Source: a virus (taxonomy: Duplodnaviria; Caudoviricetes). From it: a stretch of DNA of 64,000 bases. Below are positions 1 to 64,000 of the stretch, piece after piece (position 1 is the stretch's first letter; each line of letters opens with the position of its first letter). Under the pieces are notes generated by a model, which did no database searches, was not told where the DNA came from, and worked only from the letters and a program-made list of their open reading frames with translations. The stretch covers positions 1 through 64,000 of IMG/VR virus record IMGVR_UViG_3300037067_005096; one strand, 5' to 3'. Made by a program: the position numbers and the translations under genes.

Positions 1-9
1 GGGGAAGAC

Positions 10-510
10 TTGCTCAGTCAAACACTCCAGTACTTTCAGTGGTATAGCCGGGAAGACTGTGCAGAGTTTGTACTGCTTCAGATTCACGGGGGTTGCGATG
101 TTCGGGGCGGATATACTGTACCGAAGGTCTATCGCACATGTGACGGGCTGTATGACAACGCACGGGCAGGTATTCATTGCCCGGTGTGCTATGCTCATTG
201 GGAATCTGATGAAGGTTACTATTGGTCGCCGTGTGCTGAGCAAATTGACCTCTCATTCCTTGACGGGCATGACACACACCCGGCATTGCCGCTTGACATG
301 GCCGAACGGGTACCTTGGCCGTTGTTGAACCTTGATGAGAAGTCGTACTTGCGTGATACGAAGCAAGACGCTTATATCCGTGTAGAGCTTGACACGGAGG
401 AGTTCCCTGCTGAGAATGAGAGGGAACGCGGGAATCTGTATATCAACTCGGAGGGTCAAGGTTTGTGTCCGTATTGCCTTACCGGTACCCTCTTCGCAGG
501 GTATTGGTAG
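10..510 (+). CDS. Hypothetical phage protein, Cys-rich, probably 5'-truncated by the window edge
   Basis: Open from near the window start; LQIHGGCDVRGGYT motif and CxxC pairs; followed by a hairpin. Confidence 0.65.
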   Translation: MLSQTLQYFQWYSREDCAEFVLLQIHGGCDVRGGYTVPKVYRTCDGLYDNARAGIHCPVCYAHWESDEGYYWSPCAEQIDLSFLDGHDTHPALPLDMAERVPWPLLNLDEKSYLRDTKQDAYIRVELDTEEFPAENERERGNLYINSEGQGLCPYCLTGTLFAGYW

Positions 511-525
511 TCGTACCTCCGAGAA

Positions 526-560
526 GGCAAGCCCCGGTGTGGCAATATCCGGGGCTTGCC
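526..560 (+). terminator. Hairpin / probable terminator closing a module
   Basis: ggcaagccccgg...ccggggcttgcc 12-bp stem just after the stop codon; no U-tract. Confidence 0.6.
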
Positions 561-575
561 AAATACCTGGTAGTC

Positions 576-593
576 GTACTAGCTAGTACTACG
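576..593. repeat. Palindromic cassette-boundary element, copy 1 (GTACTAGCTAGTAC+TACGG)
   Basis: Perfect 14-bp palindrome at 576-589; recurs at 1180, 1950, 3241 (inverted) and 3942. Confidence 0.9.
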
Positions 594-607
594 GGCACGC
601 TGAAATC

Positions 608-652
608 CTGGTATTTGTACCAGTTCCATTGGCGTGGATATTGCGGTATAAT
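608..652 (+). promoter_or_regulatory. Box + sigma70-type promoter P1
   Basis: CTGGTA-TTTG-TACCAG, TTCCAT, 17 bp, TATAAT (647-652). Confidence 0.8.
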
Positions 653-682
653 CTTAGTAGAACATCTAACTCGGAGGTTAGC

Positions 683-1009
683 ATGGCTATTCAAGTTGAC
701 CGTGATGAGCTTGTCAAGAAGCTACATCCCCGCAGGTTTCCCGGAATGTCAAGCAAAATGGCCGCTATTGTGGGGTACTTCATTGGTGAAGTCTACACAA
801 ACCCGGCGATTGTGGGCTTGTATGTCACAGTAGACGGGCATTGCCTTGCACAGTCTGAAGGTGAAGTCGGGTACAACGTCTATGTTGGCGTGTTTGCTGA
901 GCTTGAGCGTAACTGGCGTGAGCTTGTGGGAATCTCGGAAGTAGGACTGTCGGAGGAAGAGGAAATCTTTTGTCTCCGTCTGTTGGAGACGAAAGTAACT
1001 CATGCCTAG
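683..1009 (+). CDS. Hypothetical early protein
   Basis: GGAGG RBS before ATG 683, downstream of P1. Confidence 0.75.
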   Translation: MAIQVDRDELVKKLHPRRFPGMSSKMAAIVGYFIGEVYTNPAIVGLYVTVDGHCLAQSEGEVGYNVYVGVFAELERNWRELVGISEVGLSEEEEIFCLRLLETKVTHA

Positions 1010-1151
1010 TGACATCAAGATTGCGAAGTTCATAGTGGCCGGTATAGGCGCAGGGATTGTCTATCCGTTGTTCGGGCTTATACCGGCATTCTGGTTTACC
1101 CTTGCCGGATGTTTCCTTTACTCCTGCTTCAGACCCTACAACGACCCATAG
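1002..1151 (+). CDS. Small membrane protein (49 aa, MPSDIKIAKFIVAGIGAGIVYPLFGLIPAFWFTLAGCFLYSCFRPYNDP)
   Basis: Hand-translated; start overlaps the upstream stop; hydrophobic; below ORF-track cutoff. Confidence 0.55.
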   Translation: MPSDIKIAKFIVAGIGAGIVYPLFGLIPAFWFTLAGCFLYSCFRPYNDP

Positions 1152-1179
1152 CCAGACCCATTTCCCCTCCAAGCAATGT

Positions 1180-1197
1180 TACTAGCTAGTACTACGG
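1180..1197. repeat. Palindromic cassette-boundary element, copy 2
   Basis: TACTAGCTAGTACTACGG. Confidence 0.9.
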
Positions 1198-1253
1198 ACA
1201 ATCATGTGCTCAAACCGACACAAAACGAGCGTTTACCCACATGATTGTAGAAA

Positions 1254-1298
1254 CAGGTATTTGTACCAGTTCCATTGGCGTGCATGTTGCGGTATAAT
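1254..1298 (+). promoter_or_regulatory. Box + sigma70-type promoter P2 (near-identical to P1)
   Basis: CAGGTA-TTTG-TACCAG, TTCCAT, 17 bp, TATAAT (1293-1298). Confidence 0.8.
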
Positions 1299-1331
1299 CT
1301 TAGTAGAACAATCAACTTCGGAGGTATCGTC

Positions 1332-1538
1332 ATGGCTTACGTGAGGCCAAACTTCAAGAACAAGAAGGCACTGAAGAACTATCTACAATCGGGCAAGCCG
1401 GTTGAAGTCTTTCAGCCCGGTCTTGGTAGTGTCCCGGAGAACGGTTCAATCGCACTCGAAGGGCCGCACTATCCCGCACCGCATAGCTGGTATGCTACTG
1501 GCACAATGAAAGACGGTTGCCTTGTCGAGGTAAAGTAA
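1332..1538 (+). CDS. Hypothetical early protein
   Basis: GGAGGTATC RBS, ATG 1332; EGPHYPAPHSWYA motif. Confidence 0.75.
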   Translation: MAYVRPNFKNKKALKNYLQSGKPVEVFQPGLGSVPENGSIALEGPHYPAPHSWYATGTMKDGCLVEVK

Positions 1539-1540
1539 CC

Positions 1541-1873
1541 ATGCACTATTCGATGGAAAACATTCGCCGGATACATCGGCAAAAGATGAATGGACACTTC
1601 TTTGACAAGGACACCATGCGGTTCTTCAACTCGCGCATACTGGAAACCGTGTACCAGGGGCCGGGCGGAGTGTTCTTCGTGACTTCTGAGCGTTTTGTCG
1701 GTTCGACATATACCGGGCCAAGACTTTACACGGTTCGCAAGTTCAACCCGGAAACTGGCGACATCGGCACACACGGCGAGTACAACAAGATAACGAAGTA
1801 TCAGGCTATCAAGGCCGCGACTGAGGCCGCAGCAGCAGTAACAGCAGCAACAGAGGCAGCAGTAACGGCTTAG
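1541..1873 (+). CDS. Hypothetical early protein with Ala-rich repeat tail
   Basis: GAGG RBS; HFFDKDTMRFFNSRI motif; AATEAAAAVTAATEAAVTA tail. Confidence 0.75.
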   Translation: MHYSMENIRRIHRQKMNGHFFDKDTMRFFNSRILETVYQGPGGVFFVTSERFVGSTYTGPRLYTVRKFNPETGDIGTHGEYNKITKYQAIKAATEAAAAVTAATEAAVTA

Positions 1874-1887
1874 AATGTGGCCGGACT

Positions 1888-1935
1888 CTCCCTGGTAATT
1901 CTCCCAGGCTAGTAGAATTACCAGGGAGCTTTTTT
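1888..1935 (+). terminator. Rho-independent terminator
   Basis: ctccctggtaattct...agaattaccagggag followed by cTTTTTT. Confidence 0.8.
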
Positions 1936-1949
1936 CATACCTGGCAATC

Positions 1950-1968
1950 GTACTAGCTAGTACCACGG
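1950..1968. repeat. Palindromic cassette-boundary element, copy 3
   Basis: GTACTAGCTAGTACCACGG. Confidence 0.9.
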
Positions 1969-1985
1969 TGGATGAATTTTCAAAA

Positions 1986-2030
1986 CCCGTACTTTTACCA
2001 GTTGGACAGGCACATAACTTGCGGTATAAT
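1986..2030 (+). promoter_or_regulatory. Box + sigma70-type promoter P3
   Basis: CCCGTA-CTTT-TACCAG, TTGGAC, 17 bp, TATAAT (2025-2030). Confidence 0.8.
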
Positions 2031-2054
2031 CCATGTAGAACGGAGGTATCGGGA

Positions 2055-2231
2055 ATGCTTTATCGAATTCGAGGTAAGGGCAAGGTGCATACAGCGTGCT
2101 ATTGGCATGCTACCCTTGCCATTGACTCTACATGGCGGGGTACTATCATTGACGGTATTCTGCTAACTGGCATGGGCAAGTGTGCAATATGCAACCGTAC
2201 CCTTGCCCGGAATCGAAACCGGAGGTATTAG
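2055..2231 (+). CDS. Small hypothetical protein, possible Zn-binding
   Basis: GGAGGTATC RBS; CxxH and CxxC. Confidence 0.6.
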   Translation: MLYRIRGKGKVHTACYWHATLAIDSTWRGTIIDGILLTGMGKCAICNRTLARNRNRRY

Positions 2232-2232
2232 C

Positions 2233-2499
2233 ATGGCACGAATCAAGCATTATCACTGTCTATCGGGCGGGCATGGCTATATGCCTGATGACAACATCAC
2301 TTGTAGAACTAAGGCGGAAGCATTAGCATGCGCAAGTGACAAGGCGCAAGAACTACGCTCGGAGGGTATCCGGGTACACGGGCGGAAGTCCGACGGTTAC
2401 TATGATGTAGCTTCAAGGGATGTTGGCAAGGCGGGCTTAGAGTATATCGAAGTCACGACTTGCACGGAAGCAACATGCCTGTTAGATTTGGAGGATTGA
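2233..2499 (+). CDS. Hypothetical early protein
   Basis: GGAGGTATT RBS, ATG 2233. Confidence 0.7.
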   Translation: MARIKHYHCLSGGHGYMPDDNITCRTKAEALACASDKAQELRSEGIRVHGRKSDGYYDVASRDVGKAGLEYIEVTTCTEATCLLDLED

Positions 2500-2500
2500 C

Positions 2501-2608
2501 ATGCGATTGTGTATATACTGTTTGGGTAACTACTTGGCCGGGCAAGCGTTCTATCAGAGAATGCAAGCCGCTAAGATTCGCAAGCGTGTTAGACTTCTCG
2601 GAGGATAG
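2501..2608 (+). CDS. Tiny basic protein (35 aa, MRLCIYCLGNYLAGQAFYQRMQAAKIRKRVRLLGG)
   Basis: Hand-translated; GGAGG RBS; fills the gap between neighbours exactly. Confidence 0.5.
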   Translation: MRLCIYCLGNYLAGQAFYQRMQAAKIRKRVRLLGG

Positions 2609-2610
2609 CC

Positions 2611-2910
2611 ATGAGTGCATTCACGGAAGCAGTAGAACGGGGATTAAGCGGGCTTGACCATGTATCAGTCGGCTATATGTCGTACGAAAAGTGTGGCGAA
2701 TGTCCAATAGGCGGAGATGATTCCGATTGCGGAGATGAGGGACACTTTTCATGGTCGGCTTGCGATTGTTGCAATTCGACTCTTGGCGGTACCCGGTACG
2801 CAGCACACGGCATTGATTCTGAGGGTAACATAGTTCACTTGGATGTATGCTCGGATTGCGTCATGTATATCGCAAACGGAGAAGAACCGGAAACTTGGGA
2901 ATCGGAATAA
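2611..2910 (+). CDS. Cys-rich acidic hypothetical protein
   Basis: GGAGG RBS; CxxC, CDCC and CxxC; FSWSACDCC...LGG.R motif. Confidence 0.75.
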   Translation: MSAFTEAVERGLSGLDHVSVGYMSYEKCGECPIGGDDSDCGDEGHFSWSACDCCNSTLGGTRYAAHGIDSEGNIVHLDVCSDCVMYIANGEEPETWESE

Positions 2911-2987
2911 ACTGGTATCCTTGCTAGGGCGTTCTCATGTGGGGTATGGAACAATCTACATGAGAACGCTTTAGGGAGGTATTCAAA

Positions 2988-3185
2988 ATGCAAAATTGGC
3001 AGGATACAGGAAGACGGGGCGATTATGGCAAGATATACCGGAATCGCCACACTGGGGAACTTGCAGAGGAACATGACAACACTTACCTGGTTGCGGTCGG
3101 AACAGGGGAAACAATCCCGGAATGCTTCAACGGCCATTCGTACCTGATAGAACAAGACCGCATAGCACGCGGTTTGCCTGTTTAG
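2988..3185 (+). CDS. Hypothetical early protein
   Basis: GGAGGTATT RBS; preceded by a hairpin at 2924-2975. Confidence 0.65.
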   Translation: MQNWQDTGRRGDYGKIYRNRHTGELAEEHDNTYLVAVGTGETIPECFNGHSYLIEQDRIARGLPV

Positions 3186-3196
3186 GGAGGAGATGA

Positions 3197-3225
3197 GGAA
3201 GCCCGGTAGAAATACCGGGTTTTCC
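3197..3225 (+). terminator. GAAA-tetraloop terminator (identical copy at 3899-3927)
   Basis: ggaagcccggta-GAAA-taccgggttttcc. Confidence 0.75.
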
Positions 3226-3235
3226 TTATGCTTTA

Positions 3236-3253
3236 CCGTGGTACTAGCTAGTA
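3236..3253 (-). repeat. Palindromic cassette-boundary element, copy 4 (inverted)
   Basis: ccgtggtactagctagta is the reverse complement of TACTAGCTAGTACCACGG; the flanking tacctggtag is also inverted. Confidence 0.85.
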
Positions 3254-3330
3254 TGGCTACCAGGTAGGGAAAACCCGGTAAAAATGCCTGGCGGGGCGTA
3301 CAGGGGCATTTCCGGGCATTCTGACAAAGA

Positions 3331-3375
3331 CTCGTACATTTACCAGTTGTGTTGGCGTGGAATTTGCGGTATAAC
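3331..3375 (+). promoter_or_regulatory. Box + sigma70-type promoter P4
   Basis: CTCGTA-CATT-TACCAG, TTGTGT, 17 bp, TATAAC. Confidence 0.7.
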
Positions 3376-3456
3376 TTATGTGAGAGGGAAATTCGGGAAG
3401 TCCAGCCCTGTCAGGCAATTATACCGGGTTTCCCTCACACTTTGGAGGTATCAGAC

Positions 3457-3666
3457 ATGACAACAGTATTGACGGGCAAGGAACAGATAACGGGCGCAAG
3501 ACTGCTTACGCTTAGGCAGGGCTTGCGTTTGGAGTGCAAGGGCATGACAAGGCATGGCCGTTCGTGCTATGCCATAATCAAGGAAGAATTCGGCTTGCAC
3601 GGAAGCAAGCAGAGTGTTTTTGAGCAATTCACGGCGATACTTCAGGATAAGGGGGTATTGGTATGA
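3457..3666 (+). CDS. Hypothetical early protein
   Basis: GGAGGTATC RBS, ATG 3457. Confidence 0.75.
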   Translation: MTTVLTGKEQITGARLLTLRQGLRLECKGMTRHGRSCYAIIKEEFGLHGSKQSVFEQFTAILQDKGVLV

Positions 3667-3884
3667 AACTGGTCATGATGACTAATGACGGGCAAGTTAT
3701 CGACTCTTACGAGGATATAGAAGAGTACGATCTAAACGACCCGGATACCCCGTTTGGGCTTATAACCTGGTTGCGTAAGACGGTCAAAAAGGGCTTGCCG
3801 ATGGAAAACAAGTCATGTATCATCGGCGGGGTATGTTTGACTTGCGGGGAACTTGATACAGATTGTGAGTGTGTGCGAGCCTGA
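3663..3884 (+). CDS. Hypothetical protein with C-terminal Cys cluster
   Basis: ATGA overlap with the upstream gene; CLTCGE..DCEC. Confidence 0.7.
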   Translation: MKLVMMTNDGQVIDSYEDIEEYDLNDPDTPFGLITWLRKTVKKGLPMENKSCIIGGVCLTCGELDTDCECVRA

Positions 3885-3898
3885 TACCTCCGCACAAG

Positions 3899-3927
3899 GG
3901 AAGCCCGGTAGAAATACCGGGTTTTCC
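3899..3927 (+). terminator. GAAA-tetraloop terminator, copy 2
   Basis: Identical to 3197-3225. Confidence 0.75.
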
Positions 3928-3941
3928 AACAAAGGACAGTC

Positions 3942-3960
3942 GTACTAGCTAGTACTACGG
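3942..3960. repeat. Palindromic cassette-boundary element, copy 5
   Basis: GTACTAGCTAGTACTACGG. Confidence 0.9.
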
Positions 3961-4039
3961 TATACTGGAAATACCTGGTGATTTTACCGGGTAGCCGTCT
4001 GAGTCCAGTTGCCTCCGCTCAGACGGCTTTTTGTGTTTT

Positions 4040-4084
4040 CTGGTATATTTACCAGTTCCCGAATCACGCAGGAAGTGGCATAAT
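4040..4084 (+). promoter_or_regulatory. Box + sigma70-type promoter P5
   Basis: CTGGTA-TATT-TACCAG, TTCCCG, 17 bp, TG-G-CATAAT. Confidence 0.75.
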
Positions 4085-4116
4085 CTACATGAGAACAAAG
4101 AACGGAGGTATCAGGA

Positions 4117-4344
4117 ATGTATAACCCGGAAGCAAGGAAACAGGATGTAGAGGTATTGGAAAACGTCCTTAGTGAACTGTCAAACTGGAAACCGGTTGTA
4201 GTGTTCGACAAAACACGAAACCAGGTTCACTATCGGGGCGAAATTCATGCTTTTGTGCTTAGTGAGATATGGAACATGGAAGAACTCCATGCCTTTGTGC
4301 AGAGTTTGGCCGGGCCGGAATACAATCTCGTAACTGTCGAATAG
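4117..4344 (+). CDS. Hypothetical early protein
   Basis: GGAGGTATC RBS. Confidence 0.7.
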   Translation: MYNPEARKQDVEVLENVLSELSNWKPVVVFDKTRNQVHYRGEIHAFVLSEIWNMEELHAFVQSLAGPEYNLVTVE

Positions 4345-4356
4345 GGGGTATCAGAC

Positions 4357-4731
4357 ATGTTAGTTATTGGCGCAAGTGAACACGACATACAACAGGCATT
4401 GAACGGCGCAAACAAGCGGTTTGCGGGAAACCTTGAATTCAAGAGGTTTGACAAGGCCGGAATCACGCGGGATAGACGGGAAAAGTTCAATGTGACACTA
4501 ACCGTCAAGTCAAGCCGCGAACCGGGCGCAAGACGGGGCTTTAGGGGGCAGAGGTTAGCGTGTGCATGTTGGCACGCTCATGGGTACTTCCTTGACGGTT
4601 TGCCCAAAGGTACCGAAGTCCGTACTACGTTGGGGGTAGTCAAGGCGGGTATCACACGTTGGCACGATTCAAACATCGGTTCAATGATGCACCCGCTCAA
4701 GTTCTCGGAAGCATGCGATTGCGCACACTAG
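4357..4731 (+). CDS. Hypothetical early protein
   Basis: GGGGGTATC RBS; ACWHAHG and CDC motifs. Confidence 0.75.
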   Translation: MLVIGASEHDIQQALNGANKRFAGNLEFKRFDKAGITRDRREKFNVTLTVKSSREPGARRGFRGQRLACACWHAHGYFLDGLPKGTEVRTTLGVVKAGITRWHDSNIGSMMHPLKFSEACDCAH

Positions 4732-4816
4732 GGGAAAACAGGTATTCCACACAGGCTCTATATAGGGCTTGTGTGGAATAACCTATATAGAAGACAACGA
4801 ACGGAGGATACAAACC

Positions 4817-4930
4817 ATGTCTACTATGAATTGGAAACTTACCCTTATCGGAATCGCCGTGCTGCTTACGCCGGTTATCTATGCTGCTATTGGCATAGTG
4901 AACACACTTCATGCGTTCTTTGGGAACTAG
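4817..4930 (+). CDS. Small single-TM membrane peptide (37 aa, MSTMNWKLTLIGIAVLLTPVIYAAIGIVNTLHAFFGN)
   Basis: Hand-translated; GGAGG RBS; below ORF-track cutoff. Confidence 0.55.
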   Translation: MSTMNWKLTLIGIAVLLTPVIYAAIGIVNTLHAFFGN

Positions 4931-4936
4931 AGAAAA

Positions 4937-4981
4937 CAGGTATATTTGACAGTTCCCGGATTGCTGATATAGTGGCATAAT
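4937..4981 (+). promoter_or_regulatory. Box + sigma70-type promoter P6
   Basis: CAGGTA-TATT-TGACAG, TTCCCG, 17 bp, TG-G-CATAAT. Confidence 0.7.
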
Positions 4982-5024
4982 GTATATAGAAGCAAAGAAC
5001 GCAGAATGAGAGGAACCTGGTAAA

Positions 5025-5462
5025 ATGACTAGCAAGTATCACAGTGAAGTTGAAGCAAGAATGCAAAGACGCTATACCCGGAATGAGCATGGACAGTTTG
5101 CAGTCAATCAAGAGTTAGCGCAAGTCAAGGCGGGTAGTGATACATTCCGCTTGATTCTTGATGACTTCGTAAATGGTGACAAGGTGCGTGCTATCAAGCT
5201 GATGAATGGCATTCGCCCGATAGATGTTATGGAGTACATCTTGGGTAGACAGTTAACTAAGGAAGAATCGACACAGTACAACGAATGCCATGAGCATGTG
5301 AGTGATAACCTGATTGATATATTCCACCTTGCACGAGAATGGCAAGCTACCGTACAGACCGGGCGCATGTATCTTCGGGGCAGGAAGTCAAGGGAAGTCA
5401 TGCTTGCACAGTATAAAGCGTTCTTGACCGGTTTAGAGAATGGCCGGAAGCGAGTCGAGTAA
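5025..5462 (+). CDS. Hypothetical early protein
   Basis: 145-aa ORF after P6; last gene of the + strand block. Confidence 0.7.
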   Translation: MTSKYHSEVEARMQRRYTRNEHGQFAVNQELAQVKAGSDTFRLILDDFVNGDKVRAIKLMNGIRPIDVMEYILGRQLTKEESTQYNECHEHVSDNLIDIFHLAREWQATVQTGRMYLRGRKSREVMLAQYKAFLTGLENGRKRVE

Positions 5463-5814
5463 AAATACCAGGTAGGGAACATTCCGGTAGAAATACCGGG
5501 ATTTTCTCGTGCCTGATTTCCAGGTATATTTACCAGGTTCGAGATTCCCCCCACCCGGCCCCTAGTACAAATACCGGGTCAGCTACCCTCACACTCTCGA
5601 CACGACGACTTTCACGTCTACAGGAGGTCACACAGAGGTTTTTCAGGTACAGAAATCCCCTGACCTAGAACATTGGAGTTGTGTAACCATTCAACTTTGT
5701 TGAGAGGATTTTTCCGGTAGAACGTGTTTTCTCTGTATCCACATCCGACCGGGCATTTTCACCAGGTTGCTGAAACCTCTCAATACAGTGAAATACTGCA
5801 CGGTATTGAGTATA

Positions 5815-6324
5815 CTACTCAACCATGATGACCTTGTGAAGCTCTGACTGCCAGAATGCGGATTCAGGACTGTGACCTTGTGCTACGATACTACGATATA
5901 AGGCTACTGCGTTTTGGAGAGCGGTGTTGGAGGCTGCCTGCTCTGTTTCCCATTGTGCCTTTGCTGCTGCAATTACGGAAGCAAACTCTTGTTGTAGAGA
6001 ACCGAGCACGTAGTTTATCAGATTAGGCTCTGACACCACGGTCGTAGCCCCTGGGTATGTAGTAGATGGGGTATATTCAATCCAATAACTAAATAGGCCG
6101 ATGGTATCAAGTTCCTCCGCCGTAAAGCGTATATTGTAGGAACCGTCGATACCTTCGGCCCAATCTGCTGCTGTCAGGGTCTTAGTGACGATACCATCAC
6201 CGGTTTTCTGGTACTTGACAACAAGCCCGGAGGCGTTGTATGCCACTCCTGTAATGCCTTCTCCTGTGTTCTTGTCTTGCAGGAGACCAGGAAGCCAGGT
6301 TTCTTGACTCTGTACCGCTATCAC
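5815..6324 (-). CDS. Hypothetical protein (N-terminal beta/Ig-like domain, C-terminal helix)
   Basis: 169-aa ORF; G.Y.I.FTA.ELDT.G pattern seen in phage adaptor-like domains. Confidence 0.6.
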   Translation of the reverse strand: MIAVQSQETWLPGLLQDKNTGEGITGVAYNASGLVVKYQKTGDGIVTKTLTAADWAEGIDGSYNIRFTAEELDTIGLFSYWIEYTPSTTYPGATTVVSEPNLINYVLGSLQQEFASVIAAAKAQWETEQAASNTALQNAVALYRSIVAQGHSPESAFWQSELHKVIMVE

Positions 6325-6366
6325 CAGTGTAATACCATCCCTACTATACTATTTCTGCCTCTGCTA

Positions 6367-7464
6367 TTATTTTACCGGTTTTCGTTGAAAACGACCTGTC
6401 CCTACACCAAGTCGCTTGTTGATTACCCTGAACTTAGTGGATGGAACATAGCTGATGGTAATGCTGGCTGCCAGACTTTTTTCGGCGTTCATGCTGTCAG
6501 CAGCACCATAGGCGACAGAAACCCCTACCGCCCCGGCTTCGGTCATACCAGATACTTCTATCGTGTAGGCCCGGTGGTCGCCACTGTCAGTGACATGTGC
6601 CTCAGTTCCACCAGTGACTACGACATCTGAATCATCGAAACCAATGACCGGCTCTGTAAATGTCGCTGAGAAGCGGACAGGTGACCTATTGGCCGGGCTG
6701 CTTTGACCCACAGCACGAGTTAAGGTCAAGACCGGCGCACACAAACGAAGGACACGAACCTCGACACCTTCTATTTCGACACGAGAACAGATACCGGTGA
6801 GTCCCGAAAGATAGTCACCTATCTGATTCGTGAATGGAATAACTTTGCCGGAGCCGACTTCGAGGTCAACGGCCATGTCTACGCCGCTGCCATCATCAAT
6901 GTAGAAGTAGCTGTCACCAATCTCTGTGACGTTGCCCCAGGTTCGTATCAGGAGGCCCACGTTATTCAGTCCATAGCCATCCCAGAATCCTGATTGACCA
7001 GTTGGAGGTGGGCCAGCATCATACCAGAAATCGCCTCCGCCAACAGACTTATTGGTCATGCCAAGTGGTCTTAGAAATGTATTGTGAGACGACACGGTAT
7101 ATGACGCATTGTCGATGAAGCGTTCGCCTTCGGTGGTGTTCATTGTGCCCGTGGTGACTGTGATTGTATCACCGGGATACGGACATGCTGCGGATTCGAC
7201 CTTGATACCACAGGCCCGGCTCGACTCTGAGATGTAGAAATGGCCCATCTTAGGGAATGTCCTGGTAACCACTTTGTCATCCAGGGTGTCTGTCAAGACC
7301 GTATTGTCCGGCAGAGTCTTGGCCCAGGCTATGGTATGCACGCCAGGCGGAGAAGACGGCAGCGGTTCGCCACTTTCATCTCCACCTGGAGGCATGATTT
7401 GGGCTACGGCTGCTGTACAGAACAAGAGGAACGCGAAGATAAACAGGTAACTACGTGTTTTCAA
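6367..7464 (-). CDS. Secreted protein: Armatimonadota-type repeat/OB-like domain plus C-terminal bacterial Ig-like domain
   Basis: Signal peptide (MKTRSYLFIFAFLLFCTAAVA); FYISESSRACGIKV, PLGMTNKSVGG, GLNNVGLLIRTWGNVT..FYIDDGSG; F.ATFTEPV.GFD..DV Ig-like motif. Confidence 0.7.
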   Translation of the reverse strand: MKTRSYLFIFAFLLFCTAAVAQIMPPGGDESGEPLPSSPPGVHTIAWAKTLPDNTVLTDTLDDKVVTRTFPKMGHFYISESSRACGIKVESAACPYPGDTITVTTGTMNTTEGERFIDNASYTVSSHNTFLRPLGMTNKSVGGGDFWYDAGPPPTGQSGFWDGYGLNNVGLLIRTWGNVTEIGDSYFYIDDGSGVDMAVDLEVGSGKVIPFTNQIGDYLSGLTGICSRVEIEGVEVRVLRLCAPVLTLTRAVGQSSPANRSPVRFSATFTEPVIGFDDSDVVVTGGTEAHVTDSGDHRAYTIEVSGMTEAGAVGVSVAYGAADSMNAEKSLAASITISYVPSTKFRVINKRLGVGTGRFQRKPVK

Positions 7465-7481
7465 CAGATACGACTCCTTCC

Positions 7482-8378
7482 TTAGTCTATGATGGTGATT
7501 GACCCTACGGCAATTTGAGGGTCTATGTTCGGGCCGCAGTCGGCCTCAAGTGTGATGGTGTCCTTGACACGGTGAACTTTGGCAATCAGCCTGACAATGT
7601 GGCTCGACCGGCTCTTCGGAACGAGTTCCGTGTATACTTTGACTGTTTTGTTGGTCTTGCCCTCGTCATGAATGACTATGAACGACCCGGAGGTGTCTTT
7701 TCCGGCACTGACGACTCGTCTATCGCGTAATCTGACCCATTTGCCCTCTTCCGGGCTGGAACCGAGTAAATCGGCCACAGAATTGTATGTTGTGAGGTCT
7801 TTGATACGCACCAGAGAGTCATCAACCGTGGATTTCGTTGTTGTCAAGTTGACTTCCGGGGCCTTTTCGACTTTAGTGAGTTGGGATTTATATGCCCATG
7901 CTACTGGAGCCGTGATACCTTTGATGCAAGGCCCACCTCTGACCAGTAAGTTGCCGTCTTTGTCCTGATAACCCAAGATAGTTGGACACTCAAGAACACG
8001 TCTGCCATCTGACAGTGTTGCCAGCGTGCCGATGACATCGACCAATTGACCGGGGCGCATAGTAGAAGTAGCTGGGATGTCCACAATCAGAGTCTCGCGG
8101 TTGGTGTACCAATCATGGATAACCAAGTATTTCTGAGGTTCCTTGTAGATTGCCCCGACATGCACAGCATCGAGAGTGACTAATGCGCCGTCTTTCTGTG
8201 TCAAAGCGTGCTTGATTGTGCCTGCTCGGTCGGCCCACGGTGGGTCAGATGGCTCAGCTTTCTTCGCTGCTTCGACTGCTGCCACATGTTTGGCGTGAGA
8301 AGCTGGCAGCTTCGTCACCGCACCCCAGGCAGCCTGCACTACAAGAATGAGAAGTGTGATGGTGATGAGTCTTTTCAT
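7482..8378 (-). CDS. Secreted protein with two OB-like repeats
   Basis: Signal peptide [19 protein letters not shown]; ATGA overlap with the sigma gene stop. Confidence 0.65.
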
Positions 8379-9235
8379 ACGACCTCCATTGTGAGTTCTG
8401 CAATCCTTTTCCATCGCCAAGAATTGCGTATTTTGGTGAGAGCTTTGTATTCAATTTGGCGGGCACGCTCTCGTGTGACCCCCAAAACACAACCTGTTTC
8501 TTCCAGAGTATGACTGGCTCTACCAGCAAGCCCGAAGCGGAGATGAATTACGTCCTTTTCTCGCGGTGAGAGCATCGTCAGCAGTTCTTCGGTTATCTGC
8601 TCTCGGACGATAAGACGATTCAGAATTTCGTCTGCTGTGGGTTGGCTCTCGTCCTCGATGAGGTCGGCCAGTGTGCCTTCCTCACATTCGTCACCCACGG
8701 GCGTGGTGTCAATGGAAATCGGGTCAAGGATGTTTCTGAGCAGAAGGTCGGCAATCTTTGGGTCGAACCCGGACGCTTCAATAAGTTCTTCTTTGGTGGG
8801 TTCCCGGCCAAGCTCTTGAACCATGTCGTTCATGGTCTTGTTGAGTTGGAAGAGCTTTTCAGTGATGTATGCCGGGAGACGAATGGTGCGGCCAGAGTCA
8901 CTGAGACCTCGTGTAATGGCCTGGCGTATCCAGAAAGTGGCATAGGTAGAGAACTTGTAGCCCTTACGGTAGTCATACTTCCCCGCCGCTTTGATGAGGC
9001 CAATGTTACCGTCCTGAATGAGGTCTGAGAAATCGAGACCACGACCGGTGTAACGTGAGGCAATATCCACGACAAGGCGCAGATTGTGCTCAATGAGCTT
9101 GGTCTTTGCAGCTTCGTCGTTGTATTCCCAGATTCTACGGCCTAGTTCGAGTTCTTCTTCAGAATTGAGCAGAGGCAGTTTGCCTGCTTTAGCCATCCAC
9201 GTGTGGACGACATCATCCGTATTATCTTTCATCAT
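8375..9235 (-). CDS. RNA polymerase sigma-70 factor, RpoD-like (regions 1.2-4)
   Basis: [55 protein letters not shown]. Confidence 0.95.
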
Positions 9236-9243
9236 GGCTCCTT

Positions 9244-9627
9244 CTACTTTACCCAATGTACTCCTACACTATTTGGGTCATCGAGCAGGAAGAGACACGA
9301 CACATCTTTTCTCTGTGCCAACTGACGTACATCATCAAAGAGCCTCATATCAGGTTTGAGGTCATCTCGTTCAGTTGCCTCCAGGAACAGGTCGGCCAAT
9401 TCTTGCTTACTGAAGCATACTATGCCCCAGGTATCATACTCGACAACACCATCATCTCGTGTCAGTTTGAGACGAAGTTGATAGTATCTGTCCTGAGCAT
9501 CGCTCAGAACGTATAATAAGTCTGGAAAAGTGTCGCAGACTATGGATAGGCGTGCTGTGCCTTCTGGAGTCTGCTCTGCTTTGAACATCTTGTCCAGCAG
9601 ATTCCTGATTTCTTGGGCTTTGTCCAT
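9244..9627 (-). CDS. Hypothetical protein
   Basis: Fits operon packing; RBS GAGG. Confidence 0.65.
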
Positions 9628-9915
9628 CTATGTTGCCTCACTTGTATAATCCTCATTTCCTGAGAAGATAGCTGTCTCTTCAAGATACTCTTCGGCATCT
9701 GAGAGAATATCGTCTACCGTCAACTTGGCTTCGCTCAGGGCTTCTCGAAACGACATGCGACTTGAACTGGAGCCATAGTCCATGCCTGTAACCTCATTCA
9801 CGAGCGAATATACCCAGCCAGAAGCTATTCCTAAGTAGTTTCCTGGGTCATATTCCAGGGTAATGAGAAAACCTTCATAGTGAATCATCCTGTTTCTCGG
9901 TTTGTGGTTTCCCAT
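9628..9915 (-). CDS. Hypothetical protein
   Basis: GGAGGG RBS, directly after a promoter. Confidence 0.65.
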   Translation of the reverse strand: MGNHKPRNRMIHYEGFLITLEYDPGNYLGIASGWVYSLVNEVTGMDYGSSSSRMSFREALSEAKLTVDDILSDAEEYLEETAIFSGNEDYTSEAT

Positions 9916-9929
9916 GTCGCACCCTCCAT

Positions 9930-9974
9930 ACTATACCGTAAATCCTGATGCTCAGCAATCAGTACAATTACCTG
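9930..9974 (-). promoter_or_regulatory. Box + sigma70-type promoter driving the sigma/secreted-protein operon
   Basis: CAGGTA-ATTG-TACTGA, TTGCTG, 17 bp, TATAGT. Confidence 0.7.
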
Positions 9975-9975
9975 T

Positions 9976-10404
9976 TTATGCTTGGCGTATCTTATCCAGG
10001 ATGTTTGTGGTATGCACAGCGGGGCCTCCCTGCACAAACATAACCTTTCCGCCGTAGGATTCTACGACTGGTGTTTCAGGAATCTCTACTCCTTCGTATT
10101 CCGGCCCTTTGAACCAAAAGTCCGGCTCGATACTGCGAATCATCTGAGACGGCTCTGAATCAGAGAACGGCAATACGACATCAACGTTCTTCAAAGCCAG
10201 CAATACGGCCATACGGTTGTTGAGTGTGTTCAGCACCCGACCCTTGACTCGTTGCAGATAGTCGTCTGTGTTGATAAGCACGACAACACGTCCGTGTTCA
10301 CCGACAGTTTTCCTCATTTCCTCGAACATGTAGACATGCCCGGCGTGAAGGATGTCAAAGCAACCAGAAGTCGCTGCAATCTTAACGGTGGTTTCCTGTT
10401 CCAT
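9976..10404 (-). CDS. Cytidylyltransferase-family nucleotidyltransferase, RfaE/HldE domain II-like (ADP-heptose synthase)
   Basis: SGCFDILHAGH (HxGH), VLINTD, R.AVLLALKNVD.V, PD...KG.EY, ETPVVESYGG, HTTNI. Confidence 0.8.
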   Translation of the reverse strand: MEQETTVKIAATSGCFDILHAGHVYMFEEMRKTVGEHGRVVVLINTDDYLQRVKGRVLNTLNNRMAVLLALKNVDVVLPFSDSEPSQMIRSIEPDFWFKGPEYEGVEIPETPVVESYGGKVMFVQGGPAVHTTNILDKIRQA

Positions 10405-10630
10405 TTTGAAGCTCCTGTTTTACAGCATTGATGAAGCCTTGTGTTATCTGCATAATTGTCTCTTCCAGTATACCCTCTCTGGCCTGGTCAATGCCAATAA
10501 GAGCCATGTTCATACGGACATCCACATTCCGTGGTTCATCTATGTAACGCAGCTTCAAAAACGGAACCTGCCACTCAGTTTTCGACTGCCGCTTTCTTAG
10601 CAGCCTCTTGAGCCAGTTCCACAAGAACAT
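10382..10630 (-). CDS. Hypothetical protein
   Basis: Operon packing only. Confidence 0.5.
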   Translation of the reverse strand: MFLWNWLKRLLRKRQSKTEWQVPFLKLRYIDEPRNVDVRMNMALIGIDQAREGILEETIMQITQGFINAVKQELQNGTGNHR

Positions 10631-10799
10631 TCTGCATAGCCTCCTTCAGAGCAGCCTCCATTCGTTCCTTGTCTATCTGTCGTGGGTCATTGACACCAGG
10701 CAGAATAGCGATTCTGACGTTGAACCCACCAGCCTCGAACTTGGCGATGGTCTTCTTCCCGGTCAAGGCCGGGAGCACCAGGTCTTTCCAGATGTTCAT
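10575..10799 (-). CDS. Hypothetical protein
   Basis: GAGGTG RBS before ATG 10799. Confidence 0.5.
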   Translation of the reverse strand: MNIWKDLVLPALTGKKTIAKFEAGGFNVRIAILPGVNDPRQIDKERMEAALKEAMQNVLVELAQEAAKKAAVEN

Positions 10800-10878
10800 G
10801 ATACACCTCAGTGAGTATGAAATGTCAGCAGGTATCCCCAAATCCCAATGGCAAGACCTGCAACGACGTATACCAGGA

Positions 10879-11247
10879 TCATTCTCGAATCCCCTTGATG
10901 TCATCGGGCAGCATATCATACAGCAGTTTTCGATGGCAGTGCTCGTCTGCCGCACCCTCCCAACAACACAGAGTAATCTCATCTTTTCCCGCCAGGTCAC
11001 AGAGCTTCTTCATAGCCTGGCGTAGGTCAACATGTTCTAGCTGCTCGTGATATATACGAGTATAGGCTGACCATGTTAGTTTGCCGTCCTTGTAGCCTTT
11101 CACCAGACCCCACGACGGAGTGATGAATGCTGCTAACGTGGGGAACAGCTTCTTAACGGTACGCATCTTGACACCTTTCGGCATCGAGTTTGCTATCGAC
11201 AGCTTGTTCGGTAGCTTGGACGAGAAGTTTGCGACATTGATTTTCAT
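10879..11247 (-). CDS. DUF488-like protein
   Basis: PSWGLVKGYK.G..TW..Y...Y, ITLCCWE....HCHRKLL. Confidence 0.7.
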   Translation of the reverse strand: MKINVANFSSKLPNKLSIANSMPKGVKMRTVKKLFPTLAAFITPSWGLVKGYKDGKLTWSAYTRIYHEQLEHVDLRQAMKKLCDLAGKDEITLCCWEGAADEHCHRKLLYDMLPDDIKGIRE

Positions 11248-11329
11248 TCGATTACCTCACATGGGCCGGATATGCGGCCAAATACCGTCATGCCCTTTCT
11301 AGGGCATTCTAGGGCCATTTCTGAGCGTT

Positions 11330-11791
11330 TTAGGAGTCATCCTCGTCTTCCGACTCCAGGTGACACAATTCCTCTAATCGCTGGCGTATCAAGACAGCCA
11401 TTTCTCGATACCCTTTTGGTCGTGTGCCTTTCGGCATAGCATAAACCTCAACAGCTACCTCTTGTGCCAGCTTTGCACAGCGTTCAAAGGCTCCTCTTTG
11501 TGGATTTCCCCGTTTGCTTTTTGGAATCGGTACCCTCATCACTCGATATACGTCTGGGATAGGGCCAAGAAACATGCACAGCATCTCTGGGTCAAATGCA
11601 CAGTAACCGAATCTGCATGACCCTGTTGTATCTGTGCCTTGTGTAACTGCCACATACAGTTCTGATGATGAACTGGAGTTCTTCTTGATTCTACGTCCAG
11701 CTTTCGAGATTGATTCATCGAACTGTTCGACTACCGTATCAGCAGCCTCTTTTCGGGGTCTACCCCGGCGTTTCTTCTGTTGCTCGCTCAT
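11330..11791 (-). CDS. AT-hook-containing hypothetical protein
   Basis: KKRRGRPRK at the N-terminus. Confidence 0.65.
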   Translation of the reverse strand: MSEQQKKRRGRPRKEAADTVVEQFDESISKAGRRIKKNSSSSSELYVAVTQGTDTTGSCRFGYCAFDPEMLCMFLGPIPDVYRVMRVPIPKSKRGNPQRGAFERCAKLAQEVAVEVYAMPKGTRPKGYREMAVLIRQRLEELCHLESEDEDDS

Positions 11792-12038
11792 TCAATGTGT
11801 GCCCTTTCGGTAAGAGTGGGAGTTCCGGGTAATCAGCCCGGTCACCGGCAAACCAGTCCGCAAAACTCTGTGCCCAGTCTTCCCGGAACTCACTGGGAGG
11901 AACAACTGGGTCGTCACCAGAGCAAATCATTACCGGGCAACGAAAACAGATACCACCCTGGGAGATGGCCTGTGGGTCATCATCCCAGGGGCATCCGGCA
12001 CAACTATCAGGAACGTCATACTTGTCAGCGATTCTCAT
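11760..12038 (-). CDS. Cys-rich hypothetical protein
   Basis: CxxCP, CxxCP..C; ATGA overlap with ligase. Confidence 0.6.
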   Translation of the reverse strand: MRIADKYDVPDSCAGCPWDDDPQAISQGGICFRCPVMICSGDDPVVPPSEFREDWAQSFADWFAGDRADYPELPLLPKGHTLNERATEETPG

Positions 12039-13168
12039 TCGTAGTCTCTCACAGCAACTCCGACAGGGAATCTCGGTAATCCCTCATCAGTGAGATTTTG
12101 GTAGCGTACAGTGAGTTGTGCGCCTTGTGGACTGTAGCTTCCGGTACAAAAATCATACCAGAGTTGCTTTCGCTCCTTTATTGAACCTTCAGGACGCACG
12201 GTAAACTCTTTCCCATCCGCTGTTTTGCAGACGTAAAGAATAGCCTCTGCTTCACGGCCTTTGCCGTCTACACAACTGTGTATCGTAAACTCCTCATCCA
12301 CGAAGTCTTTGAGTTTCTGGAGGTCGATGCTTCGCTGACCGATGGCATACTTACCTGCTGCATTGCGCAGAATAAGCCCTTCGTAGCCTTTCTTGAGAGC
12401 TTTAGTTAGCCATCCAGCTATTTCATCTTCGCTCTCACACATGATTGTGCTAACCATACGAACCTGTTCTGGAACAGCATCAGTTCGGCCTAACCCAATA
12501 AGAATATCCAGGGCATCTATACGTTCTCGGAATGTGCAGTTGTTGCCATCTACAATATCGAAGACGTAGTAACCCAACTGTGGAGTGTTCTTGTTCGGCT
12601 TCTTGATGGCCGATGTCGTCTCCTGGAAAGTAAACTCTGGGGGCAACATGATTTCACCATCCAGAATCATACCGTCAGTATCAAATCGTAGATGCTGTGT
12701 GACCTCTGGCAAGTAGAGCTTGCCCTTGCGAGTCCAGAACTTCTCTCCATCGAAGAGTGCCCGGTGACCATCCAGTTTGGGCTGCACGAAGCAGGGATAG
12801 GTGATAGCCTTGCCCCGTTCTGTGAACTTGTGTGCGAGCATTGGGAGTGGAAGCACTTCAGAGACTTCGCCTTCTTTGTGGTAGCCCTCGTCAGTCTTCT
12901 TGTTGGTCAGAGATTCAAGCTCTGAAACAGCCTGCTCTAACGGAGTGGTTTCATTGGCCCGGCCTATGTTCTTGCCGGACACTTTGGTGAACTCTGAACG
13001 GTTCTTTTTGCTCAGACTACCAGAGGCCGTTTCTTGCCAGGATGTGGTGTAGTGGATGACTGTGCCGTCGTCACACTGAGCCACAAAGCCTTGCCAGAAC
13101 TTCTTTCTCCCCGATGAATTGGTCGCTTGCAGTTCCGGGGTTGCATGCACTATCTTGACATCACTCAT
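12035..13168 (-). CDS. ATP-dependent DNA ligase
   Basis: QPKLDGHR (motif I), LDGEI, YYVFDI, YEGLILR, LQKLK, PRFPVGVAVRDYE; start re-assigned to ATG 13168. Confidence 0.93.
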   Translation of the reverse strand: MSDVKIVHATPELQATNSSGRKKFWQGFVAQCDDGTVIHYTTSWQETASGSLSKKNRSEFTKVSGKNIGRANETTPLEQAVSELESLTNKKTDEGYHKEGEVSEVLPLPMLAHKFTERGKAITYPCFVQPKLDGHRALFDGEKFWTRKGKLYLPEVTQHLRFDTDGMILDGEIMLPPEFTFQETTSAIKKPNKNTPQLGYYVFDIVDGNNCTFRERIDALDILIGLGRTDAVPEQVRMVSTIMCESEDEIAGWLTKALKKGYEGLILRNAAGKYAIGQRSIDLQKLKDFVDEEFTIHSCVDGKGREAEAILYVCKTADGKEFTVRPEGSIKERKQLWYDFCTGSYSPQGAQLTVRYQNLTDEGLPRFPVGVAVRDYE

Positions 13169-13385
13169 CAGGCTGCACCTTTGTCCCCACGTACTGACTC
13201 TTGATGTTGGCATGGAAGAAACTGCCCGCACTCTCTGCCGCAGCAAAGTCGTTATAGACTTCTTGCGGAACATCAGGATACTGATAGACAGTTCCCTGGC
13301 TGAACTCTATTTCCAGCATTTTGCTGGCAGCATCATAGCCCACTGACTTGATACTGGACGAACCTATTACAGTTATTCGATTCAT
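13161..13385 (-). CDS. KTSC-domain protein
   Basis: SSSIKSVGYD....LEIEF..G.VYQY..VP..VY..F..AESAGSFF...IK. Confidence 0.9.
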   Translation of the reverse strand: MNRITVIGSSSIKSVGYDAASKMLEIEFSQGTVYQYPDVPQEVYNDFAAAESAGSFFHANIKSQYVGTKVQPDE

Positions 13386-13396
13386 AGTTGCCTCCT

Positions 13397-14293
13397 TCAG
13401 AATATCAGTGAAGCGGGGTCATCCCACCGACTGTATAGTTTGCAGTTCTCCCTGAGAACTAGATACCGGAATGATGAAGTCACCTCTTGAGGCATGCAGT
13501 TGTCATCGAGCACTGTCGATAATCCATCCACAGAGTATCGAATTGCTCCAAATGGAAGTCTCTCAAGAGGTTTTCCGTGCGTTTTGATGTAGTCTTCGAT
13601 ACTTTGAACTGCTTCCTTAGACGCCCGGTGGTCAGCAATCCACGTGTCTTGGTCGTTGAACTCTTTTCGAGTAGTACCTGAAGAATAGAGCACACGGAAG
13701 ATTATCTGGTCGGCTCCAAGCTCACGAGCACGATGAAATATATCACCGGGGCGGTGAATGAGGGTGTCGTAATAGTCAATCAGGTTGATGGAGAGCCGAA
13801 GATTGAAGTCATAACGCTTTATCTCACTGCAGAGGTTTGGAATTTCTACCCGTGCGTTTTTCGGCATTCCAATGATGTCTGCATTGCTGGGAGAATGCCA
13901 GATGTTGCATACAGACACAGAAATCGTAGATACACGAACCGTATCTCGTAGGAATCGGAGCTTTTCGTCGTTAAGCAACACTCCCGTTGTCTGGAGTTCT
14001 ATCCAGTGAAATCTACGGTCTCCCAAAGCCATGTTCCAATGGCTGAAGTCACGTAGAAACGGGAAGTTCTGTAAAGGTTCCCCGTCACCCGTGAGAATGA
14101 TTGTATTGCAGCCGTTGTCTCGTGCAAAAGCCAATCGGCTGGTATAGTCTTCCTCGTAGAGTCGAATGAAACGCTGATTGCCCTGTATCTGGTCTTTGTA
14201 GGGCGATTTACTCATGCGACTAACACAAAAGGGGCACTTGTTGATACATTTGCCCTTTGTGGGAACTACGATACTGAGAGTCTGGATTTCCAT
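13397..14293 (-). CDS. Radical SAM protein
   Basis: CINKCPFC (CxxxCxxC), ILTGDGEP, IELQTTG. Confidence 0.85.
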   Translation of the reverse strand: MEIQTLSIVVPTKGKCINKCPFCVSRMSKSPYKDQIQGNQRFIRLYEEDYTSRLAFARDNGCNTIILTGDGEPLQNFPFLRDFSHWNMALGDRRFHWIELQTTGVLLNDEKLRFLRDTVRVSTISVSVCNIWHSPSNADIIGMPKNARVEIPNLCSEIKRYDFNLRLSINLIDYYDTLIHRPGDIFHRARELGADQIIFRVLYSSGTTRKEFNDQDTWIADHRASKEAVQSIEDYIKTHGKPLERLPFGAIRYSVDGLSTVLDDNCMPQEVTSSFRYLVLRENCKLYSRWDDPASLIF

Positions 14294-14306
14294 TGGGTTC
14301 CTTTCT

Positions 14307-14389
14307 TGGAGTGGGCGGGAGATGGACTCGAACCATCCACCTCACGGTTTATCCCCACTGTGCGCTCTTGCCTCTGAGCTATCCCGCCC
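14307..14389 (-). tRNA. tRNA-like gene with aberrant, expanded anticodon loop (Ile-like GATAA; possibly a pseudo-tRNA)
   Basis: Acceptor GGCGGGA/TCCCGCC, D-arm GCTC/GAGC, T-arm GATGG-TTCGAGT-CCATC; anticodon arm CACAG-TGGGGATAAA-CCGTG. Confidence 0.6.
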
Positions 14390-14394
14390 GTGTG

Positions 14395-14703
14395 TTAGTC
14401 CTCTACTTCTTCACCAGCAATCAACGCCTCTGTATGGGCATAGCCCTTGATGTTGAGCATCTTCTGGTCATTATCGAGGTATTCGAGAAGAGCATTCAGT
14501 TCGGCTGCGTGCGTCTTCTCTTCATCAACGATATGCTGGAGCACAGCTTGAACGTGCTCGTCATCTGTATTTTGGATATGGGCTTCGTACAGGGTCACAG
14601 CATCGAGTTCGGCTGCAATGTCCTGACGAATAGCCCTAGCTACCTCTTCCTTTGTCATGGTTCGGTCAGGAGCCATTGTGTTGAATGGATTACTGAGATT
14701 CAT
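14395..14703 (-). CDS. Ferritin-like (rubrerythrin/encapsulated-ferritin-type) four-helix protein
   Basis: AELDAVTLYEAH...HIVDEEKTH di-iron ExxH pattern. Confidence 0.8.
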   Translation of the reverse strand: MNLSNPFNTMAPDRTMTKEEVARAIRQDIAAELDAVTLYEAHIQNTDDEHVQAVLQHIVDEEKTHAAELNALLEYLDNDQKMLNIKGYAHTEALIAGEEVED

Positions 14704-14718
14704 CGTGTTCTCCTATAC

Positions 14719-14794
14719 TGGCTGCCGGAGAAGGACTCGAACCTTCAATTACCGGATTCAAAGTCCGGTGTGCTGCCAATTGCACCATCCGGCA
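14719..14794 (-). tRNA. tRNA-Gln (TTG)
   Basis: Complete 76-nt cloverleaf, CT-TTG-AA loop, encoded CCA. Confidence 0.93.
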
Positions 14795-15116
14795 AAGTCC
14801 AATGCGCTTTTCTATGGCAGTTTGCACATAGTATAGTGCATTTTGCCATTTCTTGTAAGATACGAGTTTTGCTCCAACCGTTACGCACACACTTTGATAT
14901 AGTCATCTCTTTCTGTGCTGGGTTATTGTGATGAAACTCAAGGCAACTTATATGATTTTCTCCACAAACCGCACATTGTAACGGTTGTTTTAGTTCTCTG
15001 TACCAACGCAACAATTCTTCTAATCGTCTTTTGTTGCGATTACGGTAGTAGTCTGGATGACTACGATAGTGTCTTCTCACAGACTCCCGCTGTTTTGCGG
15101 AGTCTTTATACGGCAT
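14745..15116 (-). CDS. HNH endonuclease
   Basis: CAVCG...CLEFHH...CTILCANCHRKAH; 3' end overlaps tRNA-Gln. Confidence 0.85.
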   Translation of the reverse strand: MPYKDSAKQRESVRRHYRSHPDYYRNRNKRRLEELLRWYRELKQPLQCAVCGENHISCLEFHHNNPAQKEMTISKCVRNGWSKTRILQEMAKCTILCANCHRKAHWTLPDGAIGSTPDFESGN

Positions 15117-15399
15117 TTTTGTTGGTCACCTCTGGTTCAGGTACTTTGAAGCCCTCGACGTTAGGACTGAGCCAGTAACGACCGTCATAGGGCATGAAAT
15201 GGCAGTATTTCTTGGTACGCAGGACTTTGCAGCCGATAACTACCAGCCACATAGCAGGCCATTGTACGATTGGAAGTCCGATGTACCATTCCTTGATGGC
15301 CTTGATTTGCCGGAAAGAGAAGCCCCCGATGCTGAGTAGAATGAACCAGGCTACTGGAGCTAACAGTACACCGTACCAGAAGATTGCAGTTTTGAACAT
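15106..15399 (-). CDS. Membrane protein
   Basis: Two hydrophobic segments; GGAGG RBS. Confidence 0.65.
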   Translation of the reverse strand: MFKTAIFWYGVLLAPVAWFILLSIGGFSFRQIKAIKEWYIGLPIVQWPAMWLVVIGCKVLRTKKYCHFMPYDGRYWLSPNVEGFKVPEPEVTNKNAV

Positions 15400-15425
15400 G
15401 TGCGCCTCCTAACAGTTTCACTCAT

Positions 15426-15470
15426 AGTATACCAGACCCACTGGAGCTTGGCAACTGGTATAATTACCAG
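15426..15470 (-). promoter_or_regulatory. Box + sigma70-type promoter
   Basis: CTGGTA-ATTA-TACCAG, TTGCCA, 17 bp, TG-G-TATACT. Confidence 0.85.
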
Positions 15471-15703
15471 TTTTGAAACCTAAATCCACCACCGCCATCA
15501 GCTAGAACTACTCTATTATGCCATCGGTAACCACATTTCGGGGCGTTGCAGATGAATTCCTGCTTTTGATACCAGCCGTTCTCATCAAAGTCTTGGCCGG
15601 ACATAGCCCCTTTTCTGATGTCCGTGGTTCCACACTTAGGGCAATAAGTTGAGTAGTCTTCTATCTCTTCGCCCTGTTCGTTGAGTATCTTAGGCTTCCT
15701 CAT
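15464..15703 (-). CDS. Zn-ribbon protein
   Basis: CPKCG...CNAPKCGYRW. Confidence 0.7.
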   Translation of the reverse strand: MRKPKILNEQGEEIEDYSTYCPKCGTTDIRKGAMSGQDFDENGWYQKQEFICNAPKCGYRWHNRVVLADGGGGFRFQNW

Positions 15704-16001
15704 TGGTTAGACCACTCCCAAAGTTCTTGATTTCGGCAACGAGTTTGCGGTTGCGTTCACGTAGCTCTGCCATTTCACGTGCTTGTTCTCGATTGGTTTC
15801 TTCCAGGGCATCACAACGCTTCTGCAAATCTGCTATCTCTCCAACAAGCTGCTTCCGTTCTTGCATAAGAGCATCACGTAGGCAGGCATCGTCGTCATTT
15901 TCGACTTTGCGTTTCTGCACCTGTACATTGAGATAGATGCCGATAGTTCCGGCAAGAGCCGCTATTAGTGAGGGCAACACATACTGTAGAAAGATTGCCA
16001 T
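15690..16001 (-). CDS. Single-TM plus coiled-coil protein (holin-like/lysis-associated?)
   Basis: N-terminal hydrophobic helix then heptad coiled coil; GGAGG RBS before ATG 16001. Confidence 0.5.
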   Translation of the reverse strand: MAIFLQYVLPSLIAALAGTIGIYLNVQVQKRKVENDDDACLRDALMQERKQLVGEIADLQKRCDALEETNREQAREMAELRERNRKLVAEIKNFGSGLTNEEA

Positions 16002-16002
16002 A

Positions 16003-16401
16003 TTATGTCCCTCCGCCGCGTAGTTCTTGTAGGGTGCGCTCCTTCTCAACGATTTCTTCAAGCAGGGTAGTAGCTTTGGATAAGCCTGACAAGATACGTT
16101 CGACCTCACCCTGCATACAGATGCTCACATCGAGGTCTTTTTTGGCGATGTATCTATCTTGTGCTGCCAGTCGGTTCTGACTAATCATGATGATTGGTGC
16201 GGAGTAGGCTGCTTGAAATGACAGCATCAGGTTCAGTAGAATGAACGGGTACGGGTCGAACGCTCGATGCCAAATCAAGGTATTCGATGTTACCCAGAAA
16301 ACGATGAAGATGGACTGCACAACGATGAATGTCCAGCTTCCCAATCCTGCCGTCACCTTATCTGCCAGCTTTTGCCCAAAAGTCATGCTCTGCGTACTCA
16401 T
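16003..16401 (-). CDS. DUF1003 membrane protein
   Basis: LADKV...GSWTFI, FDPYPFILLNLMLSFQAAYSAPIIMISQNR. Confidence 0.9.
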   Translation of the reverse strand: MSTQSMTFGQKLADKVTAGLGSWTFIVVQSIFIVFWVTSNTLIWHRAFDPYPFILLNLMLSFQAAYSAPIIMISQNRLAAQDRYIAKKDLDVSICMQGEVERILSGLSKATTLLEEIVEKERTLQELRGGGT

Positions 16402-16480
16402 TCTGTAAATCTCCTTTTGGGCGCAGCATATTTCCGCCCCCCTGTCGTTTTGTTGGCTACTTAGAGTATATCATATCTTT

Positions 16481-17773
16481 TCACAGCAGGTAAGGGGTAA
16501 TAATGTCCACTAGCCGTTGTGCTGACGATAGTTGAGCCAGATTATTGAACTCAGTTTCCACCTCCGTAAACAATGTAGATGCTTGCTCACTGCGTGCTGT
16601 AAGCATTCGTGCTCGAACATCGGCTTCCATTGTAGCCCGTTCGGATGCTGTTATAGTACCACTGAGGTCTGCATCAAATGAACTGAGATATGCGTAGTCT
16701 CGTAGAAGTTCGGCTCGTTTGTTGAGTCCGGCATCAATGACAGCTTGTTCATAGCTATCAACTGTCGGGTTGTAGGTTTTGTTCGGAAACTTGCCAGATA
16801 TTCTAAGCTCCTGCAGACGGGGAATTATGATGCCAAGCTGCATTCTGCGTTCTGTTTCGTACTCCAGCATATATGTCCGAATGCCCACAGTCAAACTCGG
16901 AAATACGTTCACATCGTACACTATCATGTTGATAAGCTGTTTAACTTGAGCAACCAACATCTGCACAGCTACGTGCATATAGTTTATCGGTTCATCCAGG
17001 TCACTGCTTGAGAATGACCCGTTCAACACACGGTGCAAGATGACACCATAATACGTATATCCAGGCACAATCTGAGCATCAAACTCCGCTGACTCTTTGA
17101 AGAAGTAATCCGGGTCTTCTGCCAGAACTTCTACTATGGTTTTTGTGATTGGGTATCCACTAAGTGGTTGTGGGTTTGGAATGCTGGCAAAGTCTGTTGA
17201 ATTTCGCTCTCTTTCGTCAACATACCAACGACCAGCCCCCAGCCATTCCCAGTAGTCGATAGCGGCTTGAGAATACGGCCCACCACCAGTCATCCACCAG
17301 CTTGCCTCATAGTATGACCCTGTGATGCTGAGAGCATCTGATGATGCCTTTATCGAGTTGTAAGTATCTGTAAGCTGACTCTCAGGAATAACGCCATAGA
17401 ATCCTGGAATTGGGTCTCCACAGTAGTCTTCTTTGGGTGTCACCGGATTATCTTTGGTTTCGAGGTAGACCGTTAAGTCTTGTAACAAGTCTCGTAAACG
17501 AGTATCACCGGGGAATATCACTTCCCACGGCAACATACTGGCTTTCATACAGTCCAGGGCCATTGCCTGAGACATATAGACAATATCTGAATCAGTGTAC
17601 AGCATAGCTGTCAATCCCTCGTCCAGACCTACATTGTCGATGATGTCCAAGACGTTGATAGGCGTATCGAGTCCGTATGATTGGCGTGAGCCAGTATACG
17701 CCTCGATTCGACTGCTGACTCCGGGATAGTCAGTATCCATAGCATCAAGTTGTCGATAGGTTACTGTAATCAC
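16481..17773 (-). CDS. Putative virion/tail protein
   Basis: 430 aa at the distal end of the tail operon. Confidence 0.55.
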   Translation of the reverse strand: MITVTYRQLDAMDTDYPGVSSRIEAYTGSRQSYGLDTPINVLDIIDNVGLDEGLTAMLYTDSDIVYMSQAMALDCMKASMLPWEVIFPGDTRLRDLLQDLTVYLETKDNPVTPKEDYCGDPIPGFYGVIPESQLTDTYNSIKASSDALSITGSYYEASWWMTGGGPYSQAAIDYWEWLGAGRWYVDERERNSTDFASIPNPQPLSGYPITKTIVEVLAEDPDYFFKESAEFDAQIVPGYTYYGVILHRVLNGSFSSSDLDEPINYMHVAVQMLVAQVKQLINMIVYDVNVFPSLTVGIRTYMLEYETERRMQLGIIIPRLQELRISGKFPNKTYNPTVDSYEQAVIDAGLNKRAELLRDYAYLSSFDADLSGTITASERATMEADVRARMLTARSEQASTLFTEVETEFNNLAQLSSAQRLVDIITPYLL

Positions 17774-17782
17774 CGAGAACTC

Positions 17783-20700
17783 CTATGGTTGCAGTGGAAT
17801 ATCGAAACCACGAACGTTGTTATTGAGATTGAAGTACACATTGCACTTCCACACAGTTCCATACGCCAGACCTAGAGCATCATACGGATTATCACAGGTA
17901 AAAACTGCCATTCCGTGCATAATCTTTCGCTCTACATGTGGGTAGGTTGGGTCACTTGCATAAAGTTTGTGATTGCCCCCAAATATAACACTGGGGCATG
18001 TCAGATTACCGCATGCAGCACCTTCACAGTTGTTTCCTGCCCAATATCCTGGGTCAGTTTTTGCACAGATAGGACTCCCGCCTGTGGTGTCTCCGAAGAA
18101 GATAGTCCTGTAACCATAGCGGAATACGTCGAAGGCATGGTGCATCATCCAGAACTCGATGACAACGGATGCAAGTGGTATGTACGACAAGAAGTATAGC
18201 CTCTTGAAGAATATCTCACTGTACATCGACCCCACCTCTGGAGAGTATAAGTCCTCCAGAAGCACTTCTTGAGCATCTGACGGAGCCAACAATCGAATCG
18301 TTGCCGGGTCAGTCAATATCAGTGGCCCACGTGGTGCATTCGCATACTGTTGGAGTAGACCAGCAGACACGCCTCCAGCAGGGACACCTTTGATTTTGTA
18401 ACCCCAGCTTGCGTAGGCTCCATCTCCCCAGGGACTACATATATAACCAGTTTCGTAGATATTCCCGCCAATGATGTTGAATGCCTCTGCGTAGCCAGAG
18501 TGTGTGCTTTCATAATCGAACTCACCTACTCGTATACCAAGACCGTTTCTACGAGCTTCAGGGTGTGCCCAACGGTCTACGCCATCCATGTTATCGGCTT
18601 GAAATTGCAGTGTGATGCCGACCCATGCTTGGGGGCCGGTTTTGACAATACAAGCTCGTTTTGCGTCTGACTCCCCGACAGTAATGACTTGCCCAACCCC
18701 GGAGAGAGCATCATCATATCCTATGCCTGTTATCTCCTCCGGGATATATGGAGTCTCCTGGCCGTCAGACTTCTCTAGCCCACGATACAGAGTCAACAGT
18801 GTGCTTCGTGGTATCATTTTGAAGTCTTTGGTGCTTGTAGAACCGGCCAAGTCCGATAACTGAGTGATACGAGAGGTGTTCTCACTGATATATTGAGTGT
18901 AGCGTGCAATGAGTGCGCCATCCCGCTCTGCTTCTGGTTTGGCGTTTTCAGCATCGAGTATACGCTGGTACTCCTCGTTGAACTGACCCAGACTTGAGCT
19001 TTCCTCATTGTAACGGTCTTTGTTGCTCATGCTAACCGCTCCAAGATTCAAAGCATAGAACCCACCTCTGCCCGTATAGTTGAACTGAATTGGATATTCT
19101 TCTAACATACTGGCAGTCTTAGGTGGTACTAACATTTCATAGTCAGCATCTTCTCCGATTGGATTTGTATTATGGTCTACCCATTCGGGAAGCAGATGAG
19201 CCGTGCCTTCAACGTCATAGTATTGCCGAGACCAGTTTTTTCGCAGCAGTCGCACATCGAATTTTGCCGGTACAATCGGACGGCGAATGAACATAGTCCA
19301 GTAATCATCTGCACACTCTGCCTTAGAAGAGAATGCTGCTACTGGGTCTCCATTTTCTATGTCTCGGTCAGGATACAACCACGGAGAGATTGAAGGAGTG
19401 ACCACACGCCGCTCTACGCCGTCAAAGGCCGCTGCTGAACTTTCTGCATCAGTTGTAGCCTGATTACGCTTCACAGCGATTCCTGAGCTTCCTAGAGCCG
19501 TTAAACGGGCATTTAGAGTTCCCTTCCAGGTCGAGTGAATGCCAATTTCTACCTGGATGGAATCTCCGTATGTCCACATCCCATTTGCATAGGCTTCTTC
19601 CATCTCACCCTGTAGACGACTTATATCATCTTGAACAGCCTGTATTTCCGCTTCCAAAGCACTGTTTGTATGGTCTGGGTCAAGGGATATGTAGTCACCG
19701 CCATAGACTCTGTAGTTACCATAGGGCTTAGGATGACGATACAAAAGTCGTCCTGTCATATAGTCAATCGCCGCTGCTTTAGCATCAGCCACTTTGAGAG
19801 TTCCTAGCTCATAGTCTTTGTCGGTAGCTACGGACTCACCTACCATGCCATTGGTGTAGGCTTGCTCTTTCGAGCCATAAGTGTAACCACCCTCAGCTAC
19901 AATATCATAATGTCCACCGTGAAGAACTCGAAACACTGGTTTTTCGCGGTCTACAGAGCCATCATCAGCCTGTCGATTGAACAGTTCGGTCACTGTGCCA
20001 TAACTGCTATCTAGTTGCTTCAGACCAAGTGACTCATCCACAGGGATAATCTGTACAGGTACAGTCATGTTCTTGCTGTAGTACTCGCTAACGATATGGG
20101 CTTCAGATGATACTCGGTCATCATTCAACGTCGTGCTTGACTCATTGACTGTTGGCAACTCGTCCGGGTCAAATGTTTCCGGTATATTCCTGTCACCTGC
20201 TGTTGCAGACTCATTGATACGAGCAGCGATTTTATAGTATGTTGCAAGTTTGGCCGGAGTGAAATCACGCCCGTTGAAGTCTTTTACTTTAGGGAATTGT
20301 TCAACATTGTAGTCCTGGGGTATAGGTGTGACCTTTCCCGATTTGATTCCAGCAAGCAGACCCCCACCAGCAAAGTCCACTACAAATCGGATGACTTGAG
20401 AGGCTACCCCATTGTCACCACAGAGAACTGACATGACATTATTCGTGATAGTTGCACTGATAGGAGTTGGACTGGCTGGAATACCCTGGAGACCTACCAC
20501 CTTGTGTTTGAGCGTGTCCATCACGACAGCTACAGCTTGTCCTCCATCTCCTGACCGGATGATAGAAACTGTATAGAATTGCTTTGGGCCAATGTTGGCA
20601 TCAACCACTGACGGAGTTCCAGTCAATACGCCCAATGTATCGAATGGAGCTTTCAGGGTCTTGACCCCCTCCATTACCCGTGCTACCTTACCACTTGCCC

Positions 20701-21244
20701 GGCCTACAACATCAAACTTCAGGTATGTGCTTGTGCTGTCCAGGTGCGCCATAAGCATCCCACGAGGAGTGATTTTCAGTCCTGTGACTCGTGTGCCTGC
20801 TGGTGTTGCTTGGCTGCATATATCAGGAAGATTTTCCCAGTCAACACTGTCCAGAGGAAAACCGTTGGTATCGAAACCTGCTTCTCCTGCTCCAGCATAC
20901 TTGTCCGTAACACGTATGAGGTCATAATCTTGGAAACGGTCTACTACAGCCAGATAGCTGGCTCCAGCACCTATCATTACTGGTGTATTCCATCGGCGTC
21001 CGGGAAGCGTGCGAATATGATACCCGTTCAGGCCACTATACTCGTCTATCTGCTTCTTGTTAGGCTCATCTTCCAGGTATCCAAGCACAAATACAATGGT
21101 TGCATCGGCCATCTGTCCTTGCGTCTGGATTCGCTTTTTCAACAGCCCTTCAGGAGGAGTTTCACCAGTATATTTACCTTCTGGAGCGGGTAGTTCTTCT
21201 TTGCATTTGCCGCAAACGAAGCACTCGAATTCCTTGCATCCCAT
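17783..21244 (-). CDS. Large putative tail/baseplate protein
   Basis: 1153 aa; N-terminal Cys cluster, coiled-coil inserts, Cys-rich C-terminus; tail operon position. Confidence 0.65.
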   Translation of the reverse strand: MGCKEFECFVCGKCKEELPAPEGKYTGETPPEGLLKKRIQTQGQMADATIVFVLGYLEDEPNKKQIDEYSGLNGYHIRTLPGRRWNTPVMIGAGASYLAVVDRFQDYDLIRVTDKYAGAGEAGFDTNGFPLDSVDWENLPDICSQATPAGTRVTGLKITPRGMLMAHLDSTSTYLKFDVVGRASGKVARVMEGVKTLKAPFDTLGVLTGTPSVVDANIGPKQFYTVSIIRSGDGGQAVAVVMDTLKHKVVGLQGIPASPTPISATITNNVMSVLCGDNGVASQVIRFVVDFAGGGLLAGIKSGKVTPIPQDYNVEQFPKVKDFNGRDFTPAKLATYYKIAARINESATAGDRNIPETFDPDELPTVNESSTTLNDDRVSSEAHIVSEYYSKNMTVPVQIIPVDESLGLKQLDSSYGTVTELFNRQADDGSVDREKPVFRVLHGGHYDIVAEGGYTYGSKEQAYTNGMVGESVATDKDYELGTLKVADAKAAAIDYMTGRLLYRHPKPYGNYRVYGGDYISLDPDHTNSALEAEIQAVQDDISRLQGEMEEAYANGMWTYGDSIQVEIGIHSTWKGTLNARLTALGSSGIAVKRNQATTDAESSAAAFDGVERRVVTPSISPWLYPDRDIENGDPVAAFSSKAECADDYWTMFIRRPIVPAKFDVRLLRKNWSRQYYDVEGTAHLLPEWVDHNTNPIGEDADYEMLVPPKTASMLEEYPIQFNYTGRGGFYALNLGAVSMSNKDRYNEESSSLGQFNEEYQRILDAENAKPEAERDGALIARYTQYISENTSRITQLSDLAGSTSTKDFKMIPRSTLLTLYRGLEKSDGQETPYIPEEITGIGYDDALSGVGQVITVGESDAKRACIVKTGPQAWVGITLQFQADNMDGVDRWAHPEARRNGLGIRVGEFDYESTHSGYAEAFNIIGGNIYETGYICSPWGDGAYASWGYKIKGVPAGGVSAGLLQQYANAPRGPLILTDPATIRLLAPSDAQEVLLEDLYSPEVGSMYSEIFFKRLYFLSYIPLASVVIEFWMMHHAFDVFRYGYRTIFFGDTTGGSPICAKTDPGYWAGNNCEGAACGNLTCPSVIFGGNHKLYASDPTYPHVERKIMHGMAVFTCDNPYDALGLAYGTVWKCNVYFNLNNNVRGFDIPLQP

Positions 21245-21438
21245 TATGTTGTGACCTCAGTGCCTACATAGTATGTAGTGCCTTTCTTGTAGACGTGATA
21301 GGATTTGCCTATCTGAACCTGCTGTGTGGTGTTGATGAATGCTCTTATGGTAAAGTAGCCGTCACTGATGATGGCGAAATTCCCATTTGTAGGTTCAAAT
21401 CCGATGCACACACCGTAGTCTACCAATTGTTCAGCCAT
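21244..21438 (-). CDS. Small tail-associated protein
   Basis: GGAGG RBS; tight packing. Confidence 0.55.
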   Translation of the reverse strand: MAEQLVDYGVCIGFEPTNGNFAIISDGYFTIRAFINTTQQVQIGKSYHVYKKGTTYYVGTEVTT

Positions 21439-21449
21439 AAGAGTCCTCC

Positions 21450-23270
21450 TTACGATGCCGGAACGATGAGTCTGCGCAAGCTCAGTGTTGTGATAGCAGA
21501 ATCACTCGTAATAGCGTGTTCTACTGAGTCAGCGATGCCACTAGACCCAGATGCAATGATGGATTCTCCGGCAGCCGGACTCGTATCTATGGTTGCTGTT
21601 ACCTTGACCGATTCCCAGTAAGCTCCGGCACGTTCCAACGCCTTTTGGCGCACACACATAGCCCAAAGTTTATTCAATCCGTCATAGCCCATGTATGGCA
21701 CAGATATTTGAAAACACTTCTTCTCTCGTTGGTCTTCATCATAGGTCGATGCTGTGCTATCGTAGCTATACAGACTCCTGTTGGTTACAGTCTGTCTCGG
21801 TGGAGTGTTCACATTGACCGCTACCCCGTTCAACAACTTATATTTGCCAATCAGAACTGTCGGTTTTTGCTGCCGTAGGTTCGATTGAGATGTATCAAAC
21901 ACGAAGTCCGGCCCCTGGTTAGCTCTATCGACATAGAACTGGATGGCAGCATTCGTCATACTTGGAGAGTCTGCTGCTTCAGTCTGAGTATCTTGTAGAG
22001 TCCATGAGCCTCTGCCGTCGTTATAGTATGTCTTGGTGACAGACGTATTCTGTATCCCGCTTTCTGAGTATCCGTACCACTTTCTAACCAGGGTTTGCTC
22101 GTACTCGCTTTCATCTGGGTATAGAGATGTCAGCGTTTCCTCATAGGTCAGCACTTGTGCAACTCGTTCTCCAGACTTGTAGACGTGCATCGGGAACTTT
22201 CGCTGCTCATACGTATACCAGGTCTCTACAACTTGCACCAAGCCTTCGTAAGAGTCAAAGGTATTCGTAATCGAGTGAATGACGTTAGACTCAGAGATGA
22301 TGACGTTAGCTATCGCACCTTGTGCAAGAGCCTGGATATACTCGTCTATGTCACTACCACCGGAATAGAATGACCCTTCATTGTTCACAACTTGCACCAC
22401 GAACTCGACGGTGGTATCTGTTTCTGTCCATTGGTCTGTTCCTGATTCATCATTACTATCACGAGAATCGCTATGGTAGGTGTGATAGCAAGTATCCCAT
22501 GAAGTTATCGTAGTTGTAAGTGCGTCTGGGTCGTCTGTGTATTTATCAGCCCCAGTAAGCAGAATGTCGGTGTCACCCAGCTTGTTATCCGGCATATACC
22601 TACGAAAACTGCGCAGCTTGTCTTCAATGTTGGCTATCTCGTAGAGATTCGACACTTCTCCACCCTTAGTGTAGTCGATGCCAATGATGGATAGACCGTC
22701 ACGTTCTGATACACGCACAAAATAGTGTATGTAGTCGAACATGTTGAATGGCTGGCATAGTTGTTCTGCAATCTCACAGACATTCTGATGGACTATTTCA
22801 TAGTTACCGTAGACTTGACAGTTTGGCAAATCACAACGTCCAAATGGAATGCCTGCTGCTTTACAAGCCTTTGAAAGAATGGCATGCGTTGTGGTATTTG
22901 CTCGTGCCTGGCTTTCATTGACAGCCAGGTCGAACATCAGTGTCAGTTTCGTTCTGTGGCACTGGTTTGACGGAATAGATGACAGCACAATGGTGTAGTT
23001 GTAGAGGTCAGGATTCTCAGTGTCATCCATATCCTCTACTGTGCCACTGAAGATGTTATGTACCGGCACGGTACCGTATCCGGCATAGACATCCAGCATT
23101 GCTCCGTTTGGTCGAATTGTTGTCCCGGAGAGACTTTGTGTATCGCCTGGGAATTGAAACTCTCCAATAGGTGCGCCAATACGTTCGAGAGGAGCCAATA
23201 CAGCATTGCAGGTCTTGGCCCTCTCGCTCAGGCTGTCTACTATAGTTACTTGTTCAATTCCTAAGCTCAT
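21450..23270 (-). CDS. Putative tail hub/baseplate protein
   Basis: YAGYG...IFSGTVE hub-like N-terminus; C-terminal GIADSVEHAIT...TTLSL. Confidence 0.6.
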   Translation of the reverse strand: MSLGIEQVTIVDSLSERAKTCNAVLAPLERIGAPIGEFQFPGDTQSLSGTTIRPNGAMLDVYAGYGTVPVHNIFSGTVEDMDDTENPDLYNYTIVLSSIPSNQCHRTKLTLMFDLAVNESQARANTTTHAILSKACKAAGIPFGRCDLPNCQVYGNYEIVHQNVCEIAEQLCQPFNMFDYIHYFVRVSERDGLSIIGIDYTKGGEVSNLYEIANIEDKLRSFRRYMPDNKLGDTDILLTGADKYTDDPDALTTTITSWDTCYHTYHSDSRDSNDESGTDQWTETDTTVEFVVQVVNNEGSFYSGGSDIDEYIQALAQGAIANVIISESNVIHSITNTFDSYEGLVQVVETWYTYEQRKFPMHVYKSGERVAQVLTYEETLTSLYPDESEYEQTLVRKWYGYSESGIQNTSVTKTYYNDGRGSWTLQDTQTEAADSPSMTNAAIQFYVDRANQGPDFVFDTSQSNLRQQKPTVLIGKYKLLNGVAVNVNTPPRQTVTNRSLYSYDSTASTYDEDQREKKCFQISVPYMGYDGLNKLWAMCVRQKALERAGAYWESVKVTATIDTSPAAGESIIASGSSGIADSVEHAITSDSAITTLSLRRLIVPAS

Positions 23271-23274
23271 ACCG

Positions 23275-25866
23275 CTACCACTTCATAATCCTTGCCCGAA
23301 CATCGAGCGTCTGTTTGTAGTTTCCTCCAACAGAGAAGTCCAGATTGCTATTGGACGCTGTTACTCGTGCCAAGAAGTGTCCTGTGGCACGCCAGGTATA
23401 AGTCTTGATGATATTGGCCCGTGCTGTAAAGCTGCTGCTCTTAGTATACCCGGTATTGACCCAGAATTTCAACCGGAGTTTTCTTGTTCGTCCGGTTCTC
23501 TGGACAGAGAAGCTGGCTCGACACATAGCTGATTTCCAGTTCTTTATCTGAGCCATCATGCTGATGGTTTGTTCCTGTCGGGGCACAATACGAGCTTTGG
23601 CTTTGATACACTGTGCGAAGACAATTCGCATTCGAGCGTCGATAGTGCTTGTATAGGTCTGCTTGATACGGCTCTGCCCACTGACTGTTTGGGTGTAAAT
23701 CTGCTTGATACGAGCCATTGCAGTGAGCTTAACAGTATCCGGTTCTACGATACCCAAAACAGGCGCAAATTCATTTCCACCGGGTTGGTTTACATCCCAG
23801 CGTGAGAAGTACCAATATAGCCGGTCATCGGCGTCTCTACAGAACTTTGGAAACTGGAGAGTCTTCATATTTGTGCCTACTTTGTTGATATTGCACACAT
23901 CATAGAAGTCCACACCAGTTGTTATGAGTTGTTTGCTCCCCGAATCGTAATCGAAGTATCCATATCGAATACGACCAATGTTTTCGAGGTTTTGGATGAC
24001 GATAAGACTGTCAGCCGGGAGTATAAGCCATGATGTACTTTTGACGGCTATACCACGTTCAAGTTGATTGCTGTTGACGTTTTCACCCAGACCCAGAGCA
24101 TAGTTTCGTGCTCTATAACCGGCTGGCTGTTGGCTGGCGTATGAGTACCAGCAGTATTGATGGTTATTTCGTGCAAACACACCATAACCAGGAATCTCTG
24201 CCCACGAATAAGTATTACCCAACCCACTCCAAGCTGGCGTTGTTGCACTGTCCAGAGTTTGTTGTAGAGAAAAAGCACTGCCAGTATCCTTGTAACGAGC
24301 CAAATCACCTCCAGTCTCGAAACATACATACTCATCATTGACTGAATCATAGAAGATGGCAGCGTACGTAGCGGCTGTAAGAGTGTAGTAAAGAACACTC
24401 CCACTACTTTTATCTACGGCTTCGATACGAGCCGTGGTGATGTCCACCACCTTATCCGGGCGCACTACAAACATTGAAGCTATCTGGTTGAAGCTGTAAG
24501 ACCCGTGCATGGTAACCAGACTGTCGTCACCTGTGTCATAACGACCACCCCATTGTAGATAGCCGCTGAATGCTCCATAGGAGAAATAGAGCACAGTGCT
24601 ACCATCCCATTTGAGGTAGGTAACATTGTTGACATCCAATGCTGGACTGGATGTAGTTCTAAGCTCTTTGATGATTGTCCAGTTTGCTGGGTCAGCATCA
24701 GAGATGTCAAGAATACAGATTCCTCCTGTAGTCATTGCTACAGCCAACTTGTTACCATCAGCACTAAGGTCGAGTGCAACCACATCATTTGTCCAGATAG
24801 CCGGAGTACTGCTATCGTAGATACGAGTGATTGTCTGTGCTGTAAGGTCGATTATGAATAGGCCCCCGTTCGTTGCGTCATTTCCACCGCACAGTAGGGC
24901 GTTTTTGCTTTCATGATAGATGACATTCGATACATCATTCATCGAGCTTGGCACATCTAGTGTGGTCTCTGAACTGATATACTGAGGGCTTGTATGTTCC
25001 TGGTAGCCGACAACTATGCGTCCGTCTGAAAGTTCTTGAAGGTCTGCAGCCGCTACGCTAAGAATTCCTTCCAAATCAAATGCTGGTGAGCCTGTATAGT
25101 TGGTTAGCTTTTGAACAGATGTCCAAGTAGACCCATCATCACTGGAAAAGAATGCACCAACGTCACACCGCAGCATACCAGCCGGAAGGTTGGACATTCC
25201 CACATAGCCACTTTCAACTCCGGCTCTTCCATCTAATGCAGTTCGATATGCTCCCACCATTGCAAGATGCCCGTTAGAAAGCCGCTTCACACTCAAACTC
25301 ATTGGCTCTCCATTTGCAGGAAAGACGGTCTTGGACGCCGCTGACCAGCTATTGATGGTGAAGTCAGTATTGGTGTACTGGTAAACATACGGTGAGCTAA
25401 TAGAACTTCGGGCTAGGCAACAAATCAAGTACCCACCTGTGATGTGAATAACGCTAATCCACTTTTTGTCTGTTGGACTTCCTGTGATAGGGTCGTATGG
25501 AGACGTGTCTGCACCAGTGTCTTTGTCGAATGTAAATCGAGTTAGAGTGTTGTCACGCATGAATACAACACCGATGTCAGAACTAGAATCACTGAGGTCT
25601 AACTGAATGATGGCTGGTTCATCATCCCAGTATCCATTTGAAATCTCGACTTCAGTTGACCACGTGAGACCATTATCGTTGGAGCGAGTCATATACAAAC
25701 GCCGCTCATTGCTCACTCCACCCAAGTAATTGCGAGCGAAAACACAGTATATGTAGCCATCTGTATGCAACAACATCGCTCCTTGCCCCGCTGCTGCATA
25801 GTTGGCAAACTGTGATGATAGGCTTTGTATTCCGACATGTTGTCGTTGTAAGTCTATGACGGCCAT
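23275..25866 (-). CDS. Tail protein: BNR/Asp-box beta-propeller plus C-terminal xARI repeats
   Basis: RSNDNGLTW and SSDDGSTW Asp-boxes; repeated QT....RI strands. Confidence 0.7.
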   Translation of the reverse strand: MAVIDLQRQHVGIQSLSSQFANYAAAGQGAMLLHTDGYIYCVFARNYLGGVSNERRLYMTRSNDNGLTWSTEVEISNGYWDDEPAIIQLDLSDSSSDIGVVFMRDNTLTRFTFDKDTGADTSPYDPITGSPTDKKWISVIHITGGYLICCLARSSISSPYVYQYTNTDFTINSWSAASKTVFPANGEPMSLSVKRLSNGHLAMVGAYRTALDGRAGVESGYVGMSNLPAGMLRCDVGAFFSSDDGSTWTSVQKLTNYTGSPAFDLEGILSVAAADLQELSDGRIVVGYQEHTSPQYISSETTLDVPSSMNDVSNVIYHESKNALLCGGNDATNGGLFIIDLTAQTITRIYDSSTPAIWTNDVVALDLSADGNKLAVAMTTGGICILDISDADPANWTIIKELRTTSSPALDVNNVTYLKWDGSTVLYFSYGAFSGYLQWGGRYDTGDDSLVTMHGSYSFNQIASMFVVRPDKVVDITTARIEAVDKSSGSVLYYTLTAATYAAIFYDSVNDEYVCFETGGDLARYKDTGSAFSLQQTLDSATTPAWSGLGNTYSWAEIPGYGVFARNNHQYCWYSYASQQPAGYRARNYALGLGENVNSNQLERGIAVKSTSWLILPADSLIVIQNLENIGRIRYGYFDYDSGSKQLITTGVDFYDVCNINKVGTNMKTLQFPKFCRDADDRLYWYFSRWDVNQPGGNEFAPVLGIVEPDTVKLTAMARIKQIYTQTVSGQSRIKQTYTSTIDARMRIVFAQCIKAKARIVPRQEQTISMMAQIKNWKSAMCRASFSVQRTGRTRKLRLKFWVNTGYTKSSSFTARANIIKTYTWRATGHFLARVTASNSNLDFSVGGNYKQTLDVRARIMKW

Positions 25867-26720
25867 TACTTGATTACCTTCGCTCTCACATTCAAAGTTT
25901 GCTGCGTTCTTGTCGTAGTTACTGGGTCAGCAATAGCCAGAACTGAATCAAATATCGCAGCCATAGGTACTGAAAAGTGCCCCGTAACTCTACAGCCATA
26001 AGTCTGGAGAATACGTGCTTTGGCAGTGAATTGCCAGTTACGAACCTTCCCCCCTGTATAGAATACCACACGAAGATGGCGTTGTGTCGTTTGTTGAACG
26101 CTGAAAGATGCTGGCACGTGGGTAGTAAAGAATCTTGGTAAGATGTTTGCTCGCACCTGAAGTGTCTGAGCCGCTACAATACGTGCTTTAGCCTGCATCT
26201 CGATTGTTTTTGCGTACGTAACCCGACTCTTTGCTCGTAGGGTTTGCACAGGGAATGCAATGTACTGGTACACTCGTGCTCGACTATCTAACCGGGTGTC
26301 CTGCCATAGGGCATATCCAGGGTCACCCGTATCAGGAATCGGCCAACCTTGTTGTCGTGAAATCCAGGCTCCGGCTGTGATTCGTTGAGGTGCAAACACA
26401 TAGGCTTTGCTTTCCAGCATTGCTGTTTGAAGTTTACTCAATCGAGCACGAGCAGAAATGGTTCGAGCAGCACTGACAATTGCAGCCCGCATTTGTAAGG
26501 TTTGGCTAGAGAAAATGCCAGCATCATAGGGTGACCGGGTGTCGTCGTAGATATAGCTATCTAACTGGTCATAGATGATGACGGCTTGAATTCGAGCTTT
26601 GGCAGATAGCTGTACAATAGTGTTTCCGCTTGCTCGATACGGAGTTGAGCTTCTATATGCAGTTCCAGAGCGGTATTGTATAGCCACATCAGCATTCCTT
26701 AACTGATTCTGCGAATCCAA
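25866..26720 (-). CDS. xARI-repeat virion protein
   Basis: About 15 repeats of (Q)TL.AKARI-like units; paralogous to the C-terminus of 23275..25866. Confidence 0.7.
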   Translation of the reverse strand: MDSQNQLRNADVAIQYRSGTAYRSSTPYRASGNTIVQLSAKARIQAVIIYDQLDSYIYDDTRSPYDAGIFSSQTLQMRAAIVSAARTISARARLSKLQTAMLESKAYVFAPQRITAGAWISRQQGWPIPDTGDPGYALWQDTRLDSRARVYQYIAFPVQTLRAKSRVTYAKTIEMQAKARIVAAQTLQVRANILPRFFTTHVPASFSVQQTTQRHLRVVFYTGGKVRNWQFTAKARILQTYGCRVTGHFSVPMAAIFDSVLAIADPVTTTRTQQTLNVRAKVIK

Positions 26721-27526
26721 TCACATGACGCAATGGATTCCACAGAACCACAGTTATATGAGTTCAATGCCAAGCCTATTTGGTCAGGGCCAGATGTAAA
26801 GAATGTGGTGATGGACTCAGATAGCACCTGGTGGAAATAGGCTCCATCAGTTGATATTGACCACACCAAATCTGTTGCCGTTTTTTCTACTTGGAAGTAG
26901 TAGATACCATAAGGAAATCGTGTATTGCTCCAGCCACCTGACGAGTATGTCGTCTCATTTGTATACCTCATGTGATTGAGGTAGTTTACTCCGGCCCTCC
27001 AGTTGATACCAAACAGTTCTATTTTGCTGGTACCACTTTCCCGCAAACACAGTCCAGCGAATGGGTATGCGCCGGTGTCAAGTTCCCATTCCAGACAGAC
27101 CTTCATTCGGATTTTCCAAGTCCCGTCTGGAGCAGTTTGGACAATCATCTTCACATCATCACTGGCTGCATGAGATGCTTGAGAAAGCAAAAGTCTTCCG
27201 CCAGCTACAGCAACGGCTGCGCTGCCTTGATTGACCCAACCCCATTTGCCATCAAGAGAACTTCCATCAAAGTCATCACTGAATGAAAGAGCCTCATCAA
27301 TGGGATGATTTAGGTGTTCATCCAACTTAGTGACAATCTTGCCTATCTTGTAGTCGTGACTGGTTGTGACGGCTGAATCATCTACACCGACTTTAGCTTC
27401 TAGGGATTCGATGGCGTCATTAGCGTTGGCGTGCTCCAGGTCGTGCTCAACTCCAACAGCATCCATCGCGTCTGTTGATGCTGGGTTGGTTAACGTATCT
27501 AAACTGGTTGGAAAGTTCGTGCTCAT
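26699..27526 (-). CDS. Putative receptor-binding protein (anchor domain plus ConA/lectin-like domain)
   Basis: MSTNFPTSLD...NDAIESLEAKVG anchor; FSDDFDGSSLDGKWGWVN...AGL...YSTDG-like...DQIGL. Confidence 0.65.
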   Translation of the reverse strand: MSTNFPTSLDTLTNPASTDAMDAVGVEHDLEHANANDAIESLEAKVGVDDSAVTTSHDYKIGKIVTKLDEHLNHPIDEALSFSDDFDGSSLDGKWGWVNQGSAAVAVAGGRLLLSQASHAASDDVKMIVQTAPDGTWKIRMKVCLEWELDTGAYPFAGLCLRESGTSKIELFGINWRAGVNYLNHMRYTNETTYSSGGWSNTRFPYGIYYFQVEKTATDLVWSISTDGAYFHQVLSESITTFFTSGPDQIGLALNSYNCGSVESIASCDWIRRIS

Positions 27527-27666
27527 CCTTTTCCTCTCGGATATACTTGACCGGACGTGGGTCGTGCTGAACCGCCTCCGCCGCTGACACGTATGCCTAC
27601 GTTGATAGTCCTTATGAGTTTGACTGTTGCGTAGGCTTTATCTTGACCACCGATTGAATAAGCCAT
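27523..27666 (-). CDS. Small virion protein (47 aa, MAYSIGG...RPTSGQVYPRGKG)
   Basis: Hand-translated; overlaps both neighbours' stop and start codons. Confidence 0.55.
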   Translation of the reverse strand: MAYSIGGQDKAYATVKLIRTINVGIRVSGGGGSARPTSGQVYPRGKG

Positions 27667-28541
27667 TATTCGTACCTCACCGCTACAGCCCAGTCACCAG
27701 TATTTCCATTGATAGATATTGCAGTATACACTACCCCACCAGTTACAAAAGTACGGCTAGTTCCATACATTGTAACTACGACCATCGTTCCACCTGAAGC
27801 GATGTCGTTTGTAAAATAGGCTAACCCGCCCATATCGGGATTTGCAGCGTAACCTATGTTTGGGTATATTGGGTACAGTCCTATGTTAGCACCATAAGTG
27901 CCATATCCGGCTGGAGGTGCAGCACACATGGCACTTGTATGTGGTGTAGCTGGATAAGCAGAACCAGATGCCGGTAACATCTGTTGAAAATATGGAGCAC
28001 CATTGAATGATGAAAACCTTACTATGTTGACTCCATCTGCATTAGGAGTTCCGTCGTCATTCTTGAGTCGTTCTATGTAAAACCCACAACAGTATGAGGT
28101 AGAAGCTCCTACGTAGAGAAGGACATTTATCCGCCCACCATCACCGCTTACATAGCAGTCATACGCAGTAGTTGAAGCACTCCCACAGAGAACTACTGCA
28201 TCGCTACTTACTGTTCCAGTTAGATTCCCGGCCCCATCTGTAGCATGCCCAACAACGATTTTCACAGCAGGATACGTTGTTGATGAACCGCTACCATAGT
28301 CTATACGAAAGTAGACTGGATTTGATGTTTGTAGCGCACCATCATCGAATCTCCAAATCTCGTAGCCTTGATATGTGGTTGCACCGGCTGGAGCCGTTAC
28401 AGTTGTCCAGTTGATTTGACCGGTATCAGCCGTTTGAACTAGCCCAACCGCAGCAAAGGCTGCTGATATAGCACTACCCCATAGCCTGAAATAGGCATCT
28501 GACGCATTGGTCGGAGCTTTTTGATGAAATGAAGTTGCCAT
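27666..28541 (-). CDS. Putative tail fibre/virion protein
   Basis: GLVQTADTGQINWTTV...GYEIWRF..PVYFRIDYGSG; Gly/Ser/Thr/Tyr-rich. Confidence 0.65.
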   Translation of the reverse strand: MATSFHQKAPTNASDAYFRLWGSAISAAFAAVGLVQTADTGQINWTTVTAPAGATTYQGYEIWRFDDGALQTSNPVYFRIDYGSGSSTTYPAVKIVVGHATDGAGNLTGTVSSDAVVLCGSASTTAYDCYVSGDGGRINVLLYVGASTSYCCGFYIERLKNDDGTPNADGVNIVRFSSFNGAPYFQQMLPASGSAYPATPHTSAMCAAPPAGYGTYGANIGLYPIYPNIGYAANPDMGGLAYFTNDIASGGTMVVVTMYGTSRTFVTGGVVYTAISINGNTGDWAVAVRYE

Positions 28542-28542
28542 G

Positions 28543-29127
28543 TTATCCCTCGATTGGCACTAGCGTCACAGTCACCGTTATACTTCTACTTACAGAGTCG
28601 TCATTTGTTACGGTGATAGGCAGTGTAGTGCCCGGTGTCGATTCCAAACTATAAGCCAGAGCCGCTGGTGATAGACCCACAACTAGGGTTCCCGATATTG
28701 TGATTACCTCTAGTAGCACACCACTTCCTGGGTCTGGGTCTGTATCACGACTACGACTAGCGTCTGCGGATTGTGCTGCTGCTGATGAGTATATTCGCAC
28801 CCATGCTGGATAATCGGTTTCCAGTTGAACCAATAAGCATCCTTTCCCAATGTCAAGGCTTTTCCCTGAATCTGTGGCATCGGCTGCTAGATTGTCTGTC
28901 GTTGCCTGTGCTGTCTTACGAATGAAACTACCATTGCGACTCTTGTAGTCAAGACTATCACTATCTGCTGAAGCATCAATACCTACTTTGGCCTCAATAG
29001 CTTCAATAGCGTCATTGGCATTGCCATGCTGGACGTGATGTTGCAGTCCAGGGGTAGCATTTGCTAGTGCATCTCCCCCGTTCGGGTTTTGAAAATCATC
29101 TAACGCTGTCGGATAGTTCGTACTCAA
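28543..29127 (-). CDS. Virion protein sharing the N-terminal anchor of 26699..27526
   Basis: MSTNYPTALD...NDAIEAIEAKVG; AWVRIY...R..DP.PGSGV. Confidence 0.65.
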   Translation of the reverse strand: MSTNYPTALDDFQNPNGGDALANATPGLQHHVQHGNANDAIEAIEAKVGIDASADSDSLDYKSRNGSFIRKTAQATTDNLAADATDSGKSLDIGKGCLLVQLETDYPAWVRIYSSAAAQSADASRSRDTDPDPGSGVLLEVITISGTLVVGLSPAALAYSLESTPGTTLPITVTNDDSVSRSITVTVTLVPIEG

Positions 29128-29904
29128 CTATGTATACTCCCACGGTCTCCAGTTTCCCCGTTCGTCAATGGCTATGATAAGTCCTGGCCCAGGGCCTTTG
29201 AGACCACCAACCTTCCATCCAAGCAACTGGAGCACCGTTGTATGCGTGTTCGTGATTTCTCGGTCAAGCCCGCTTCTCATCTGGGAACCCCAGGTATGTG
29301 TAACCTTACGGGCATACACAACATCACTGTCTGGTAGATATTCACCATCATACATCAGGTCGATTTCTTCTCCGGCTTTGAATATCTTACCAGTTTCCTT
29401 GACCAGTGTAAATGTCGGCAAGGATTCCTCATTCACATATCGAGGAACCACACTGAACTGTGCTACACGGTCAAATGGTATATCTGTTGACCGAATCTCC
29501 GTTTCAGTGCCATCCGGCGCAGCCACAAACTGACTCATCACTGAGCCATCAGTAAACTGTGCCTGCCACTTGTAAACAAGGTCAGGACAGATTCCAGGAA
29601 TGGGGTTGTCTTGTGAGGCCATGAAGTCAAGTAGCTTCTTCAGCCCGGATTCGCTGAAAGTGGCTTGGTTCTCAAACACTACAGGCTTCCAGTATTTGAA
29701 CTTTACCTCTCCACTTTCCGGGTCTACTTCGACTCCACGTTCGGTATCCGGGGTCTGAATGCTAATATCACCTAAGTCCAGGGCTACACACTTTCCCCAT
29801 TCTCCTGTGAGACAGCATCGTCCGAAAACGACTTTCGGTTGCCGCAAATCATCTCGAAATGCGACCAGTTTATCAATGTTGCATTGAACAAGCTCTGTGC
29901 TCAC
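29128..29904 (-). CDS. Hypothetical protein (tail region)
   Basis: 258 aa; GGAGG RBS. Confidence 0.65.
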   Translation of the reverse strand: MSTELVQCNIDKLVAFRDDLRQPKVVFGRCCLTGEWGKCVALDLGDISIQTPDTERGVEVDPESGEVKFKYWKPVVFENQATFSESGLKKLLDFMASQDNPIPGICPDLVYKWQAQFTDGSVMSQFVAAPDGTETEIRSTDIPFDRVAQFSVVPRYVNEESLPTFTLVKETGKIFKAGEEIDLMYDGEYLPDSDVVYARKVTHTWGSQMRSGLDREITNTHTTVLQLLGWKVGGLKGPGPGLIIAIDERGNWRPWEYT

Positions 29905-30039
29905 TCTTGGTTGCCTCCAATCGTGTACTTATTGCGTCTCCATTTGAGCCATCTGTCGTGAATGTTCAATCGACAACATCGACAATAACGACCCATGCGC
30001 AGCATCCGTAGATGCCTACTTTTCTTGACGCGACTCATT

Positions 30040-30543
30040 CTACGTCTCTATGTATGAGAGACTGAATGTCGCCAAACTCGTATCGCCTGCCGGAGCCGCT
30101 GTCGTTGTTTGCAACTGAAGCACGAGATAGTCCGTGTAATCGCTTGTGGTGATAGAAGATGTCAGGCTTCCACCGTAGCTCACATTAGCGGTTCCAGGGT
30201 CACTTGTGCCGATGGTAGAGGTTGCAATAGACGAAGTGGCATTGGTTGGCTGATTGTAGGACTGCTGGTTGGCCTTACACTTGACTACAAGCCCTGTGTT
30301 TGGGCTGAAGTCTGTAGACATCCAGAACCTCAAGTCGTAGATTGAGGAGAATGTTCCAGTGAAGTGGCCTTGCAGCCATACCTCGTACGAGTTACTACCG
30401 GCAGGTACAGGATAGGTTGAATAGTCGGATGTCCCGATGCTATCAACATTCTTGAAGTTCATCAGGTTTCCGCTAGACCCCAAGTCTTGTCTTGTCCCCG
30501 CAGGTGCGCCGACTGTCTGTGCCCAATTAAAGGTTGCAGGCAT
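30040..30543 (-). CDS. Putative virion protein
   Basis: Ser/Thr-rich beta protein; NSYEVW and TDYLVLQL motifs. Confidence 0.65.
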   Translation of the reverse strand: MPATFNWAQTVGAPAGTRQDLGSSGNLMNFKNVDSIGTSDYSTYPVPAGSNSYEVWLQGHFTGTFSSIYDLRFWMSTDFSPNTGLVVKCKANQQSYNQPTNATSSIATSTIGTSDPGTANVSYGGSLTSSITTSDYTDYLVLQLQTTTAAPAGDTSLATFSLSYIET

Positions 30544-30554
30544 GGCTTTCCTCC

Positions 30555-30920
30555 TTACGTTCCGGTGTACGTTGCGATAATATCGAACTGTCTGGGATTT
30601 CCTGCAGGAGTTGTGCCTGTAGGGACAGCTACCTTAACCCAAAAATCGGCACTGGCATCGGCTGCCAACGTTCCGATATTGAGGTCTGCAGTTCCATACG
30701 TGCCCGGATTACCTCCGATGTCTTCGGCAATCTGAGCAAAATCAATCCCGTCATTTGAAGCTAGGCGAGCAATGGATACCTGTACGGATGTGGCAGACTG
30801 GTCGCCCACGTTTTTCACCGTGAACTTGATTGCCTGATTCGACCCGCCGTCTACTGCTCCAAAGTTTGCTGACGTGATAGGAGCACCAGTATCATCTTGT
30901 ATTTCGATTGATGCAGCCAT
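30555..30920 (-). CDS. Ig-like virion protein
   Basis: FGAV......FTVKNVG; Ig-like beta pattern. Confidence 0.6.
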   Translation of the reverse strand: MAASIEIQDDTGAPITSANFGAVDGGSNQAIKFTVKNVGDQSATSVQVSIARLASNDGIDFAQIAEDIGGNPGTYGTADLNIGTLAADASADFWVKVAVPTGTTPAGNPRQFDIIATYTGT

Positions 30921-30956
30921 AGCATCTCCATTATACCATCAAACCTGGTATATTGT

Positions 30957-31940
30957 CTAGGTTTTTCGACTGTGTTCCACCCATCGTAGCGTCTCTTCTA
31001 CGATTCCTCCAATTGGGATTCTGGATAGACACTCAAAGGGTTTGTGCCGGAACCATTGCTGGGAATCACAGGGATACTTGTACCAGCACGGCGCACAATC
31101 GAGGAGTTTTCTACTGTCTGTTGCGCTACCGATGTAGTTTCCCATTCGCATGCGTTGGTCGGTTGGGCCGAATAGTCCAACAACAGGAGTTCCGACAGTC
31201 CCGGACATGTGTAATATCCCGGAGTCAACAGATATAACGACAGCCATCTGTTCCAAGAGCGGCATAACTTCTCGCACACGCTTGTTAATAAGATAGTCAA
31301 CTCCGGGGATGGTGCAGGTTGGGTCAATAGTGACCGGATAGAGACCTTCATTCAATAGAGCTTTACAGATGGCCTCAAGTTTTCCGATTCCGAGTGCTCG
31401 TTTCTTATCACAGGCAGACAAACCAACTCCGATGACGGTTTGACCTTCCCAGTGTTCTGCAGCATACGCCTGAGCGGATGCCCGCTCTGCATCGTTGATT
31501 CGATAAACTGGTGCATAGCTACTGGGGATAACCCCTGCGTGTTCACACCAGATGACATATCGTGGTTTTTCAATCCCGCCATTATCCATTGCACCCCATT
31601 CGTAGTCTACACAAGCAGTATTCAGGTCGATGGTGATGTCAGCCATCTTCCAGATGAGTTCATCTTCGATATTAGGCGTCTGTGCGCTGAAGTATTTACC
31701 CCACACATCCTTCGTCCGTTGGGTGGTGCAGTCGTATGGCTCTATCGGATGAATCTCGTCAATGAAGGGATTGCGTTCTGCAATGTCCATTAACGCTCCA
31801 CCCAGATAGATTTCTGCCGTTGCCAGTTTGATAGTGTGATGAGGATACTTCTCTCGAAGACCTCTGTATACACACGACATCATCAGACAATCGCCTATAC
31901 CACCGAGTTGTCGGACTGCAAGGATGTATGGTTTACGCAT
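30957..31940 (-). CDS. Glycosyltransferase family 9 (heptosyltransferase-like)
   Basis: GGIGDCLM, ISVDSGILHMSGTVGTPVVGLFGPT, C-terminal CAPC...C...C. Confidence 0.9.
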   Translation of the reverse strand: MRKPYILAVRQLGGIGDCLMMSCVYRGLREKYPHHTIKLATAEIYLGGALMDIAERNPFIDEIHPIEPYDCTTQRTKDVWGKYFSAQTPNIEDELIWKMADITIDLNTACVDYEWGAMDNGGIEKPRYVIWCEHAGVIPSSYAPVYRINDAERASAQAYAAEHWEGQTVIGVGLSACDKKRALGIGKLEAICKALLNEGLYPVTIDPTCTIPGVDYLINKRVREVMPLLEQMAVVISVDSGILHMSGTVGTPVVGLFGPTDQRMRMGNYIGSATDSRKLLDCAPCWYKYPCDSQQWFRHKPFECLSRIPIGGIVEETLRWVEHSRKT

Positions 31941-32223
31941 GCTGCCTATTCAACCTATGTAACAGTGCTTCGGGTTCGTCTTTGAGGTTGTAACCCAGGT
32001 GTTGAGCCTCTGTCAGGACAGCTACGAACATAGGGTCTATGTCCTCTGACCCGATGATGTCGAGGAACGACTTGAGAATGTCGAGTTTGGCAGCGTCCGC
32101 TGTGGTGCGAACTCTGGAAGTGATTACCCGGTCTTCTTTCACAACTCGCACACCACCAATTTCACGTGTGATGGTAGTAGGAGCCGGATTTGCTTGCTTC
32201 TTTCTTGCCTTGAACGGCCACAT
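31933..32223 (-). CDS. Hypothetical protein
   Basis: Operon packing. Confidence 0.55.
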   Translation of the reverse strand: MWPFKARKKQANPAPTTITREIGGVRVVKEDRVITSRVRTTADAAKLDILKSFLDIIGSEDIDPMFVAVLTEAQHLGYNLKDEPEALLHRLNRQHA

Positions 32224-32226
32224 AAC

Positions 32227-32958
32227 TTATGCCTCCTGGATAGTACTGGCGCACGCGATGACAACAGGCATCGGGTCGCTTTTGGATTTTGGTTTGTTCC
32301 GGGTCAGATACACAGTATCGGTTTCTTTACCAGCTTCTCGGATTTCGAGTTTCATCTTAGCTGCTACAGTCACATACTTCTGACGAATCAAAACAGTTCG
32401 AGTTGGGCTGGTTAGGCGTACCAAGTCACCTGCACTGGTATCAACACCATAACGCTCTCCGATGGGTTGAGTCATGAACTCGGTCAACTCGAAAGTTGGA
32501 AGTTCATCTAACTTATCATACCATACAGGACTTCCACCTATTTTGGTGCTGGCTATCTTTTGGGCATAGTTCACCAGGTCAACGGATTCCCAGATGATAT
32601 ACCCATCACTGACTAACGAATGTAGACCATCCCAACCCTCAAACCAACCCCAGTATATTGGCTGCTGAAAAGACAGAGCAAAGTGATTTTTCACTGCTGT
32701 GATTTCATCGTGCAGGTCACAGAACTCTGCTGGCAGACCCATCAGATTGATGATAGGTGCGGTTGGTTGAGTTGGTGGATGTAAGCCATACCGTAAGGAC
32801 ACCTCTCTCCATGTCTCTCCCGTGTTGATACGGCTGACAGTCTTCTTCGAGACTCCAAACTCATCCGCAATCAACCGATGTGGAACTTTTTGTTTGAGGC
32901 GTTCCAGGATGGCTATTACTTGTGGTTCTGTCAAGATGGCCGTAGGACGAACTGTCAT
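32227..32958 (-). CDS. HTH-domain protein
   Basis: LTEPQV..I...IADEFGVSKKTVSRINTGETW; ATGA overlap with GT9. Confidence 0.65.
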   Translation of the reverse strand: MTVRPTAILTEPQVIAILERLKQKVPHRLIADEFGVSKKTVSRINTGETWREVSLRYGLHPPTQPTAPIINLMGLPAEFCDLHDEITAVKNHFALSFQQPIYWGWFEGWDGLHSLVSDGYIIWESVDLVNYAQKIASTKIGGSPVWYDKLDELPTFELTEFMTQPIGERYGVDTSAGDLVRLTSPTRTVLIRQKYVTVAAKMKLEIREAGKETDTVYLTRNKPKSKSDPMPVVIACASTIQEA

Positions 32959-33914
32959 ACTAAAGCCTCCTCCAGCCCGGCTATAATCATTGGAAAAGTA
33001 ATACGCCGGAGGCAAGACCACTGCTGAAATCTCCACTGGCACTGGCAGGACTTCAGTTCCTCCGGCGTTTGGCAATATCCGAGACTTTTCTTAGGCACTA
33101 CAATGCAATTATACCCTTTTACCCGCAATTCTGGGGGCATTATCCCCCACAAAGCGACCTGGGGAGTGTCCACTGCCTGTGCCAAGTGAAGCAAACCAGT
33201 ATCGGGCGTGAGAATCAACTTACAATGCTTCAACAGAGCCGCTACGAAGTCTAGCTGCTTGCCAATACAAGACACAGCATATTTGTTCGATAGTGGTTTG
33301 ATGAAGTCAATGCTCATTGGGAGATACCCTTTGGTATAGAGCCAGTCTGCAACCCGACCAGACATCCCGTCGTAATCCCAATCTCGTGCCCACATTCCGG
33401 CTCTCAGAACGATACCAACGATAGGCTTGTTCTCAGGATTCTTTTCTGCCAACCATGCTCGAACCTCTGCATCCTTCTCATCAGATACCGTGTACTTCGG
33501 TAACAGGTTGACGTTGGGGTCATACAGTTTGTGGTGTTCTAGCCAGAATCGTGCGATTCCATAGGGTGTCATCCCGTTATAGTCACGCTCAAACTGCATG
33601 AAATCTGCATTGCAGTCTAGCACTAAGTCAGCCGTCTGGACTGTGTAGGGTAGTGGGTCAACTGCAGCCCCGAATAAGAGGGGGTCGATTTGCTGATTCA
33701 AAGCGGTAGTCCATTCACGAGAGTCAATACACTCGATTCGGTCTACTCCGGGAATGCCTTGAAATATGAGAGGCAACGCCCCGCCTAAGTAACGGTCGTC
33801 TGTAATAACCGTTACTTGGTTATCCAGATACTTCCGTTTTAGTTGGCTAACCAACGGTGACAGAAGCAGGCAGTCTCCTATGCTTGGACGTTGACGAATT
33901 ATGACGGTTTTCAT
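32955..33914 (-). CDS. Glycosyltransferase family 9 (heptosyltransferase-like)
   Basis: SIGDCLL, LTPDTGLLHLAQAVDTPQVALWG, C-terminal Cys cluster. Confidence 0.88.
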   Translation of the reverse strand: MKTVIIRQRPSIGDCLLLSPLVSQLKRKYLDNQVTVITDDRYLGGALPLIFQGIPGVDRIECIDSREWTTALNQQIDPLLFGAAVDPLPYTVQTADLVLDCNADFMQFERDYNGMTPYGIARFWLEHHKLYDPNVNLLPKYTVSDEKDAEVRAWLAEKNPENKPIVGIVLRAGMWARDWDYDGMSGRVADWLYTKGYLPMSIDFIKPLSNKYAVSCIGKQLDFVAALLKHCKLILTPDTGLLHLAQAVDTPQVALWGIMPPELRVKGYNCIVVPKKSLGYCQTPEELKSCQCQWRFQQWSCLRRITFPMIIAGLEEALV

Positions 33915-33933
33915 ACTGGTTGCCTCCAGTGAT

Positions 33934-33962
33934 AGTATACCGGATTTCCCTATTCAAGTCAA
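33934..33962 (-). promoter_or_regulatory. Near-consensus sigma70 promoter for the GT9 cluster
   Basis: TTGACT, 17 bp, TATACT, then GGAGG RBS. Confidence 0.75.
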
Positions 33963-34379
33963 CTAAGAATCCGCAGGAAATCCGAGAGATGTGCTGAACC
34001 ACACATCCACTGATACCACTGAGAGCAACATTGTGTATGTGTAGGCGATATTTGACCCATAAATGGGCTTAGCTGTAAACGATTCGGCTCCAGGACTGAA
34101 CACAACGGTCATCTGCATTCCTTTGTAGTCTTCAAGGGTAAATGAATAGCCCTTTAGACGATACAAAGCATACAGGGCTTTCAGTGTGTTCACATCTGTG
34201 AGAACTCCCGAAATCTGGACGACCAAATCCGATGGGTTAATGCCCCGGTCTTGGTAGACGGTATCACCATCTATCAACCGATGCACTGACCCTCTTCGAC
34301 GGCCTCCCAGCATGATATAGTTGTCCGGGTCTATATCAAGCGGTATGGAATTCAGTTTTACTTGAGAGATACCCGCCAT
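33963..34379 (-). CDS. Putative distal-tail/minor tail protein
   Basis: Immediately downstream of the tape measure gene. Confidence 0.55.
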   Translation of the reverse strand: MAGISQVKLNSIPLDIDPDNYIMLGGRRRGSVHRLIDGDTVYQDRGINPSDLVVQISGVLTDVNTLKALYALYRLKGYSFTLEDYKGMQMTVVFSPGAESFTAKPIYGSNIAYTYTMLLSVVSVDVWFSTSLGFPADS

Positions 34380-37300
34380 TAGCCTCTACCCCCGCTTTGT
34401 GCTGCCAATCGGCAGAGCTTTTCTCGAATCTTAGGCATCCACTGGTCGATGTCTTTTTCGGTGATAGTAGCTCCACCAGAAATTGCGATATTGATAGGAG
34501 GTAGCTCTGAACCCTTCCCACCTTCTTTGCCCGGCTCTGTTGTTGATGTAGCCGGTTTTCCTTTCTTTTTGGCATCAGGAGTGGTTACATCCCCCACAAT
34601 GCCCTTAGCATAGTCTGTAAGGGCCTGTAGAGCCGCTGTGGAGTCATCTACGACCTTTGCTAGGTCTTCCCACTTAATTGCGGCAGCAAGGTCATTCTGC
34701 TTGCTAAGAACGTCGATATTCTTATCAGCAATTTCAGCAAGCTGCTCATCCATCTGAGCTTTCTTCTCTGCCATTGCCAAACTCTTACGCTGCAAGTCTA
34801 TGCCTTTTCTTACCAGACTCTCAGCTTCACCCAAGCTAAGTCGTTCTTCTCCACGTCCAACTATACGGGCTGCCCGTTCCATCATTCGAGCATTTCGTGG
34901 ATTCAAGCTGGCGTTATACATCTCAGTCTGATATTGAGCTTGCTCTACATTCAATCGTGCCTGTGGTAGAGCCATGTGAGCCATCTGCTCTTGAATAGGA
35001 CGAGCCTGTTCTTCAAGTCTGAACTGTTGGGCTGCTAATGTCTGAGCTTGCCAGTTGCGGAATATGTCCTGTTTCGCTTGCTGGATACTTTGTGTCTGGA
35101 ACTGTTGGAATTGTTCAGGTGTCCATCTTTGACTTCTTCGTTCACCCTCAAGTTGTGCAATGAGATTATAGGCTCCCATTGTTTGAGGCGTACGCATAGC
35201 TCCGGCCATTGTTGACAGCCGACTGGCTTCCATTTGGGCAATCTCTGATTGTGCTGTTGGTATCTGACCCAATCTACGGGGAGCAACATAGGCTTCTTTC
35301 ATCTGGATAGCCTGGAATTGCTCTTCTCGCTGTGCCAGCAACTTTTCTCCCATCGCCTTGCTCATGCTATGGAACACATGAACAGCTTGGCGTATCTTCT
35401 CTCGAACAGCCCGGAATGCCAGACGAGCGGCATCAAGAACGTTTTCAGAGTCAACGCCCAACGATAGATTCTGTATGTCATTCTCGATTTTCCGAAGCGG
35501 TTTGTTGAATAGAGCATCGAAGTTGGCTAGAGCCTGTTTTAGGGTCTTTTCATAGTCTGGCCCTAGTAACTCTTTCTGCCCCAGCATTTGCTGTTGAATC
35601 GAAAGACGACCTTTGATATATTCCCCCGCCACAGGACGAAGGTCAAGAGCCGCTGCCCGTTGCTGTAGTTCGAGCTTCATTGCTTCTTGCTGGTCTTTTG
35701 GCCGTTCCTGAATCTGTCTGCGTAACCGATTGTATTGAGCATCCATGATGTTCTGTTGCTCTTTTTTCAATCGGTCACGTTCTGCTTCTTCTTGTTCGGC
35801 TGCTGTTCCTGTGAGGGTTTTACCTCCACGGGCTTCTGATGCTTTGGCGAGTTTTTCCATTCCCGCTTGCATATCTTGCCAGCGTTTTACCAGGTCAGTA
35901 TCAACTGGACGTAGCTGTCCACCAGTATACATTTGCTTCAATTCAGCAAGTTGAAGCTGTGCAGCTACTTCTGGCCGTCTCATCATTGCGCCCCGACCAT
36001 AACTCATGTCAAGAGCCTTAGATGCTGATTGCCAGAACTGTAGTTCTTCTTGGGCAGACGACACTTTACGGTCAGCTTCAAACTTCAGATTACCTTGCTC
36101 TTTGAGTTCTTTCTGAGCCTTTAGGTTTTCTCTTAGGTCATGCTGCAGAGCTTTTTGACCGCGTGGGTCTTCTATTTCTCCAGGAATAGCTCCCGTTGTT
36201 GTCGCTTTATCAATACCCCAAAGTGGAATAGGAATCCATGATATACCAGGAGTAGCTTTTGTGATTCCCTGCTCGTCCAAGTTGGCTATTTTACCAGTTT
36301 TCATAGACTGTCTGATTTGACGTTCTTGCTGCTTCAAATCAGACATCTTTGCACCGGCTGGGAACTTTTCACGAGTTTCCCGGAGAGCCGCTGCTGCCGC
36401 TTCAAACTCATCCGCTGCTTTGCGCCCAGCATCACCTAGACTCTTGAAAACACCAACCAAGACACCTGCTGCCCCACCGATAGCTGTGCCAATACCCGGA
36501 GCAATAGTAGAACCCATTATGGCCCCACCAACACCGTAAGATAGGGCATTTGTAATACCTGCTCCCATAGGTGACTTGTTCAATCCTAAGCTGGAACTGG
36601 CAAGCTCTATGCCTGTGCCAGCCAGCATTCCATACATTCCACCTTTGAGAGCTTTTGCACCCCACGGAGCGAGTTTTGAACCCCAGCTAGTAAATGTAGG
36701 AAGATTGCGTTGCGACCAGGTTCCGGCTGCTGCCGCTTCACCTGCTCCACCAGCCATAGTCCCCATTGCAGCCATACCCAGAAATCCACCAAGTTCTTGT
36801 CGGGCTATATTGCCTTCCGCTCCCATAACGATTCGAGCTTTTTCCGCTTCACTTAGAGCCTGGAATTGTGGCATCCCGCCCAATGCACCCGTGCGCAATC
36901 GCTGTGAATAGAATCCTTGTGCCAAGTTTTGGGCTTGTTCGACTTTTCCTGCCTGCATCAACTTACGAACAGCCGCTTGCTGATTTTCGGACAAGACCCA
37001 AGTAGTTGCTAAAGCTGCTTCACCGGCAGCCATTTTCCCACCAATACGGGCTGCTGCTGGAACACCACCAAGCATACCTCCACCACCGGCTGTGCCTGCT
37101 GCAGCCGCATTGCGTTCGATGGATGCTGTTGTTGCATCTATGGCTCTTGTTGTTTCGAGAGCCGTAGCAGCCAGCTTATCAAGGGTTGAGGCAAATCCAA
37201 GAACCTGACCACTCGCAGACCCCAGAATCCCAACCAGTTTGAGCAGCACGGCTCCTATGATGATTTTGTCACCATAGTTTGCTAGGAACTCTACGAACTT

Positions 37301-38353
37301 CATTATGTAAGGGATGGCTGGAGACCGCACAATGGCTTCCAACGCTTTGAAGATGGACATGAACATATTGGAAAGCGTCTCAGCAAACTTCTCTGCATCA
37401 GTTCCCGAAAGAGCCTCACCAAGTTCTTCCAGTGCCGGACTGATGTTCTTCATGAACTTTCCACCGACCTTAGACCAGAAGATGTCGAACTTGGATTCGA
37501 GGGTAGACATGATACCTTCGATAGACTTACCAAAACTCTGTTGAATCTCCGGGGACATAAAGCCTTTCATCTTGTTCTGCAGGAAGTCGTAAAGCTCTTG
37601 CCCAGACCGTGTGGAAACATCTACATTGGAAACACCCAACGCACGTCCAATAGTAGACCTACCAACGTTGACACCACCACCCATCAAAAGACGAGCCGCA
37701 TTTGCAATCTGTTCTCCCCGTAGACCGAGAGTCTTAGCTACAACCGCAGCACTTTCAGATAGGTTCAGGATTTGTGTAGGAGCAAGGCCCTTTCTTGCAC
37801 CAGCCGCCAGAGATGATTGGAAAGCTCCCAACTGTTCTTGGTAAACCAAGATGTTTCGAGCCTGGCGTTGTATGATGTCGAGATTGAATCGTTGCGCTTG
37901 CTGTGTGGCGAACTGGAATGCTTCCGGCCCACTTACTTCTCGACCGGATGTGCCAGTTATCTTATAGGCAGATTGAAGAGTCGCAGCAATAGCGATTTGG
38001 GCAGTTTGGAATTCTCTCGCTTTTTCGATAGAGCGTGTAAACGCCCGTTCAAGCAACGCAAAGCCTCCCAAAGTTGCACCAATACCCAGGGCACTATTGA
38101 ATAGGCCGGACATCTTGTCCAGAGACGCATTAAGGCGACCACTCACACCAACCATGCGTTCCATGTGAGTGGTCGCCTGACCAAGTTTCGCCATTCGACC
38201 GAGAGCAAATTCTGCTCCAGTACCGAAGCCAGACCCCACTGTAGCCAGGCGAGTGCCCATACGCCGGACAGCAGAATCAATCATACTCTCCGCTTGGCCT
38301 AGACCGGCACGTAATCCAGCATTATCTACGCCTGTATCTACAATGATAGCCAT
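34379..38353 (-). CDS. Tape measure protein
   Basis: 1324 aa, Ala/Gly/Gln-rich helical, follows tail tube and chaperones. Confidence 0.88.
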   Translation of the reverse strand: MAIIVDTGVDNAGLRAGLGQAESMIDSAVRRMGTRLATVGSGFGTGAEFALGRMAKLGQATTHMERMVGVSGRLNASLDKMSGLFNSALGIGATLGGFALLERAFTRSIEKAREFQTAQIAIAATLQSAYKITGTSGREVSGPEAFQFATQQAQRFNLDIIQRQARNILVYQEQLGAFQSSLAAGARKGLAPTQILNLSESAAVVAKTLGLRGEQIANAARLLMGGGVNVGRSTIGRALGVSNVDVSTRSGQELYDFLQNKMKGFMSPEIQQSFGKSIEGIMSTLESKFDIFWSKVGGKFMKNISPALEELGEALSGTDAEKFAETLSNMFMSIFKALEAIVRSPAIPYIMKFVEFLANYGDKIIIGAVLLKLVGILGSASGQVLGFASTLDKLAATALETTRAIDATTASIERNAAAAGTAGGGGMLGGVPAAARIGGKMAAGEAALATTWVLSENQQAAVRKLMQAGKVEQAQNLAQGFYSQRLRTGALGGMPQFQALSEAEKARIVMGAEGNIARQELGGFLGMAAMGTMAGGAGEAAAAGTWSQRNLPTFTSWGSKLAPWGAKALKGGMYGMLAGTGIELASSSLGLNKSPMGAGITNALSYGVGGAIMGSTIAPGIGTAIGGAAGVLVGVFKSLGDAGRKAADEFEAAAAALRETREKFPAGAKMSDLKQQERQIRQSMKTGKIANLDEQGITKATPGISWIPIPLWGIDKATTTGAIPGEIEDPRGQKALQHDLRENLKAQKELKEQGNLKFEADRKVSSAQEELQFWQSASKALDMSYGRGAMMRRPEVAAQLQLAELKQMYTGGQLRPVDTDLVKRWQDMQAGMEKLAKASEARGGKTLTGTAAEQEEAERDRLKKEQQNIMDAQYNRLRRQIQERPKDQQEAMKLELQQRAAALDLRPVAGEYIKGRLSIQQQMLGQKELLGPDYEKTLKQALANFDALFNKPLRKIENDIQNLSLGVDSENVLDAARLAFRAVREKIRQAVHVFHSMSKAMGEKLLAQREEQFQAIQMKEAYVAPRRLGQIPTAQSEIAQMEASRLSTMAGAMRTPQTMGAYNLIAQLEGERRSQRWTPEQFQQFQTQSIQQAKQDIFRNWQAQTLAAQQFRLEEQARPIQEQMAHMALPQARLNVEQAQYQTEMYNASLNPRNARMMERAARIVGRGEERLSLGEAESLVRKGIDLQRKSLAMAEKKAQMDEQLAEIADKNIDVLSKQNDLAAAIKWEDLAKVVDDSTAALQALTDYAKGIVGDVTTPDAKKKGKPATSTTEPGKEGGKGSELPPINIAISGGATITEKDIDQWMPKIREKLCRLAAQSGGRG

Positions 38354-38358
38354 TGTTG

Positions 38359-38727
38359 CTACGTCCTCATAACCCTAACAGGCAAGCCCATTCCCGCTAA
38401 TTGCGAGACTCCGGCTTCTGTTGTGGCATCTATCGTGCCTGACGGAAGTGGAGAAGTCTCTACCTCATCAGTTTCACCTTCTTTCTTGAATGAGGCCATA
38501 GGATTTGTTATGACACTCACTTCGATGTCCCAGACTTTGCGTTCCCAGTAGCGTTCCCATAGACAAGCAACCTGCCGGTAAGTCAAGCTGCGGACATATT
38601 CAATCGTCCATCCCCGCTCTGTAAGAGCCTCTACGATACTGGCATAGTCGGTTTCGGGGACTCGGATTCGTCTTTCTCCGCTTCCGATAACATCTGTCGG
38701 ATGGTCGGAAGCATGAACCAGTTTCCC
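38359..38727 (-). CDS. Tail assembly chaperone GT extension (-1 frameshift frame)
   Basis: -1 frame open from slippery G GGA AAC (38721-38727) through ...GWTIEYVRSLTYRQV... Confidence 0.6.
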   Translation of the reverse strand, partial: GKLVHASDHPTDVIGSGERRIRVPETDYASIVEALTERGWTIEYVRSLTYRQVACLWERYWERKVWDIEVSVITNPMASFKKEGETDEVETSPLPSGTIDATTEAGVSQLAGMGLPVRVMRT

Positions 38728-39134
38728 CCTGATGCCGTTATCTCATCGAGATGGTTGAGTTGTAGGAACATATCAACCAGTGCGATGAGACCCCCAGCAC
38801 CCAGCTTGAGGTTCTTATAGAACTTCTCGTCCTTTGCTCCTCTGCTGGACTTTGCCAGGTACTTGAACAGAAGAGCTTCCTGGTCAGCAGAAACCTTCTT
38901 GAAAGGTATACGCTCTGTGACCTTCTGCATAACCCCTTCGACTTCTTTCTCGACTTCTTGGACAAAGTTTCTGTCCATAGCCTCTGAAACGAAATCAACC
39001 AGGTCGGGCCGGGATAACTCCCACTGCCTAACGGTTTCTGGCTCTCCACCTGTTACTTCCGTAGGGAATGTAACATCTACAAAGTCAGGAACCAGGGCTG
39101 AGTCATCCCATTTGAACTTCTTCGTGTCGCTCAT
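38631..39134 (-). CDS. Tail assembly chaperone (G-like)
   Basis: Between major tail protein and tape measure. Confidence 0.7.
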   Translation of the reverse strand: MSDTKKFKWDDSALVPDFVDVTFPTEVTGGEPETVRQWELSRPDLVDFVSEAMDRNFVQEVEKEVEGVMQKVTERIPFKKVSADQEALLFKYLAKSSRGAKDEKFYKNLKLGAGGLIALVDMFLQLNHLDEITASGGNWFMLPTIRQMLSEAEKDESESPKPTMPVS

Positions 39135-39233
39135 TTGATGCCTCCTAAAAAGAGTGAACCGGCGTCAGAAATCAATCTGATGCCGGTTCCATTCTACCAT
39201 AAAACAGAATGCTCGCGCAAGCTATTTCTCGCT

Positions 39234-39833
39234 TTACTGCTCGATGAACAGTTGGTAGTACTGTTCGCCAGCGTCTTTGGTTGTGTCGGCAAGCAAGCGG
39301 AACTGACACTGGTACAAGTTCCAGTCGGTTTCCCGGAACGGAAGAGTCAATTCGCCCATCGGAGAGGCTTTGTAGCCCTCGAAGACGTGTCTCTTGCCAC
39401 TGGCCTTGCGGTGAGTGAACCGAAGTCCTACGTATGCATGGGTAGGGATTCCACCAAACTTGAGTAGGTCACCGCTTACCACGTCTGTTAGACCGGTTTG
39501 CAGTGTTCCACTCAGGGCTTGGCTAGACCCATCCAAGAACGTGGGAATAGTGCCGCTGGTGATAGCAGCCTGGCCCAAAGCCATCTTCAGTGAAGCCACT
39601 GTAAGCTCAGCCAACGTAGCTGTGACCACTACCCTCTCACGAATGACTTCCTGGAGAATGGTGACCAACGGTCGGCCACTCTCGAAGTCAAGCACTTCCC
39701 TTGTGTGTGCAATCGTAAGTTCGGTTTTGATAGCACCTACGTCCACGTACGCGTCGAACACGTCATTGGTGTAAGTGCCCAGTTCCAGGTTGCCGAGGCC
39801 CAAGCTGATGTTGTTTTTGTTGACTATGGGCAT
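39234..39833 (-). CDS. Major tail (tube) protein
   Basis: NISLGLG.LE.G...DVG...V.ATLAELTV..L..ALG tube-like pattern; synteny. Confidence 0.75.
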   Translation of the reverse strand: MPIVNKNNISLGLGNLELGTYTNDVFDAYVDVGAIKTELTIAHTREVLDFESGRPLVTILQEVIRERVVVTATLAELTVASLKMALGQAAITSGTIPTFLDGSSQALSGTLQTGLTDVVSGDLLKFGGIPTHAYVGLRFTHRKASGKRHVFEGYKASPMGELTLPFRETDWNLYQCQFRLLADTTKDAGEQYYQLFIEQ

Positions 39834-39921
39834 TTCTCGTATTCCTCCTACGAAAGACTCGGTGTGCCTAACATTAGCTTACTACATTCGGGCCTCGATT
39901 ACCTGTCCACATTGAGGAATT

Positions 39922-40335
39922 TTATGTAGCATCGCCCACTTCTACATCAAATTCGAGACTACTTTCCCAGTGGTTGAGGTCTTTGTCGTGGAATGGCACA
40001 GTTGGCCCGCCCGCATTGAAGCATTTATAGACGATGATGTTGCCATCAGCATACGTAAAGAGATGAAGAAGGTTCTGGACGATGGTCTGCATCTCGTAAG
40101 TGTCAATGAATTGCTGAGACTGGATTTGAACGTAGAGCTTTACAGAGTCAACATTCAATCCTACATCCGTGCTCTGCACTTCATACGAGAGAGTGATGAG
40201 AGGATATTCGGGGTCTTTGACTTGTGGCAAGTACTGACGATACACCCGCTTCTTTGTGATACCTTTAGCGGTCAGAGCGTCGTTTGACACCAGAGTATCT
40301 TGAACCTTGTCGATGAATAGAGGTACTTGTGCCAT
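39922..40335 (-). CDS. Tail terminator/completion protein
   Basis: RVY...LPQ....YPLITL; synteny. Confidence 0.6.
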   Translation of the reverse strand: MAQVPLFIDKVQDTLVSNDALTAKGITKKRVYRQYLPQVKDPEYPLITLSYEVQSTDVGLNVDSVKLYVQIQSQQFIDTYEMQTIVQNLLHLFTYADGNIIVYKCFNAGGPTVPFHDKDLNHWESSLEFDVEVGDAT

Positions 40336-40811
40336 TATACTTTCACCCGTAACCGGATTCTCCGTTCAAGTGCAGCGATTGCCGGAGCCGTTACCTTGAA
40401 TATCTCTGTCCGAAGATGCTTTGTCCACGGTCTGCCTTTCATGCGGTCAGTTCCGCTAAGCAGCCAGTTACCCAATGCTTTTTCACCCCGACTGTAGACT
40501 GTGATACTGATTCGGTCTTTGCCAAGCAGTAGAGGCCCACGAAGCACTAAACTCTCGAAGAATCCACCACTTTGTCGGTTAATGACACCAGCCGGTAGTC
40601 CTCCAGGTCGTCCAGGGCCATTTACCTTGTATGGATGACCTATTTTTCGCAAGTCAGTCAGACTGAAATACTGTGTACCGACATTCCTTTCCAACACCTC
40701 TCGGATAGGTTCTTTCAGACGTGCCAATGCTTCCATCTCCAGCCGGGTAACCTGCTGCACGATTTTCTCAACCGGTAGTTTTGTCCATCTTACTCGTATT
40801 GTCGGTTTCAT
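40335..40811 (-). CDS. Head-tail completion protein (HK97 gp10-like)
   Basis: Basic; GTDRMKGRPW motif; start placed at ATG 40811 because the upstream extension is the tRNA. Confidence 0.6.
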   Translation of the reverse strand: MKPTIRVRWTKLPVEKIVQQVTRLEMEALARLKEPIREVLERNVGTQYFSLTDLRKIGHPYKVNGPGRPGGLPAGVINRQSGGFFESLVLRGPLLLGKDRISITVYSRGEKALGNWLLSGTDRMKGRPWTKHLRTEIFKVTAPAIAALERRIRLRVKV

Positions 40812-40819
40812 AGTTGAAA

Positions 40820-40896
40820 TGGTCGGGACAGCAAGACTCGAACTTGGGACCCCTGGTTCCCAAGACCAGTGCTCTTCCAAACTGAGCTACGCCCCG
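40820..40896 (-). tRNA. tRNA-Pro (TGG)
   Basis: 77-nt cloverleaf CGGGGCG...CT-TGG-GA...TTCGAGT...ACCA; one T-stem mismatch. Confidence 0.9.
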
Positions 40897-40903
40897 ATGT
40901 TTA

Positions 40904-41359
40904 CTACAGGATTCTTGCTTTGATGGCAAGCTGCCGAACTGTAGGGTCGGTTCTCGGTGGAGCTTGAAATCGGGATTTCACTCGGTCAATCTTGAGCTTA
41001 CCGATACCAGCCTGTTCCGTTGCCTCAAATATCAACCACGGTTCTCCATTGAGTATCACGTGGTCATTTGGTTCCAGATTGTACAGAGCCGGTATGATGA
41101 GCCAGTCGGTATTCATGCGAATGATACCAACATCTTTCTCATACCACCGCTCTACAGTGGAGACAAAGAATGCGGGCACTTCTTCCGCTAGACGAACCCA
41201 GGTCTCGACCTGCTTATCTGCATAGTCATCTGCCTGGCTAATAACGGTAGGACGCCAGAAATCGACGTGTACGGACAAAGAAGGCCATTGTAGGGCCAGT
41301 GCGTCCAGTATTTCCAAGACTCTATCCCGGAATATAGCTTCTTTTGACCCTGGTTCCAT
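40904..41359 (-). CDS. Head closure/adaptor protein
   Basis: Synteny; L.PND.VI.NGE.W.I pattern. Confidence 0.55.
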   Translation of the reverse strand: MEPGSKEAIFRDRVLEILDALALQWPSLSVHVDFWRPTVISQADDYADKQVETWVRLAEEVPAFFVSTVERWYEKDVGIIRMNTDWLIIPALYNLEPNDHVILNGEPWLIFEATEQAGIGKLKIDRVKSRFQAPPRTDPTVRQLAIKARIL

Positions 41360-41362
41360 ACC

Positions 41363-42106
41363 TTAACTCCGCATCACGGTTCCACCAGGCCCCGCTTGGG
41401 TATTGATGGCCCTATCGTAGTATCGTTTCGCCTTTGATTCCCAATATCTCATCGCGTCTTTGCTGTCAGCAAAGTTGAGTAGGTCTACTCCGGCAGTGGT
41501 AGCATACAGATTTGCCAGAGCATCTGCCGTATAGTATTCTGCCCACTGGTAGAACCAGTCTGAGATAGCGTCGTTGATGTCAGTCAACTGCACTTTGGTC
41601 GTCATCTCGACCATAACCTGTGCATTATCTTGTTGTGGCACAGGGAAAATACGCAACACTGACGTTGTGCCTCCGCAAATGCCAATCAAATCCCAACCCT
41701 GAGACCCGAACTGCTGCTTCCAAGCATCGAGTTTCTGGCGAAGGAGCATCATCTGGCTTGGCTGATGGAAGAATGAGCCGGTGAATATGACCATCTGTGC
41801 AAGCATAATCCAGCCTGGTGAATAGATATTCAGGCTAGACCAGTCTCCACCCGGAGACCATATCACATCAAGAATGTCTATGGCTCCGGCGCATATCCCG
41901 GCTGTTGTAGCATCTTCAGGGTCAAAGACGTAGTAGTCACTGACCTGTTGTTTCGCCTGGAACGATACGAACTTGTGGATAGGCGAATATCGGGTCAGTT
42001 CTCGAAGAGTAGCGTTGATGATACCCTGATAGTCGTCTTCTGTCAGGATTTTCGGAAACTTACGCTGCTCCAATTCTGCTTTTACGTCTGCTACAGTTAT
42101 AGCCAT
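41363..42106 (-). CDS. Head-tail connector (neck) protein
   Basis: Synteny; LRIFPVP motif typical of neck proteins. Confidence 0.6.
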   Translation of the reverse strand: MAITVADVKAELEQRKFPKILTEDDYQGIINATLRELTRYSPIHKFVSFQAKQQVSDYYVFDPEDATTAGICAGAIDILDVIWSPGGDWSSLNIYSPGWIMLAQMVIFTGSFFHQPSQMMLLRQKLDAWKQQFGSQGWDLIGICGGTTSVLRIFPVPQQDNAQVMVEMTTKVQLTDINDAISDWFYQWAEYYTADALANLYATTAGVDLLNFADSKDAMRYWESKAKRYYDRAINTQAGPGGTVMRS

Positions 42107-42130
42107 AATGATGCTCCCTGCCGTTCAGTT

Positions 42131-42493
42131 CTAGTATGCTTCGTCTACGAAGCCCCATTGGATAGCGACCGCCTTCGCTTGTGCCTTTGCCATCTCGAAT
42201 GGGTCTGTGCCGGTCAGCAGGAGAAGAAGGACTTGCAACCACGAAATGTTCTTCAGCAACCACGCCAACTGTTTGAAGAAGTTGCTTGGAACTGAGTCCA
42301 CCGATTGCGATGGTAGAAACGCCTTGATGACCGTCAGATACGTGGTAATCACAGTCTGAATGTCGGCCAGAAGCAAGGCAGCGTTGGTTGTGTCTCCTGC
42401 CTGAATCAACGAGTTCACCTTCTTGATAGCTGCGACCAGCCACTTGATGATGTCGTTGACTGCATTACCGAGATTTGTACCGATGTTTGCCAT
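42131..42493 (-). CDS. Hypothetical helical/hydrophobic protein
   Basis: GGAGG RBS before ATG 42493. Confidence 0.55.
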   Translation of the reverse strand: MANIGTNLGNAVNDIIKWLVAAIKKVNSLIQAGDTTNAALLLADIQTVITTYLTVIKAFLPSQSVDSVPSNFFKQLAWLLKNISWLQVLLLLLTGTDPFEMAKAQAKAVAIQWGFVDEAY

Positions 42494-42519
42494 GTGAATG
42501 CACCTCCATTTCATTATAC

Positions 42520-42732
42520 TCAATCGAGTATCTGGTTGGGCGTCTTTTCTGGACAATTCCGAATCCACAGTGGACAAAACCCTTCATCTCCTTCATATAT
42601 CAGAGGGAGGCTAGTGGTTTTTAGCTGGTCAATCATCTCATCACCAAATCCATCATAAGATTCTGGTGGGATGTTGACTTTCATACCGTAGATTGCCGGG
42701 GCTTTGCCCCTGTTAAAGACGTGTTTTCCCAT
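42520..42732 (-). CDS. Small hypothetical protein, probably leaderless
   Basis: TG-G-TATAAT 6 nt upstream of ATG 42732. Confidence 0.5.
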   Translation of the reverse strand: MGKHVFNRGKAPAIYGMKVNIPPESYDGFGDEMIDQLKTTSLPLIYEGDEGFCPLWIRNCPEKTPNQILD

Positions 42733-42748
42733 AGCATCATTATACCAC

Positions 42749-42789
42749 AAAAAGAGGAAGCCCCCTAAGTATTTTTAGGAGGCTTCCCC
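42749..42789 (-). terminator. Terminator after the capsid gene
   Basis: ggaagcctcctaa...ttagggggcttcc followed by tcTTTTT. Confidence 0.8.
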
Positions 42790-42815
42790 GTAGCACTTTC
42801 TCTGTCTTGTTCAGA

Positions 42816-45800
42816 CTAGAGAACTACGCCCGTTGAGCTATCAACGTCGATGTAGCCCATAGCATCGGAAACCACGACCTTCTTTGCGGCCCTTGAAACG
42901 ATGCCCTGCTTCTGGCTGAAGTCAGCCGGGTCAGTCAGCATCGGGGTCACGTAGTCGGTATAAGGTGCCCAGATGTAAGGCGTATCAGACCACTCAGTTC
43001 CCTTGCGGATACCGAGAATCTTGCTGCCGTTGGTCGTGCCTGTTCCCCAGAAGTTGGTCTTGAGCACGCGGTACTTGGAACCATTCGGTGTTGCGATGTT
43101 CCCGAAGAACGTAGTTCCGGGGAACTGCTCCATAACCGCTGCATCGACGCCCTCTGCACCAGAGAATGTGAACACGCCTCTCATGGACTTCGCCATTGCG
43201 AGTGCAGCATCCACACCGGCAACGATGTGAGTCATCGGGCCGTTCCTCTTGCTGAAGATGGCATTGTCGAGCTTCTGCAGGTAAACCCACAGGTACTCAT
43301 CCCAGTCTTTCTGGTTATCGAAGCCAGACGAAGGCTTTGTGGTTCCGAAAGTCAGAGCGGCAGCACTAGCTTGCGCCAGCATGTCGTCCAAGACTTCCTT
43401 GTTCCACTCAAGAGCCATCTCACGTGCGATACCACCCAGGAGTTCCTGTGCAGCATCCAGACCGTGGTATGCCCTCAAGTCTTGCATCTCTTCGATAGAC
43501 CAGGCTGCTCCCAACTTCTTGGTGTGCGCAGACACCAGGACGCTGGACAGTCTCAGTCTGATTAGGTTAGCCGCTGCGCCTTCCGTTGCGTTGTCAGCGT
43601 AAGACGAGTTGAACGGGTTCGCACTCGTGTTGAGGTCAACACGAAGCTCACTCGGACTTTCGTTCGCCCGCCAGTGGTCTAGGAAGAAGAGCTTCCCTTC
43701 CGGTCTGTCCATCGGCTGAATCGAGCAAATCTCGTTCATGATGTACATTGGGTACACCCTTCGGATGAGCGGGAAGATGAGATAGTTGCTCAACGGAGCA
43801 CCAGTTCCCGGATAGGTCGCAGACCCGTCACCGATAACGGTAGAACCGTCAGCAAGACTCTGGGTCAGGATGTCCTGTGCCCTCTCAATCTTACCTTGCT
43901 CAAGAGCCAGCAAGCCCAGAGCCGCATCCCGTCCGTTGAAGGAACCTGCTTGCTCGCGGGCAATGTTAATCATCAACCGCTTGCAGGCTTCTTTCGGACT
44001 GCGGAAATGGTTCGGAATCTTGCTGTTCTGCAGACCCTCTTGACCCGGATAGTGGTCAGGCAGGTCTTGTACCAATCTGTCGAACAACTCGCCCACCGTC
44101 TTGGGGGCACGTTCCTCGTCAGTCTGCTTCACGAAGAAGGTCGGCTGGTACGTGTCCGACTGTACGACTTCCTTTGCGCTTTCCAGCGGGAAGACGCTCT
44201 GGAGGTGCGGCAGAAGGGTCTCGCTCGTAGTAATCAGAGCTTCCAGCGTCTCACAACCTTCAAGGGCCTGCTTGTAAGCCTTCAGCCCCAGGTCGGAAAG
44301 CTGAGCCTGGTCAACGAGTGCGCCCCTAGTCTGCTTCAGTTCAGTGATGGCCCGGATTTCCGCAGCCTTTGCCTGAACATCGGATTGTGTGGTTTCTTTT
44401 GTTTTGTCCACGGTTTCTTCTGCTCCTTGTGTAGGATTAGGGTCGCTTTGGTACTCGACGCTCTTCACGCCGCTACCTGTGGATGCCCCCCTCCACACTG
44501 CGTCGATAGCAGTGCAAATGAAGTCATCCTGCATAACGGGTCGCTCGACTCCCCGCCAATCTTGGTTCTTGAAGGTTCCATATCCCCGTGAGGACATATC
44601 GACCTGCACTCCGGCTTCGAGCAAAGCCTGGAGGTTCTTTCCGTAAGGCTCGGTCGGCACAACGGTCGCCTCGAACCATACGTCTGCTCCCTGGAGCCAG
44701 AACTTATCCCACTTGATTGCGGTGTCCACAAGTCCTTGTTCCTCGTCTGGATGCTCCAGTTTACCCAGGAACTTGCCCTGTTGCGCCAACTCGTTCATTC
44801 GCGGCAGGTTCTTCTCCCATACGGTTGAAGGATATACCTGACCCGCCTTATTCACGATGTCGCCGCGAGTTGCAATTCCCTGAATCTTCATGGTTTTCTT
44901 ACCATCAGAAGATTCAGCAGTCTTGACACTCTGGATGTAAGACATGCTCACATCAGCTAGGTCATAAGGAATACCCTGCACAACCGGTCTTGGGTCGTCC
45001 TGTCCCTTGTAAGGAGTAGGAGTGCCATCGGTTCCGGCAGGTTCACCCTTGTAACCAGGAGCTTCTTTGCCAAGTTCTGCTGTCACTTCAGCATCGGAAC
45101 TGCCATCAGCAGCCGCCTTACCGACACCTTCCTCATCGGAAAGTCCAGGCTCTTTCGTGCCTTCAGCTTCAGCAGAAGCGTCAGGAACAGAAGCTCCCGG
45201 AGTGCTGGCATCGGTCGTCTTCGCATTGGCTTTCGGGGTAACGCCAATTTGAGGAGGTGTGGCAGCAGCCGCAGTCCCGGAGATAGCGGTCTCGTCCGCT
45301 ACTTCATCTTGCTTTGCGACTTTGTTCTTGTCCATGCTTTGCTCCTCGTCTGTTCCAGGCATCGGATGGTCTCCCATCTCTGCCTCTTCGTCTTCATCGG
45401 AGTCGTCGTCTTCCATGCTAAGCTGTTCAATGACGAGCTTCACATCGACCCGTTCAACGTCTCCTTCGATGGAAACTTCTCCATCCAAGCTGGTTGCATA
45501 ACCAACTTTGTAATACTCGATTTCCGAACCGTAGTCTTCGCAGTAGAAGACAATACCATCGGAAAAGACTCCAAGAATCTGTGCCCAACGGTACTTGAAA
45601 TCATCTTCTTTGCGAGACCACTCCCTGAACTCGTGATGCACCTTTTCCAGATGCTCTTCAATCGAGCCATCCATCTTACCTGGGTAGGTAGCACAATACC
45701 ACTGTCGATTCAGAACCGTGTAGCAGTCCTCTCCTACCAAAGGAAGCAAGGTGTCGTGAGCTAGAGATTGCTTCTCGCTCTCGGAAATCTTGATTCCAAG

Positions 45801-46070
45801 TTTCTTCGCAGCCGCTCGAATCCTGCCTTTGATTGTCTTCAAGTCCCCCGAAGAATACTTTTTGGCATTCTTAGGCATATTGATATACGACCAAGCGGCT
45901 CTTACGTGTTTCTCGGAATCCAATGGGTACTTCTTGTTCGTCGGGTCAGCGAACTTGACATCCCCATACTCCTTCTCACCTGCTTTTGGTGAGACATCTT
46001 TGCGCTTCGCTATCTGCAGAACTTTCGACCGCAGAAGCTCAGCTTTTGGCTTTGCCAGGAGTAGGCTCAT
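42816..46070 (-). CDS. Capsid polyprotein: N-terminal domain, acidic linker, prohead protease, T4 gp23-like major capsid protein
   Basis: VNKAGQVYP, GKLEHP, MSSRGYG, IDAV (gp21-like protease); PLIRRVYP..I.SIQPM, KKLGAAWSIEEMQDLRAYHGLDA, WAPY (gp23-like). Confidence 0.9.
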   Translation of the reverse strand: MSLLLAKPKAELLRSKVLQIAKRKDVSPKAGEKEYGDVKFADPTNKKYPLDSEKHVRAAWSYINMPKNAKKYSSGDLKTIKGRIRAAAKKLGIKISESEKQSLAHDTLLPLVGEDCYTVLNRQWYCATYPGKMDGSIEEHLEKVHHEFREWSRKEDDFKYRWAQILGVFSDGIVFYCEDYGSEIEYYKVGYATSLDGEVSIEGDVERVDVKLVIEQLSMEDDDSDEDEEAEMGDHPMPGTDEEQSMDKNKVAKQDEVADETAISGTAAAATPPQIGVTPKANAKTTDASTPGASVPDASAEAEGTKEPGLSDEEGVGKAAADGSSDAEVTAELGKEAPGYKGEPAGTDGTPTPYKGQDDPRPVVQGIPYDLADVSMSYIQSVKTAESSDGKKTMKIQGIATRGDIVNKAGQVYPSTVWEKNLPRMNELAQQGKFLGKLEHPDEEQGLVDTAIKWDKFWLQGADVWFEATVVPTEPYGKNLQALLEAGVQVDMSSRGYGTFKNQDWRGVERPVMQDDFICTAIDAVWRGASTGSGVKSVEYQSDPNPTQGAEETVDKTKETTQSDVQAKAAEIRAITELKQTRGALVDQAQLSDLGLKAYKQALEGCETLEALITTSETLLPHLQSVFPLESAKEVVQSDTYQPTFFVKQTDEERAPKTVGELFDRLVQDLPDHYPGQEGLQNSKIPNHFRSPKEACKRLMINIAREQAGSFNGRDAALGLLALEQGKIERAQDILTQSLADGSTVIGDGSATYPGTGAPLSNYLIFPLIRRVYPMYIMNEICSIQPMDRPEGKLFFLDHWRANESPSELRVDLNTSANPFNSSYADNATEGAAANLIRLRLSSVLVSAHTKKLGAAWSIEEMQDLRAYHGLDAAQELLGGIAREMALEWNKEVLDDMLAQASAAALTFGTTKPSSGFDNQKDWDEYLWVYLQKLDNAIFSKRNGPMTHIVAGVDAALAMAKSMRGVFTFSGAEGVDAAVMEQFPGTTFFGNIATPNGSKYRVLKTNFWGTGTTNGSKILGIRKGTEWSDTPYIWAPYTDYVTPMLTDPADFSQKQGIVSRAAKKVVVSDAMGYIDVDSSTGVVL

Positions 46071-46168
46071 TTAGTCTGACCTCACACGTAAGTAATGTTG
46101 CTACTGATACTTTATCAGATAGGCAACTGAAAGGGGTGTCCACATTGAAAAATTATACCAAAAATGCA

Positions 46169-46206
46169 GAAGCCCCCGCCACTTTTCAGTGTGGCAGGGG
46201 CTTTTT
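46169..46206. terminator. Bidirectional terminator-like hairpin
   Basis: aagcccccgccac...gtggcaggggctttttg. Confidence 0.7.
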
Positions 46207-46228
46207 GGGGTAAAGTTGTGGGGTATTT

Positions 46229-47239
46229 CTAGTTTCTGAGGACTTCCAGAGCGTCATTGCATACCTCAAACGCTCTGGTCTTCATCTTCGCTGCGTGACC
46301 CATCAGCTTAGATTCGATGGCGTTGTCGGGATTCACTCCGGCTCCTCGAACTATGCGCACGTGGTCGTAGTAAGAGTTGATGCCGTTAAATGTTCCCCAC
46401 ACAGTACCTCGAACGCCGGGGATGTCCGCTCCGGGGCCGTCAGCGATAACCTGGTTGATGAGTTCAGCGTGGTTTATCCACTGTGGCTGCTTCTTATATT
46501 CGCCCTTCGAGAACTCTTCCAGGTCTTCCTCTGTGACACCCAGGCTTGCGTAGATGAGATTCTGATTCTGTTCCTCCGTCACCGGGGTCTCTCTGAACAG
46601 CTTGAACGCTTCCTGCACTTCATCGAAGTTGTGATGGGCGATGGAGATGACTCGCTGTATCTCTGACATCTTGACCATCGCAGTGTCCGTGTGCCTGACC
46701 TTGAATGGCTCAGACCCGGCTCCATCCCGGCTGCCAAATGAGAAGTTCAGAATGTTCTGGCAGACGATTCTGTGCGGGATAAGCTGCACCAGCAGGTTGC
46801 TGGAACCGTCGTGTGAGTTGAGAACAAGCATGTGCTTGCGTACTGAGTCGTCCGGTAGGACATCGAATCCACCCAGGTCAATACACACCCAAGTGTACCG
46901 ACCGCCGTGCAGTGCTCCGGCTGACGTGATACACGCACCATCTTGTCCAATGACGTTCTCCAGCCAGGAGAATGCGTCCTTGTTCTGGACAGGAGTGTAC
47001 CGGGTCTTGACGATTCCCAGGGGGTCTCCAGTATCAGTTCGGTATGTAGCGAAGTGGCCGGGGATGACTTTCCCACCGGTCTTCTTTGCCATCCGAATCT
47101 TATCTATGGCGACTGTCCAATCCAGCCCGGCTGTAACCAGAGCGTCTTTCAGCCCCAGCGCACCATCAACCTGAACTCCACCATAGATAGAACCAACGTC
47201 ACCTTTCTGGACAAATTGGCTCGCCACTCGATTCGACAT
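46229..47239 (-). CDS. DUF932 / phage-plasmid TIGR03299-like protein
   Basis: AGLDWTV, R.DT..PLG.V..RY.PVQN..AF, NSHDGS, RIVCQN, GTVWG.FN. Confidence 0.88.
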   Translation of the reverse strand: MSNRVASQFVQKGDVGSIYGGVQVDGALGLKDALVTAGLDWTVAIDKIRMAKKTGGKVIPGHFATYRTDTGDPLGIVKTRYTPVQNKDAFSWLENVIGQDGACITSAGALHGGRYTWVCIDLGGFDVLPDDSVRKHMLVLNSHDGSSNLLVQLIPHRIVCQNILNFSFGSRDGAGSEPFKVRHTDTAMVKMSEIQRVISIAHHNFDEVQEAFKLFRETPVTEEQNQNLIYASLGVTEEDLEEFSKGEYKKQPQWINHAELINQVIADGPGADIPGVRGTVWGTFNGINSYYDHVRIVRGAGVNPDNAIESKLMGHAAKMKTRAFEVCNDALEVLRN

Positions 47240-47260
47240 TGTGTTTGCCTCCTAAAAGCA

Positions 47261-47330
47261 AATTAGTTGCTTATTCTATAGTGAGTATACCGCACAATCT
47301 GCCCGGTGTCAATAGAATAAGCAACTAATT
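47261..47330 (-). promoter_or_regulatory. Consensus sigma70 promoter enclosed by a perfect 19-bp inverted repeat
   Basis: TTGACA (47307-47312), 17 bp, TATACT (47284-47289); arms aattagttgcttattctat / atagaataagcaactaatt. Confidence 0.85.
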
Positions 47331-47355
47331 GAGAAAAATAGGTATTTCTACTAGG

Positions 47356-48585
47356 TTAGCCTTTGTTCCTGAGTGTGGCGTTGTAGTCTCCATTTGCATA
47401 GAGACGAATCGCTACACCGCCTTGTCCCGGAGGAGGCCAGCCAGCTTCGTACGCATAGGTCTGTTCCCAGCGCAAGAATGATGGAGCTACGACCGTCCAT
47501 TGAGTCCGGTATGTGAGTCGGCATCGTTCCGGGTCTTCCACGATACAGGTCTCCGGGTTCACCAGAGGGTCGTGGGTATGGCCGGAAACGAAGAAGTTCA
47601 TGAAGTCGGTAAAGATACGAGGTCTACCGGCTGCATTCAGTTTACCACCTTTCGTCTGAGATGATGTTGTACCGTGGAATGCGTAGATTCTCCATCTGTG
47701 CCCCATTCCGAGAATAGAACAGTACACCGGGCCAGAGAAGTAGGGCACGTCAAGCGTCTGTGCCACAATCTTCATCGGGTCGATACCTGCCCGTTTCTGT
47801 GTCCGTTTCTCGTGGTTTCCGGGCAAGGTAAAGAGAATCTTGTGGGCTATGGGGGCCAGAATCTTGCAGATGCCGTTCACCTGGAGGTCTGGCGGAATCT
47901 CCTGAGAATACATCATACCTCTGCCGTCATCCAGAGCATTCTCTTGTAGGTCTCCACCCAGGAATGTCAGGATGTTCGGAGTCTCCTCTATCCATCGTAT
48001 GTAAGATAGCAGCTTCTCTCGCTTATGCCCATAGTGTCCAAAGTGAACATCATACAGAGGGGCTACAATGACTTCACCACCTGTAAACAGTTCATCTGGT
48101 AGCTGCACAAGCTGGTAAGGCTGAACGAAGTCTCCTTCAGTCGATTGTGAATGGAAGAATTTCCACTCACGGGACTTAATCCTGATGTTGTCCCGGTCAA
48201 CTTCCGGTAGGAGTATATAGATGTTCCTACCGTAGTTGTCGATTTGTGTGAAGAGGTTGAGACCTGGATACGTCTCTTCAAGCAGAGCATCCGTTGACGG
48301 GCCGAATACATCCTCGATTTCCTGGCGAGTGCGGGCTGTAAGCAGCAGGTCTCTAAACTCCTGTCGCTCTCTAATGCCCTTATACTCGAACGAGGGCTTG
48401 GTATCAGCCTCTTTCAGGTCAGTTCGAGACGGTAGGCCCTCATCTTTGCGTAGCTGTCTGATGAGATTCTTTACCTGGTCAGGAGTACCGTCGTGTGTCT
48501 TAGCCAGGTCAAAGTCACTAGCTCCTCCCAGGTAATCTTCGATGAACTGGGTCATCGACTCAGGTTTCCAATTGTTCTTAGCCAT
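47356..48585 (-). CDS. Calcineurin-like metallophosphoesterase with N-terminal extension
   Basis: DVHFG, GGD, GNHE, FHG, GHTH. Confidence 0.88.
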   Translation of the reverse strand: MAKNNWKPESMTQFIEDYLGGASDFDLAKTHDGTPDQVKNLIRQLRKDEGLPSRTDLKEADTKPSFEYKGIRERQEFRDLLLTARTRQEIEDVFGPSTDALLEETYPGLNLFTQIDNYGRNIYILLPEVDRDNIRIKSREWKFFHSQSTEGDFVQPYQLVQLPDELFTGGEVIVAPLYDVHFGHYGHKREKLLSYIRWIEETPNILTFLGGDLQENALDDGRGMMYSQEIPPDLQVNGICKILAPIAHKILFTLPGNHEKRTQKRAGIDPMKIVAQTLDVPYFSGPVYCSILGMGHRWRIYAFHGTTSSQTKGGKLNAAGRPRIFTDFMNFFVSGHTHDPLVNPETCIVEDPERCRLTYRTQWTVVAPSFLRWEQTYAYEAGWPPPGQGGVAIRLYANGDYNATLRNKG

Positions 48586-49357
48586 GCTGTCCTCCCAGCA
48601 GTTTCTCTGCTTCTTGGCAGTAATTTGGGTCAATGTCAAAACCGATGCAATCAACGCCCAGTATCCGGCAAGCTCTTCCGGTGGAACCAATACCCATGAA
48701 AGGGTCTAACGCCAAGCGTATGTGTTCTACGCCATGTAGCATCAAACAGTTTTCTACAAGTTTTGGCGGAAAGGTAGCGGGGTGAGGGCGGTCTTTGCGA
48801 GTGCGGATGGTTTTGTATGGAATGAACCATGTGTTTCCCCTGCATCGACAATCGGTTCTGACACCTTTCCAGCGTTTGACATTCGACTTATCGGCATACG
48901 GAACTCCAATAGCCAGCCGATTGAGCGGAACATCACCGTTCTTGGTCAGGTGAAAGACATACTCGAAACAATCATTGACGAATCGGGATGAGTTGAGCGG
49001 CTTGAAATGCCCATACGAATTGCCATCTTCCAGGGCAATGCTCTTCACCCAGATAAACGTATTCTGAAGTTGGAAACTTCGCCGGAATATAGATAGGACA
49101 TCATACGGAACCCACGGGTCAGTTGGCTTAGAGCCGAGATTCAAGAACAAACTGCCCTTGTCAGAGAGAACCCTGCCTAACTCGTTTGCCACATCTACGA
49201 TGAAATGCAAATACTCTTGCCGAGATACATGGTCATCGTAGGTTCCGTAATCTATGCCCAAGTTGTAGGGCGGAGAAGTCACTACAACATCCACCGCCCC
49301 ATCTGTCAACCGAGATTTCATCCCGGATATACAGTCTTCGTTGAAGATGGTGACCAT
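48578..49357 (-). CDS. DNA methyltransferase (beta-class, N4-C/N6-A)
   Basis: TSPPYN catalytic motif, HPATFP, LDPFMGIGSTG SAM-binding motif. Confidence 0.93.
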   Translation of the reverse strand: MVTIFNEDCISGMKSRLTDGAVDVVVTSPPYNLGIDYGTYDDHVSRQEYLHFIVDVANELGRVLSDKGSLFLNLGSKPTDPWVPYDVLSIFRRSFQLQNTFIWVKSIALEDGNSYGHFKPLNSSRFVNDCFEYVFHLTKNGDVPLNRLAIGVPYADKSNVKRWKGVRTDCRCRGNTWFIPYKTIRTRKDRPHPATFPPKLVENCLMLHGVEHIRLALDPFMGIGSTGRACRILGVDCIGFDIDPNYCQEAEKLLGGQHG

Positions 49358-51205
49358 CTATTCCAAACTCACCTTTCTGTCAGCGATAGCTTCCAGGTTT
49401 GCTCTGATAGCATTTCGGTAGCTATCATCTAGTTCAGGAACGTTGACGCCTTGTTCTCGGAAATCCTGATGGACTTCTTCAGTTATAGTATAGAACAAGT
49501 CTACCAGGGCGTCAATAGGCACGGTCTCATCTGACTGCGTAGGTTTGACAGCCCCACGCTGCTCAGTTGTTCTTTGCGCCCGGCCCTTGTTCTGATTACC
49601 TGTACCACTGGAGTTGTCACCCGGAATACGGTCTTTCGGAGCCGTACCCAGTGGGCTGGTTTTTGGCTGAGCATTAGTCTCGATTGTCTTGACCCTAGCC
49701 TTAACTACCCGGTCGCCATACTTCTCCAAGAACTTCTGCAGCATTTCTTGCTGGTCAGAGTTCAGGTGCATGAACTTGTCAGCCAGTAGCTCTGGCGGAA
49801 GAGAACCGAATGCTTCCACAAAGTATACCGCTGCCTGCGCATAGGTAAGCTCGATTTCTGCATCCTCTCGCAGGTCTTTGGTGTTGATTTGTGTAAGCTC
49901 GATTTCGTAGGCATCGTCACTCGGTGTAATACCATTCAGCATCAACTCGATGTCACATAGACGGCGAAGCCCTTCCAACAGATTGCGTTGGACTCTTCGG
50001 AGCATACGAGCAAACTGTATCTCCACATCGGCTTTCTTCGATGCTGAGGCCGAAATGTGAGTCTTCTGTGCCGTGGTTATCTGTAGATAGGCAATAGGAA
50101 CCTGAAGCCTGCTCAGCAGCTTCTCACGGTGGTATATGATGTCATTCAGATTGCCAAGCTGTGCATTGTTGGCACTCAGCAACTCGATTCCACCCCTATT
50201 AGTTCCATCGTCTGGCAGATAGAAGTCTGTCTGCACGTCAAGTGGAGCATCCACCTGAGTTACCAGTCCGCTGGAATCTAGGATTCGACGCTTGGTTACT
50301 GCGTCCTTGTGCATACGAATCCGGGCCATTATCTCACCTGAAGACATTTCAGGCTTGACCGGAATCTTGTGAACCATCTTGTCATAGGCTCTGATAAGAC
50401 GAGCTATCGCCATACCATCTTCCATCTTGGCAAGACGAATCCAGTTCCTTCTGGCTGGAGCAAGTGGCGGGATAGAGAGATACCCACGCTTTGTACCGAA
50501 GATGAATGGCACTATCTGCCATTCTTCCAGGTCATACTCTTTCCCGGTGAAAACGTCACCATCTGTCTTGAGAGTCCAGCCAGGACACTTGTCACCACGA
50601 GCGTTCGTCTTCGGGTAAATCTGGTAGCTGATTGTCTGCTTAAATGCAACTACCTGCATTGCCTGACGGTCAACTACAACTTCCCGGAACTCATTGCCGT
50701 GCTTGACCATATCCCGGCAGATGTACCATATTTCATTCGGGAGATTGAGTCGCTTAGACATGGCATCTAGGACAGCTTGGATACGGTCGGTCTTGGCCCG
50801 AATCTTGAAGTGTCGTTGTGAAGCTGCAAGCTCAGAGTACGACACAGAGCAGTCGGCTATGATGTCCAGAGCCGTAGCAACTATTTCGTCTTCTGAGTCC
50901 ATCCGCTCGATGTCTTGGTAGATGGACTTGCGATTCTGGTGAACTCTCCAGGCATTTGCCATATACGTGATAGTCGTCGTATCGGTGATGCCCGTGATTA
51001 CCAGATTGTCTCCAATCTCCGGTACAGGATGTAGGGTCGGATTCTGTGGAGTCCCTGTATCAGGGTCGAACAGGGTCTTCAGGAACCTTCCCATCTTCCT
51101 GGCCCAATACGGAGCGGCAACCCGTTCGTTTGCCCCACTGGTTCCTCCATAAGAGCCAATCGGAGATGGCAGTTTATTGTAGTATGAACCGATTGGTGAT
51201 GCCAT
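49358..51205 (-). CDS. Portal protein (T4 gp20-like)
   Basis: ALDIIAD, MEDGMAIARLIRA, DFYLP..G..GGIELL, DIIY...L...LQVP; follows TerL. Confidence 0.85.
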   Translation of the reverse strand: MASPIGSYYNKLPSPIGSYGGTSGANERVAAPYWARKMGRFLKTLFDPDTGTPQNPTLHPVPEIGDNLVITGITDTTTITYMANAWRVHQNRKSIYQDIERMDSEDEIVATALDIIADCSVSYSELAASQRHFKIRAKTDRIQAVLDAMSKRLNLPNEIWYICRDMVKHGNEFREVVVDRQAMQVVAFKQTISYQIYPKTNARGDKCPGWTLKTDGDVFTGKEYDLEEWQIVPFIFGTKRGYLSIPPLAPARRNWIRLAKMEDGMAIARLIRAYDKMVHKIPVKPEMSSGEIMARIRMHKDAVTKRRILDSSGLVTQVDAPLDVQTDFYLPDDGTNRGGIELLSANNAQLGNLNDIIYHREKLLSRLQVPIAYLQITTAQKTHISASASKKADVEIQFARMLRRVQRNLLEGLRRLCDIELMLNGITPSDDAYEIELTQINTKDLREDAEIELTYAQAAVYFVEAFGSLPPELLADKFMHLNSDQQEMLQKFLEKYGDRVVKARVKTIETNAQPKTSPLGTAPKDRIPGDNSSGTGNQNKGRAQRTTEQRGAVKPTQSDETVPIDALVDLFYTITEEVHQDFREQGVNVPELDDSYRNAIRANLEAIADRKVSLE

Positions 51206-51261
51206 AGTTTATTCTCCCGTTGCGAGCGTACTCACATGTATGATAACAGAAATCGACCATT

Positions 51262-52869
51262 TTAGGCTGTTCTTTGTGCCTCCAACCATGCATCCTCGAA
51301 GTCTCCTGAACCTGACGTAGCGGCTGACCAAGCAAACCACAATGCCATTATCGTATCAGAAAACTCTCCTCCCGGATGAGTTCGGAGTTCTGTCATCAGT
51401 ATACTTATCATCGACGGGTCGTCAGGAGCCAACGGAAATCTGGCTGCCGGAATAGCAAACTTGGATTTCTCGAATGCTACTGCCATTCCAGGAAGACCGA
51501 CTTTCTCATCAGCCTTGTTTGACCCTGTTGTAAATGGTTCCAACGGCAAAGTCTTATCTCGCTCACCGATAGCATCTATAACAGCCTGCTGGTAGGCATT
51601 GTTTTCAACCTTACCGAGTCGCCAGTTATGTTTACGAGCTTGAGCTATAATCGCCTCAACAGTATCCGGGAAGGACATCCTCCGTCGATACATCTCCTTC
51701 AAATAGAAGCGATGGTCATGTGGATTCACAGCTATCGTCCAGATGACTGTCCAAGCGTTCTTACGCCCAAAAGCAGACGCCAGGTCTACCCCGCCATACG
51801 TTATCCATTCATCATCTACATCATCTCCTATGTCGGCTCTAGTCAGGTCAAAGCTGCGTTCCAAAGACTTCTCCGGGAATGTACGTTCCTCGTCCGACAT
51901 AGCATTCAAGAGATACTGTCGGGCAAAGACTCGCTCGCCAACTTCCCCTCGTTTGTCATCGAGCTTTGCTTCTGACCACTTATCTTCCCACAGGATGTGC
52001 TTCGTAACCACTTGTTGGCCGGTTTCCTCGTCAACAAGTGGATTACCCTCTTCATCATAGTGCCGCTCATAACGAATAGCAGGCACTATCCAGAGCTTGA
52101 ACCGACCGGTAGCCTTTATCACATGTGTGGCATCAGCTACGTGATACGGTGTGCAAATCCATACTATTGACCCAGTTGCAGAGACCAACGAGAACCAGGT
52201 TTCCTGTATCGCTTTGATGACCTGCTCTCTCATGGCCGGGTTGATAACCGAGTTCTTCAGGTCAACAACGTCGTCACAAATCAGCAAGTCGGCTCTTCCA
52301 CCGGCTCCGGCTGATAGAACACCGGCAGCATCTACAGAAGGGTCTCTCTGCTTGACATCACGCTTTACAAAGAAGTCTGTGGCCCTGTCTCCTTTTCGGA
52401 CATCAATCTCCAGGTTAGGAAATACCTCGTGTACACGTTCACTGTCTGAAACGAAGTCTCGAATAAGGCCCAAGATTTCTTTGGCTTTGTCGTCTGCTGC
52501 CGCAATAATCTTGATTCTGAGATTGGGGTTATGCCCCAGTTCCCAAATGACTCGTCCAACAATCTGGATGGTCTTACCGTGCCCTCTGGGAGCTATAATC
52601 ATCACACGGTCATTATCCGTGATAAGCGTTTGCCACTCTCTATGAAAATCTTGTTGTTCGACTGGCTCTCCAGTTTCTACGTCAACGAAAACATACTCGA
52701 TGAATGCGTTGACATCTTCCCAACAACACTTGATGAGCAATGGTTTGAAGACGACATCATACAGAGATTCCCATAAGTCATACTCACGTGCCAATGCCTC
52801 TCCTTCGTCAGGGTTGCGAAGGTAGAGGTTCACCAACTCTCCTATGATTTCGTCTTTCTCAGTGGTCAT
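51262..52869 (-). CDS. terL: Terminase large subunit
   Basis: APRGHGKT Walker A, GGRADLLICDD Walker B, GVDLA...D.IMALW nuclease domain. Confidence 0.93.
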   Translation of the reverse strand: MTTEKDEIIGELVNLYLRNPDEGEALAREYDLWESLYDVVFKPLLIKCCWEDVNAFIEYVFVDVETGEPVEQQDFHREWQTLITDNDRVMIIAPRGHGKTIQIVGRVIWELGHNPNLRIKIIAAADDKAKEILGLIRDFVSDSERVHEVFPNLEIDVRKGDRATDFFVKRDVKQRDPSVDAAGVLSAGAGGRADLLICDDVVDLKNSVINPAMREQVIKAIQETWFSLVSATGSIVWICTPYHVADATHVIKATGRFKLWIVPAIRYERHYDEEGNPLVDEETGQQVVTKHILWEDKWSEAKLDDKRGEVGERVFARQYLLNAMSDEERTFPEKSLERSFDLTRADIGDDVDDEWITYGGVDLASAFGRKNAWTVIWTIAVNPHDHRFYLKEMYRRRMSFPDTVEAIIAQARKHNWRLGKVENNAYQQAVIDAIGERDKTLPLEPFTTGSNKADEKVGLPGMAVAFEKSKFAIPAARFPLAPDDPSMISILMTELRTHPGGEFSDTIMALWFAWSAATSGSGDFEDAWLEAQRTA

Positions 52870-53315
52870 AATGCTGTTCCCACGAGTATGCCTTCAAACC
52901 AGATGTACTCCGGCCATTCCCACTGTAGTTCGACAGCTTCAGTAGTAGCTAGACCATCTACAAACTCGGTCAGTTTAGCTTGGTCGATTGCCGGACTGAA
53001 ATTACGAGTTAGTAGTTTTCCTGGATTCTCGTGACAATACCCTATGTACTGTCGGGTTTCTACCAGGGTTTTCTCACTCCCCGCTGGAGTCAAGCCAACA
53101 GTCTCCCTGGTGAAATGAATCATCTTGTAGTGCTCAATCGGCAACAGCACCTCTTTGGCAGCTTCAACACGATTGATAGCTGTAAGCGTTGCCATACCTA
53201 TCCTTCGGTTTCGATAGTCATAGCCTTGCACCTGGTCACCAGGAACCAGGTCAGCGACCACATGTTTTCCTCGACATATTATCAGAGCCAAAGTAGGTAC
53301 GACTACATGTCTCAT
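52866..53315 (-). CDS. Stand-alone degenerate Hint (intein-like) domain protein
   Basis: PTLALIICRGKHVVADLVPGDQVQGYD resembles Hint N-terminal blocks; AVELQWEWPEYIWFEGILVG resembles blocks F/G; no Cys1 or His-Asn. Confidence 0.55.
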   Translation of the reverse strand: MRHVVVPTLALIICRGKHVVADLVPGDQVQGYDYRNRRIGMATLTAINRVEAAKEVLLPIEHYKMIHFTRETVGLTPAGSEKTLVETRQYIGYCHENPGKLLTRNFSPAIDQAKLTEFVDGLATTEAVELQWEWPEYIWFEGILVGTAL

Positions 53316-53899
53316 TTCAAACCCCACGCCCAGTCTGCGATGGTAGTGAAGAACCGGGCAATCACCGATTCCAATGATTCAAGGTCAGAATCATTGAGCA
53401 CGATAGTATCCCAGTCTGTAAAATCGTCTAGTGCCCGTTCAGACGCATGCCCATCTTCAGTGTCAATTCCACCTCGTTGCACCTGAATGACAATGCCTCC
53501 TAATTGCTTAACCATCTCCACCTCGTTTGGGAAGCGAATATCAGGTATAAGCACCATCTCACGGTCAGTGGTGCAGTTGGTTTGAATCCAAGCACGAAGA
53601 GTGTCTACCCAATAGGTATCACTGACCATTCCACGCTTGAACTCAGTGCCCCACCACTGGAGCAGTAGCCGATAGCGTTCTTTCACACCATCAGTATTCA
53701 TCTCAGTGAATATGTCTGCTGCCGATTTGGTGTTGCCTAACTGGTTGGCTACCATTGCTGCACACTCTTCTTTGAGAGCATCAGCCAATGCCCGGCGAGT
53801 GGCTTTGACTCCAGCAAGTTCGGCACAGCGTATAAGCATCTGTGCCACTGTGTCTTTTCCACTGCGCTTTTTTCCTGCAATTCCGATAACTAGCATCAA
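53312..53899 (-). CDS. Deoxynucleoside monophosphate kinase
   Basis: GIAGKKRSGKDT, LADALK, R.LLQWWGTE, DIRFPNE, HASE. Confidence 0.9.
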   Translation of the reverse strand: MMLVIGIAGKKRSGKDTVAQMLIRCAELAGVKATRRALADALKEECAAMVANQLGNTKSAADIFTEMNTDGVKERYRLLLQWWGTEFKRGMVSDTYWVDTLRAWIQTNCTTDREMVLIPDIRFPNEVEMVKQLGGIVIQVQRGGIDTEDGHASERALDDFTDWDTIVLNDSDLESLESVIARFFTTIADWAWGLK

Positions 53900-56334
53900 T
53901 TACACCCCGCACTTCCACAGTCTGTGCAGACAAAGCAACCTTCCTCAAACCGGAGGGCTTTAGAACCACAACTAGCACAACGAACTGATGAGCGAGTTCC
54001 GTCCTTTATGTATCGCTTCAGCACCCGTGCAATGACTTTGGTATAGGTGAAGAAGTCGGCATTCTGCTCTTTGAGCAACTGGTCAACTATGTCCACCAAA
54101 GCAGTGCCATTACGTAGTGCCATTGAAATCAGACGGCTGACAGCAGAATAGTCATTGTTCTGGAACGCACTTCCCAGGTCTCGCACTACAATGTCTTCTC
54201 CACCGTCAAAGGCTTCTAGCTCATAACGATTCTTGCTGTGTTTGTTGACATGCTTAGTAATCCTGCCTTGACTGTATGATTTCGGTAGGTTGAGGTATTG
54301 CGCCTCCCCGCCGAATATCTCAAAAGGTTTGTCATCCTTGAAGCTCACCAGCACGATAAACTGCTGAGTGATTCCATGATGAGTAACCTCTACTTGCTGT
54401 ATTTCACAGGGCAAGACCTCCGGGCGTTCTGACCATTCCTGACGAGAGGTAATCAGAACACCGTCTCTTGAACCGGCCACATAGACAGTCAGCCCTTTCA
54501 GCCCGTTCTTATGAGCTTCCTCATAGAGCTTTTCAACGACCTCTACACCAGTTCCTTCCGGCAAGTTGATGGTGGAACTGATACCGTGGTCTATGTAAGA
54601 CTGAATAAGGCCCTGTATCTTGACCCGTTCTGTCCAGTCAATCTCTGATGCCGTGACAAAGCAATCAGGCAGACTATCAGCATCGGGATTCGCCTGCATA
54701 TAGTCTTTCACATTGTGATGATAAACCGTATGCTCTTCCCACTTGTCACTGGTAGCATCTACGAAATCGACTCGACCAGCATTTTCACTGGTCAACTTTC
54801 TCCGTCGAGTATACTGATTCGCAAACACCGGCTCTATACCGGATGATGTCTGGCTCATTATTGATACTGTACCCGTAGGAGCATTAGTCAACAGTGCTCC
54901 ATTTCTACGCCCCCAGATAGCGAGTGAATCATAGATGTCTTCCGGCAGATTGCGTAGGAATGGACATTCCTTCTCTCGCTCCCAGTCAAAATCTGGAAAC
55001 GGCCCCCGCTCGATAGCAAGTTGAATGCTGGCTCTGTATCCTTCGTTTCGGAGAGTTGCATATATCTCTCGTATGGTTTTCCGTGAATCCGGTGCATCAT
55101 AGCGTAGACCCAGGGCTGCCAGAGCATCTGCAAGGCCATGTGTGCCGAGTCCTGTACGCCTAGCTCCATAAGCAGCTTGCTTCATTCGAGCAAACAGAGT
55201 TCTCTCATCATCAGTATCCGACTTTGCGATGATTTTGTCAAGACACTCCATCTCCAGGTCTACCAGGTCATCGAGTAGCCGCATAGCGATATTTACGTGT
55301 GTCTTGAACGAATCCCAGTCGAACTCTGCATCAGGCGTGTGAGGATTGACCACAAACCCTTTGAGGTTCATAGAAGTCAGTCGGCAGGAGTCATAGGCAC
55401 TCAGTAAAATCTCAGAGCACGGATTCACACAAACCGACTTATATTGTGGGTAGTAGTCAAGCGGAAGATTGCGCCGGTAGTTATCAATGAAGATGATTCC
55501 TGGTTCTGCTGTGTCGGTCGCAGTCTGACATATAAGACGCCAAAGGTCACGAGCACGTATACGATGAATCTCGTACTTTGTGCCAGTCAATACCATCGGC
55601 AATTCAGCATCGACTGTGGGTTGGAATTGTAGATACCACCAGTCATCATTCCTGAGAGCATCCATGAACTTGTCTGTGACCATTACGCTGATGTTTGCGC
55701 CTGTCACTTTCGTTCTGTCCCGTTTCATCGTTACAAACTTCTCGATGTCCGGGTGACCGATATTCATGGTTATCATCAAAGCTCCACGGCGTCCTTGTTG
55801 TGCCGTGTGCCGTGATACATAGCTGTAGAACTCAGCAAATGACCAAGCTCCTGAAGAGGTCTTGGCCGAATTAGTAACCGGGGTTCCATCCGGGCGCAGA
55901 GTCGAGATGTCGAGTCCGGCTCCACAGCGTCGTTTGAACAAGTTTGCCAAGTCTCTTCCACGTTCATAGATAGATGAGATGGTGTCTTCCGGGCTATCAA
56001 TGGCTACGCAGTTAGATAGACTCACAATTGCGTATGGGTTTCCAATGCCATACATAGGAGACCCACCTGGAACTATGCGTCGAAAACCATCCAAGGCTGC
56101 TCTGATTTGTTCCAGAGACAACGAGAAGTTGGGTGGACACTCACTGTCATAGCTGCGTTCCACACGATGAAATTCCGCAGCTATACGGTCGTGCATATCA
56201 TTTGGACTCAGTTCGTAGTATGCTGTGTCGTCGTGCAAAGCATACTTGTCTACGAACGTTTTTGCAGCCAGGTCATCTCCATCGAAGTAGTCAAGGCTGG
56301 CTTGTAGTGCTTCCTGTTCAGTGTACTTTTCCAT
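53896..56334 (-). CDS. nrdJ: Class II (adenosylcobalamin-dependent) ribonucleotide reductase
   Basis: SLSNC, RRGALM, NPCSEI...CRL, RRTGLG, APTGT, SSGIEP, C-terminal CxxC..EGC..CxxCG; no beta subunit nearby. Confidence 0.9.
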   Translation of the reverse strand: MEKYTEQEALQASLDYFDGDDLAAKTFVDKYALHDDTAYYELSPNDMHDRIAAEFHRVERSYDSECPPNFSLSLEQIRAALDGFRRIVPGGSPMYGIGNPYAIVSLSNCVAIDSPEDTISSIYERGRDLANLFKRRCGAGLDISTLRPDGTPVTNSAKTSSGAWSFAEFYSYVSRHTAQQGRRGALMITMNIGHPDIEKFVTMKRDRTKVTGANISVMVTDKFMDALRNDDWWYLQFQPTVDAELPMVLTGTKYEIHRIRARDLWRLICQTATDTAEPGIIFIDNYRRNLPLDYYPQYKSVCVNPCSEILLSAYDSCRLTSMNLKGFVVNPHTPDAEFDWDSFKTHVNIAMRLLDDLVDLEMECLDKIIAKSDTDDERTLFARMKQAAYGARRTGLGTHGLADALAALGLRYDAPDSRKTIREIYATLRNEGYRASIQLAIERGPFPDFDWEREKECPFLRNLPEDIYDSLAIWGRRNGALLTNAPTGTVSIMSQTSSGIEPVFANQYTRRRKLTSENAGRVDFVDATSDKWEEHTVYHHNVKDYMQANPDADSLPDCFVTASEIDWTERVKIQGLIQSYIDHGISSTINLPEGTGVEVVEKLYEEAHKNGLKGLTVYVAGSRDGVLITSRQEWSERPEVLPCEIQQVEVTHHGITQQFIVLVSFKDDKPFEIFGGEAQYLNLPKSYSQGRITKHVNKHSKNRYELEAFDGGEDIVVRDLGSAFQNNDYSAVSRLISMALRNGTALVDIVDQLLKEQNADFFTYTKVIARVLKRYIKDGTRSSVRCASCGSKALRFEEGCFVCTDCGSAGCN

Positions 56335-57203
56335 TAGCAATCCTCGAAGTCGTCAATACTGTCACTGAAGTCAACCTTGCTGGTATCGCTGGTACGAACA
56401 TTCCAGATAGCAGGCTGGCACAGTTCTTTGTGGTTACAGCGTGTGCATTCCTTATCGGATGGGCGAGCCGGGAAATATCCAGCCTGCACACAAGCCGCAA
56501 TTTGTGCTATCTGCTCCTCATACCAGTCAGACTCCCACTGGGGAATCACATCAATATCTATCTCCTGAATGAGCGGTGTCGGGAACAGACGGATTATCTG
56601 GTAAGAGAAACCCGTGTAAGTCCAGTTCTTGAACTTCTTAGCCAGATAGTCAAGTGCAGCCCACTGATAGATAATGGGCTGGCAACCGTACTTAGCACGA
56701 GGTTCTGCCCATTTATCATAACTGAATTTGTGGTCGATGACCCGTCCATCTGCTTGTACAAGGTCAATTCTGCCAGTGAGTTTGACACCACCACGCACTA
56801 TCTCGAAGTCCTGTTCCACCGCGACAGGGATATGCTTCGGATACATCTCAGCATAATAGTAGCGCACGGCATCTATGACCTTGTAGATTTCCGACTCTGA
56901 CAGATTTTCAGCTTTCGCTGCTCGAATGGCTGCCCTGTCCGCTCGTTCTGGAGAGATAAGTTCTCCATCATGCTGAAGTTTGTAAGACAGCATAAAATCG
57001 AGTGTGGAGTGATAGGCTTGACCTCTTCTCATAGGTACTCCACCCGGTTTCCGAATGCCGTCAATGTAGCTGTATTTGTATTGACGTGGACATCCCTGGA
57101 AGCACGACACACGAGAATAGCCGAGATGAAAGTCTCCGCTTTTAGTATGTATTGTTACTCCAGGTTCCGCCGTCGTTGATGGTTTGGATGATGTCTTTGA
57201 CAC
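56334..57203 (-). CDS. PD-(D/E)XK Cas4/RecB-like exonuclease
   Basis: CPRQY...G.AYH, GRIDL...IDHK, C-terminal C..C...C. Confidence 0.85.
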   Translation of the reverse strand: MSKTSSKPSTTAEPGVTIHTKSGDFHLGYSRVSCFQGCPRQYKYSYIDGIRKPGGVPMRRGQAYHSTLDFMLSYKLQHDGELISPERADRAAIRAAKAENLSESEIYKVIDAVRYYYAEMYPKHIPVAVEQDFEIVRGGVKLTGRIDLVQADGRVIDHKFSYDKWAEPRAKYGCQPIIYQWAALDYLAKKFKNWTYTGFSYQIIRLFPTPLIQEIDIDVIPQWESDWYEEQIAQIAACVQAGYFPARPSDKECTRCNHKELCQPAIWNVRTSDTSKVDFSDSIDDFEDC

Positions 57204-57447
57204 GTTGTAAGCTCCTCACTCCCTCACCAATTCCGCCAGCTTTCTGAATACGTCTCAGATGTTTACGCTGACCAGATGATAAATTACCATCGGCATCTTT
57301 CACCTCGATACCAATGAATCTGCCTCTATAGCACACCAGAACATCTGGCACATTAGACTGGTATTCGTTGCCGTGGATATTGACAGCATACGCTCCCTGT
57401 TTTGTCAGATACTCCAGTATCTTTCGTTGTATGTAGCCTTCACTCAT
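57142..57447 (-). CDS. VRR-NUC domain nuclease
   Basis: VPDVL...FIGIEVK...GQ...I.KAGG. Confidence 0.85.
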   Translation of the reverse strand: MSEGYIQRKILEYLTKQGAYAVNIHGNEYQSNVPDVLVCYRGRFIGIEVKDADGNLSSGQRKHLRRIQKAGGIGEGVRSLQRVKDIIQTINDGGTWSNNTY

Positions 57448-60020
57448 GCTGCTATCTTCAAATCAACGGCTTCTCCCAATGACGGGCCTGCTTTGGCTTC
57501 AGCACAAATAGGAACATTTAGCTGAATATCCAACTCATCCAGTATTCGAGGATGACTCATTATCTTGAGCACTTTCTTGGCAACCTTTTCAAGAGACTCA
57601 TTGCGCACCTCGAACAAGATAGAGTCATGCACCTCACCAAACATATATCCGTCTTCTGGGTCTAGCCAGTTATGGATTTCGATTATGCTCATCAGCTTGA
57701 GGTCAGATGCAAACCCTTGTACAGGAGTGTTGATAGCCATTCTGACCGCTTCTGAATACTTCGCTTTCGCTTCTCTACTGGAATCCGAGTCAAGTCTGAT
57801 GTTGGGCAGATGTCTTCGGCGTCCAGATAGGCTCTCTACGTAACCAAGCCTCTGTGCCTCTCGTTCTTGTTTGCCATACCACGGTTCCAAACCTACGTGG
57901 TCAGCGAAGAATCCAGCACGAGTCTTGTTGCATTCCGCCATCGACAAGTCCAAATCATAATCAGTAAGAGCGTATGTCTTGTACTTGGCAGCTTGCATTC
58001 CATAAATGAATCCGAAGTTTGCAGCCTTCGCCTTCTTACGTTTGTCTTTCTGCTCATCAGGAGAGAGTTGTGCCCACTCCTCTGGGGTCATGTGCATAAT
58101 GCGCATAGCCCTGATGGTGTGAATGTCTTGACCCTCCTGATAGGCTTTCAGCAACAATGGGTCTTTTGACAGTTCACCGGCGATACGAAGCTCTATCTGG
58201 CTGAAGTCCACCTCCATGATACTCCAACCCTCACGTGCTCGAATGCAGTGACGCACACTGAGCTTCTTCGGCCCGTATTTGGTGTATGGTAGATTCTGCA
58301 GATTCATTCCATTGTCTCTGCTCTTAGCTGCTGTCTTCCGTTCATTCTCTTTGCCGGATGCCGTTCTACCGGTTACCGTGCCTGTGAGTCTATACGATGT
58401 AGTGATTCTCCCACGAGTTTCTGCTGCTATCAGCATCGGCTCAATGTATGTAGAGAGCATCTTCGCCAATCCACGCCACTCTAACAGCTTACTGATGAAT
58501 GGTTTGCCCTTCAAATGCAAGAGAGCATCACTGCCAGTTGATAGACTTCCAGTCTTCGTCCGAGACAAACGTCTATCAGGATTGACCGGGTACTTCAAGC
58601 GGGTGAAGATGATGTCTCCAAGCTGCTTAGGGCTGGCAAAGGCTTTGGATGTAACCTCTATACCATGTTCATTAAGAATATCATGAAGGTCTGCTTCGAC
58701 CTTTTTAAGCTCGGAAGTGACTATCTTACGAAGCTCTAAGCACGTGTCTCGGTCAACCGGCCAACCCTGCAATTCCATCTCAGTGAAAATGCTGTCCATC
58801 GGTCGAATGACTCGTGTGTAGAGCTTCCGAATCCGCTTCTTGTCAGAAGTCTTCAATGCCTTGATATACTTCTGTGCCAGTAGTAACGATGCCACAGTAT
58901 CCCTGGCCGCATAAGGAATCAACACATCAAGGTCTTTGGTGAGCTTATCAGAGATGTCATACGTAGGATACCCCAACTCTGAAGTGATAAGCTGTTTGAG
59001 TTTCAGCGACCGGTTCTCATCGAGGTTGTGTGCTACATGTAGAGTATCCATGTAGACGTTTGGAGCTTCAATCGGTTTACCAAACTCTCGTTTACCCCAC
59101 TCGTACAACCACAGCCGGTCAAACTTGCCGTTGTGCCAAATGCACGCAGACTCCGCCAGGATTTCTCGGACTATTTCTACAGCTTCTTCCAGAGATTCTT
59201 CACCCTGCCAAAAGCTGCAACCATTCTTCTTGCTCGTGTAGTAGCAGTCGTCTTCAATCCCCAAAGGAACAAACACACCGCCGAAATCTGTGTCCCAACA
59301 GAACTGTATCGAACGAACGTGCTTGCCCGGAGTATAGGGGTTAAGACCTTGTGTTTCAATGTCAGCAGCAACAACTCCTCCGGCATCACGCTGGATTCTC
59401 TTCTGTATTGCTCGTAGCGAGCGGAGGGTATCTGCCACATATATAGGTGGGTTGAATTCCAACGTCTCAGACTGCCCGCTAATCCACTCCACAAAACGAC
59501 GCAGATTCGCCCATATCTGGTCTTTGACTTGCTGATTATAAAGACCTTGCAACCAGTGATTAGTCGGGTAGATATAAGCCTGCAGAGTCTCGTCATAGTA
59601 GCGATTACCCATCTTCTCAAGCGGGCACTTCCTGTGCGTAACGCCATAGTGAGCATTGCTACCAAACGTGATGATATGCTTAGGCTTGAGTCTCGCCAAC
59701 TCTTTAGACAGATATTCACCTGCACAGACCTTTACCTGCTTTGCATCGGGCTTGACATCCTTCGAGGGTCGGGAACATTTGAGAGCATAAGTGCAGTAGG
59801 CATTGATACCGTTCTGCTCGAAGAAAGAGCGTATCTCTGTCAGCCCCTTGCCAGAGTATATGCGCCCATAAATGTCATCTTGCATCGGAGGTTGTTCAAC
59901 TACCAGCACCACATCACAATTCTCAGGAATGTTCTCCACAGAGGGCATTAGGCACGGATTCTTTGGTGGTTTGGCATTGTCAACTCCGAATAAGCACAGA
60001 TTACATTTTGGATTACGCAT
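57444..60020 (-). CDS. Family A DNA polymerase with N-terminal family-4 UDG-like domain and 3'-5' exonuclease
   Basis: DIETQG, HNGKFD, YAARD (exo); TGR, DFSQIELR, KAANFGFIYG, NTPVQG, VHDSI (pol); Cys-rich UDG-like N-terminus. Confidence 0.93.
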   Translation of the reverse strand: MRNPKCNLCLFGVDNAKPPKNPCLMPSVENIPENCDVVLVVEQPPMQDDIYGRIYSGKGLTEIRSFFEQNGINAYCTYALKCSRPSKDVKPDAKQVKVCAGEYLSKELARLKPKHIITFGSNAHYGVTHRKCPLEKMGNRYYDETLQAYIYPTNHWLQGLYNQQVKDQIWANLRRFVEWISGQSETLEFNPPIYVADTLRSLRAIQKRIQRDAGGVVAADIETQGLNPYTPGKHVRSIQFCWDTDFGGVFVPLGIEDDCYYTSKKNGCSFWQGEESLEEAVEIVREILAESACIWHNGKFDRLWLYEWGKREFGKPIEAPNVYMDTLHVAHNLDENRSLKLKQLITSELGYPTYDISDKLTKDLDVLIPYAARDTVASLLLAQKYIKALKTSDKKRIRKLYTRVIRPMDSIFTEMELQGWPVDRDTCLELRKIVTSELKKVEADLHDILNEHGIEVTSKAFASPKQLGDIIFTRLKYPVNPDRRLSRTKTGSLSTGSDALLHLKGKPFISKLLEWRGLAKMLSTYIEPMLIAAETRGRITTSYRLTGTVTGRTASGKENERKTAAKSRDNGMNLQNLPYTKYGPKKLSVRHCIRAREGWSIMEVDFSQIELRIAGELSKDPLLLKAYQEGQDIHTIRAMRIMHMTPEEWAQLSPDEQKDKRKKAKAANFGFIYGMQAAKYKTYALTDYDLDLSMAECNKTRAGFFADHVGLEPWYGKQEREAQRLGYVESLSGRRRHLPNIRLDSDSSREAKAKYSEAVRMAINTPVQGFASDLKLMSIIEIHNWLDPEDGYMFGEVHDSILFEVRNESLEKVAKKVLKIMSHPRILDELDIQLNVPICAEAKAGPSLGEAVDLKIAA

Positions 60021-60046
60021 AAGGAAACCGCCTTGTTGAGAATAGC

Positions 60047-60083
60047 GACCCGGAGAGGGAGGAAGCCGCTCTCCGGGTCTTTG
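60047..60083. terminator. Hairpin/terminator between SSB and polymerase
   Basis: gacccggagag...ctctccgggtc stem. Confidence 0.6.
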
Positions 60084-60104
60084 TGTCCGGGGCCTACAGG
60101 AGGA

Positions 60105-61094
60105 CTATTCCTCGTCCTCATCCACAGACTTCTTCTTGCCCTTCTTGCCCACGCTGGACAAGTCATCGTCGTCTTCATCTTCATCGAGGTCGGGGTAACC
60201 GGCTCGACCCTTAGACTTCGGCTTGTCTTCGTCCTCATCGTCGTCATCATCCGTTGACTTCTTTGAGGTCTTCTTGGCGGGTTTCTCGTCCTCATCGTCG
60301 TCATCATCCGTTGACTTCTTTGAGGTCTTCTTGGCGGGTTTCTCGTCCTCATCGTCGTCATCATCCGTTGACTTCTTTGAGGTCTTCTTTCCGCCCTTGA
60401 CCGGGGCCGCAGGAGTGTCGTCGTCATCATCGTCCTCGACGGCTGCTCGCTGCCTCTTCGGGATGTCCTCTTCGTCGATGTCGTCGTCATCCTTGCACTT
60501 GTCCACCGACAGGACTTTCTCCTCGTACTTATCGAGTTCGGCGTTGTCCTCGTACTCCTTGACGCGAGCCAGAACCAGTTCTCGAAGAACCTGGATATGG
60601 GCGAGTTCATCTTCGGTCAGCGTGCGGGCAATAGCAAACTTGGGTTTCGACCAGGTATACTGCTTGCCCTTTATCTGTTCCGCCGTGAATTCGCACAGCA
60701 CCTCGTAGTAGTTCTTGTCGTTCTGGTAGACTTCCTTAGCGAAGTACTTCCAGTTGCGCAAGGCTGTCGGAGAGACATACATCAACTCCGGCATGTACTT
60801 GCCGACACGGACAATATAGAGTGCCCGCTTCTCTTTCGGTTCGTTTCCGGCTTCCCGGTCTTCATCCGACTGGTAGAAGTTCTTCTTGGCAACGAGAACT
60901 ACACCATAGAACGTTTTTTCGATTTCGACGTTATCCGGCTCATCTCGTGTCGGTGCGGGAAGCTCGAAACGAGGCTTCTTGCCATCCATCTTGATTCGGC
61001 CAAACCGCCAGTCTTCGTCGTCCTGTAGGACTTCACGAATCTGCTCCAGTTTGGTCTGAGACGGCAGCCTCAGTTTCAGGGTGTCATCGCTCAT
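60105..61094 (-). CDS. Putative single-stranded DNA-binding protein with acidic repeat tail
   Basis: OB-like N-terminus; very acidic Lys/Asp C-terminus; adjacent to polymerase. Confidence 0.65.
   Translation of the reverse strand: MSDDTLKLRLPSQTKLEQIREVLQDDEDWRFGRIKMDGKKPRFELPAPTRDEPDNVEIEKTFYGVVLVAKKNFYQSDEDREAGNEPKEKRALYIVRVGKYMPELMYVSPTALRNWKYFAKEVYQNDKNYYEVLCEFTAEQIKGKQYTWSKPKFAIARTLTEDELAHIQVLRELVLARVKEYEDNAELDKYEEKVLSVDKCKDDDDIDEEDIPKRQRAAVEDDDDDDTPAAPVKGGKKTSKKSTDDDDDEDEKPAKKTSKKSTDDDDDEDEKPAKKTSKKSTDDDDDEDEDKPKSKGRAGYPDLDEDEDDDDLSSVGKKGKKKSVDEDEE
60229..60389. repeat. 57-bp perfect tandem repeat, about 2.8 copies
   Basis: Encodes KKTSKKSTDDDDDEDEKPA; units start at 60229, 60286 and 60343. 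Confidence 0.9.
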
Positions 61095-61153
61095 AGTTCA
61101 TTGCCTCCTTTGTAGGTTGTCCCGATGACTAACTTGGTGTTTCGTCCACCATC

Positions 61154-61199
61154 AGTATAACATGTGGCAACTCTGACTGTACCCTAGTAATTCTACCAG
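61154..61199 (-). promoter_or_regulatory. Box + extended -10 promoter for the SSB/polymerase operon
   Basis: CTGGTA-GAAT-TACTAG, GGTACA, 18 bp, TG-T-TATACT. Confidence 0.6.
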
Positions 61200-61447
61200 G
61201 TTTTCAGGATTGCCTTTGAGTCCAACAGAATGGACTTCACGCGAAAACTTGTCCAACGAGATTCCCCGTAGGCAAACATTCGCTTCGGGTCTTTAGGGTA
61301 GAACCACTCAGGGTCTACCATCAATACGGTGTCGTTATGGACGCATTTTACCCTCCCGTCACCATAGTACTTGCCCCGGCACTCGAACTCTTCACCGGTT
61401 GCATAGTCTATGATAGTCACGACTGCCGGACACATAGTTACTGTCAT
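61193..61447 (-). CDS. Hypothetical protein
   Basis: ATGA overlap with helicase. Confidence 0.55.
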   Translation of the reverse strand: MTVTMCPAVVTIIDYATGEEFECRGKYYGDGRVKCVHNDTVLMVDPEWFYPKDPKRMFAYGESRWTSFRVKSILLDSKAILKTW

Positions 61448-62913
61448 GCGAATAAGGCCCTCCAGTCGTGTTCGATAGACGCTGCCAAGCTCAAGTCACG
61501 TTCCAGTGCTCGCATAATCTTCATGTCAATGGTGTTCTTGCAGAGCAGATGGATATATGTGATGTTCTTGGTTTGACCACCCCTATGATTTCGAGCCAGC
61601 ATTTGCTCATACCGCTCAGTGTCATAGCTGTGACTAAAGAATACTATCATATCAGCGAAACGCATGTCAACGCCTTTGGCTCCGACACGTTCTTTCACTA
61701 TAAATGCCAAGTCTTCAGCAGCCGCTTGAATCATCTTGTGTCGAGCTTCTGCCCCCTTTACAGAACCATTCAGTACCTTTGGTGTGAACCCGAAACGTTT
61801 ACGAATAGCGGCTGCAATGATTCGTTCCTCCTCATCAAATTGAGTGACAATAACTGTGGGGGAATCTCGCTCTTCCAAGATTTCCATTAGCACGTCCAAC
61901 TTCTCAGTGCTCAATCGCACTGGGTCGGGTTTGATGTCTGGTGTATCTTCGTCTGGGTCGGGGTATACAAATCCACCAGTAATCTGCATCAACTTCCGAA
62001 TTGACGTGAATACATGGTCAGCAGATACAGTTGTTTGGGCATCCAACTCTGCTATGGTCTGCTCCACCAGGTCATCGTAAATCTTCCGTGACTTGGCAGA
62101 CAACTCTATCAGTCGAGTTTCATGCACAGCCGGAGGAAGGTCGAGCACGTCTGATTTCTTCAACATGACAGCGACCTTTGACATCTTACGTACCAGGTCT
62201 CCAAGATTGTGGTAACCCAACACTGCCCCACGAATATATGGATGTGGGATTGCGTACACAGACTTGAACGGTAAGAAGACTGGTGGAAATACCTCATCAC
62301 CACAGGCAAAGTTGATTTGTGCCCATACATCGAGGGGTCGTTTGGTATAAGCTGAACCCGTCATCACAATACGATAAGTACTTCGAGGGGCCAGCTTACG
62401 CCGAAAGAACTTTGAGACTTTCGAGCCAGGAGTTTTGATTGCCGTGCTCTCATCGAGTATGCCAACATCCCATTTCAGGTCTTGCATGGCTGTATCTACC
62501 TTTTCCAGCACACGCACCGTTTCCCCACGCCGTCTTCGTGGTATTCGTTTGTATCCTATCTGCCAAGCAGCTTCATAGTTGACCAGACAAATAACTGGGA
62601 ATCCATCTGCAGCCAATCGTTTGGCTAAGCGCAGTCCGGCTGAACCAGACTCGTGCAAGTCGATGAAAGCTACTGGAGCCGTTCCCCACTCATGCCAGTT
62701 CTCAACCCATACATGTAATGCCGACAATGGAGCGGCAACATATATAAGTCTGGCATGATGCTTGCGAAATAGATGCTCCAAGAGGTGGATTGCAACACGG
62801 GTCTTGCCCGTGCCCATTTCCATATAGAGGCAAACACCCTTACCTCTGTCTACTCGTTTGACAGCGAAACCCAGGGCTTCTGCCTGTTTTTTCCACATCG
62901 GGGGTCTCTTCAT
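61444..62913 (-). CDS. SNF2-family helicase
   Basis: MEMGTGKT, ILDES, MTGS, GVDM, Q..AR.HRGGQ. Confidence 0.9.
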   Translation of the reverse strand: MKRPPMWKKQAEALGFAVKRVDRGKGVCLYMEMGTGKTRVAIHLLEHLFRKHHARLIYVAAPLSALHVWVENWHEWGTAPVAFIDLHESGSAGLRLAKRLAADGFPVICLVNYEAAWQIGYKRIPRRRRGETVRVLEKVDTAMQDLKWDVGILDESTAIKTPGSKVSKFFRRKLAPRSTYRIVMTGSAYTKRPLDVWAQINFACGDEVFPPVFLPFKSVYAIPHPYIRGAVLGYHNLGDLVRKMSKVAVMLKKSDVLDLPPAVHETRLIELSAKSRKIYDDLVEQTIAELDAQTTVSADHVFTSIRKLMQITGGFVYPDPDEDTPDIKPDPVRLSTEKLDVLMEILEERDSPTVIVTQFDEEERIIAAAIRKRFGFTPKVLNGSVKGAEARHKMIQAAAEDLAFIVKERVGAKGVDMRFADMIVFFSHSYDTERYEQMLARNHRGGQTKNITYIHLLCKNTIDMKIMRALERDLSLAASIEHDWRALFA

Positions 62914-62919
62914 ACTTGA

Positions 62920-63021
62920 AGTATAACATACCCGGACAGAACCAGCAACCCAGTATAATTACCGGTTTTCGTGCGTGGACGGAAGAAGCTCTTGCTATTT
63001 TTGGCGATGTCCAGGTATAAT
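62920..63021. promoter_or_regulatory. Divergent promoters (helicase on -, primase on +) around a box
   Basis: Minus: CCGGTA-ATTA-TACTGG, TTGCTG, 17 bp, TATACT, 6 nt, ATG; plus: TTGCTA, 18 bp, TATAAT (63016-63021). Confidence 0.7.
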
Positions 63022-63070
63022 ACCTGTAGCACTTTTCTCTGCCCTGAGCAGATTTGAGGTATAACCATAT

Positions 63071-64000
63071 ATGAAGACTTCGACCGATGCAACGCATGCG
63101 GTTGAGTTTCTGCGTTGGATGTTTGGTGACCAACCTGACGGTTACATCTACATCTTACGGAGCCGTCCTAGCTCTGACCCAGTAGAAGCTCGACAAGGAA
63201 AGCCAGACCTGAACCCGGCAACCTTTTCAACACCTGAGAAGGTTGACTCCCACTGGTGGAACGAACAAGGACATCATTGGACAATGATGTTCTCAACAGC
63301 GACCGTCAAGACTCCAGTCAATCGGCAAGCTGAAAAGCCTAAGAGCAAGAACAATGCTATCCCAAACACGGTATCTATTCCGGCGTTGTGGTGTGACATT
63401 GACGGGTGTAAGAAAGCTGGTATTCCGGCTGATGAGTTCTACTCAGATATTCGGAACTCAGAAGAAGCCTCTGCGTGGGTGCAATCATCGGAACGTGGAT
63501 TACAAGCATACTTCAAACTGCCAGAACCATACGAAGCCAATGGGGATAAAGACCGCTTTGCCGAAGACTTAGCGGGCTTACTCTATGATATGGCTCTGTA
63601 CTACGGCGGAGACTGCAAGGTTGTTCGTTTAGGTGGACTCATGCGTCTACCTGGGTCACTGAACATCAAACCAGAGTACAAGGGCAGTTATGTGATGGCC
63701 CGCACTCTGACCACGAATGACACAACATTCACACTACGAGAACTGAAAGAGCGATTCCAGCCTGACCCAGACATTGTTCCACGGGTGGTTGGCTATGCCT
63801 GTATTCGTGCGCTGTCCAATATCTGGCAAGAGGGCGAGCGGCACGAGATTATGCTGCGTTTTATCGGTTCTGTTCGTAGGCACGGCATCAACAAAGAAGC
63901 CTGCAAACGGGTATGCCGAGAAGTGCAGAACTACTTCCGGGATGAAGACCGCACTGGTGACATCGACTCGACTTATGATAAGCCATTCAACGAGATTATG
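63071..64000 (+). CDS. AEP-superfamily (RepB-type) primase, 3'-truncated by the window end
   Basis: Hand-translated, absent from the ORF track: ALWCDID, SSERGLQAYF, LMRLPGSLNIK, then PriCT-like GERHEIMLRFIG. Confidence 0.85.
   Translation, partial: MKTSTDATHAVEFLRWMFGDQPDGYIYILRSRPSSDPVEARQGKPDLNPATFSTPEKVDSHWWNEQGHHWTMMFSTATVKTPVNRQAEKPKSKNNAIPNTVSIPALWCDIDGCKKAGIPADEFYSDIRNSEEASAWVQSSERGLQAYFKLPEPYEANGDKDRFAEDLAGLLYDMALYYGGDCKVVRLGGLMRLPGSLNIKPEYKGSYVMARTLTTNDTTFTLRELKERFQPDPDIVPRVVGYACIRALSNIWQEGERHEIMLRFIGSVRRHGINKEACKRVCREVQNYFRDEDRTGDIDSTYDKPFNEIM

Follow-up and report, generated by a model that had tools for sequence, protein, structure and literature searches.

A short palindrome that recurs in one block of small genes in the phage genome IMGVR_UViG_3300037067_005096, and whose sequence and spacing from the following promoter are kept across related phages, most likely serves a transcription regulator as its binding site and is not an integron-like recombination site. 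With moderate confidence, we read it as an upstream site for a putative dimeric regulator of a special promoter class that would drive this hypervariable block.

Distribution of the palindrome

The record is a circularly permuted contig of 112,083 bp whose two ends share a repeat of 127 bp; the window analyzed here is its first 64 kb. Within the window, TACTAGCTAGTACYACGG occurs on the plus strand at 577, 1180, 1951 and 3943 and on the minus strand at 3236-3253, and no copies are expected by chance (100 shuffles). A scan of the 64 kb with the 14-mer GTACTAGCTAGTAC, allowing at most one mismatch, gave matches only at 576, 1179, 1950, 3241 and 3942, confirming the five copies of the preliminary description and their absence from the rest of the window. 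The array is larger than was reported there: the core CTAGCTAG is also found at genome positions 108,657, 108,684, 109,963 and 111,455, giving nine copies genome-wide, four of which lie at the opposite contig end because the window edge splits the array and the contig is circularly permuted. All nine are intergenic and fall between 108.6 kb and, across the contig end and start, 3.9 kb, in a single ~9-kb block of small plus-strand genes. The genome has only about a third of the expected number of CTAG tetranucleotides (140 observed versus 434 expected). Features of the window part of the block are as follows.

1-5462, plus strand: small-gene block, window part
1-510, plus strand: end of an ORF whose start is at genome 111,585
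526-560, plus strand: GC-rich hairpin GGCAAGCCCCGG / CCGGGGCTTGCC, read from the sequence, without T-run, ending the unit that spans the contig start
576-589, no strand assigned: palindrome copy 1, GTACTAGCTAGTAC, 16 nt past hairpin 526-560, centre 49 bp upstream of the next promoter GG
683-1009, 1002-1151 and 1332-1538, plus strand: ORFs
1179-1192, no strand assigned: palindrome copy 2, TTACTAGCTAGTAC, 28 nt past the stop of ORF 1002-1151, centre 92 bp upstream of the promoter GG
1541-1873, plus strand: ORF with DUF7447
1888-1934, plus strand: intrinsic-terminator-like hairpin, 20-nt arms plus T6
1950-1963, no strand assigned: palindrome copy 3, 15 nt past the T-run of terminator 1888-1934, 53 bp upstream of the promoter GG
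2055-2231, 2233-2499, 2501-2608, 2611-2910 and 2988-3185, plus strand: ORFs
3197-3228, plus strand: terminator CCCGGTA-GAAA-TACCGGG plus T-run, with an identical copy at 3899-3930
3241-3254, no strand assigned: palindrome copy 4, GTACTAGCTAGTAT, inverted flanks, 16 nt past terminator 3197-3228, 107 bp upstream of the promoter GG
3457-3666, 3663-3884, 4117-4344, 4357-4731, 4817-4930 and 5025-5462, plus strand: ORFs
3899-3930, plus strand: terminator, second copy of 3197-3228
3942-3955, no strand assigned: palindrome copy 5, 15 nt past terminator 3899-3930, followed by a second terminator (3993-4032) and then the promoter at 4040
5481-5506, plus strand: terminator closing the plus-strand block, with minus-strand genes from 5815

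As had been described, the window copies lie between the end of one gene block and the next promoter (five of five), usually after a hairpin (four of five); the copy at 1180 is preceded by a stop codon without a hairpin. Unlike the other copies, the one at 3241 is flanked by inverted sequence, yet it occupies the same place in its unit, and the site therefore appears to work either way round, as enhancers and operators do. Units hold one to five small genes, the ribosome-binding sites of all window block ORFs are GGAGG-type, in line with the GGAGGTATY-type sites noted previously, and a Pfam search of these ORFs returned no match save DUF7447.

Conservation, promoter elements and helical phasing

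Across this phage and four distantly related, uncultivated phages (G001, G002, L243 and L245), 46 sites were counted, with 11 in G001, 13 in G002, 7 in the fetched part of L243 and 6 in L245. In each relative, as in the full contig, the sites form an array in one block. Each of the 12 positions of the core TACTAGCTAGTA is conserved in 44-46 of the 46 sites (96-100%), the palindrome being 12-14 bp long with GTACTAGCTAGTAC as its commonest form. The core genes of the five phages share only ~65-70% DNA identity, the block genes are mostly unrelated (1 of 21 and 3 of 21 genes in common with two relatives), and the anatomy of the unit, consisting of terminator, palindrome, dyad box and promoter, is constant. 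The preliminary claims that the element is tied to one array of small-gene units, is distinct from promoter and terminator and is conserved better than either are upheld, and the core is invariant in 46 sites of five phages. A complete unit may be read as terminator, 11-20 nt, palindrome, variable spacer, A-tract, dyad box CTGGTA-N4-TACCAG, -24/-12 element, RBS and genes. Nearly all promoters of the block have a palindrome ahead of them. The window contains six block promoters, all on the plus strand.

608-652, plus strand: dyad box CTGGTATTTGTACCAG at 608-623, -24/-12-like TGGCGTGGATATTGCG at 630-645, TATAAT at 647-652
1254-1298, plus strand: box at 1254-1269, TGGCGTGCATGTTGCG at 1276-1291, TATAAT at 1293-1298
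1986-2030, plus strand: box-like 1986-2001, AGGCACATAACTTGCG at 2008-2023, TATAAT at 2025-2030; passes the generic sigma-70 scan (TGGACA-16-TATAAT)
3331-3375, plus strand: box at 3331-3346, TGGCGTGGAATTTGCG at 3353-3368, TATAAC at 3370-3375
4040-4084, plus strand: promoter of another make, box at 4040-4055, CATAAT at 4079-4084, without GG-N10-GC
4937-4981, plus strand: last block promoter, TTGACA-16-TATAGT or CATAAT at 4976-4981, without palindrome or GG-N10-GC

The boxed sigma-70 promoters proposed previously stand for two of these six, which pass a generic sigma-70 scan; those that fail have a poor -35 region and a GG-N10-GC element instead. This element resembles the sigma-54-type -24/-12 sequence TGGCACG-N4-TTGCW, scored here over 12 consensus positions. 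L243 has seven perfect matches (12/12) in 18 kb, six on the block strand and one on the opposite strand outside the block; L245 has four perfect matches and several at 11/12, G002 seven at 11/12, G001 matches at 10-12/12, and this phage matches at only 9-10/12, with GG and GC retained. The sigma-54 consensus of Clostridiales is TTGGCATNNNNNTTGCT (PMC6615313). The 11-13 nt that separate the element from the downstream RBS in L243 and L245 contain no usable -10 hexamer. In this phage, G001 and G002, a good TATAAT or TATACT directly follows the element, and these promoters may instead be read by sigma-70 from a poor -35 with the help of an activator. The -24 boxes of this phage are degenerate. 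The box promoters that were read outside the block lack a palindrome, their -35 is of an ordinary kind (TAGACA, TTGCCA), and no properly placed -24 GG was seen in them by eye. The outside-block promoter at 95,460 has a -12-like TTGTGCGG.

Distances from the palindrome centre to the promoter GG cluster at 39-42, 48-53, 59-63 and 67-73 bp, and spacer sequences between palindrome and promoter are unrelated. The phasing (Rayleigh R 0.68 at a period of 10.35 bp) was matched by 0 of 3000 simulations, for n=26 distances that are not fully independent, as the units are partly paralogous. With the GG set at -24, the palindrome centres lie at about -65, -75, -85 and -95, with a few at -116 to -150. Such phasing combined with this promoter type is the signature of an upstream activator/enhancer site or operator, and the phasing with the promoter points to transcription control, not recombination.

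Proposed regulation and comparison with known systems

A putative protein bound at the palindrome would reach over 40-70 bp of DNA to contact the complex at the promoter, and this contact would account for spacer lengths that differ by whole helical turns only. Control is most likely by activation, with the palindrome serving either as an enhancer (UAS) for an ATP-driven activator of sigma-54 polymerase or as a class-I-type activator site, and the promoter class would drive small accessory genes in a family of ~100-kb uncultivated phages. We infer protein binding at the palindrome, activation, and reading of the block promoters by sigma-54 polymerase. Several observations count against this reading. 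Neither a Sigma54_activat ATPase nor an RpoN gene was found in the three near-complete genomes (G000-G002), and any activator would therefore be host-supplied or of an unfamiliar kind. A search of 185,579 bacterial and archaeal species genomes for the 12-mer located 30-60 bp upstream of TGGCAY-N5-TTGC gave one match, which was unrelated, against a chance expectation that we estimate at ~4; the search thus gave no sign of a host regulon that shares this enhancer. In addition, sigma-54-like promoters without a palindrome within 200 bp occur in L243 (four) and L245 (six), and the distance usual for a bacterial UAS, 100-250 bp upstream, exceeds that of most palindromes here.

Class I activator sites of the CRP type are centred near -61.5, -71.5, -82.5 and -92.5. 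Like them, the palindrome is a dyad site stepping by one helical turn upstream of a weak -35 promoter, with an A-tract between site and core promoter; however, its sequence is unrelated, its positions are offset by ~3 bp (sigma-54 reading) or ~6 bp (sigma-70 reading), and no CRP-family protein was identified. The stoperators of mycobacteriophage L5 and the C1 operators of phage P1 are asymmetric sites found genome-wide within promoters and transcribed regions. They similarly place many copies of one short site across transcription units for global control by one regulator, whereas the present palindrome is symmetric and confined to the untranscribed terminator-promoter gaps of one block. Known sigma-54 enhancers include the single NifA palindrome TGT-N10-ACA and tandem NtrC sites. 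Regulons of EBPs in Clostridiales also have sigma-54 promoters with upstream activator sequences (PMC6615313). The phage arrangement resembles these in having a palindrome tens to ~150 bp upstream of a TGGCAC-N5-TTGC promoter, in either orientation, at variable distance, with helix-face dependence at short range and one motif serving many promoters. It differs in that no EBP ATPase or sigma-54 gene was found in the phage, most sites are nearer (centre -65 to -95), there is usually one palindrome per promoter with a second dyad box between palindrome and -24, TATAAT follows the -12 in three of five phages, and 7-13 units stand head to tail. Transcription of Pseudomonas phage YuA reportedly draws on host sigma-54 in addition to sigma-70 (Ceyssens et al. 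2008, cited in 10.1101/2023.10.13.562163), the citing preprint linking sigma-54 to one promoter region only, P015. However, YuA is an unrelated phage with a host of an unrelated phylum, and no description of a unit array or phased palindrome was found for it.

Alternative explanations and gene turnover

Phasing, conservation and restriction to one block would fit looping repression equally well, and a repressor or silencer operator, at which a phage or host dimer turns the block off, or keeps it off, at one infection stage by looping to a box-bound protein or by spreading, is a less probable alternative. Such a system would resemble global control through the KorA/KorB operators of IncP plasmids or through the C1 operators dispersed over the P1 genome. 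That none of the bacterial genomes searched has the site ahead of a sigma-54-type promoter favours a phage-encoded binder. In all three near-complete genomes, a helix-turn-helix (HTH_Tnp_4, E=2.9e-7) with a nearly invariant presumed recognition helix forms the N-terminal part of a conserved protein (window 32227-33075); however, its gene sits among tail genes and its structure model (pLDDT 47) is too poor to interpret. No ParB/KorB-type domain was found in these genomes, the sites lie 40-110 bp upstream of the promoters without overlap, and the poor -35 regions make the promoters look activator-dependent. It is unlikely that the palindrome is instead an insulator or roadblock, at which a protein behind each terminator would stall read-through polymerases, complete termination and shield the next promoter, presumably in the manner of Reb1/TTF-I sites behind rDNA units. 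Coupling to the terminator is indeed tighter (in the three genomes whose contexts were read, most palindromes follow a T-run or hairpin by 11-20 nt) than coupling to the promoter box (17-100 nt away), intra-unit promoters with no terminator ahead tend to be palindrome-free, and copy 3942 is flanked by terminators on both sides. A roadblock would not need helical phasing with the downstream promoter, though, and neither the double sites at the block start, which have no preceding unit to terminate, nor copy 1179, which has no terminator ahead, suit it.

The preliminary description had proposed a dedicated recombination or protein-binding site defining an integron-like cassette array. The protein-binding half of this proposal agrees with how the site behaves; a site-specific recombination site delimiting mobile cassettes, like integron attC sites, is very improbable, and the integron-like scheme is not supported. 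Gene content between sites is hypervariable, one copy is inverted along with its flanks, and in the close relatives L121 and L124 one homology breakpoint coincides exactly with the right edge of copy 1950-1968. However, this is the only mapped breakpoint at a palindrome edge, genes being gained, lost and replaced mostly at gene starts and RBS/gene boundaries inside units; eight block genes have the same order in this phage and L245, every unit has its own promoter, and phasing with that promoter would serve no purpose in recombination. A search of the three near-complete genomes, reaching beyond the window, found no tyrosine integrase, serine resolvase or Y1 HUH enzyme. It is equally doubtful that the palindrome binds no protein and is a mere conserved part of a terminator-promoter module that spreads by duplication and gene conversion in the way of T4-type PeSL elements. 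Modules are exchanged within the array, the palindrome-to-promoter stretch of L121 at the '1951' position being of the type at 111,453 of this phage (81% identity), and the promoters at 610 and 1256 are 92% identical, but concerted evolution in one genome cannot hold 12 bases invariant across five phages while both flanks vary between and within phages, and the 10.35-bp spacing rule would be left unexplained.

Module shuffling of this kind is an established function of the PeSL (promoter-early stem-loop) elements in T4-type hyperplastic regions, which combine a sigma-70 early promoter with an AT-rich stretch and a stem-loop (PMC2839356, PMC4122927). The phage block resembles these regions in its repeated terminator-plus-promoter modules flanking small orphan genes, in indels and replacements among relatives, and in module exchange by homologous recombination without a dedicated recombinase. 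PeSLs lack the separate invariant palindrome and the -24/-12 element, both present here, and mini-circles have been shown for PeSLs. Under the preferred reading of the palindrome as a regulator site, block genes would turn over by homologous recombination between repeated regulatory modules and at gene boundaries, with no site-specific enzyme acting on the palindrome. Close relatives swap whole regulatory modules, as with T4 PeSLs; the gene pair at 2055-2499 is missing from them or has been replaced, and L124 has additional genes before 3457 and after 3666.

The palindrome array and the phages that carry it

Record IMGVR_UViG_3300037067_005096, of which the window forms the first 64 kb, is 112,083 bp in total and carries a terminal repeat of 127 bp, indicating that the assembly is circularly permuted. 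Within the window, the 18-mer TACTAGCTAGTACYACGG is present on the plus strand at 577, 1180, 1951 and 3943 and on the minus strand at 3236-3253, and 100 shuffles yielded no occurrence of it. A scan with the 14-mer GTACTAGCTAGTAC, allowing at most one mismatch, recovered five copies and no others in the window, as the preliminary description had claimed. The complete genome contains nine copies of the core CTAGCTAG (108,657, 108,684, 109,963, 111,455, 579, 1182, 1953, 3244 and 3945), which make up a single array split by the contig ends. The array occupies a block of small plus-strand genes that starts at ~108,540, crosses the contig junction and ends at 5,462, with minus-strand genes at both borders. 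The tetranucleotide CTAG is about three-fold rarer than expected in the whole genome (140 seen vs 434 expected), and this avoidance makes the CTAGCTAG sites even more conspicuous. CTAG is also under-represented in G001 and G002, two near-complete contigs of related phages.

The genome encodes a T4-type capsid and portal, a family A DNA polymerase-UDG fusion, a ribonucleotide reductase and an SNF2 helicase (Pfam). Among isolate phages, megablast found no counterpart of window positions 1-8000, and tblastn with the portal reached identities of 22-27% at most, placing this phage without a cultured relative. The 18-mer had no match in IMG/VR, and a scan of IMG/VR with the 14-mer returned 81 stretches, among which the true relatives were only two many-copy contigs, G001 (106,380 bp) and G002 (92,568 bp), whose core genes share ~65-70% DNA identity with the window phage. 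The match on L053 was discarded as a relative because its 14-mer belongs to an unrelated duplicated gene end. Two further relatives, L243 (from a 100,730-bp contig) and L245 (from a 26,299-bp contig), were found via the following gene, which is also present in both of them and missing from G001 and G002:

Window 8375-9256, minus strand: truncated RpoD-like sigma factor with regions 1.2, 2, 3 and 4

This protein shares 50-54% identity with RpoD from Clostridia and other Bacillota and has phage-type metagenome relatives at 55-64% identity. Its similarity to the bacterial RpoD and the strong GGAGG ribosome-binding sites suggest a Bacillota host. In relatives, one or two Endonuclease_7 genes (T4 endo VII-like) lie beside the sigma factor gene, which is also adjoined by a trypsin-like protease gene:

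L243 6515-7033 and 11524-12048: Endonuclease_7/protease neighbourhoods
L245 8127-8549: Endonuclease_7/protease neighbourhood

Other queries added little to the family. The cytidylyltransferase gene beside the block, used as a family query, matched 80 loci and was too widespread, with no new arrays, and a search with alignment A2 (the window gene at 30957-31940 in the tail-gene region and its counterparts in G001 and G002) returned just two additional short fragments. G002 (IMGVR_UViG_3300037067_010411) has a completeness rating of 94%, and its contig ends correspond to window positions 38.6 kb and 63 kb; the window-phage genes at 39-63 kb (capsid, portal, DNA polymerase) gave no tblastn match in G002.

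The motif scan of the full contig and of the relatives, as proposed at the outset, placed all copies, for each of the five phages, within one block of small genes on a single strand. Position by position, the 12 bases of TACTAGCTAGTA are kept in 44-46 of 46 sites from the five phages, and the palindrome flanks vary by phage (AAGTAC...GTACTT in G001, TGGTAC...GTACCA in G002 and CGTAC...GTACYACGG in the window phage). The gene content of the block is largely private, with 1 of 21 genes common to G001 and 3 of 21 to G002; eight are common to L245, in identical order. The element is real; it is much better conserved than the sequence around it, and a helical spacing rule links it to one promoter class. 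No relevant publication came up in literature searches for the 12-mer or the 10-mer. Among 20 small early proteins, Pfam matched only DUF7447 and a RuvB-like ATPase, and the block genes are likely a host-takeover and counter-defence set. A few unit-final proteins (window 1541-1873 and some in relatives) have Ala/Thr/Val-rich tails such as ...AAAAVTAATEAAVTA, or alternatively long GCA-repeat stretches directly before the terminator; such Ala-rich C-terminal tails are confined to these few and follow no general rule across units.

Unit anatomy, promoter class and helical phasing

The same unit anatomy was observed in 5/5 phages. A stop codon is followed by a hairpin terminator, 11-20 nt, the palindrome and a variable spacer, and then by a short A-tract, a dyad box (CTGGTA-N4-TACCAG), ~8 nt, a 16-nt element and the ribosome-binding site, so that every unit has its own promoter. 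The terminators are often CCNGGTA-N4-TACCNGG followed by a T-run. This dyad doubles as a terminator stem with the loop GAAA and as a promoter-proximal box with the opposite loop orientation (TTTN), and in some L243 promoters ACTTTTGCAAAAGT takes the place of the dyad box. In the window, the dyad is located as follows:

3202-3225, 3904-3927 and 5484-5506: dyad CCNGGTA-N4-TACCNGG in terminators
608, 1254 and 4040: the same dyad in promoters

The 16-nt element fits the sigma-54 consensus TGGCACG-N4-TTGCW. In L243, 18 kb contain seven matches at 12/12 positions (six on the block strand and one on the opposite strand outside the block), L245 has four at 12/12 and several at 11/12, G002 has seven at 11/12, and G001 has matches at 10-12/12. 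The window phage reaches 9-10/12 with the GG and GC doublets retained, as in TGGCGTGGATATTGCG at 630, and has similar elements at these positions:

Window 1276, 2008 and 3353: -24/-12 elements
Genome 110,028, 110,736 and 111,530: -24/-12 elements

The sigma-54 consensus of Clostridiales is TTGGCATNNNNNTTGCT (PMC6615313), and the phage elements conform to the TGGCAC-N5-TTGC pattern of promoters served by enhancer-binding proteins (bEBPs), with invariant GG and GC doublets ten bases apart. In L243 and L245, TTGCA is followed after 11-13 nt by the ribosome-binding site, with no usable -10 hexamer, which makes a sigma-70 reading hard to sustain for these two phages. In the window phage, G001 and G002, TATAAT or TATACT directly follows the element, and a sigma-70 promoter with a poor -35 therefore remains open there. 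The boxed sigma-70 promoter that had been assigned to each block holds in part, as a generic sigma-70 scan passes 2/6 window promoters and the others combine a poor -35 with the GG-N10-GC element. The box promoters inspected beyond the block lack the palindrome and have normal -35 hexamers. By eye, none of them has a -24 GG in the right position, though a -12-like TTGTGCGG is present in the promoter at 95,460. The phage sigma factor was considered as the explanation of the common promoter class and rejected, being missing from G001 and G002.

Spacing ties the palindrome to these promoters. For 26 pairs at up to 76 bp, the distance was taken between the centre of the palindrome and the second G in the GG doublet of the promoter that follows, and the values form four groups of 39-42, 48-53, 59-63 and 67-73 bp. 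By the Rayleigh statistic, periodicity is strongest at 10.35 bp (R=0.68), a value reached by 0/3000 uniformly drawn distance sets, with the 26 distances not fully independent owing to paralogy. Spacer sequences are unlike one another, and each distance group contains sites of several phages. With the GG set at -24, palindrome centres fall near -65, -75, -85 and -95 from the inferred start, and a few remoter palindromes (-116 to -150) occur where extra hairpins intervene, for an overall range of ~64-150 bp upstream. One copy is flipped, and the arrangement resembles that of bEBP systems, in which a palindrome acts upstream at short range, in phase and independently of orientation.

Gene exchange within the block

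The preliminary description proposed an integron-like cassette array with the palindrome as recombination or protein-binding site. Searches of the window phage, G001 and G002 with PF00589, PF00239 and PF01797 (E<=0.1) gave no match, with control genomes matched, and no integrase, resolvase or Y1 HUH enzyme was found in these three genomes, so the suggested search for a recombinase or HUH protein came back empty. The units also carry their own promoters, which does not fit promoterless cassettes bounded by a recombination site.

Whether breakpoints fall at the palindrome, a check suggested in the preliminary description, was examined on three metagenome fragments (L118, L121 and L124) that share 80-88% identity with the block. 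The stretch after the palindrome at 1950 comes in three arrangements: one promoter type and two genes (2055-2499) in the window phage, a different upstream promoter half with no extra gene in L124, and a promoter type as at 111,453 of the window phage plus one unrelated gene in L121. Homology restarts in all three at the 35-aa gene at 2501, giving a left breakpoint at the right edge of the palindrome and a right breakpoint at a gene start. This is the only breakpoint at a palindrome edge in L121 and L124; the others reflect gain, loss or replacement of genes within units at gene starts, including additional genes of L124 before 3457 and after 3666 within a unit. L118 has a 43%-identical allele in place of the RuvB-like gene, between flanks that are 82-86% identical. 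The integron-like array is thus not borne out, with breakpoints lying mostly within units.

In T4-type phages, homologous exchange takes place at the repeated terminator-promoter motifs of the promoter-early stem-loop (PeSL) modules (PMC2839356, PMC4122927). The recombination pattern of the block resembles that of PeSL modules and not that of an integron: terminator-palindrome-promoter composite repeats flank orphan genes of a hypervariable region, and L121, L124 and L118 show module exchange and indels. Recombination between PeSL modules yields indels, replacements and mini-circles. PeSL promoters are strong early promoters of sigma-70 type; of the window promoters, 2/6 fit the sigma-70 consensus. 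The cassette-like look probably results from repeated regulatory modules and homologous recombination, and phage "cassette arrays" could then arise without integron-like machinery.

Regulatory reading and candidate binding proteins

The palindrome is read as an upstream regulatory site that gives the accessory block a common switch. Spacing by whole helical turns is expected if a palindrome-bound protein must face a promoter-bound protein, and such a rule would serve no purpose in a recombination site or a simple roadblock. Other roles were rejected on different grounds: the stems are too short for a cruciform or Holliday junction, the position between terminator and promoter does not suit an RNA-level role, and a pac or partition site is at odds with sites spread across 7-11 kb and with the lack of ParB (no match to the ParB N-terminal domain PF02195 at E<=1 in the window phage, G001 and G002). 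In the leading sub-hypothesis, the palindrome-bound protein would activate sigma-54-type promoters, as the GG/GC elements and the phased, orientation-independent sites suggest; on the other side, Sigma54_activat (PF00158) gave nothing above the cut-off and no RpoN gene was found in these same three genomes. Sigma-54 transcription depends on RpoN and begins ~12 nt past the GC. The main rival is looping repression via the palindrome, for which the same facing of bound proteins would apply.

That a phage can use sigma-54 has been reported before, for YuA, as cited in a preprint (10.1101/2023.10.13.562163). The most far-reaching form of the activation reading, which we consider rather unlikely, is that a family of ~100-kb phages, probably of Bacillota, would express the block through the host sigma-54 polymerase from 7-13 head-to-tail enhancer-promoter units, with an enhancer unseen in this configuration in sequenced bacterial species and a phage activator new to sigma-54. 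If the regulatory reading as such holds, the fastest-evolving genes would be under one switch separate from the remaining genome, made of parts that bacteria normally use for signal-dependent, enhancer-driven transcription. It would also be a rare, cleanly repeated natural case of helical phasing rules, would widen phage sigma-54 use from a handful of reports to a whole gene block, and would point to a new activator or repressor.

In 185,579 species genomes, the 12-mer was located 30-60 bp upstream of TGGCAY-N5-TTGC in one unrelated case, against a chance expectation that we estimate at ~4, and the motif is absent from known Clostridiales UAS tables. These results give no sign of a host regulon with the same enhancer, which mildly favours a phage-encoded binder. 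The candidates for the activator are three:

Window 32227-33075, minus strand: core helix-turn-helix protein among tail genes, with a 180-aa C-terminal domain without assigned family
Genome 108,948-109,910 (L093:8949-9911), plus strand: RuvB-like AAA+ ATPase (RuvB_N, AAA, RuvB_C winged helix)
Genome 106,587-107,798 (L093:6588-7799), minus strand: 403-aa orphan protein beside the block start

Pfam and PHROGs searches of the small core proteins revealed no clear regulator besides the one helix-turn-helix protein, which has an N-terminal HTH_Tnp_4 domain (E=2.9e-7), a presumed recognition helix nearly invariant in three phages, and identities of 63% to G001 and 48% to G002. The operator half-site of TrpR type is GTACTAG. 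Weak matches to the Trp_repressor family (E=0.004-0.016, below cut-off) fall in the helix-turn-helix of this one orthologous core protein in three genomes, in the stretch that Pfam assigns to HTH_Tnp_4. Its model (pLDDT 47) is too poor for a structure search, and the Atlas gave no match.

The RuvB homologue (RuvB_N E=2e-24) is the sole AAA+ protein of the block and its first gene, located right after a double palindrome, in an arrangement also seen in G002. As an activator it was rejected, since it has no GAFTGA loop and is missing in G001. For the 403-aa protein, no fold match was found by Foldseek at E<=0.001 or by VIA-align at Z>=5. It has a confident AlphaFold model (pLDDT 83) and ~12 metagenome homologues, and it is encoded divergently from the block start in the window phage, G001 and G002.
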